This document shows, in pieces, positions 1 through 32,000 of a DNA stretch of 32,000 nt. The translations under genes were made by a program, and so were the position numbers. A model generated the notes under the pieces. It worked only from the letters and a program-made list of their open reading frames with translations, made no database searches and was not told the origin of the DNA. Origin of the DNA: Methanothermobacter marburgensis str. Marburg. Its GTDB lineage: Archaea > Methanobacteriota > Methanobacteria > Methanobacteriales > Methanothermobacteraceae. The DNA lies in assembly GCF_000145295.1 (NCBI RefSeq), contig NC_014408.1, positions 240,001 to 272,000 on the forward strand. Direction: 5' to 3'. How positions within the stretch are numbered: the stretch's first letter is position 1; the number at the start of each line of letters is the position of its first letter.

Positions 1-2
1 CT

Positions 3-416
3 GAATACATGACCATAAAGAGGTTCTCCCATGTGCAGCACATACTCTCCCATGTAACAGGTAAACTGAGGGATGGAATGGACGCAGTTGATGCACTGGG
101 AGCTGTTTTTCCTGCAGGCACAGTGAGCGGCGCACCAAAGATAAGGGCAATGGAGATAATAGAGTCCCTTGAAGGTGTTCCAAGAAATGCCTATGCAGGC
201 GCACTAGGCTACCTCTCACTCAATGGAAACGCGGACTTCGCAATAACCATAAGGTCAATGGTATGCCAGGGGAAAACAGGGAGAATCCAGGCGGGAGCAG
301 GAATAGTGCATGACTCCATCCCTGAGATGGAATATCTGGAGTGCCAGAATAAGGCGAGGGCCCTTCTAAAATCAATGGAGATGGCAGGTGAACAAGTTGA
401 TCCTGATAATCGATAA
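3..416 (+). CDS. trpE: anthranilate synthase component I, C-terminal part (5' end lies outside the window)
   Basis: The frame is open from the window edge. The translation carries chorismate-binding-enzyme C-terminal motifs ([24 protein letters not shown]...NKA). It is the first gene of a trpEGCFBAD run. Confidence 0.9.
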
Positions 417-978
417 CTATGACTCATTCACCCATAACCTCTACCAGATGGCAGGGGAGATCATGATGGAAATGGATTCTGCAGATATAATGGTTGTGAG
501 AAACGATGAGGTGGACATTGATTATGTTAGGGGCCTTGATCCTGAAAGGATAATAATCTCCCCGGGTCCAGGCAACCCCATTAAGAGGGAAGATTTCGGC
601 ATATGCAGTGAGGTGATAGGTGAATTCACTGATAGGCCCATACTGGGAGTCTGCCTCGGGCACCAGGGGATATTCCATTACTTTGGGGGGGTGGTTGGTT
701 ACGGTGAACCTGTTCATGGAAAGATCAGCGAGGTCTTCCACGACGGATCAGAACTCTTCAGGGGAGTTCCAAATCCCTTCAGGGCCACAAGGTACCATTC
801 ACTGAGATGTGAATGCAGTGGGGTGCCTGAGGACATCCTGGTATCTGCATCTGCACCTGACGGCACCATAATGGCCATAAGACACCGGCAGTATCCAGTC
901 TACGGGTTACAGTTTCACCCGGAGTCAGCGGGAACCCCCCATGGGAGGGACATACTTGAAAATTTCCTCAGGATGTGA
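388..978 (+). CDS. trpG: anthranilate synthase component II (glutamine amidotransferase)
   Basis: GTG start. N-terminus is [20 protein letters not shown], with the class I GATase catalytic motifs GVCLGHQ and LQFHPES. It overlaps the trpE 3' end by 29 nt. Confidence 0.92.
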
Positions 979-982
979 TCAC

Positions 983-1807
983 ATGTCCATACTCCAGGAG
1001 ATAATAAGGTCAAGAAAACTTGAGATCAAAAATTTATCCAGAAAAAAGCCCCTTGAGGAGCTCAGGGATGAATTAACATCCCTGGACGAACCATTGAGTT
1101 TCACTGATGCCCTCACAGGAAACAGGGTATCACTCATATGCGAATATAAAAGGGCATCCCCCTCATCAGGAAGAACCTATGGGAGAGGCCTCCATGAGAT
1201 GATGGAGGTGTACAGGGAGGGAGCAGACGCTGTTTCTGTTATCACAGAGAACAGGTACTTCCATGGCTCCATCGAGTTCCTCAGGGAGGCTTCAGAATAT
1301 GGGATACCCCTCCTCATGAAGGACTTCGTGGTGGACGAGTACCAGATATACCAGGCAAGGGCATCAGGGGCATCATCGGTCCTCATCATAACAGGGGTTT
1401 TCCCTGACCTTGAATCAGGAATTGAAACCTGCAGGGAACTCTCAATGGAGCCCCTGGTGGAGTGTCACAGTGCAATCGACATATACAGGGCCATAGAGGC
1501 CGGGGCAGAGCTCATAGGAGTTAACAACAGAAACCTGGAAACACTTGAGGTTGACCTTGAGCGCACAAGGGCACTGGCCCCCCTGGTACCGGATGAGCTG
1601 CTTCTGGTATCCGAAAGCGGGGTCATGGGACCTGAGGATGCTGAGATCCTTGCAGGCTGCGGGGCAGACGCACTACTCATAGGAACCTCCCTCATGCTGG
1701 CCAGTGATCCACGGGAACTCCTTGATGAGATAATGGCAGCTGTTAAATCATGCAAACCTGGCAGAAAGAGGTATTCAGGGGATGAATTCTTTGAACAGTT
1801 CGCATGA
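983..1807 (+). CDS. trpC: indole-3-glycerol-phosphate synthase
   Basis: The ORF is open from 941, but the ATG at 983 (MSILQEII...) lies 5 nt after the trpG stop. TIM-barrel IGPS-like sequence ([30 protein letters not shown]). Confidence 0.88.
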
Positions 1808-1825
1808 GCAATCTCGGGGATAGGG

Positions 1826-2515
1826 ATGATTCAGATGAAGATCAAGATCTGTGGGCTCACAAGGGAGGAGGATGTGGTCCTTGCAGATTCACTTGGGGCA
1901 GATTTACTGGGATTCATACATGCACGCAGGTCACCAAGGCACCTTGAACTGGGGGATGTGGCGGAGCTCTCCTCCCTCATACCAGATGAAAAGGCGGTTC
2001 TTGTCACTGAGACATCAGAAACCAGCAGGATAATGGAGGCCATAGATAAAACAGGTATAGAAAGGATACAGCTTCACTCTGTAAGTCCTGAAACAGCGGG
2101 AAAAATCCATGAGTCCCTCCATGCGGAGGGATACAGTCTGGAGCTGACCCTCGCCGTCCCCCCTCTTTCTTCCCACATCTGCGGGCATGAATTTCAGGGA
2201 ATATCAGGTCTGATCCTTGACTCGGCTTCAGGCGGAAGAACAGGGGGCACAGGGAAGATAATACCCCCCTCAGATGCCCTTGAGTTACTGGCCCTTATAA
2301 GGGGAATGGATCCCTCCCTGAGGGTTACACTTGCAGGGGGCCTTACACTGGAATTTGTCAGGAAAAACAGGGAATATGTATCGAAATTCGACTGCCTGGA
2401 CTTCAACTCAGGGATTGAGACTGGGCCGGGTGTAAAGGACCATGAGATGATGGCTGAACTCATGAATTACATTGAGGGACTCCCCACCAGAAAAGGGGCA
2501 ATTGAAGAAATATAG
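1826..2515 (+). CDS. trpF: phosphoribosylanthranilate isomerase
   Basis: KIKICGLTREEDV N-terminus typical of PRAI, at the expected position between trpC and trpB. Alternative start at ATG 1835. Confidence 0.85.
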   Translation: MIQMKIKICGLTREEDVVLADSLGADLLGFIHARRSPRHLELGDVAELSSLIPDEKAVLVTETSETSRIMEAIDKTGIERIQLHSVSPETAGKIHESLHAEGYSLELTLAVPPLSSHICGHEFQGISGLILDSASGGRTGGTGKIIPPSDALELLALIRGMDPSLRVTLAGGLTLEFVRKNREYVSKFDCLDFNSGIETGPGVKDHEMMAELMNYIEGLPTRKGAIEEI

Positions 2516-3703
2516 GTGTTTATCATGATAATGGATGGTAAATTCGGTAAATATGGGGGAATATTCGTGCCAGAACTCCTCATACCTGCACTTGAGGAGC
2601 TTGAGGCGGCATTCCTCCACTACAGTAAGGATAGGAGGTTCAATGAGGACCTGGAACACTACCTGAGGGAATACGCAGGAAGACCAACAGGTTTGTACCA
2701 CGCCAGGAACCTCTCAGAGAAACTTGGATGCAGGGTCTACCTCAAGAGGGAGGATATGCTGCATACAGGGGCCCATAAAATAAACAATACAATAGGCCAG
2801 GCACTCCTTGCAGGGTATATGGGTAAGAGGAGGCTGATAGCAGAGACAGGGGCAGGGCAGCATGGAATAGCAACTGCAGCAGCAGGCGCCCTCTTTGGGA
2901 TGGATGTTGATGTCTACATGGGAACCGAGGATGTTGAGAGACAGAAACTAAACGTCTTCAGGATGGAAATTTCAGGTGCAAGGGTCATACCTGTTGATTC
3001 AGGTTCAAGGACACTTAAGGACGCCATAAACCAGGCCATGAGGGACTGGATAAGCAGCGTGGAGGACACCCACTATCTGATAGGATCCACCATGGGGCCC
3101 CACCCATACCCCACCATGGTGAAGCACTTCCAGAGCGTCATAGGAAGGGAGGCCAGAGAACAGATACTTGAAATTGAGGGTGAACTTCCTGACACCATAA
3201 TAGCCTGTGTTGGTGGCGGTAGCAACGCCATAGGTATATTCTCAGCCTTCCTGGACGATGATGTTGAACTGATAGGTGCAGAGGGAGGGGGTGAAGGTAT
3301 AGAGTCAGGAAACCATGGGGCAACCCTATCGGCTGGTTCAGAGGGTGTACTGCACGGTTCACTTTCATATGTACTCCAGGATGACGATGGACAGATAAAT
3401 GAGGCCCATTCGGTTTCGGCGGGCCTTGACTATCCCGGGGTTGGCCCGGAGCACGCATACCTCATGGAGACCGGAAGGGCAATGTATGAGCCCATAACCG
3501 ACGCCGAGGCCCTCAGGGGCTTCAAACTCCTCTCAAGATGTGAGGGTATAATGCCGGCGCTTGAAAGCGCCCATGCCATAGCATGCCTTGAAAAATACGC
3601 CTCAAAACCTGAAAACAGGGGAAAGACTGTCATAGTTAACCTTTCAGGAAGGGGAGACAAGGACATGTTCCTTGCAGCAGGCCTTCTGGGGGTGGATCTA
3701 TGA
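2516..3703 (+). CDS. trpB: tryptophan synthase beta chain
   Basis: [14 protein letters not shown]-terminus and the PLP-lysine region HTGAHKINN, with [11 protein letters not shown] 2516 abuts the trpF stop; alternative ATGs at 2525 and 2531. Confidence 0.95.
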
Positions 3704-3769
3704 ATTACGCCAGAGTAACTCAGAACGATGTATGCAGGGCTGGTCTGGAGGTGGATCTATGAATTACGC
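3685..3769 (+). repeat. direct repeat of the trpB-stop/trpA-start junction (two 26-nt copies, 1 mismatch, 59-nt period)
   Basis: 3685-3710 (tctgggggtggatctatgaattacgc) versus 3744-3769 (tctggaggtggatctatgaattacgc). Confidence 0.9.
3700..3762 (+). other. 20-codon bridging mini-ORF ([20 protein letters not shown]) between trpB and trpA
   Basis: Its ATG overlaps the trpB TGA (ATGA at 3700-3703) and its TGA overlaps the trpA ATG (ATGA at 3759-3762). Its first 4 residues match the TrpA N-terminus and its last residues match the TrpB C-terminus. Confidence 0.4.
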
Positions 3770-4556
3770 TGAAATGTTCAGCAGGGTTGAGGGATGCGCC
3801 TTTGTTCCATTTGTGGTTGCAGGGGATCCTGACATGGAGACCTCAGTTGAAATCATAAGAACACTTGTGGATGCCGGTGCAGATGCCCTTGAAATAGGTT
3901 TCCCATTCTCTGACCCCATAGCAGACGGCACAAGTGTACAGGAGGCTGATCTGAGGGCTTTAAATTCCGGGATGACCACCGATGACTGTTTCAGGTTGAT
4001 AGAGAGAATAAGGGAATTCACCTCAGTACCGGTGGGTCTTCTCGTATACTACAACCTGATATACCGCATGGGTGCTGATGAATTCTACAGGAGGGCCGCC
4101 GAGGCCGGTGTTACAGGTATCCTTGCCGCGGACCTTCCCCCGGAGGAGGCCGGCGATGCCCTCAGGGCGGCTGAAAGATATGGAATTGATCAGATATTCA
4201 TAGTTGCACCCACAACAGACAATCAGCGCCTCAAAATGATCTCAGAGGTTTCATCAGGGTTCCACTACCTTGTATCGGTTATGGGTGTCACCGGTGCAAG
4301 GTCCAGGGTTGAGGAGAGCACACTTGAACTCATAGAGAGGGTTAAGGGGGCAGGAAGCCTTCCTGTGATGGTCGGCTTTGGTGTTTCACAGCCAGAACAT
4401 GTGAGAATGCTTGCTGACGCAGGTGCCGATGGTGTTATAGTTGGAAGTGCAATCATAGACCTGATATCCAAAAATCTTGATGACAGGGAAAGGATGCTTC
4501 AGGAGATATACGAAATGGTCAGAAAAATGAAGACCGCTGCAGGGGGGTCCAGATGA
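3759..4556 (+). CDS. trpA: tryptophan synthase alpha chain
   Basis: The ORF is open from 3672, but homology starts at MNYAEMF...[10 protein letters not shown] (ATG 3759). Also [14 protein letters not shown] and GFGVS motifs. Confidence 0.92.
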
Positions 4557-5605
4557 GGTTTGAGGGGATAATGAATGATATAATGGACTTCAGGAACCTC
4601 AGTGAGGATGAGGCCCACGATTTAATGGAGATGATAATGGATGGTGAAATGGGGGATGTGCAGATCGCCGCATTACTCACAGCCCTTGCAATGAAGGGGG
4701 AGACCGTGGATGAGATCACAGGGTTTGCAAGGGCAATGAGGGAGAGGGCAGTGAAGGTTAAAATCCCTGAATCCATGAGGGTCGTTGATGCATGTGGAAC
4801 AGGGGGTGACAGGTTCAAATCATACAATGTGAGCACCGCAGCAGCAATAATAGCCGCCGCAGCCGGTGTTAAGGTTGCAAAACACGGCAACAGGGCGGTT
4901 ACAGGTTCATGCGGCGGTGCAGATATACTTGAGGCCGCGGGTGTCAACATAGAGCTGGGACCTGAAGCTGCATGCAGGTCTCTTGAAACTCTGGGAATAG
5001 CCTTCATGTTTGCACCACTCTTTCACAGGGCAACCGCCAGGGTGGCACCCGTAAGGAGGGAACTTGGCTTTAAGACGGTATTCAACATACTGGGGCCCCT
5101 AACATCCCCTGCATCAGCAGAGGTACAGCTCCTGGGGGTATTTGATCCCTACCTTGTTGGTCCAGTTGCAGAGGTCCTCAGAAACCTTGGTGTTAAAAGG
5201 GCTATGGTTGTCCATGGCTTTGATGGTAACATGAACCCTGCGATGGATGAGATATCCACGGTGGGCCCAACACTTGTGGGTTTCCTTGAGGATGATGAGA
5301 TAGGGATTAAGAGGCTCATGCCACCGGATTTCGGTGTTGATGTTGGGCAGCTACAGCACCTGAAGGCGGCATCAACTGTTGATGGAAACCTCAGAATGTT
5401 CATGGATGTCCTCGCTGGACTTGATGATACTCCTGGGAGGAAATCGCGCCTGGATATCGCCCTTGCAAATGCAGGTGCACTGATATACCTTGCTGAAATG
5501 GAGGATACACTTGAAGGTGGAACAGAAGCTGCAAGAGAAACAGTTGAATCTGGAGCTGCACTCCGTTTAATGGAAGATTTCGCATCCTTCACTCAGAACC
5601 TGTAA
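4553..5605 (+). CDS. trpD: anthranilate phosphoribosyltransferase
   Basis: ATGA overlap with the trpA stop. Motifs DACGTGGD and [19 protein letters not shown]. Confidence 0.93.
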
Positions 5606-5612
5606 AAGTGAA

Positions 5613-5686
5613 TGGGCCCGCTGGGATTCGAACCCAGGGCCTCACGGTTATCAGCCGTGCGCTCTAACCACCTGAGCCACGGGCCC
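5613..5686 (-). tRNA. tRNA-Ile (anticodon GAU), 74 nt, CCA not encoded
   Basis: Manual cloverleaf: acceptor GGGCCCG/CGGGCCC, D stem GCTC/GAGC, anticodon stem CACGG/CCGTG with loop CTGATAA, T stem CTGGG/CCCAG with loop TTCGAAT, discriminator A. Confidence 0.93.
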
Positions 5687-5779
5687 ATGAAGCATTTAAG
5701 AATCAGTGGGGTGATTCCAACTTTTGGAATTCATCATATATATGCTTTTCTGTCCGGGAATCCAGCAGTTTTTTCAGCA

Positions 5780-6352
5780 TCAACCCCGTAAAATCCCGAG
5801 GTCCTCTGCTGCTTTGATGATCTCAGTGATTTCAGATGCGGTCCTTTCAGGGGTCCTGTTTTCAACCACACTGACAATGGATCCCATGAGGGCTGCGCAT
5901 ACGAACATTGCTGTTCGTAGTAACTCCATGTGCTCCCTCAGGGTTGAGGGATTATCATGCATTCTCCTTTTGGAGTCAGCAATCCTCCTTTTAATTATAT
6001 CCTGGGGATCCGCTTCGAGGATTATGATGAGATCAGGGGTTATGAACTCCACCGGAAGTGAAACAAGGTAACCGATGGGTGACCTGTCAAGTCCGTGGAG
6101 ATCCAGGAGCACCCCCTTCATTTCAGATACTCTGTGGGCGGCTTCACGCCAGATGCTGTGCTGCTGATCCATCGGGAGGCTGAAAAGTTCCTCCAGTGTA
6201 CCTGCAAGGCCTCTCTCCTCTGCAACTTCAAGCATCAGTTCTCCATAATTGATGAAGGTATGATCCAGTTTTTCAGAGAGAATCCTGCATAGGGTGGTCT
6301 TTCCTACACCTGGCACGCCCACAATGGCAATGGTTTCAGGAAAACCCGGCAT
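5780..6352 (-). CDS. archaeal-type adenylate kinase family protein (AdkA-like paralog)
   Basis: P-loop IVGVPGVGKTT at the N-terminus. Overall collinear resemblance to archaeal AdkA (LDLHG..., PDLIIILEADP, RR..D..R.R). Confidence 0.7.
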   Translation of the reverse strand: MPGFPETIAIVGVPGVGKTTLCRILSEKLDHTFINYGELMLEVAEERGLAGTLEELFSLPMDQQHSIWREAAHRVSEMKGVLLDLHGLDRSPIGYLVSLPVEFITPDLIIILEADPQDIIKRRIADSKRRMHDNPSTLREHMELLRTAMFVCAALMGSIVSVVENRTPERTASEITEIIKAAEDLGILRG

Positions 6353-6362
6353 GAGACTGATA

Positions 6363-6656
6363 TCATTTATTTACCATTTCACTTATGGCATCTGCCATCA
6401 TATGGCCTTCCACTGTGATCTCGGCCCGGTCGATGCCCTCAACCTCTTCAGCAACAGTTCTTGCATCCATTGCCATCCTGGCGGCGCTCATGCATCCAGG
6501 GTTTGTGGGCCGGATCGTTATCTTTGCAATGGTTTCACCCTTCTCCTCGATTTCGATGTTTTCAACGAGACCCATCTCCACTATGCTTATACCCATGTGT
6601 GGGTCTGCAACCTTTTTGAGAGCTTCCTTAACCTTTTCCAAGAGTTCTTCTGACAT
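6363..6656 (-). CDS. DUF59/MIP18-family Fe-S cluster assembly-related protein (SufT/PaaD-like)
   Basis: VADPHMGISIVEMGLV and TNPGC motifs typical of DUF59. Start chosen at MSEELL because GAGGT lies upstream of it; the ORF is open to 6689. Confidence 0.7.
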   Translation of the reverse strand: MSEELLEKVKEALKKVADPHMGISIVEMGLVENIEIEEKGETIAKITIRPTNPGCMSAARMAMDARTVAEEVEGIDRAEITVEGHMMADAISEMVNK

Positions 6657-6787
6657 TATTATTACCTCAGCTGGTATTTTGATAATCACTGTTGTGATTC
6701 TCTATTTTTAAGTTAACCCTATTTAAAGATGTCCATTATCAGCCGCCCTGAAAAAGAATTTTAAGACATCAAATAATTAAATAAAGG

Positions 6788-7705
6788 CTATTTTAAACTT
6801 TTTCTGCGCCTTAACCTAACAGCAACACCACGTTCTGCCTTTACCATCTCCTCGCCACATAAAACAGCCCTTCCAACACCCACGACATCTCCCTCACGGA
6901 CTATTACAACCTCATCGCCGGGTATTATTCCTCTGTCGGCGTCCACTACACCCGGTGCAAATAGTGTGTTGCTCTCCAGCCTGAAATCTATCTCAACCCA
7001 TTTCACGCCGAGGCTGTAAATGGATGCCGCGCCCTCAAGGGATGGTGAGATGAGCCCACGGTCCATCATCAGGGTGCCTATCTCTGAACCATCCTGCGTG
7101 AGGATCTTCCTGTGGTATCTCCCCCTCACCCTGCAGTCATCGGGGATGATAACGTCTGCACCCTCCCCGAACTGGTATACTGCCACCGAGCGCAGCATAT
7201 GGAGCATCCTTTTCCGTGCCCCTATCTTTTCATAGCCTTCAAGTTCCCTTCCAAGCCTGTGAATGGCCTCTGGAGAGGCGGGCCTTGAGGTGGTGGCTGT
7301 GGGGGTGAAGGCGTCAAGGTACTCCTCGCAGACCTCAAGGTACCCCCCATCAACATGGGCTATAACATCAAGGTCACCCACGTAGTCTCTTAGGAGTTCT
7401 CCTGAAAGTTTTTTCTCCTCATGGGACCATTCCCCAGTGGTTGAAACATCATATGATGAGATGGGGTGGGTGTTCTCCATCTCCCGGGGGCATATGCCGA
7501 AGGGTGATGTGAGTATGAGTTCCTGGAACCCCCTGGTGACCCTCATGAATTTCCTGTGGGACCTTGAGGTCGAGTAGGGCTTCTTCATGCTGCATGGGAG
7601 CACCACCACAACCTCCCCGAGGGGCTTCATCAGTTTCATCCTATCCCGCCACCTCACAGCCTCCGGGCGGTGGAGTGATTCTTCAATTGAACATATAACC
7701 TTCAT
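6788..7705 (-). CDS. archaeosine-synthase (ArcS)-like protein: DUF5591-type domain plus C-terminal PUA domain
   Basis: Contains the ArcS signature PC-x3-KPY-x2-S-x2-H (LPCSMKKPYSTSRSH) and a PUA-like C-terminus (GVVDADRGIIPGDEVVIV...GVGRA). It is shorter (305 aa) than full-length ArcS. Confidence 0.6.
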   Translation of the reverse strand: MKVICSIEESLHRPEAVRWRDRMKLMKPLGEVVVVLPCSMKKPYSTSRSHRKFMRVTRGFQELILTSPFGICPREMENTHPISSYDVSTTGEWSHEEKKLSGELLRDYVGDLDVIAHVDGGYLEVCEEYLDAFTPTATTSRPASPEAIHRLGRELEGYEKIGARKRMLHMLRSVAVYQFGEGADVIIPDDCRVRGRYHRKILTQDGSEIGTLMMDRGLISPSLEGAASIYSLGVKWVEIDFRLESNTLFAPGVVDADRGIIPGDEVVIVREGDVVGVGRAVLCGEEMVKAERGVAVRLRRRKSLK

Positions 7706-7744
7706 CCTATCAGTTATGATTTTATCATGACTCCTTACTGTGGG

Positions 7745-9190
7745 TTAGAGACCATTCAACCATCTGAGACCTGTGAGTTCTGCCACATCCTTTTTAAGGG
7801 CTACAAGGTCCTCGTGATTCAGTTTTTTAATATCATTCTTTCCGGTTATCCTTGCAAAATCAGCGATTTCGGCTGTTGATACTCTTATATAGTTTTCAAG
7901 CCGTTCAGCAGCCTTCTTGGTGTCCAGGTGCTTCACAAGGGCAGGGTCATGGGTGGTTATACCCGTTGGACACATGCCTGTGTGGCATAGCCTGTGCTGC
8001 TGGCAGTTCATGGCAATAAGGGCCGCGGTACCTATGTAAACTGCATCTGCACCCAGGGCAAGGCATTTTGCCATATCAGCCCCTGTCCTGAGGCCTCCCC
8101 CTGCAATCAGGGATACTCTACCCTCAAGGCCCTCGTTGACAATAACCTTGGCGGCCCTGGGTATGGCTGCAATGAGTGGTATGCCTGTGCTGTCCCTTAT
8201 ATGCGGGTTAACAGCACCTGTACCCCCTCCAAATCCATCGAGAGCTATGAAGTCAACACCGGCATCAAGGAGGGCTTTCACATCGTCCTCAACGTTTCCA
8301 CATCCGATCTTGGCACCAACAGGAGAACCTCCAGAGAGTTCTCTTAGGTATGATACCTTCTCTCTGAGTTCCTCCTGGTTTCTGATGTCAGGGTGATGTG
8401 CGGGAGAATATGAGCCCTCACCTTCTTTAAGCCCACGAACCCTTGCCACGTCATCTGTGATTTTTTCAGGGGGCAGATAACTTCCTTTACCTGGGTATGC
8501 CCCCTGACCGAATCTTATTTCTATGGCGGCGGCCCTCTGAAGTATATCCTCTGTGACTCCGAATCTACCTGTTGAATACTGGACTATGAGGTAATCTCCA
8601 GCCTTCTCCATCTCATATTCAAGGACGCCCCCCTCACCTGAATTGAAACCTATCCCCAGTTTTGCTGCAGTGGATGCAATGGCCATCCTTGTGTTTTTTG
8701 AGACAGCACCATAGCTCATACCGCTTATCATTATGGGGGAGCTCAGTTTCAGGGGTTTGTCTGCCATCTCCCCTATGGTAACACCTGTTTCCACGGGTTC
8801 ATCTGCGTTTAGGGGTATGGAGGACACCTGTGCCGGTACAAAGTGTATGTCATCAAGTCCAAGCGGCAGCCTCTTTTGAGATCCCATTGACTCCAGGGGC
8901 GCTTCACCTGTTGCTGCAGCCTCCTTGATATGGATTATGTTCATGTGGTCACTGTGACTTTCGGAGGGACCTTCCCTCCTCATACGGATGCCATTCAGTG
9001 ATTCCGTGTTACAGAAATAGAGTTCCCTGAGGCCATATTTCTGATAAACAGGGCATGATGTGCAGAGACATCCCCTTTCATTAACCTCGTATCTGCTGCT
9101 CCCGGTGGCACAGAAGAGCATCTCATCGTCCCCGTGGCCGGGATAACTCGGGCAATCCGGGCATAAACATTCCCTGTCCTGTTCCTTCAT
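7745..9190 (-). CDS. glutamate-synthase large-subunit domain-2-like FMN/Fe-S protein with a duplicated N-terminal Cys-rich module
   Basis: The C-terminal ~400 aa matches the GltB FMN-binding domain (ISGMSYGAVS, DFIALDGFGGGTGA, GGGLRTG). The N-terminus has two C-x-C-x2-CP-x-Y...FC repeats. Confidence 0.75.
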   Translation of the reverse strand: MKEQDRECLCPDCPSYPGHGDDEMLFCATGSSRYEVNERGCLCTSCPVYQKYGLRELYFCNTESLNGIRMRREGPSESHSDHMNIIHIKEAAATGEAPLESMGSQKRLPLGLDDIHFVPAQVSSIPLNADEPVETGVTIGEMADKPLKLSSPIMISGMSYGAVSKNTRMAIASTAAKLGIGFNSGEGGVLEYEMEKAGDYLIVQYSTGRFGVTEDILQRAAAIEIRFGQGAYPGKGSYLPPEKITDDVARVRGLKEGEGSYSPAHHPDIRNQEELREKVSYLRELSGGSPVGAKIGCGNVEDDVKALLDAGVDFIALDGFGGGTGAVNPHIRDSTGIPLIAAIPRAAKVIVNEGLEGRVSLIAGGGLRTGADMAKCLALGADAVYIGTAALIAMNCQQHRLCHTGMCPTGITTHDPALVKHLDTKKAAERLENYIRVSTAEIADFARITGKNDIKKLNHEDLVALKKDVAELTGLRWLNGL

Positions 9191-9306
9191 AACAACCCCT
9201 GCTGCAGTTGGCTCTTAGTAAGTTATAACGTCTTTATGTAATTAATAGTGATGGTCTGGCAAACACGTGCGGAGGGGGATGTGTGGCCCGCTGCTCTAGG
9301 CCCCCA

Positions 9307-9792
9307 CTATCTTGACATCTCCATGAGTTCTTCATGAAGTTGCCTGAGGCGATCTATTGATGGATGATTCTTTCCAAGACGATCAGACCATTTTTTAATC
9401 ACAAAATCAATATCAACCTCGTCTGAGCCATTTATGAGGTTATCTGCGTGGGCCACAATCTTCTCTTCAAGGGTCTCTGGCATGTAGTTTCCAGGCGGAA
9501 GTCCCAGGGCATCAGCCTCGTCATCAGGTATCCCTGCACCCACATGCCTCTCAACTATCCTGATGACCTCCACAGGGTAACCGAGTTCCCTGAGGATACG
9601 GGCCCCCTCAACTGCATGCTCAACTCCACTGGTCCTGCAGCGGCCTATATCATGAAGCAGGGCACCCTCTTCAACAAGTTCTCTGTTAACAGGGAGGTTT
9701 TCTGCCAGTTCAAGGGCCTTTTTTCTGACGGCCAGTGAGTGGTCCACCACCCATTCAGGACATCCAGCACTTCGAAGTAGATGGATGCTCAA
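9307..9792 (-). CDS. HD-domain metal-dependent phosphohydrolase (TIGR00295-like)
   Basis: H...HD motif (ALLHDIGR) and the downstream HVGAG and HADN motifs. TTG start preceded by AGGGTG. Confidence 0.75.
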   Translation of the reverse strand: MSIHLLRSAGCPEWVVDHSLAVRKKALELAENLPVNRELVEEGALLHDIGRCRTSGVEHAVEGARILRELGYPVEVIRIVERHVGAGIPDDEADALGLPPGNYMPETLEEKIVAHADNLINGSDEVDIDFVIKKWSDRLGKNHPSIDRLRQLHEELMEMSR

Positions 9793-9825
9793 GAAAACAC
9801 CCTTTTAATCAAAAATTCGTGAGTT

Positions 9826-10398
9826 CTAGGAATTCAGAGTATGGGTGTGGGCAGTATCAAAACCGTTGTTTTCGTAGAGGCTCAGCTCATCCTTCAGCTG
9901 CTGTATTATTTCAGAGTTGTCCATGAATTCCATTTTAAAGCCGCATTCAGGGCATGGGAAGTTCTCTTCAGCAACTTCATCGAAGGTGAAACGGTAATGG
10001 CCGTTTTAACATACAAAGAAAATGGTTGTTCTCCTCAAAGTCCAGGGCTTCCCTGAGTTTTTTTAACTATTTCTCCGTGGTTCCTCTTTATCATTTCTGT
10101 AACCTTTTCAGGGTTCAAATTTCCATGTGTAGGTGTACCACTGCGTTTCAGGGTCCTTGCTTCTCTTGTAGCTTGCCACCCCCGCATCATAGAGTTTGTA
10201 GAGTATTCTTCTGACTATGTTGAGTTTAAGCTGGGTTTTTTCTGAAATCTCCTCATCTGTTACATTCCCCTTCATGAGGCACTCCAGAACTGGCACTGCC
10301 TCATCCTCTTCCTCCTCAGTGATAATCTCATGGATCAACTCTTGTAGCATCTGATCATCAATCAATTGAAATCCTCCAGCTTTGAGAAATAACTGCAT
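9826..10398 (-). pseudogene. tfe: transcription factor E (TFE, TFIIE-alpha homolog), reading frame interrupted three times
   Basis: Intact winged-helix N-terminus (10398-10111). The remainder (EKVTEMIKRNHGEIVKK / [18 protein letters not shown] / [21 protein letters not shown]...) is found only by shifting +1 at 10113-10108 (CCC TGA), 10064-10058 (A7) and 10007-10004 (A4). The final Zn-ribbon segment returns to the original frame and stops at 9828-9826. Confidence 0.7.
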
Positions 10399-10487
10399 AC
10401 AAGGTATGCTGAATCGATCAAATTTTTTGAGTGCACTCCAATTTATGTGCCTAATCTTATTTAAAATTTTATAAAATCATGAACCCC

Positions 10488-11330
10488 TCACTTCAGCGGG
10501 GGTCTAACAATAACCGCCGGCACATGTTCCAGTGAGGACAGCATTTCAACCGTAACTGTTTCGGGTTCACTTTCAAGTTCACTGGCCATATCATACACGG
10601 TTTTTCTGCTACTGTGCCTTTCATGGTACTCCTCGGCTACGGATGCCACCTCAAGGAGCACCTCAGTGGCAGCGGGCCTTGAGGATGCAAGGGGTGTTGG
10701 CCATCTTTTCCTGGAAAACCTCCCTGCAATGTAACCCAGGAACCCGGTATCTGAGATTATACCCGGTGCAGCTGTGGGAAGTGATGTGAAATACCTCCCA
10801 AGGATTCGGTAGGTTGCGTCGGTGTCAATAACAACCACGGTGACATCGACACCGAATTTACTCAGAATCCCCTCTGCAATGGATTTTGCAGTACCCACAG
10901 GGTTTTCAGGAAGAAGTGAAACATATGTGCCGGGGACGTTGCTCAAATCAATTCCGGCCTCTGAGGCCGGTTTGAGGGCATGTTTCAGCCCATAATATCG
11001 GAGCACAACCTCCTTATGGTTTCTTGCCTCGGGGGGGAGGTTTCTAAGGTTTTTCAGGGTTCTTTCCTTTATTCCAAAAATGGGTCCGAGAACATGGCCC
11101 CAGATGTACTTTGACCAGAGGTCTGCAAGAATGATGGCGGTCCTGGAGGCTTCAAATTCTGATTCATCAACGAGGTTTCCCTGGGCAACCGAGATGGGGG
11201 TTTCAGAGACCACAAGGAAATCCCCATCAACTACCAGTTCACCTGCCCTCTCCATGATTTTCCATAAACCCTCACCAGGCTTTATGTAGTCCGTCCTCAC
11301 AGGTACCGTGGTGTATCCATCTCTGGGCAT
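10488..11330 (-). CDS. CofE-like protein (F420-0:gamma-glutamyl ligase family paralog)
   Basis: IKPGE...DGDFLVVSETPISVAQG and AGIDLSN motifs typical of the F420 ligase fold. At 280 aa with insertions, it is probably not the canonical CofE. Confidence 0.55.
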   Translation of the reverse strand: MPRDGYTTVPVRTDYIKPGEGLWKIMERAGELVVDGDFLVVSETPISVAQGNLVDESEFEASRTAIILADLWSKYIWGHVLGPIFGIKERTLKNLRNLPPEARNHKEVVLRYYGLKHALKPASEAGIDLSNVPGTYVSLLPENPVGTAKSIAEGILSKFGVDVTVVVIDTDATYRILGRYFTSLPTAAPGIISDTGFLGYIAGRFSRKRWPTPLASSRPAATEVLLEVASVAEEYHERHSSRKTVYDMASELESEPETVTVEMLSSLEHVPAVIVRPPLK

Positions 11331-11386
11331 GTTCTGTCCTCAAAGGCATGCTCCTGTCAATTAAACATTCAGAAATTGATGCAGGT

Positions 11387-12094
11387 TCATCTGGCCCTCA
11401 CAGGCGGGGCCCAGACCTTGAGGTCTATGCCCTCTATGATGGCCCTCCTGCCTTCAAGCTGTACCACGACCCCTGAGTGGACCTTCTGCATCATGCAGTG
11501 GGCCGGGAGGAATCTCACTGTGTCGCCGATGTTGGGGAGTTCCCCATCGATCATGCCCTCGAAGCCCCCCACCAGGCAGACCCCGATGTCCCTGAACTCA
11601 AAGTCCTCGCTGCCAAGGCGGTGACATGGCCCAACGATGTGGACAGTTATGAGTCCGTTGTTTTCATCCAGTATCTCTGCAAAGTGGGTTATGGGGCACC
11701 CCAGGGGTCTGTAACGGATTATATCCCCCTTTTTAAGCTCAGCCCTTGAAAATGGAAAGAGTACCTCCCTGCATGAACCCTCCTTAGGGAGGGGCTTCAG
11801 TATGAAATCTGCCTCGTACCCGTCAAGGACACCCACAACCTTCTTCTCCTCTGGCAGGAGGTCCTCCTCCTTGAGGATCTCCTGGAGCTTCTGAAGGTTG
11901 TCTGTAAAAAGCTCCTGGTACATGAAGTGGCATCTGTCGATCTCTGTCCGCCCCTTGAGGAGTGCGGAGGCATATTCGTCGCACCTTGCATAGCCGCAGA
12001 TACCGCAGTTGTATCCGGGAAGAAGTTCTGTAACCCTTTCTCTGAGTGATCTGTCTCCTGGCATCTGAAAGACCCTCTTTTCATTCTCCCTCAT
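11387..12094 (-). CDS. Fe-S protein with an RnfB-type N-terminal [4Fe-4S] module and an unassigned C-terminal domain
   Basis: C-x2-C-x4-C-x16-C ([13 protein letters not shown]...IDRC), as in RnfB and corrinoid Fe-S protein N-termini. Alternative start at ATG 12064 (MPGDRS), preceded by GAGGGT. Confidence 0.65.
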
Positions 12095-12782
12095 AGGTCT
12101 GGAAGCCGTCTATTCTTCTGAGTATTCCCCTGTGGTGCTTCTTATTGACCCTTGTCTCGCCCACACAGAGGGTGCAGACTGCAAGGGGTGCTGAGTGACG
12201 GAGTTCCTCGTTTTCAAGGGAAACCTCTCTGCTCTCTATCATTTCCTCTGCAAGTTCCATGCATCCCTGTCCGCTGAGGCCATTTGCCTCTATTATCTTT
12301 GCCGATGGGTTAACCTCCAGTATACGCTCCCTGAATATTTCCCTCTCTGCCTGGGATATCATATCCCCCTTGGTAACAACAGCAATGTCTGCGGTTGAAA
12401 GGAAGGGCCCAACCTTCAGGGGGGTGTTGGGGCCGCTTGTAGCGTCTATAACGCAAACACCCAGGCAGTTCTTTGTGTAGGGGGCGCAACGGTGACACAA
12501 TCCTGCTGTTTCAATGATAAGGAAGTCAGATTCATTCTTCTCGGCCCATTTTATCATGTCATCTATGTTGTAGATGGCGTAGTGGTCCGGGCACATATCC
12601 ATTGAGAGGCCCACAAGGGTGGGCGCACCTATCTTCTCAAACTTCTTGTCGTCATCGGTGTATAGGCAGTCTATTTTAACCACCGATGAATTGAATCCCC
12701 TCGCCTTGAGACTCTTCAGTGTGTGCATGAGGACTGCTGTTTTCCCGGATCCTGGTGTTCCAGCAACTATTACCATTCTCAT
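12081..12782 (-). CDS. G3E-family-like P-loop NTPase (HypB/UreG/CobW-like putative metallochaperone)
   Basis: Walker A GTPGSGKT, Walker B/G3 IIETAG, G4-like VTKGD. Cys/His clusters [13 protein letters not shown] and a C-terminal CTLC. Order and spacing are as in HypB. Confidence 0.65.
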
Positions 12783-12817
12783 ATCCTTTCCCTTCTGTAA
12801 CTGGTGCAGCTTTCAGC

Positions 12818-13597
12818 TTAACCTTTTATTATCTCTGTGAGGTCTATGCTCTCAACCAGCTCTCCCCTCCGCACCTTCTCACGGAGGCTGAGCATGAGTT
12901 CATCTATCTTGTTGAGTTCACGGGATATCTTCTTCTCCTGGGCTGTTGTTGTAACTATCTTCTGCATACCACCATGCTTCATCACTATTCTCTTGTCGGT
13001 CATGAGTGCAAGCACAGGGTCGTGGGTTACAACCAGAACTATTTTACCGTGTCCTGCCAGCACCTTGAGCGCATCGTGTTTCCTTATACCTGCATTTTCA
13101 ATTTCATCTATGAGCACTATGGGAGAGTCACTTATTATGGCAACATCTGCAACCATGAGGGCCCTTGACTGCCCCCCGCTGAGTATTGTGAGGTCGTGCT
13201 CCTTTTTGATGGGTTCACCGGTGAGGGTGTTTGCAAGTTGGATCACACGGTCCACGCACCTTTCACTGGCACCCCGGCACTTGGCGTGGAGGCTGAGAAA
13301 CTCTCCCACTGTCATGTCCGCCAGGAAGTTCATGTTCTGGGAAAGCTGTGCCACCATCTTCTTTCGGGGGTTTGTACGGTCCTCGTAACTTGGCTCTTCG
13401 TCGTTCACCAGGATTTTTCTCTTGGAGAAGGTGTCCTTCTGGGCCAGCTGTTCGATGTCACCTATAAGTGAGCTTTTACCGCTTCCTGTTGGGCCGACCA
13501 CACCAAAAATTTCACCTTTTCTTATTTCAACCTTCTCAACCGGTTCCTTCTCTCCGTATTTGTCATAACCGCCAATTACTGTGATTTTCTCTATCAT
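12818..13597 (-). CDS. ABC-type ATPase (single nucleotide-binding domain, no cognate permease in the window)
   Basis: Walker [10 protein letters not shown], signature LSGGQ, Walker B VLIDEIE, H-loop VTHD. Its start shares base 13597 with the comA stop (TAATG). Confidence 0.85.
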
Positions 13598-14373
13598 TAA
13601 AGATTCACCTTTCCGAGAGTATCTCCCCTCAAGCCTCTTCTTATGGTTTCAAGGGCTGTTATCTCTTCGGGGGGTATGTTTCCAAGGTTAACGTCTGGTC
13701 CTATTTTCAGTATGAAGTAAACCTGCTGGTTTTTCTGGGGGGCCTCCCATATTATCCTATCCTGCGGGAGTTCATTGAGGAGGTGGTTGAATTCTTCCTC
13801 CTTTACGTTTCCATTCTCATCGTATATACCTATATTATGGCCGCTCTCCCGGGCCTCCATGAGCACCATGCAGGCTCCAGCTTTGAGGTCGGCCCTGACA
13901 AGTTCAACCCTATCCTCCGGGCTGAGAAGTCTGTCCCTTACCGGGTCCTTTTTACCAACCTCTGATATGATCTGGAACCCCTCGTTGACCGCTTTCTCTA
14001 TAAGTTCACATTTTTCATCGGTTTCAATCTCAACGGTTCCATTTGATATTTCCAGTGTTTCAAAACCAAGGCTTCTTGCCTCGTCAAAGTACTCCTGAAT
14101 TTTATCGTTGAGATAGGCGATCTCAAATAGGGTGCCCCCAGGATAGGCCTCCACATCGAATGAACGGTACATCTCAATTTTTTCCATGACAGCGTCACGT
14201 CTGTGGAGGGGGAGGGTTCCCCATCCAAACTTTATGAAATCAACGTAATCTGATGAAATCTCCATGAGGTCACGGGCTGTTTTAATGCCCATTCCCTTAT
14301 CGAGAACCATGGTTATTCCATTTTTTCTGGGTTTCCCACGCCTTGGAGGTGTGAGAAAGTCAAAGGCGTTCAT
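13597..14373 (-). CDS. comA: (2R)-phospho-3-sulfolactate synthase (coenzyme M biosynthesis)
   Basis: Collinear with ComA as I recall it: [52 protein letters not shown]. Confidence 0.9.
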
Positions 14374-14475
14374 TTTATCACCTTCTGGATTGAGTCAGAA
14401 TAAACACCAACGGCATATTAATTTAAATTCATATGTTTACTACCTTTATAAATAATTTTTCTTATAACAGGTTTC

Positions 14476-14569
14476 ATGGGATATCAATCTGAATCCCATC
14501 CACTATCGGGGATCTTATCGTAACGGGAGATTCTATAAGTTGAGTCCCATCACTATTTTGGGATCTTAT
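14476..14569. promoter_or_regulatory. repeated TCCCAT/ATGGGA-type motifs in a divergent promoter region (putative operator sites)
   Basis: Two 26-nt units (14493-14518 and 14544-14569, 51-nt period) share tcccatc..actat..gggatcttat. Each holds an internal inverted repeat, and an extra ATGGGA half-site lies at 14476-14481. Unit 2 abuts the AT-rich TATA-like ttattatatattaa. Confidence 0.4.
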
Positions 14570-14597
14570 TATATATTAATAGGTGGTGGTACATGTG

Positions 14598-15155
14598 ATG
14601 GAGAGTATATGTTACTTTGAAAGACCAGGTAAGGAGAACACTGAAAGGGTCCTTGAACTTGTTAAGGAAAGGGCAGATAAACTGGGGATCAGGGACTTTG
14701 TGGTGGCCTCGGTATCCGGTGAAACAGCACTCAGGTTATCTGAGATGGTTGAGGGAAACATTGTTTCTGTAACACACCACGCCGGTTTCAGGGAGAAGGG
14801 CAAACTTGAACTTGAACCCGACATGAGGGAGAAACTGATTGAAAGGGGCGTCAGTGTATATGCAGGTTCACATGCACTCAGCGGTGTTGGAAGGGGGATA
14901 TCAAATAAGTTCGGCGGAGTCACACCTGTTGAGGTGATGGCTGAAACCCTCAGGATGGTTTCACAGGGCTTCAAGGTATGTGTTGAGATATCTATAATGG
15001 CAGCTGACGCAGGCCTTATACCTGTTGACAGGGAGGTCATAGCCATAGGCGGCACTGCATGGGGGGCTGACACGGCCCTGGTTCTCACACCGACGCATAT
15101 GAACAGCGTATTTGACCTGAGAATCCATGAGATCATTGCGATGCCAAGGCCATAG
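14598..15155 (+). CDS. conserved hypothetical protein, pyruvate-kinase C-terminal-domain-like (alpha/beta) family
   Basis: 190-aa ORF (open from GTG 14583; ATG 14598 follows AGGTGGTGG). Methanogen-conserved sequence ([11 protein letters not shown]..., GTAWGADTA) with no catalytic assignment. Confidence 0.6.
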
Positions 15156-15386
15156 TCCGGCACCTGCATGGTATGGGCGGGTTGCCGGAATTCATGATTT
15201 TCATGGCCCGGTGACCATACCATAATTCCATTTTGCCCCAACATTGTACCGGTATTTTCAGAGGTCACAGAAACTGATTTTTAATTTTGATCGGGACCCA
15301 TGGGGTCATTGGTGCCGCTTTAACGGTTGCTTTTAAATATGTCTTATCACAATAACATATTTCATAGATAAATGTGGGGGTAGTAA

Positions 15387-16532
15387 TTGAAATTCATTAA
15401 CGATGCCATAAAGGAATCTGAGAAAAGGGAAAAGCCATCTTCCATCTCGATGAACTCAGAAATCGACCAGGAACTTCGGGAAATAATCGAAAATAGCAGG
15501 GCGAAGATATACGTTGTTGGGACCGGCGGGGCGGGTAACAACACCGTAACAAGGCTCAGTGAAATAGGAGTTGAGGGTGCTGAGACAATAGCCATTAACA
15601 CAGATGCCCAGGACCTCTTCTACACGGTTGCTAACCGGAAGCTGCTCATAGGAAGGAATGTATGCGGGGGTCTTGGCGCGGGCGGAGTACCTGAAGTTGG
15701 AGAGGAATGTGCCGAGGAAAGTGAGGATGATATCCGCAGGGAGCTTGAAGGGGCTGACATGGTCTTTGTGACCTGCGGTCTTGGGGGAGGCACAGGAACC
15801 GGATCGGCACCTGTGATATCCAAGCTGGCCAAAAAGGCCGGTGCACTCACAATAGCAGTCGCAACCATGCCCTTCAGTGCAGAGGGCCTTAAAAGAAGGG
15901 AGAATGCTGAGAAGGGTCTTGAGAAACTTCAGAGTGCTGCCGATACCGTGATAGTGATCCCCAATGACAAGCTTCTCGAGGTTGCACCCAACCTTCCCCT
16001 CAACAAGGCATTCATGGTTGCAGATGAAATCCTTGGAAGGGCCGTTAAGGGGATAACGGAACTCATAACCAGGCCAGGTCTTGTGAGCCTTGACTTTGCT
16101 GATGTTAGGAGCATAATGAAGGGCTCAGGAATGGCAATGATTGGAATGGGTGAAGCCGAGGCAGGTGACAGGGCCCTTGAATCAGTTTACGAGGCTCTTA
16201 ACAGCCCGCTACTTGATCTGGACATATCCAATGCAAAGGGTGCACTTATCAATATCTCTGGAAGCTCCGACCTGACACTTCAGGAGGCCGAAAGGATAGT
16301 TGAGGTTGTTGCCGAGGAACTGGATCCTGATGCAAACATAATATGGGGTGCACAGATTCAGGATGAACTGCAGAATGTTATAAGAACAACGATTGTTGTT
16401 GCGGGCGTGAGGTCGCCGTACATATACGGCTCACATGGTTCTGCAGAGAAGGAGTTCTTCGAGGAAAAACAGCGGGAGAAGGACTCTGTGGATGAGTCTG
16501 TACTGGAAGAATTTATAGATGGAGTATTCTGA
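15387..16532 (+). CDS. ftsZ: cell division protein FtsZ
   Basis: Tubulin/FtsZ signature [11 protein letters not shown], plus [10 protein letters not shown] and NTDAQ. TTG start. Confidence 0.95.
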
Positions 16533-16566
16533 TATTTCTTCCACACACCCCCACATCAATGAAAAC

Positions 16567-16581
16567 ATTTATAAATCTTGA
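16567..16581 (+). promoter_or_regulatory. archaeal TATA box/promoter module upstream of secE-spt5-rpl11
   Basis: The 15-mer atttataaatcttga contains TTTATAAAT at 16568-16576. An identical 15-mer recurs upstream of rpl1. Confidence 0.55.
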
Positions 16582-16655
16582 AGGATAGATTACTCCATCA
16601 CTCATCCCGATTATCATCCTTGTTTTTAATCATTATAAACTAGCGGGGATAAATC

Positions 16656-16835
16656 ATGAAATACAGGGATTCTGTTCTGAATTTTATCAAGCAGTCAAAG
16701 AGGGTATTGAAGGTATCAAAGAAACCCACAAGGGACGAATACCTCAACGTGTCAAAGGTGACAGGTATCGGTATAATATTAATAGGTGTAATAGGATTCA
16801 TAATAAGTATAATTGCCCAGTTACTGGGTGGCTGA
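16656..16835 (+). CDS. secE: preprotein translocase subunit SecE (Sec61-gamma), 59 aa
   Basis: Below the ORF-track cutoff. [59 protein letters not shown] has a basic N-terminus and one TM helix, and sits in the conserved ftsZ-secE-nusG position. Confidence 0.85.
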
Positions 16836-16888
16836 TTAACTCTTACTGGAAAGTCACAGTGAATTATATATATGAGGTTGTGTTCTTA

Positions 16889-17368
16889 ATGGAAGATAGT
16901 AAAAATTCCATCTATGCCCTTAAGACCTCGGTGGGTCAGGAGAAGAATGTGGCAAGGATGCTGGCCAGGAAGGTAAGGGATAGTGGTATTGAGATAAACG
17001 CGATTCTTGTTCCAGAGTCCCTCAGGGGCTACATCCTTGTTGAGTCCTCCTCAAAGATCGACATGAGAAACCCTGCCATAAGGGTTCCCCACTTAAGGGG
17101 TGTTGTTGAGGGAAAAACCGAGGGTGAATCAAAGATAGAATTTGAGGAGGTTAAGAGGTTCCTCAAACCTGAACCCATAATATCATCCATTAAGAAGGGT
17201 AGCATCGTTGAGCTGATCTCAGGGCCATTCAAGGGTGAAAGGGCAAAGGTTATCCGTATAGATGAATCCAGAGAGGAAGTTGTACTTGAACTCATAGAGG
17301 CTGCAGTGCCAATTCCTGTAACAGTTAAAGGTGATCAGATTAGAATAATACAAAAGGAGGCTGATTAA
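16889..17368 (+). CDS. spt5: transcription elongation factor Spt5 (archaeal NusG)
   Basis: NGN domain ([21 protein letters not shown]) and a KOW motif ([18 protein letters not shown]). ATG 16889 is preferred over GTG 16859. Confidence 0.9.
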
Positions 17369-17850
17369 TGGCTAAAGAAACCGTTGAAATTCTTATTGAT
17401 GGTGGAAAAGCCACTCCAGGACCACCACTGGGTCCTGCGATTGGTCCGCTTGGAATTAACATGATGCAGGTTGTTGAGGAGATAAACCGCAAGACCGCGG
17501 ATTTCGAGGGAATGAAGGTCCCGGTTAAGATCATAGTTGATACCGACACAAGGGACTTTGAGGTTGAGGTTGGTACGCCACCAACAACCGCCCTGATCAT
17601 GGATGAACTCAAGATCGAGAAGGGTTCACAGGACCCGGGCATGGACAAGATAGCAGACATATCCATGGAGCAGGTGCTGAAGATAGCAAGGATGAAGTTC
17701 GACGCCCTCCTCTCAAACGACTACAAACAGGCAGTCAAGGAGATCATGGGTACCTGCGTGAGCATGGGTGTAACAGTGAATGGCAAGGACCCCAGGGAGG
17801 TTCAGAGGGAAGTTGATCAGGGAGTCTATGATGACCTCCTCACATCATAA
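17368..17850 (+). CDS. rpl11: 50S ribosomal protein L11 (uL11)
   Basis: [20 protein letters not shown] motif. The start overlaps the spt5 stop (TAATG). Confidence 0.95.
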
Positions 17851-17852
17851 AA

Positions 17853-17867
17853 ATTTATAAATCTTGA
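17853..17867 (+). promoter_or_regulatory. archaeal TATA box/promoter module upstream of rpl1-rplP0-rpl12
   Basis: Same 15-mer atttataaatcttga as at 16567-16581, with TTTATAAAT at 17854-17862. Confidence 0.55.
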
Positions 17868-17928
17868 GAATCACATAACTAACCCCATCATATGAACTTA
17901 TTTTTTGAAGTTCATGGAGGATTCAGAA

Positions 17929-18567
17929 ATGCAACAGGAGATTATGGAAGCGGTGAAGAAGGCCAAGGAACTTTCAAGGCCGAGAAACTTCACACAGTCC
18001 ATGGATGTTATTCTTAACATCAAGGACCTTGACGTCAACAAACCAGAGAACAGGTTTGACGAGGAAGTTTCTCTACCCAACGGCCGCGGTAAGGATGTTA
18101 AAATCGCCGTGATCGCCGATGGGGAACTGGCTCTCCAGGCTAAGAACGCTGGAGCCGACCTTGTGATAACCAAGGATGAACTTGAAGAACTTGGCAAAAA
18201 CCGAAAGGAAGCAAAGAAACTTGCCAACAGCTATGAATTCTTCGTGGCCCAGGCAGACATGATGCCCCTGGTGGGGCGGTTCCTTGGACCGGTTCTTGGA
18301 CCCAGAAAGAAGATGCCAAAACCGGTGCCAGCAACAATAAACCCGGAGCCCATACTCAAGAAACTCAGGGACACTGTCAAGGTGAGAATCAAGGACCAGC
18401 CTGTGGTTCACACCGTGGTTGGCACAGAGGATATGGATGATGAGAAACTTGCCGAGAACATAGAGGCGGTTCTGCAGACAATTGACCGCAAACTTGAGAA
18501 GGGCAGAAACCAGCTTAAGTCCATGTACGTTAAAACGACCATGGGCCCGGTAGTGAGGGTGATTTAA
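17929..18567 (+). CDS. rpl1: 50S ribosomal protein L1 (uL1)
   Basis: L1 family sequence ([22 protein letters not shown]). ATG 17929 lies 8 nt after GGAGGA. The ORF is open from 17905. Confidence 0.92.
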
Positions 18568-19578
18568 ATGGCTCACGTGGCTGAATGGAAGAAGAAGGAG
18601 GTTCAGGAGCTCCAGGACCTCATCAAAAGTCATGAAGTGGTTGGTATAGCTAACCTTGCAGATATACCTGCAAGACAGCTACAGAAGATGCGCCAGACAC
18701 TCCGTGACAGTGCACTCATCAGAATGTCAAAGAAGACACTGATCAGCCTTGCCCTGGAAAAAGCTGGCAAAGAACTTGAAAACGTTGATTCCCTCTCTGA
18801 TTATATGGAGGGCCAGCCTGCACTCATATTCACTGATATGAACCCATTCAAACTCTTCAAGATTCTTGAGGACAGCAAAACCCCTGCCCCTGCCAAGCCA
18901 GGCGCCATAGCTCCGGCAGATATAGTTGTCCCCAAGGGGGATACCGGCTTTGCCCCGGGCCCAATCCTGGGGGAGCTTCAGCAGATAGGCATCCCCGCCA
19001 AGATCGAGAAGGGAAAGATCGTGGTTTCAAATGACCATGTTGTGGTGAAGGCCGGGGAGGAGATACCCCCCAAGGTGGCAGGAATATTAACAAGACTGGA
19101 TATACAGCCACTTGAGGTTGGAATAGACCTCAGGGCAGCATATGAAAATCAGACAGTCTACACAGCAGACATCCTGACCATAGATGAGGAAAAAACCTTA
19201 TCTGACATTCAGAAAGCATTTTCACAGGCATTTAACCTGTCAGTTAACGCAGTCATATACACACGCGAAACAATGCCTGCGATTATCCAGAAGGCTGCTT
19301 CGAAGTCATTCAACCTTGCATACAATGCATCAATCCTCACCTCAGAGACAACTGATCTGCTGCTTGCAAAGGCCTATGCCCAGATGCTTGCACTGGCCGC
19401 TGCAGCTGCAGAGGTTAACGCTGAAGCAGTTGATGATGAACTGAGGGATAAATTGTCTTCAAGGGCAGCAGCACCCGCCCCTGAAGAGAAAGAGGAAGAG
19501 GTTGAAGAAGAAGCTGAAGAGGAAGAAGAAGAGGAAGAAGAGGATGCAGCCGCTGGTCTCGGCGCACTCTTCGGATAA
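18568..19578 (+). CDS. rplP0: 50S ribosomal stalk protein P0 (uL10)
   Basis: [12 protein letters not shown]-terminus and an acidic Ala/Glu-rich tail ending [10 protein letters not shown]. Confidence 0.95.
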
Positions 19579-19629
19579 ACGCTTTACTGGCATAGTTAAC
19601 CTAAAAAAATAAAAATTTGAGGTGATCAT

Positions 19630-19938
19630 ATGGAATACATATACGCAGCAATGTTACTGCACACAACCGGTAAGGAGATCAACGAAGAAAACGTTAAAAG
19701 TGTCCTTGAAGCAGCAGGCGCTGAAGTGGATGATGCAAGGGTCAAGGCTCTAATAGCAGCCCTTGAAGATGTGGACATTGAAGAGGCAATGGAAACAACA
19801 GCTGTAGCAGCAGCACCTGCAGCAGCCGCAGCACCTGCAGCAGCAGCCGAAGAGGCTGAAGAAGAAGAGGAAGAAGAAGAGGAAGAAGAGGAAGCTGAAG
19901 AGGAAGCAGCAGCCGGTCTCGGCGCACTCTTCGGTTAA
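19630..19938 (+). CDS. rpl12: 50S ribosomal stalk protein P1 (archaeal L12)
   Basis: [12 protein letters not shown]-terminus and an acidic tail ending [10 protein letters not shown]. Preceded by GAGGTGATC. Confidence 0.95.
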
Positions 19939-19940
19939 AC

Positions 19941-19988
19941 TCTTTTCTATTTTTCCCTGCCATAACAAATGGCAAAAAATTTATTTTT
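19941..19988 (+). terminator. putative terminator after rpl12 (oligo-T runs flanking a 6-bp hairpin)
   Basis: tcttttctattttt, then the hairpin tgccat-aacaa-atggca (19958-19974), then ttattttt. Confidence 0.5.
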
Positions 19989-20004
19989 CCTGATTCTGAT
20001 TCTA

Positions 20005-20013
20005 TTTATAAAA
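20005..20013 (+). promoter_or_regulatory. TATA box upstream of alaS
   Basis: TTTATAAAA lies 11-20 nt before the two candidate ATGs (20024, 20033). This spacing suggests a very short leader or a leaderless mRNA. Confidence 0.4.
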
Positions 20014-20023
20014 ACTGTTTTCA

Positions 20024-22720
20024 ATGATTACCATGTCTCGTCAGCTTGAAGAACTGGGTTACAGAAAATATGAATGCGAGTCCTGTGGGAACACCTTCTG
20101 GTCAATAAGGGAACGCAGAACATGTGGAGATGCCCCCTGTGATGAATACGATTTTATAGGAAATCCCGCAACCTCGAGGAGCTATGACCTGTACGAGATA
20201 CAGGATGAATTCATAGAATTCTTCGCTGAAAGGGGCCATGAGCCCATCAGAAGATATCCGGTACTTGCAAAGCGCTGGCGGGACGACGTGTTTCTTGTTG
20301 GAGCATCCATATACAACTTTCAGCCATGGGTGACATCAGGCCTTGTGAAGCCCCCTGCAAACCCCCTGGTGGTTGCACAGCCGTCAATAAGACTCAACGA
20401 CGTTGATAACGTTGGAAGAACAGGGAGACACCTCACATGCTTCACCATGGGTGGACACCACGCATTCAACTCTGAAGATAACACAGTTTACTGGGAAGAA
20501 GAGACAATAAAGTACTGCCACGAATTCCTGACTCACATAGGCATTGATCCATTTGAGATAACATTCATAGAATCCTGGTGGCAGGGCGGCGGAAACGAGG
20601 GGCCCTGCTATGAGGTCTGTGTCCGTGGCGTCGAACTGGCGACCCTCGTTTTTATACAGTACCGCACCCTACCAGATGGTGGCAGGGAGGAGATCCCACT
20701 TAAAATAGTTGACACCGGGTATGGGCTTGAGAGATTTGCCTGGATATCCCAGGGGACACCAACAGCCTATGACGCATGTTTTGGCCCGGTAATTGAGAAG
20801 CTGATTGAACTGACAGGCGTGGAGGTCAACGAGGAGATACTGGCAGAAAATGCCCGTGTGGCCGGGATGATGGATATAGAAACCTATGCTGATCTCAGGG
20901 AACTTCGAAAAAGGGTTGCTGATAAACTTGGAATCTCAGCCACTGAACTCGAGCGTGCAGCAGCCCCCATGGAGTCCATTTATGCCATAGCAGACCATAC
21001 GCGCTGTCTTGCCTTCATGCTTGCAGATGGTGTCATACCCTCAAATGTAAAGGAGGGCTACCTTGCGAGGCTCATAATCCGGAGGACACTTAGGCTCATG
21101 AAGGAACTCGGCATGAGGGAGTCCCTGAAGGATATAATGAACATCCAGGTGGAGTTCCTTGAGGGTCATTACCCTGAGATAAGGGAGCACCATGAACACA
21201 TACTCAGCATCATAGACCTTGAGGAACACAGGTATGCAAAGACCGTGACAAGGGGCCGGAGGATTGTGGAGAAGACCATAAAATACCTCAGGAAGGATAA
21301 TAAGAGCGAGATGCCCCTTGAAATCCTTATAAAATTATATGACTCCCATGGAATCCCCCCTGAAACCATAAAGGAGATAGCAGAGGAATCAGGGTTCAGT
21401 GTTAAAATCCCTGACAACTTCTACACCCTGGTTGCGGAGATGAATGAGGCTGAAACTGAAGCCCCGGAGGAGGACCTTCATCTTGATTACCCCCAGACAG
21501 AGCTCCTCTTCTATGAACAACCCGATGGCCTGGAATTCGAAGCCAGTGTGCTGGGGGTATATGAGGACGGTGTCATACTTGATAGAACACTCTTTTACCC
21601 TGAGGGAGGAGGTCAGCCATCTGACACTGGATACATTGAGTCAGACGGCTGCAGGATCCGGATAAAGCATGCAGAGAAGATAGGTAATGTGGTACTCCAC
21701 AGGACAGACGATGAAATCTGCCTCAAACCAGGGGAAACTGTAAGGGGCCGGATTGATTCAGATAGAAGACTTCAGCTTACAAGGAACCACACAGCAACCC
21801 ACCTGATAGTTGCAGCTGCAAGGAGGGTCCTTGGAGACCACATATGGCAGGCAGGGGCCCAGAAGGGTGTTAAGAGTTCAAGGATAGACTTATCACATTA
21901 CAGGAGGATAACTCAGGAGGAACTTGATGAGATAGAGAGGCTGGCCAACGAATACGTCATGAGAAACATCCCCCTTGATGTCAGGTGGATGGACAGGGAC
22001 ATTGCAGAGAAAAGGTATGGATTCATACTCTACCAGGGGGGCGTTGTTCCGGGCTCCATGATAAGGGTCGTTGAGATTCCAGGGGTGGATGTGCAGGCAT
22101 GTGCAGGGACCCATGTTAAGAGAACCGGGGACATAGGCCTCATAATGATCAACCGGACTGAACGCATACAGGATGGTGTTGAGAGGATAGAATTCTCTGC
22201 AGGGGCATCGGCCATTGAACTCATGCAGAAAAACCGGGATATACTGAGGGAAAGTGCAGATGTATTCAAGGTAACACCATCACAGCTTCCACGCACCTCT
22301 GAGAGATTCTTCACAGAGTGGAAGGCCCTCAGAAATGAGGTTTCACGCCTCAAGGAGGAAATGGCTTCACTCAAAATCCTGGAGGTAAGGGATAGGGTGG
22401 AGGACCTCAACGGCCTGAGGGTCATCATAGACACTGTTGAGGCTGACATGGATGAGATGAAGAACATGGCCCTTGAACTCACAGAATCAGCTGATGCAGT
22501 TATCCTTGCAAATTCAGAGGGCCAGATAGTTGGGGCGGCCTCTGATGACGCTGTCAAAAGGGGTTTAAGGATAAATGAGGTTATAGCATCAGCTGCAAGG
22601 GTCCTTGGAGGTGGAGGTGGTGGAAAGCCACACCTTGCACAGGGAGCAGGTAAAGGAAAGGATAAAATCCATGAGGCTCTTGAGGAGGCAAGATCCTCAC
22701 TTGAATCCTTTGGGGGATGA
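20024..22720 (+). CDS. alaS: alanine--tRNA ligase
   Basis: Archaeal AlaRS: Cys-rich N-terminus, HxxxH...CxxxH editing-domain metal motif (NHTATHL ... CAGTHV), and a C-terminal DHHA1-like GGGGGGKPHLAQGAG. Alternative start at 20033. Confidence 0.95.
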   Translation: MITMSRQLEELGYRKYECESCGNTFWSIRERRTCGDAPCDEYDFIGNPATSRSYDLYEIQDEFIEFFAERGHEPIRRYPVLAKRWRDDVFLVGASIYNFQPWVTSGLVKPPANPLVVAQPSIRLNDVDNVGRTGRHLTCFTMGGHHAFNSEDNTVYWEEETIKYCHEFLTHIGIDPFEITFIESWWQGGGNEGPCYEVCVRGVELATLVFIQYRTLPDGGREEIPLKIVDTGYGLERFAWISQGTPTAYDACFGPVIEKLIELTGVEVNEEILAENARVAGMMDIETYADLRELRKRVADKLGISATELERAAAPMESIYAIADHTRCLAFMLADGVIPSNVKEGYLARLIIRRTLRLMKELGMRESLKDIMNIQVEFLEGHYPEIREHHEHILSIIDLEEHRYAKTVTRGRRIVEKTIKYLRKDNKSEMPLEILIKLYDSHGIPPETIKEIAEESGFSVKIPDNFYTLVAEMNEAETEAPEEDLHLDYPQTELLFYEQPDGLEFEASVLGVYEDGVILDRTLFYPEGGGQPSDTGYIESDGCRIRIKHAEKIGNVVLHRTDDEICLKPGETVRGRIDSDRRLQLTRNHTATHLIVAAARRVLGDHIWQAGAQKGVKSSRIDLSHYRRITQEELDEIERLANEYVMRNIPLDVRWMDRDIAEKRYGFILYQGGVVPGSMIRVVEIPGVDVQACAGTHVKRTGDIGLIMINRTERIQDGVERIEFSAGASAIELMQKNRDILRESADVFKVTPSQLPRTSERFFTEWKALRNEVSRLKEEMASLKILEVRDRVEDLNGLRVIIDTVEADMDEMKNMALELTESADAVILANSEGQIVGAASDDAVKRGLRINEVIASAARVLGGGGGGKPHLAQGAGKGKDKIHEALEEARSSLESFGG

Positions 22721-22759
22721 ATTTGAGGATTGTAAAATAACTGTTCTTGTTGTTTTCTG

Positions 22760-24007
22760 GTGATTAATTTGAGGAGGACCATCTCAGAAATAAATGAGAG
22801 GATACTGGATGGTGAAGCAACCGTTTTAACAGCCGGGGAACTCAAGGAGCTGGTCCTCAACGATGAGGCCCCATCTGCAGATGAGGTTGACGTGGTAACA
22901 GCGGCCACCTGCGGTGTAATGTCCGGGACAGCAGCGGTAATGCATTTCAGGGTATCTGAACCTGGTTCATTCAGGAAGGCTGTTTCAGCTGAACTGAATG
23001 GCATACCAGCGTATCCTGGCCCATGTCCAAATGAAAACCTGGGTTCAGTGGACCTCTTCATTTATGGGACAGCCAGAAGCGTCAGGGACCCTGAATATGG
23101 CGGCGGATTTCTTCTCAGGGACCTTCTCATTGGATCTGAGGTTGATGTGACTGTAAAGTCAGAGGATGGAACTTCCATTGAATCCACAGTTACCCTGAAG
23201 GATATTGAAACAGCGAGGATCATAGGAACAAGGATGGCATTCAGAAACTACACAGCAATTGTCAATCCATCAGATAAACCTGTAAGATCCATATTCAATG
23301 CATTTGAAATGCCACCCCACTGTGGAGGCCTCTCATTCTCAGGCTGCGGTGACATCAATCCCCTTGAAAATGATCCAGGCATGGAGGCCATCAGGAGGGG
23401 AACCAGCGTACTCTTAAATGGTGCCAGGGGCCTCGTGCTGGGTGAGGGTACAAGGAGCAGCCCTGAAAGACCAAATCTCATGCTGAGCGGGGACCTGCAT
23501 GATATGAAACCTGATTACATTGGGGGATTCAGGACAGCCGCAGGACCCGAGATATTCAACACCATCGCAGTCCCACTGCCCGTGACATCTGAGAGGGTCT
23601 TTGAGAGACTGCTGGTTCTTAATTCAGATATAGGGTTACCTGTTGCAGACGTGAGGGATCGATCAAGGATAATCCATGATCTGACATATGCGGATACATG
23701 GGCTGGTGACGAGAGACCCACCTATAACCCTGAAAGGTGTGCTGACTGCCTCCCATGCCTGGCAGCGGAGAGGTGCCCAACCCATGCAATAGGGGATGGA
23801 CTGGACACCGATAGGTGCTTCGGATGCGGTGTATGTGCCTTCTCATGTCCCTACGGGGCGTATGAGATGGATACAGGTGAGGTCAGGATTGGTGATAGGA
23901 CGGTACCCATCGTATGCAGACAGTCAGACAGGGTGAGGGCATCCAGCCTCGCCCGTGAACTCAAAGAACTCATAGAAAAGGGTAATTTCCTCATAGGGGG
24001 GTGTTAG
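22760..24007 (+). CDS. COG1900/DUF39 (homocysteine-biosynthesis-type sulfur-insertion) domain fused to a 2x[4Fe-4S] ferredoxin domain
   Basis: N-terminal TISEINERILDGEATVLTAGEL and TAATCGVMSGT, typical of COG1900. C-terminal CADCLPC...CP and CFGCGVCAFSCP. The start may be TTG 22769 (GGTGA upstream). Confidence 0.75.
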   Translation: MINLRRTISEINERILDGEATVLTAGELKELVLNDEAPSADEVDVVTAATCGVMSGTAAVMHFRVSEPGSFRKAVSAELNGIPAYPGPCPNENLGSVDLFIYGTARSVRDPEYGGGFLLRDLLIGSEVDVTVKSEDGTSIESTVTLKDIETARIIGTRMAFRNYTAIVNPSDKPVRSIFNAFEMPPHCGGLSFSGCGDINPLENDPGMEAIRRGTSVLLNGARGLVLGEGTRSSPERPNLMLSGDLHDMKPDYIGGFRTAAGPEIFNTIAVPLPVTSERVFERLLVLNSDIGLPVADVRDRSRIIHDLTYADTWAGDERPTYNPERCADCLPCLAAERCPTHAIGDGLDTDRCFGCGVCAFSCPYGAYEMDTGEVRIGDRTVPIVCRQSDRVRASSLARELKELIEKGNFLIGGC

Positions 24008-24032
24008 TATTCTTGAATATGATGTTATACTT

Positions 24033-25175
24033 GTGAGATACGGTGAGGTTGCAATTAAGGGGCCGGCTGTTAGAAGGAGATTTGAAAAAAAACTCCTCAG
24101 CAATATAAGGGCTGCTTTCAGCTGCAGAGCAGAAATCAGGCATGGAAGAATATTCGTATTCCCTGATAACATGGATGAGGCCCTTGATAAACTTTCAAGG
24201 ATCTTTGGGGTGGTATCCTTTTCACCCGCGGTGACTGTGGAAACCGATTTTGATGTTATAGAGGTGGCGCTCCGGGAATATGTGGGTGAACTGAAACTGG
24301 AGGGTCTCATCACAGAGAGAACACCCTTTGCCATAAGATGCAGAAGGGTTGGGCAGCATGACTTCACAAGCCAGGAGATGGCAGCCTTTGCAGGTTCAGT
24401 TGTGGTCAGGGAGATCGGGGCCCCGGTGGACCTTGGAAACCCTGACCTTGAGATCCACCTTGAAATAAGGGAGAACAGGACATACATCTACCACAGGGTC
24501 ATCCAGGGTCCTGGCGGCCTGCCTGCCGGTACCCAGGGCAAGGTTGTTGCCCTTTTATCCGGGGGAATAGACTCACCTGTTGCCACATATCTCCTCATGA
24601 AGAGGGGATGCCAGGTCGTTGCGGTCCACACCGATAACTCACCATTCACAGCTCCCGAGTCCCTTGATAAGGTTGAGAAAATCGCTTCAAAACTTGAGGA
24701 GTATTCTGCTGGAGTTGAATTCAAACTCAGAATTTTCAGGTATGGAAGTTACCTTGAAAAATGCAGGAGAGAAGCCCCTGAGAATATGACTTGCGTCCTA
24801 TGTAAGGCTGGAATGTACCGCCTCGCCGAGATGGTTGCAGAGGAGGAGGGGGCACTTGCAATAGTGGATGGGAGCAGCCTCGGGCAGGTGGCATCCCAGA
24901 CCCTTCCAAACATCCTCGCCACAAGGATGGCGGTGAGGATGCCTGTCCTCAGCCCCCTCATAGGCATGGATAAGGTGGAGATAGAGGCCCTTGCAAAGAG
25001 GATAGGCACCTATGACATCTCGGTGATACCCGATGGTGGATGCGGTGCTGTACCCCGCCATCCCTCAACGGCAGCGGATACAGCCTCCATCAGGGAACTC
25101 TCAGAAAAAATCCAGGTTGAAGATGAAATTGAGAAGATATTCAGATCAGCTTCAGAAACAGAAAGCCCTGAATGA
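24033..25175 (+). CDS. thiI: tRNA 4-thiouridine/thiamine sulfurtransferase ThiI (THUMP + PP-loop, no rhodanese domain)
   Basis: RYGEVAIKG, PP-loop LLSGGIDSPVA, and a CVLC plus GGCGAVP Cys triad. GTG 24033 is the only canonical start, but conserved residues continue upstream to 24009 (see findings). Confidence 0.9.
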   Translation: MRYGEVAIKGPAVRRRFEKKLLSNIRAAFSCRAEIRHGRIFVFPDNMDEALDKLSRIFGVVSFSPAVTVETDFDVIEVALREYVGELKLEGLITERTPFAIRCRRVGQHDFTSQEMAAFAGSVVVREIGAPVDLGNPDLEIHLEIRENRTYIYHRVIQGPGGLPAGTQGKVVALLSGGIDSPVATYLLMKRGCQVVAVHTDNSPFTAPESLDKVEKIASKLEEYSAGVEFKLRIFRYGSYLEKCRREAPENMTCVLCKAGMYRLAEMVAEEEGALAIVDGSSLGQVASQTLPNILATRMAVRMPVLSPLIGMDKVEIEALAKRIGTYDISVIPDGGCGAVPRHPSTAADTASIRELSEKIQVEDEIEKIFRSASETESPE

Positions 25176-25222
25176 TCGTTGCAGATTCTGTGGATAACTT
25201 TTTAAATAATCAGATCACATCT

Positions 25223-25230
25223 TTTATATA
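25223..25230 (+). promoter_or_regulatory. TATA box upstream of fbp
   Basis: TTTATATA lies about 41 nt before ATG 25271, with GGAGGTG at 25262-25268. Confidence 0.5.
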
Positions 25231-25270
25231 AAGAATCCAGTTAATTAACTCACTATCTTCTGGAGGTGTA

Positions 25271-26371
25271 ATGATGAAAACAACCATTAGTGTAATTAAA
25301 GCAGACGTTGGAAGCGTAGCAGGTCACGCAGTCGCACATGAGGCATTAAAGAAAAAGTGCGACGAGATACTGGCAGAAGCCAGGGATACAGGAATCCTTG
25401 AGGATTATTATATTACCAACTGTGGAGATGACATTGACCTCATAATGACCCACAGAAACGGTGAAGAAAATGAGGAGGTTCACCAGACAGCATGGAACGC
25501 CTTCAGGGAAGCCACAGAGGTGGCCAGGGGCTTAAAACTTTACGGTGCAGGGCAGGACCTCCTCTCAGACACATTCTCAGGAAACATCAAGGGTATGGGC
25601 CCTGGGTGCGCTGAAATGGAATTTAAGGAGAGGCCAAGCGATCCTGTTATAATTTTCTGCTGCGACAAGACAGAACCTGGAGCGTTTAACCTGCCCCTCT
25701 TCAGAATGTTTGCAGACCCATTCAACACCGCGGGCCTTGTTATCGATCCAACACTTCACAACGGATACGAATTCGAGGTCTTTGATGTTGTTGAACACAA
25801 AAAGGTTACAATGGCATGCCCTGATGAGATGTACGACCTCCTCGCCCTCCTGGGTTCAATCAGCCGCTACGTGATAAAGAAGATACACAGAAGGGACGAC
25901 GGTGAAATAGCAGCCTCTGTGAGCACAGAAAGACTGAACCTCATGGCAGGAAAGTACATAGGAAAGGATGACCCGGTCGCAATCGTAAGGGCACAGTCAG
26001 GATTCCCTGCAGCAGGAGAAGTCGTTGAACCCTTCGCATTCCCGCACCTTGTGGGTGGCTGGATGAGGGGATCACACAACGGGCCACTGATGCCTGTTGC
26101 CCAGAGGGATGCAACACCCGTCAGGTTCGACGGACCTCCAAGGGTAATAGGGCTGGGATTCCAGATCGCAGACTGCAAACTCGTGGGCCCAATTGACATG
26201 TTTGATGACCCATCATTTGATCGCTCAAGGCAGCTTGCATCTGAAATTGCAGAGTACATGAGAAGACACGGGCCATTCGAACCCCACAGACTCCCATCAG
26301 ATGAAATGGAGTACACATCCCTTCCAGGTGTGCTTGAAAAACTCGGGGACAGATTTGAGGACATGGATTAA
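25271..26371 (+). CDS. fbp: fructose-1,6-bisphosphate aldolase/phosphatase (class V FBPase)
   Basis: MKTTISVIKADVGSVAGH N-terminus and overall collinearity with archaeal FBPA/P (YGAGQDLLSD, GMGPG, GWMRGSHNGPLMP). Confidence 0.93.
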   Translation: MMKTTISVIKADVGSVAGHAVAHEALKKKCDEILAEARDTGILEDYYITNCGDDIDLIMTHRNGEENEEVHQTAWNAFREATEVARGLKLYGAGQDLLSDTFSGNIKGMGPGCAEMEFKERPSDPVIIFCCDKTEPGAFNLPLFRMFADPFNTAGLVIDPTLHNGYEFEVFDVVEHKKVTMACPDEMYDLLALLGSISRYVIKKIHRRDDGEIAASVSTERLNLMAGKYIGKDDPVAIVRAQSGFPAAGEVVEPFAFPHLVGGWMRGSHNGPLMPVAQRDATPVRFDGPPRVIGLGFQIADCKLVGPIDMFDDPSFDRSRQLASEIAEYMRRHGPFEPHRLPSDEMEYTSLPGVLEKLGDRFEDMD

Positions 26372-26388
26372 AGGGGCTTCCACCCACA

Positions 26389-26400
26389 TTTTATTTTTTT
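26389..26400 (+). terminator. oligo-T terminator after fbp
   Basis: ttttattttttt lies 18 nt after the stop codon, in a convergent intergenic region. Confidence 0.5.
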
Positions 26401-26462
26401 CTGAACACTGGATTCTGCCAGGCGTTGATCCTGTACTTCTAAATGATTGGTCTATCCTGTCA

Positions 26463-27104
26463 TTATCCCTTCTTTGGTTTCTTCTTGTTGATTCTCCTGA
26501 GTATCTCATGGGGAATGTCAATCACCATCTCCACAGAGTCGATCACAGCACCGTCAGCTGTTGCCACCACACCCCCACTTTTCTTAAGCCTTCTGTCAAC
26601 GCATGATGAGAGAATAGCACGTCCCTCAAGTTCCCGGGAATCCATGAGTTCCTCGACGATCTGCCTCAGTCTGCCACTGTGGCTGACGTTCCTGTCAAAG
26701 TAGAAAAACACCTCTTTAACACCTGAATCTGATAGGAAATCCATTATGGCATTCAGGGCCCTCAGGGTTACTTCACCCATCCTGTAACTCCCTGAAACAC
26801 TCCTTACATCCCGCAGAAACCCATCCTGGGCAATGAAGAACCCTTCACCCCCAAGAACGCTTTCTGTGCCTATGAGTACATTGTAGCCATCAATGTGGAC
26901 AGTGGCACCCCTGAGGGAATCTGGACTTACCAGCCGGGAGAGTCTCCTCTTTCTGGTTTCATCTGAGAAGACGTACCTTGCAAGGTAATTTCTTTCCCTC
27001 TTCCCGAGAAGATAGTGGTTTGCAACGAAATTAAGCGCAACGCGTTTACGGTAACCCCTGTTGAGGAGGTACTTCAGGTCCTCAACGGCCATTTTAAGGG
27101 TCAT
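26463..27104 (-). CDS. DUF434-type N-terminal domain fused to a NYN/PIN-like (YacP-like) putative nuclease domain
   Basis: N-terminal LKYLLNRGYRKRVALNFVANHY... resembles DUF434. The central VHIDGYNVLIG resembles the YacP/Rae1 NYN start motif. The start overlaps the upstream stop (TGATG at 27106-27102). Confidence 0.5.
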   Translation of the reverse strand: MTLKMAVEDLKYLLNRGYRKRVALNFVANHYLLGKRERNYLARYVFSDETRKRRLSRLVSPDSLRGATVHIDGYNVLIGTESVLGGEGFFIAQDGFLRDVRSVSGSYRMGEVTLRALNAIMDFLSDSGVKEVFFYFDRNVSHSGRLRQIVEELMDSRELEGRAILSSCVDRRLKKSGGVVATADGAVIDSVEMVIDIPHEILRRINKKKPKKG

Positions 27105-27757
27105 CAGCCTCTTCTCTTGGCTATTATTATGAGGGCACGGTCAGAAGCATCTTCGGCCCTGTCGGAAATGTTCCCGATCTTCCGGGTGATTTCCTTCATG
27201 TCCATGAATTTTATGACACCCATCTCCTTCTCCCTGTAGGCAGAGTAGAGGTCAGTTATGATCTTCCTCTCAATTGCATCCACCTCATCCTCAAGGCCCT
27301 CAATTTCATGGACCTTCCTCATGGCCTCCCCGAGGTCCCTTTCAAGGAGTTCCACGCACTCCTTAAGGGCGTGAACAGTCTTTTCTGTGACATCCATCAT
27401 CCTCTGGAAGTCCTCCCTGAACCCTGAGGGAAAGGAAACCCTTCCAAGGGATACAGTGAATGCGGTTGATTCAATAACGTCAGCAACCTTGTCTATGCTC
27501 TCAACGAGCATTATACGGTCCTCCCTGTCGAATGGTAGAAAGGCCCCTTCATAGAATTCAAGCTCCATTTTCCTTCTTATCTCATCGGCCTCATGCTCAC
27601 TAACCGCTATCTCCCTTGCGAGTCTAGATACACTTCTGCAGTCACCACTGTAAAATGCCTCCATCAGCTCCTCCAGCTTCAGGTAGCATTCCATGACCTT
27701 ATCAAGGTGCTTGCGCCCATACTTCTCAACTTTACCCTCTTTCATGAAAAACTTCAT
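27104..27757 (-). CDS. DUF47 / PhoU-like (TIGR00153 family) protein
   Basis: Helical PhoU-like repeat pattern (SEHEADEIRRKM, LEDEVDAIERKI, ISDRAEDASDR). Alternative start at 27745. Confidence 0.7.
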   Translation of the reverse strand: MKFFMKEGKVEKYGRKHLDKVMECYLKLEELMEAFYSGDCRSVSRLAREIAVSEHEADEIRRKMELEFYEGAFLPFDREDRIMLVESIDKVADVIESTAFTVSLGRVSFPSGFREDFQRMMDVTEKTVHALKECVELLERDLGEAMRKVHEIEGLEDEVDAIERKIITDLYSAYREKEMGVIKFMDMKEITRKIGNISDRAEDASDRALIIIAKRRG

Positions 27758-27767
27758 TTTATCTCCA

Positions 27768-28001
27768 TCATATAATTCCGTGAAGCATTCTTAGGCCATC
27801 CAGAAGGCCGTGGGCGTAGGTTATGCACCCGAAGGATGTGATGTAATCCCCCTTCTTTAGGTAGTAGATGGAGTCGTCCCTGTAGTTCAGGGCCCTCTCA
27901 ATGATGGCCCTCTCCTCCCCTTTGAATTCTATGGATTCCATTTCCATTAAATTTTTCTCAAGAAGATCAAGGTCCTTTTCTATGCGTTCCCTGCATTCCA
28001 T
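27768..28001 (-). CDS. DUF357-family small protein
   Basis: 77-aa helical protein (ALNYRDDSIYYLKKGDYITSFGCITYAHGLLDG) matching my recollection of DUF357. Function unknown. Confidence 0.5.
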   Translation of the reverse strand: MECRERIEKDLDLLEKNLMEMESIEFKGEERAIIERALNYRDDSIYYLKKGDYITSFGCITYAHGLLDGLRMLHGII

Positions 28002-28046
28002 TTAAACACCTCATCAATCTTTTAATCAGGGACTTTTCCTGAGGCA

Positions 28047-28616
28047 CTATGTTTTCATCTGCCCCCGAACGTACATCATCCTCTGGATCACCGTGAAGTA
28101 ACCTGCAATTACAAGAATTATCATGGCAGCGTTCATATACCATAAGCCAAGGAAGTATCCGGCAAGGGATCCTCCAATAAGTATTATGAGCCTCTCAGCC
28201 CTTTCAGCAACACCCACAGTGCATTCAAGGCCCTCGGACTCGGCCCTTGCCCTCACATAACTGACCATGAGGCTGGAGTGGAGGGCCAGCATACCTGTGA
28301 GAAGCCCTGTGAACCCCCCTGCCGTTATACCAATGATGATCAGGCCATCTGAGAGCCTGTCAAGGGTTGAATCCAGGAAACCACCAAATCTGGTGGGGTT
28401 GAACCTCCTCCTTGCAACAGCCCCATCAAGGACGTCTATGAATCCGCTTAATGCAAGAAGCAGAGCACCGTTAATAATATTCCCTGTGGCATAGGATGCA
28501 GCTGAGGCACATGCAACCAGGAAACCAGTGAACGTTATATAATCTGCTGGTATTGCGATCTTCTCTGCGATAGGGTCTATGAACCTTCTGAGTGCCGGTC
28601 TGAACTGATTCAACAT
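28047..28616 (-). CDS. CDP-alcohol phosphatidyltransferase, probably archaetidylinositol-phosphate synthase
   Basis: D-G-x2-A-R-x8-G-x3-D-x3-D motif (DVLDGAVARRRFNPTRFGGFLDSTLDRLSD) and multiple TM helices. The specific substrate call is inferred from memory of the Methanothermobacter enzyme. Confidence 0.7.
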   Translation of the reverse strand: MLNQFRPALRRFIDPIAEKIAIPADYITFTGFLVACASAASYATGNIINGALLLALSGFIDVLDGAVARRRFNPTRFGGFLDSTLDRLSDGLIIIGITAGGFTGLLTGMLALHSSLMVSYVRARAESEGLECTVGVAERAERLIILIGGSLAGYFLGLWYMNAAMIILVIAGYFTVIQRMMYVRGQMKT

Positions 28617-28671
28617 GAACTCATTTATATTGATTACAGATATATAAATTGGTCATGGATCTGGTGGTTCA

Positions 28672-29295
28672 ATGATAATCCGGAAAATCAGAAGAGAAAA
28701 CCCATCACAAAAGGTGATTGATGAGGCGATATCTGTTATGGAGAGGGGCGGGGCGGTGATATACCCCACAGATACCATCTATGGCCTCGGTGTCAATGCA
28801 CTTGACGGGGAGTCAGTGAGGAAGCTCTTCAGGATAAAGGGAAGGGCCCCTGATAAACCTGTATCCATATGTGTCTCAGGGGTGTCTGAGATACCGAGGT
28901 TCTCAAAACCATCAGAGCATGCAATGGAGGTAATCAGGAGGATATTGCCGGGACCATACACTGTTTTACTTGAGAAGAAGGATCTGGTGCCGGATATTCT
29001 CACGGGGGGATCATCAAAGGTGGGTGTAAGGGTCCCTGATGATGAGGTATGCAGAAGGATATCAGCAAGGTTTCCTGTGACAGCCACAAGCGCCAATATA
29101 TCAGGCAAGCAACCATCAGCTAACCCCCATGATATAATGGGGGATCTGGAGGTTGACCTCATGCTTGATGCAGGCGAATGTGATAGCACTGAACCATCCA
29201 CGGTTGTGGATCTTACAGTTGAACCACCAGCTGTTCTCAGGATGGGTAGGGGGGACCCTGAAGTTATCCACAGGATTTTCAGGTGTATAAGATGA
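28672..29295 (+). CDS. tsaC: L-threonylcarbamoyladenylate synthase, YrdC/TsaC-type (Sua5 family, YrdC domain only)
   Basis: GGAVIYPTDTIYGLGVNA, KGRAPDKPVSI and TATSANISG motifs. Confidence 0.88.
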   Translation: MIIRKIRRENPSQKVIDEAISVMERGGAVIYPTDTIYGLGVNALDGESVRKLFRIKGRAPDKPVSICVSGVSEIPRFSKPSEHAMEVIRRILPGPYTVLLEKKDLVPDILTGGSSKVGVRVPDDEVCRRISARFPVTATSANISGKQPSANPHDIMGDLEVDLMLDAGECDSTEPSTVVDLTVEPPAVLRMGRGDPEVIHRIFRCIR

Positions 29296-29996
29296 GGACC
29301 CTTATGGAGCTCGGTGAAAACGGGAGGCTCCCCACCGGTTCATCCATTGACTCCATCCTTGGAGGGGGTGTTGAGAGGGGGACCATCACACAGTTCTATG
29401 GACCCCCAGCTTCTGGCAAAACCAACATCGCAATTAAACTTGCAGTTGAAACTTCAAAGAGAGATAAGAAGACAGTTTTTATAGATACTGAGGGCGGAAT
29501 TTCTGTTGAAAGAATAAGACAGGTTTCAGGATCTTCATTTGAAAGGGTTGCCGATAATATAATAGTTTTTGAACCATCTAGCTTCACAGAGCAGGGTGAA
29601 GCCATTCAAAAAACACTGAATGTCCTCAAAAACCATGGCGATTCAGTGGACCTCATTGTACTTGATTCCGCGGTGGCCCTATACCGTCTAAAGGAGGGTA
29701 ACGGATCTAATTTCAATGTTGATCTTGGAAGACAGCTTTTCCTTCTTCTGCAGATGGCCAGAAGATTTGACCTTGCGGTGGTTATAACCAACCAGATATA
29801 TTCCCTGAGGGGAGATGATGGGGTGGAGAGGGTGAGTCCCGTTGGCGGGACCCTCCTGAGGTACTGGTCCAAAACAATTGTTGAACTTGAAATGGGTGAT
29901 AGGCCAGGTGAAAGAGTTGCTATACTCAGAAGGCACAGAAACAGACCTGAAGGTTTGAGAGCCAGTTTCAGGATAGTTCCTGAGGGTATTGTCTGA
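29292..29996 (+). CDS. radB: DNA repair and recombination protein RadB
   Basis: LPTGSSIDSILGGGVERGTITQFYGPPASGKTN (Walker A) in a short RecA/RadA-like core of about 235 aa. ATGA overlap with the tsaC stop. The ORF is open from GTG 29283. Confidence 0.88.
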   Translation: MRTLMELGENGRLPTGSSIDSILGGGVERGTITQFYGPPASGKTNIAIKLAVETSKRDKKTVFIDTEGGISVERIRQVSGSSFERVADNIIVFEPSSFTEQGEAIQKTLNVLKNHGDSVDLIVLDSAVALYRLKEGNGSNFNVDLGRQLFLLLQMARRFDLAVVITNQIYSLRGDDGVERVSPVGGTLLRYWSKTIVELEMGDRPGERVAILRRHRNRPEGLRASFRIVPEGIV

Positions 29997-30260
29997 GCTT
30001 GAGGGATTTTAATTTTTCCAGGATAGGTCTTCTATTATCATCTGGCCGGGCGCCGGGAGGTTAATCTGGGTCCTTAGAGTAGGATATGGGCCCAGAATTT
30101 TATTACAGAATCTCTGATGCTGAACAAAGTTTATTAAGTGGTTTGTTTAATATGATATAGAACACGGTAATAGTGTGGCCTATGGTTGAGGTTCAGCCTC
30201 GGGTAGATAAGAGAAGCCTTCTTCTCTTTCATTAGGATACTCTGGTGCTGATGTGATAAA

Positions 30261-31418
30261 ATGATTTCTCCTAAAAAATATGCTAAAGCCGCAAAAGTGC
30301 CGCCAAACGGCTTTAAAACTTCAAATGAGTTTTTTAACTACGTCTTCAAGGACAAAGAAATGATATGGATGGGTCAGAACACCAACCATCTTCATGATCA
30401 CTCTGAAATAGCGGAAGCCATGATTGATTGCATAAATGAGGGTAGTTACTGTAAGTATCCTCCTCCTGAGGGATTCCCGGAACTCAAGGAACTTGTACTG
30501 AAGGATCTGGGACTGGGGGATGGCTTTGAGGCCCTCATAACCGCCGGAGGTACAGAGTCCCTGTATCTCTGCATGAATGATATTCTCAACCCTGAGGACA
30601 ATGCCATAACATGTGATCCAGGGTACCTGATAATTGACAACTTTGCAAGCAGATTCGCATGCAGTGTCACATCGGTCCCAATATACAGCAGTGAATGTGG
30701 GTATAAACTGACACCTGACCTTGTGCTTGAGAATATGGACAGTAACACCCGCCTGATTTCACTCATTGACCCCCTGAATCCACTGGGGTCATCATATACA
30801 CTGGATGAGATAAAGGCATTTGCAGACATTGCAGTGGACCATGATGTTTACCTTCTGCACGATATAACCTACAGGGACTTTGCACAGGAACACCACCTTG
30901 CAGCTGATTACGCCCCCGACCATACAGTTACAGTGTACAGCTTTTCCAAGATATGCGGGATGGCAGGTCTCAGGATAGGTGCGATTGTTGCAACTGCAGA
31001 CATTGTTGAGTCAGTGAAGAGCATCGTCATAAATGACCTCGGTACAAATGTTGTATCCCAGGCAGGTGCAATTGCAGCCCTCAAATCAAAGGACAGGTGG
31101 GTTGACAGGATACGGGATGTGACCTTCAAAAACCAGAGGATCATCAGGGACGCTGTTGAAGAGGTTGAAGGGGCATTTCTCCCGGTTTACCCATCAAATG
31201 GAAACATGATGGCCATAGATATACATGAAACCGGTGTGAACCCCGTTGACCTTACAGACTACCTTCTTAAGAGGAAGATCTTTGTAAGGCAGGGTGCATA
31301 CACCAGCAAGATATTCGGGGACAGGTACATACGTCTCAGCTTCTCCATACCAACTGAGCAGGTCGAGATATTCGCTGAGAACTTTGTGGATGTGATGGAG
31401 TTCCTTAGGCCATCATAA
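30261..31418 (+). CDS. class I/II PLP-dependent aminotransferase (aspartate-aminotransferase family)
   Basis: PLP-lysine motif [14 protein letters not shown], and NPLNPLGS and YxxP motifs upstream. Confidence 0.85.
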
Positions 31419-31426
31419 TTTCACAA

Positions 31427-31440
31427 TTTTTAGTTTTTTT
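31427..31440 (+). terminator. oligo-T terminator after the aminotransferase gene
   Basis: tttttagttttttt begins 9 nt after the stop codon. Confidence 0.5.
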
Positions 31441-31450
31441 AATCTGAAAA

Positions 31451-31546
31451 TGCTTTTTTGGGCTAATTTGCAGATAATCTAGATAATCTGCTAGTTGTAA
31501 TTTTTATTTTTTAGGATCTGTTTTTTGAGGCTTTTTTGCAGATAAT
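31451..31546. repeat. two ~28-nt direct repeats ending in GCAGATAAT, plus a tandem 9-mer
   Basis: 31451-31478 (tgcttttttgggctaatttgcagataat) versus 31519-31546 (tgttttttgaggcttttttgcagataat). agataatct occurs twice at 31472-31489, and a related gcagattat lies at 31571-31579. Confidence 0.7.
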
Positions 31547-31673
31547 TCGCTATTCTCTCCTTCAATTAACGCAGATTATGAGTGCATAAGTGGTTCCTTG
31601 GAAAAATAAAGGGGAGGTGTTCTGGTGGATATCTTAGGGAGTTTTTGAAAAGAAGGTTGTGTGTTCATTCATA

Positions 31674-32000
31674 TTATTCTGTTTTCAGGTAGTAGTATTC
31701 CCCCATCTCCTTCTGCTGCCTGTCAAGGAAACTTCCAGGCTTGTTAACACGCGGCCTTTTTGTTTCCTTATCCCTCCTGAAGGTTATCCCTGTTTCACTG
31801 AGGAATGTGTTCATAGCTTCCCTGAGTTCGGTGGGGCTTCCAGCGCGTCCCTCAACTCCAGGTTTACCACTGAAGACCATGGCTCTGTCGGATATGTAGT
31901 CAATGAAGATTATGTCATGGTCAATTATCATGGCAGACGCATTCCTGCTTTCAATTATCCTTCTTATGGCCTTGGCTGCAAGCAGACGCTGTTCAACGTC
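31674..32000 (-). CDS. ABCE1 / RNase L inhibitor-type ribosome-recycling ATPase, C-terminal part (5' end lies outside the window)
   Basis: The frame is open to the window edge. DVEQRL...[12 protein letters not shown]...GKPGVEG...[31 protein letters not shown] matches the ABCE1 C-terminus. Confidence 0.85.

Follow-up and report, generated by a model that had tools for sequence, protein, structure and literature searches.

A conserved ABC ATPase, G3E GTPase and Fe-S protein module coupled to comA, with a possible role in sulfite supply for sulfonate biosynthesis

In the window, by which we mean the whole 32-kb stretch of DNA that was analysed, comA is the first gene of a minus-strand unit that continues with the genes of an ABC-type ATPase, an NTPase and an Fe-S protein (below, the trio). 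We take these genes to be MTH1674 (comA), MTH1673 (ABC ATPase), MTH1672 (NTPase) and MTH1671 (Fe-S protein). The locus tags were mapped via Kaster 2011 and the adjoining MTH1675, which is PDB 1T57. The features are the following.

14445-14452, minus strand: candidate archaeal TATA box TTTATAAA, from sequence reading alone
13597-14373, minus strand: comA (MTH1674), phosphosulfolactate synthase (TIGR03849, PF02679)
12818-13597, minus strand: soluble ABC-type ATPase (MTH1673; PF00005)
12081-12782, minus strand: Cys-rich G3E-class GTPase (MTH1672), HypB/UreG-like branch (PF02492, Foldseek)
11387-12064 (alternative ATG 12094), minus strand: COG2000 Fe-S protein (MTH1671; PF04060, AF2)
10488-11330, minus strand: CofE-like paralogue (PF01996)
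22760-24007, plus strand: MMP16/ComF, CoM synthase (TIGR03287)

The comA stop (13599-13597) and the ATG of the ABC ATPase gene (259 aa) have base 13597 in common (TAATG), and a spacer of 35 nt leads to the NTPase gene (233 aa). Read from the ATG at 12094, the Fe-S gene overlaps the NTPase stop (12083-12081); the other possible start, at 12064, comes 16 nt after this stop. The CofE-like gene begins 56 nt 3' of the Fe-S gene. A preliminary description of this DNA had given the same coordinates and packing, including the shared base, the 35-nt gap, the two ATGs and the 56-nt distance, and every one of them is exact. Homologues of the Fe-S protein are mostly 225-230 aa long and align from the Met at 12064, and an AGAGGG Shine-Dalgarno-like motif lies 5' of this start, which makes 225 aa (11387-12064) the probable length; the start at 12094 would give 235 aa. 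TTTATAAA, 72 nt 5' of the comA ATG, is tentatively proposed as an archaeal TATA box. It sits in the 209-nt intergenic region common to comA and the divergent MTH1675-like gene.

ComA passed the equivalog test (TIGR03849, 339.4 bits versus a cutoff of 280) and also matched PF02679 (322 bits). The enzyme converts PEP and sulfite to phosphosulfolactate, and functionally its gene anchors the module in the Methanothermobacter lineage. MMP16/ComF (TIGR03287, 586 bits, cutoff 364), a member of the same pathway that the preliminary description had overlooked, does not adjoin the trio in this DNA; comA, the trio and MMP16 fit into 13 kb of the window. The CofE-like protein matched PF01996 (87 bits) and stayed under the cutoff of TIGR01916 (57 bits, cutoff 181). 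Its gene adjoins the trio in Methanobacteriales-type loci only, with a median gap of 126 nt to the Fe-S gene, and is probably a lineage-specific neighbour outside the module.

The ABC protein belongs to PF00005 (56.6 bits, cutoff 25). Its Walker A (G35-S42), Q87, LSGGQ (139-143), D164/E165 and H192 were invariant in 26/26 diverse members, among which 74 residues, including E165 and H192, did not vary. Judged by these conserved NBD motifs, the ATPase is predicted to be catalytically competent. It has a C-terminal helical extension and no conserved Cys. The identity of the ABC and NTPase proteins was 79-88% within Methanobacteriaceae, at least that of FtsZ (75-83% for comparison), and 62-72% between archaea and bacteria.

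The nearest solved relatives of the ABC protein are transporter NBDs, e.g. MJ0796, ArtP and MalK. Together with the generic NBD fold and motifs, this could suggest that it is the NBD of an importer (for sulfonate, CoM, sulfite or metal) with its permease elsewhere, and that the other two genes are passengers. Our results make such an importer highly improbable. No grouping with a transporter NBD family, which the preliminary description had considered, was found, since the best NCBIfam equivalog reached 60 bits versus its cutoff of 375 and the transporter equivalog cutoffs used for this comparison are 250-550. In 137 dereplicated loci, which represent five phyla, no permease or SBP recurred beside the trio, and the ABC gene was always collinear with the GTPase and Fe-S genes. 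Profile searches also bore out the earlier remark that the 32-kb window contains no permease, ECF or binding-protein gene.

The second protein of the trio falls into the G3E family of SIMIBI GTPases (PF02492, 50.5 bits, cutoff 20.7). Its base-specificity motif TKGD was invariant among the 26 diverse members, and so were nine Cys/His (C39, C64-P-D-H67, C96, C99, C110, C203, C206 and H217) and the C-terminal tail, which carries C203-x2-C206 and H217. In the AF2 model (pLDDT 76.5) the G-domain is confident and the tail (198-233) is unmodelled. The top Foldseek matches were HypB (2HF8, 4LPS, 2WSM) and UreG (4HI0, 5XKT), with TM values of 0.65-0.79. The GTPase shares with these proteins the fold, the order Walker A, ExxG and (N/T)KxD, and a metal motif, Cys-(Pro)-His, that sits between the two Walker motifs; its CPDH aligned on the CPH of UreG. 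In contrast, identity to them is only about 20%, the N-terminal CxxCGC or His-rich Ni site is missing, and C39, C96, C99, C110 and the CxxC...H tail are extra invariant elements. The protein is neither HypB proper (TIGR00073, 53.6 bits, under the cutoff of 121.2) nor UreG proper (TIGR00101, 28.3 bits, under the cutoff of 204.2). COG0523/CobW was also rejected, as the protein has no CxCC motif, no CobW_C Pfam match and only 15.9 bits to ZigA. No hyp or ure genes were found in any trio locus examined; unlike HypB and UreG, the GTPase is never beside hydrogenase or urease genes and always accompanies the ABC ATPase and COG2000.

The Fe-S protein matched PF04060 (49.5 bits, cutoff 23) over residues 25-56 only. 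Its C20-x2-C23-x4-C28-x16-C45 was invariant among the 26 diverse members, and the N-terminal part is predicted to be an RnfB/CoFeSP-type [4Fe-4S] domain. RnfB has additional ferredoxin domains, and the CoFeSP large subunit has TIM-barrel corrinoid-binding domains. An identity with either full-length protein was rejected, since the matches cover the N-terminal ~45 residues only. Further invariants are C98, C123, H127, C190 and H196 in the C-terminal part, where C163 is near-invariant, which gives nine invariant Cys/His in the whole protein. According to the AF2 model (pLDDT 87), the C-terminal ~150 aa form an orphan double beta-barrel. This part had no Pfam, PDB-sequence or significant PDB-fold match, and its profile found 98 cluster representatives only among 1.84 billion, with no fusions. 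The NBD motifs of the ABC protein, the motif order and Cys/His of the NTPase and the C-x2-C-x4-C-x16-C of the Fe-S protein had all been pointed out from this one stretch, and all proved invariant in the 26 members.

The order ABC-NTPase-FeS on one strand was found in 123/123 dereplicated loci in which all three genes were visible, covering five phyla. This agrees with the synteny expected in the preliminary description, and the conserved arrangement is far beyond chance. The loci come from Methanobacteriales, Methanococcales, Methanosarcinales/ANME-2, Bacillota, Bacteroidota and Spirochaetota; the presence of the trio in the last three answers in the negative the earlier question whether it is restricted to methanogens. 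No trio protein had a family-level match in Pfam or NCBIfam at cutoff, and we found no paper on the function of MTH1671-1673, MJ0119-0121 or COG2000, in line with the earlier statement that the set has no assigned function. No genetics, biochemistry, expression or phenotype of the trio was found in the literature either.

The neighbours of the trio change between lineages. In Methanobacteriales the comA stop overlaps the ABC start in 96/97 loci. In Methanosarcinales the place of comA is taken by cysteate synthase (TIGR03844, 568-604 bits, cutoff 325), whose gene overlaps the ABC gene or ends no more than 20 nt from it in 9/9 loci. The Methanolobus loci L170 and L168 read CysS-trio-ComD-ComE with MMP16 convergent, and the ANME-2 locus L171 reads CysS-ComDE-x-x-trio. 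Two loci from another archaeal clade (L142 and L148) have MMP16 directly upstream of the trio. The adjacency in these two loci is equally compatible with a sulfide or thiolation role. About ten Bacillota loci show the trio followed by cysteate synthase (449-457 bits), a BioF/SPT-type acyltransferase and a KDS-reductase-like SDR; locus L094 (GC 64%) has trio-CysS (478 bits), and in a Spirochaete-like lineage the trio adjoins cysteate synthase in a sulfonolipid-type operon, as in Bacillota. The pathway assignment of the Bacillota operons follows PMC11211663. These Bacillota and Spirochaete-type operons combine the trio with cysteate synthase, without MMP16 or ComDE.

All of these pathway genes (comA, CysS, ComD/E and MMP16) scored above their NCBIfam cutoffs. 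Adjacency to comA, cysteate synthase, comDE or MMP16 occurred in at least five phylogenetically separate trio clades, with varying partners and orientations. These gene clusters strongly support a linkage of the trio to CoM/sulfonate metabolism, and a step of CoM metabolism, only a secondary idea in the preliminary description, thereby moves to the front. Outside Methanobacteriales, a sulfonate gene lies at most 8 kb from the trio in 21/46 loci; the other 25/46 (Bacteroidota, most Spirochaetota, Methanococcales) have none in the examined flank. That about half of these loci are without a nearby sulfonate gene, and that the block FtsZ/MTH1675/comA/trio/CofE-like/TFE/HD is frozen in Methanobacteriales, would suit a housekeeping trio unrelated to sulfonates, whose adjacencies reflect frozen synteny and hitch-hiking in horizontal transfer. 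We consider this very improbable. The partner (comA, archaeal or bacterial CysS, MMP16, ComDE) and its side vary over at least five clades whereas the type of pathway stays constant, and a rough estimate puts the probability that a single-copy gene lies within 8 kb by chance at well below 1% per genome.

The co-localisation with CoM genes had been remarked by Chadwick et al. 2025 (PLoS Genet, PMC12068725, Fig. 2B legend), with the comment "role unknown". That paper names the genes ATPase, Ni2+-binding GTPase and COG2000 Fe-S protein, in methanogens from six orders; they are the trio genes, and the co-localisation in methanogens agrees with ours. Sulfite, bacterial homologues, cysteate synthase/sulfonolipid operons, the displacement of comA by CysS and protein features are absent from it. 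The bacterial link and the sulfite inference thus appear to be new.

ComA acts on PEP and sulfite, and cysteate synthase on phosphoserine and sulfite (PMC12713407, PMC3087415). The two enzymes are unrelated, and sulfite is the sole common factor of both enzymes and of the two end products. Since the trio adjoins these sulfite-attaching enzymes in archaea and bacteria alike, it is probably a sulfite supplier. CoM synthesis needs sulfite, and Dsr-LP was suggested as its source (PMC3448663); some methanogens are without both Dsr-LP and Fsr (PMC3448663), and the sulfite source "remains unclear" (PMC6286981). The sole published candidates for CoM sulfite are Dsr-LP or alSir in reverse (PMC3448663, PMC6286981). 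From the genomic association, we read the trio as an autonomous module for sulfonate biosynthesis, most likely for sulfite supply, with a probability of roughly 0.5. In methanogens and ANME the product served would be CoM, and anaerobic bacteria would use the module for capnine-type sulfonolipids. The M. acetivorans CoM cluster (MA3297-3299) is without the trio, and no Methanosarcina homologue was among the best 120 matches listed; therefore the module is not universal and other sulfite sources must exist.

The association with sulfite could also mean that the trio senses, buffers or detoxifies it, protecting the cell or regulating sulfonate flux. Sulfite is toxic to methanogens and Mcr (bioRxiv 10.1101/2024.03.05.583561), and regulators adjoin the trio: Rrf2 and Crp-family proteins in Bacteroidota, and a LytTR two-component system in Bacillota. 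Fsr or Dsr-LP would then be the expected neighbours, yet the coupling is to a sulfite-consuming biosynthetic enzyme, and Mcr-less bacteria carry the trio within a biosynthetic operon. Such a protective or regulatory role is quite unlikely.

Delivery of low-potential electrons driven by ATP, as by a reductive activase, e.g. for the reductive thiolation of sulfoacetaldehyde by ComF, was weighed as well. PF04060 also occurs in the CoFeSP large subunit and RnfB, MMP16 can be adjacent, and a soluble ABC ATPase with Fe-S proteins recalls the MCR activation components. The MCR activation complex (A2/AtwA) and RACo/CoFeSP each combine an ATPase with low-potential Fe-S modules, as does the trio. A2 is a double-NBD protein with a model of its own, TIGR03269, and this model was not in the best 25 of 143 NCBIfam matches of the ABC protein. 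No mcr or methanogenesis-marker activation gene stood beside the trio in any locus; the trio is present in bacteria that are without MCR and the acetyl-CoA pathway context. Moreover, the trio is most closely coupled, by overlapping genes, to ComA or cysteate synthase, which are not redox enzymes, and the bacterial operons have no reductive thiolation, the KCR step there being an ordinary SDR. We regard an electron-delivering activase as unlikely.

Alternatively, the trio may mature a metal or Fe-S cofactor for a metalloenzyme of the CoM pathway, e.g. MMP16, a "metalloprotein" that carries a ferredoxin insert. Metal delivery would then fall to the GTPase, and the ABC and Fe-S proteins would serve as scaffold; compare HypAB, UreDFG and SufBCD. 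The primary idea of the preliminary description had been of this kind: a generic machine for metallocofactor insertion, or a reductive activase comparable to the A2/A3a components of MCR activation. Consistently, the GTPase resembles HypB and UreG in structure and has retained the Cys-His metal motif; MMP16 directly adjoins the trio in L142, L148, L168 and L170, and here both lie in one window. SufBC2D, which has a single-NBD ABC ATPase without a membrane partner, offers an earlier example of conformational work at a metallocluster site powered by an ABC protein, and like the trio it pairs a soluble ABC ATPase with a Cys-containing partner. However, COG2000 is not homologous to SufB/SufD, the trio has an additional GTPase, no SufC model was among the top NCBIfam matches of the ABC protein, and the context is sulfonate biosynthesis rather than Fe-S housekeeping. 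The Bacillota and Spirochaete-type operons couple the trio to cysteate synthase without MMP16/ComDE; by established enzymology, the shared partners ComA (Mg) and cysteate synthase (PLP) need no special metallocentre; and a conservation of ABC and GTPase at least that of FtsZ also speaks against this explanation. A maturation system is unlikely.

Beside the observed gene order, conservation, motifs and genomic association of the trio, we infer a complex, its substrate, the direction of electron flow and a division of labour. As far as their motifs tell, the parts would suit a redox metalloenzyme assisted by subunits that run on nucleotides. The soluble ABC ATPase, the G3E GTPase and the COG2000 Fe-S protein would probably form a complex. 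Sulfite holds sulfur at +4, and cells on sulfide alone would have to form it internally. COG2000 may be the subunit for redox and catalysis, with electrons relayed by its N-terminal [4Fe-4S] domain and with a metal or cluster bound at its C-terminal Cys3-His2(+Cys) site, where sulfide or persulfide would be oxidised. The HypB/UreG-like GTPase dimer could load or gate this site via its Cys-His interface and CxxC tail, and the ABC ATPase dimer could provide ATP-driven conformational work for the unfavourable oxidation or for the hand-over of sulfite, so that no free sulfite is released. The recipient would be ComA or cysteate synthase.

Such a siroheme-independent, ATP/GTP-powered "sulfite synthase" of strict anaerobes, which would turn sulfide or persulfide into sulfite at the COG2000 site and hand it directly to ComA/CysS, is a tentative proposal that we hold to be possible and rather doubtful. 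Fsr, alSir, Dsr-LP and sHdr, which interconvert sulfide or sulfane sulfur and sulfite, would be functional analogues. The trio differs from them in having no sequence or fold relationship to them, no siroheme-binding, Hdr-like CCG or lipoate-binding domain, and in the use of ATP and GTP. The search of the trio for a siroheme-binding fold, an Hdr-like or molybdopterin domain or a resemblance to sulfite-forming or -reducing catalysts gave none, and no electron acceptor was identified for the proposed sulfur oxidation. To our knowledge, characterised G3E proteins are metal chaperones and not parts of a catalytic cycle, which counts against the sulfite-making reading.

No biological methane formation, and no anaerobic oxidation of methane or alkanes, proceeds without CoM. 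The sulfonate group of CoM needs sulfite, yet sulfite poisons methanogens, which can grow with sulfide alone. ComA was reportedly characterised in 2002, and the origin of the CoM sulfite is said to have been an open question since. With a module that tracks the sulfite-consuming enzyme, be it ComA or cysteate synthase, in archaea as well as in bacteria, the question can be put as a directly testable hypothesis and tied to specific genes (MTH1671-1673 and orthologues). If sulfite supply is its role, the CoM pathway would be completed, there would be an explanation for how anaerobic bacteria of the gut and of digesters make sulfonolipids, and a methanogen-specific target for methane mitigation would be at hand. 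It would also mean new sulfur-oxidising chemistry with an orphan metal-binding fold and two NTPases, and a "sulfite synthase", if true, would explain how methanogens and anaerobic makers of sulfonolipids, as sulfidic, sulfate-free cells, obtain oxidised sulfur without poisoning Mcr. Even without a sulfite role, the module stands as a part of CoM biosynthesis that is highly conserved and uncharacterised.

The comA gene and the trio behind it are packed on the minus strand, flanked by a CofE-like gene and a divergent neighbour:

14583-15155, plus strand: homologue of MTH1675 (PDB 1T57), a stand-alone pyruvate-kinase C-terminal-domain (PK_C) fold, divergent from comA
13597-14373, minus strand: comA
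12818-13597, minus strand: ABC-type ATPase
12081-12782, minus strand: G3E GTPase (NTPase)
11387-12064, minus strand: COG2000 Fe-S protein
10488-11330, minus strand: CofE paralogue (PF01996, far below the CofE equivalog cutoff)

The coordinates of the comA-trio unit in the preliminary description were all correct. comA ends on the base with which the ABC gene begins, 13597 (TAATG); 35 nt separate the ABC and NTPase genes, the ATGs at 12094 and 12064 bracket the NTPase stop (12083-12081), and 56 nt lie between the trio and the start of the CofE-like gene. The Fe-S protein shares 99% identity with that of strain THM-2; its homologues are mostly of 225-230 aa and were aligned from the second Met, so the start at 12064 is likelier. 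comA scored above its equivalog cutoff (339 versus 280 bits). Since comA is MTH1674 (Kaster et al. 2011, PMC3087415) and its divergent neighbour is MTH1675, the trio corresponds to MTH1673, MTH1672 and MTH1671.

None of the three proteins reached any curated family in profile searches, which agrees with the earlier view that the trio has no assigned function. The ABC protein contains every catalytic NBD motif, all invariant among 26 diverse members. Its scores against transporter equivalogs were at most 60 bits, where the cutoffs are 250-550, and no permease, ECF or binding-protein gene was found across the whole window, as the first reading had stated. That it is the NBD of an orphan transporter ranks low among the alternatives, only ahead of chance. 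The NTPase is a G3E GTPase whose Cys-Pro-Asp-His motif aligns with the Ni-binding CPH of UreG, and its G-domain (AF2) superposed best on HypB and UreG (TM 0.65-0.79, about 20% identity). C39, C96, C99 and C110 are also invariant. Its C-terminal tail is nearly invariant (C203-x2-C206, H217, R222, D225, Y230, E233) yet was not placed by AF2, which suggests that the tail folds on a partner or a metal. The RnfB/CoFeSP-type cluster motif recognized earlier in the Fe-S protein is indeed present, as a PF04060 domain (C-x2-C-x4-C-x16-C). The C-terminal part of COG2000 is all-beta in a confident model (pLDDT 87), with C98, C123, H127, C190 and H196 invariant. It is an orphan domain: no relative was found in Pfam, PDB sequences or PDB folds, and an exhaustive search with its profile retrieved only 98 cluster representatives from 1.84 billion proteins, all of one small architecture.

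Relatives numbered at least 225 among about 185,000 species genomes in one genome scan and at least 383 in one metagenome scan; the strict search patterns make both numbers lower bounds. Dereplication left 137 loci (L-numbers below). The order ABC-NTPase-FeS on one strand was kept in all 123 loci with all three genes visible, in archaea and in bacteria, so that the synteny holds outside the window. As a module, the trio is autonomous and very conserved. It is not confined to methanogens or to loci with comA. Its archaeal carriers are Methanobacteriales, Methanococcales and Methanosarcinales including Methanothrix, Methanolobus and ANME-2, and its bacterial carriers are Bacillota (Sporobacter, Papillibacter, Anaerofustis, Eubacteriaceae), Bacteroidota and Spirochaetota.

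Identity to the window's proteins, which served as the reference
Methanobacteriaceae loci: ABC 79-88%, NTPase 80-88%, FtsZ 75-83%
Bacterial loci (L073-L085): ABC 62-72%, NTPase 65-72%, FeS 54-60%, FtsZ not present

Unrelated genes separate the ABC and GTPase genes in several Methanobacterium loci (L008, L014, L016, L027, L063 and others), so the middle junction can open; the comA-ABC and GTPase-FeS junctions remain tight. These inserts were rejected as informative because they are heterogeneous (TPR, PAS, MBL-fold) and often on the opposite strand, as are the TPR proteins. An apparent ABC-GTPase fusion ORF in L083, from a genome of 70% GC, was a frame artefact.

In Methanobacteriales the trio sits in a frozen block (FtsZ, MTH1675, comA, trio, CofE-like, TFE, HD), and in 96 of 97 loci the stop of comA overlaps the start of the ABC gene. 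The MTH1675 homologue was detected in 85 loci, all comA-bearing, and never beside the trio elsewhere; its family has presumably been crystallised with flavin. The CofE paralogue lies downstream of the trio throughout this order, and the true CofE is encoded elsewhere as MTH1019 (Kaster 2011, PMC3087415). Both genes were dismissed as parts of the module because they recur only in Methanobacteriales. Outside this order, comA and the CofE-like gene are absent beside the trio. Cysteate synthase (CysS) takes up the position at the ABC start in Methanosarcinales (TIGR03844 568-604 bits, cutoff 325), and in 9/9 loci the two genes overlap or lie no more than 20 nt apart. MMP16 (ComF, the CoM synthase) and the CoM pathway enzymes ComD and ComE are found in some archaeal loci:

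Methanolobus L170 and locus L168: CysS, trio, ComD, ComE, with MMP16 convergent
ANME-2 L171: CysS, ComDE, FAD protein, small radical-SAM protein, trio
Methanothrix L169: CysS, trio
Further archaeal clade (L142, L148/149): MMP16 directly upstream of the trio
Methanococcales: trio alone

Just upstream of the trio in the ANME-2-type loci L158, L162, L167 and L171, a geranylgeranyl-reductase-family FAD protein (about 396-408 aa) and a 209-aa radical-SAM protein (TIGR04038/TIGR04100-like) have their genes between ComDE and the trio, in the same orientation. These two proteins may act as redox partners specific to the lineage.

Discussion of sulfonolipid synthesis usually centres on Bacteroidota. 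In about 10 Bacillota loci (including L002/L076, L073, L074, L078, L082, L085, L086, L087 and L100) the trio is followed by cysteate synthase (449-457 bits in the tested L073, L074 and L082) and then by a BioF/Kbl/serine-palmitoyltransferase-type (CFAT-like alpha-oxoamine synthase) acyltransferase; a KDS-reductase-like SDR is present in six of them, and often a conserved double glyoxalase/VOC-fold protein of about 355 aa. These operons correspond to steps one to three of capnine-type sulfonolipid synthesis (PMC11211663), and by gene content they would be complete-looking operons for it in Oscillospiraceae/Eubacteriales-type anaerobes. CysS also follows the trio in the high-GC Spirochaete-type locus L094 (478 bits), and most Spirochaetota carry the trio alone. 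In Bacteroidota (L004, L075, L088, L156) it is always preceded by divergent regulator genes of the Crp/Fnr and Rrf2 families (L088 and L156 share 88% identity in these), which suggests redox- or sulfur-responsive control. A metal-homeostasis context, with Fur, ZnuABC and DUF364 upstream in one Clostridiales MAG, was discarded because it did not recur in other loci.

Further features were observed in the window:

22760-24007, plus strand: MMP16/ComF (TIGR03287 586 bits, cutoff 364)
9826-10398, minus strand: TFE (TFIIE-alpha) gene with three in-frame stops (TGA 10110-10108, TAA 10065-10063, TAA 10008-10006)
7745-9190, minus strand: glutamate-synthase FMN-domain protein (PF01645 424 bits) with an N-terminal Cys-rich DUF2769 domain

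MMP16/ComF is directly followed by ThiI, a tRNA 4-thiouridine sulfurtransferase (438 bits; together 22760-25175, plus strand). The CoM synthase, which the preliminary description did not mention, is thus just some 8.4 kb away from comA and forms a pair with a sulfur-transfer enzyme. The stops in TFE all fall at A-runs, TFE-like sequence is readable in other frames between them, and the zinc-ribbon part is still recognisable; the pattern suggests either indel errors at homopolymers in the assembly or a gene in decay. The 7745-9190 protein is of the archaeal stand-alone GltS-like type and was present in only 12 fetched loci, all comA-bearing. Between comA and the MTH1675 homologue there are two copies, 51 nt apart, of a 10-nt direct repeat, ATAAGATCCC, at 14509-14518 and 14560-14569 (minus-strand reading). 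A GATGGGAYTCA motif is close to each copy, and a TATA-like box, TTTATAAA (14445-14452), follows downstream. These repeats and motifs upstream of comA are possible regulator sites.

A sulfonate-pathway gene lies within the fetched flank in 21 of the 46 non-Methanobacteriales loci, and about half of these loci have none there. In the concatenated tree, at least five separate trio clades show such adjacency, with different partners and on different sides. The role in CoM metabolism that had been offered as an alternative in the preliminary description is strongly supported by this recurrence, and all evidence on the function of the trio is comparative. Mere local synteny with comA, considered when the trio was seen without comA in Methanocaldococcus and two bacterial MAGs, was overturned by later loci, and chance ranks last among the alternatives. 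The association with CoM genes in methanogens was already remarked in a figure legend (Chadwick et al. 2025, PLoS Genet, PMC12068725). Beyond this, literature searches on the trio locus tags and COG2000 found nothing: no paper gave the trio a function, named its bacterial homologues or tied it to sulfite, and an M. maripaludis RB-TnSeq preprint included no data on its genes. Four points appear to be new: the displacement of comA by cysteate synthase beside the trio, the sulfonolipid operons in bacteria, the status of the COG2000 C-terminal domain as an orphan, and the conserved Cys/His inventory.

Characterised G3E proteins are chaperones, and nothing in the trio resembles known sulfite-forming catalysts. 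Maturation of a cofactor of a pathway enzyme, akin to the metallocofactor machine of the preliminary description, may apply and ranks first among the alternatives to sulfite supply, followed by the reductive activase of the preliminary description and then by sulfite buffering or sensing. Delivery of sulfide or supply of electrons for the thiolation step would also fit, as the trio adjoins MMP16 in some loci. The CoM cluster of M. acetivorans lacks the trio (PMC12068725) and no Methanosarcina homologue was among the matches listed; the trio is therefore not common to all CoM producers, and there must be other sources of sulfite. MA4556, a 'GTP-binding protein' whose transcript is induced in M. 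acetivorans under CoM starvation, was rejected as a trio member since it adjoins the corrinoid protein MA4558 and the RuBisCO MA4555.

ComA joins sulfite to PEP, cysteate synthase exchanges the phosphate of phosphoserine for sulfite (PMC12713407), and the two start the alternative archaeal CoM pathways. They are unrelated enzymes, and cysteate synthase is also the first step of sulfonolipid synthesis. Because the trio is translationally coupled to whichever of them is present, in both domains, it would most economically serve what is common to both enzymes, sulfite; we give sulfite supply as its role a probability of about 0.45-0.5. CoM synthesis needs sulfite, for which Dsr-LP might oxidise sulfide, and some methanogens lack both Dsr-LP and Fsr (Susanti and Mukhopadhyay, PMC3448663); the source of the sulfite remains unclear (Yu et al., PMC6286981). 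From its parts and context, we infer that COG2000 would be the subunit for redox chemistry and catalysis, with its Cys/His site loaded or gated by the G3E GTPase and with conformational work or energetic drive coming from the ABC ATPase. By an estimate from standard potentials, sulfide oxidation to sulfite is strongly endergonic when the acceptors are physiological and of low potential, so a need for nucleotide hydrolysis is plausible. The trio belongs to no characterised system, and its gene neighbourhoods indicate that it very probably belongs to sulfonate biosynthesis, of CoM as well as of sulfonolipids.
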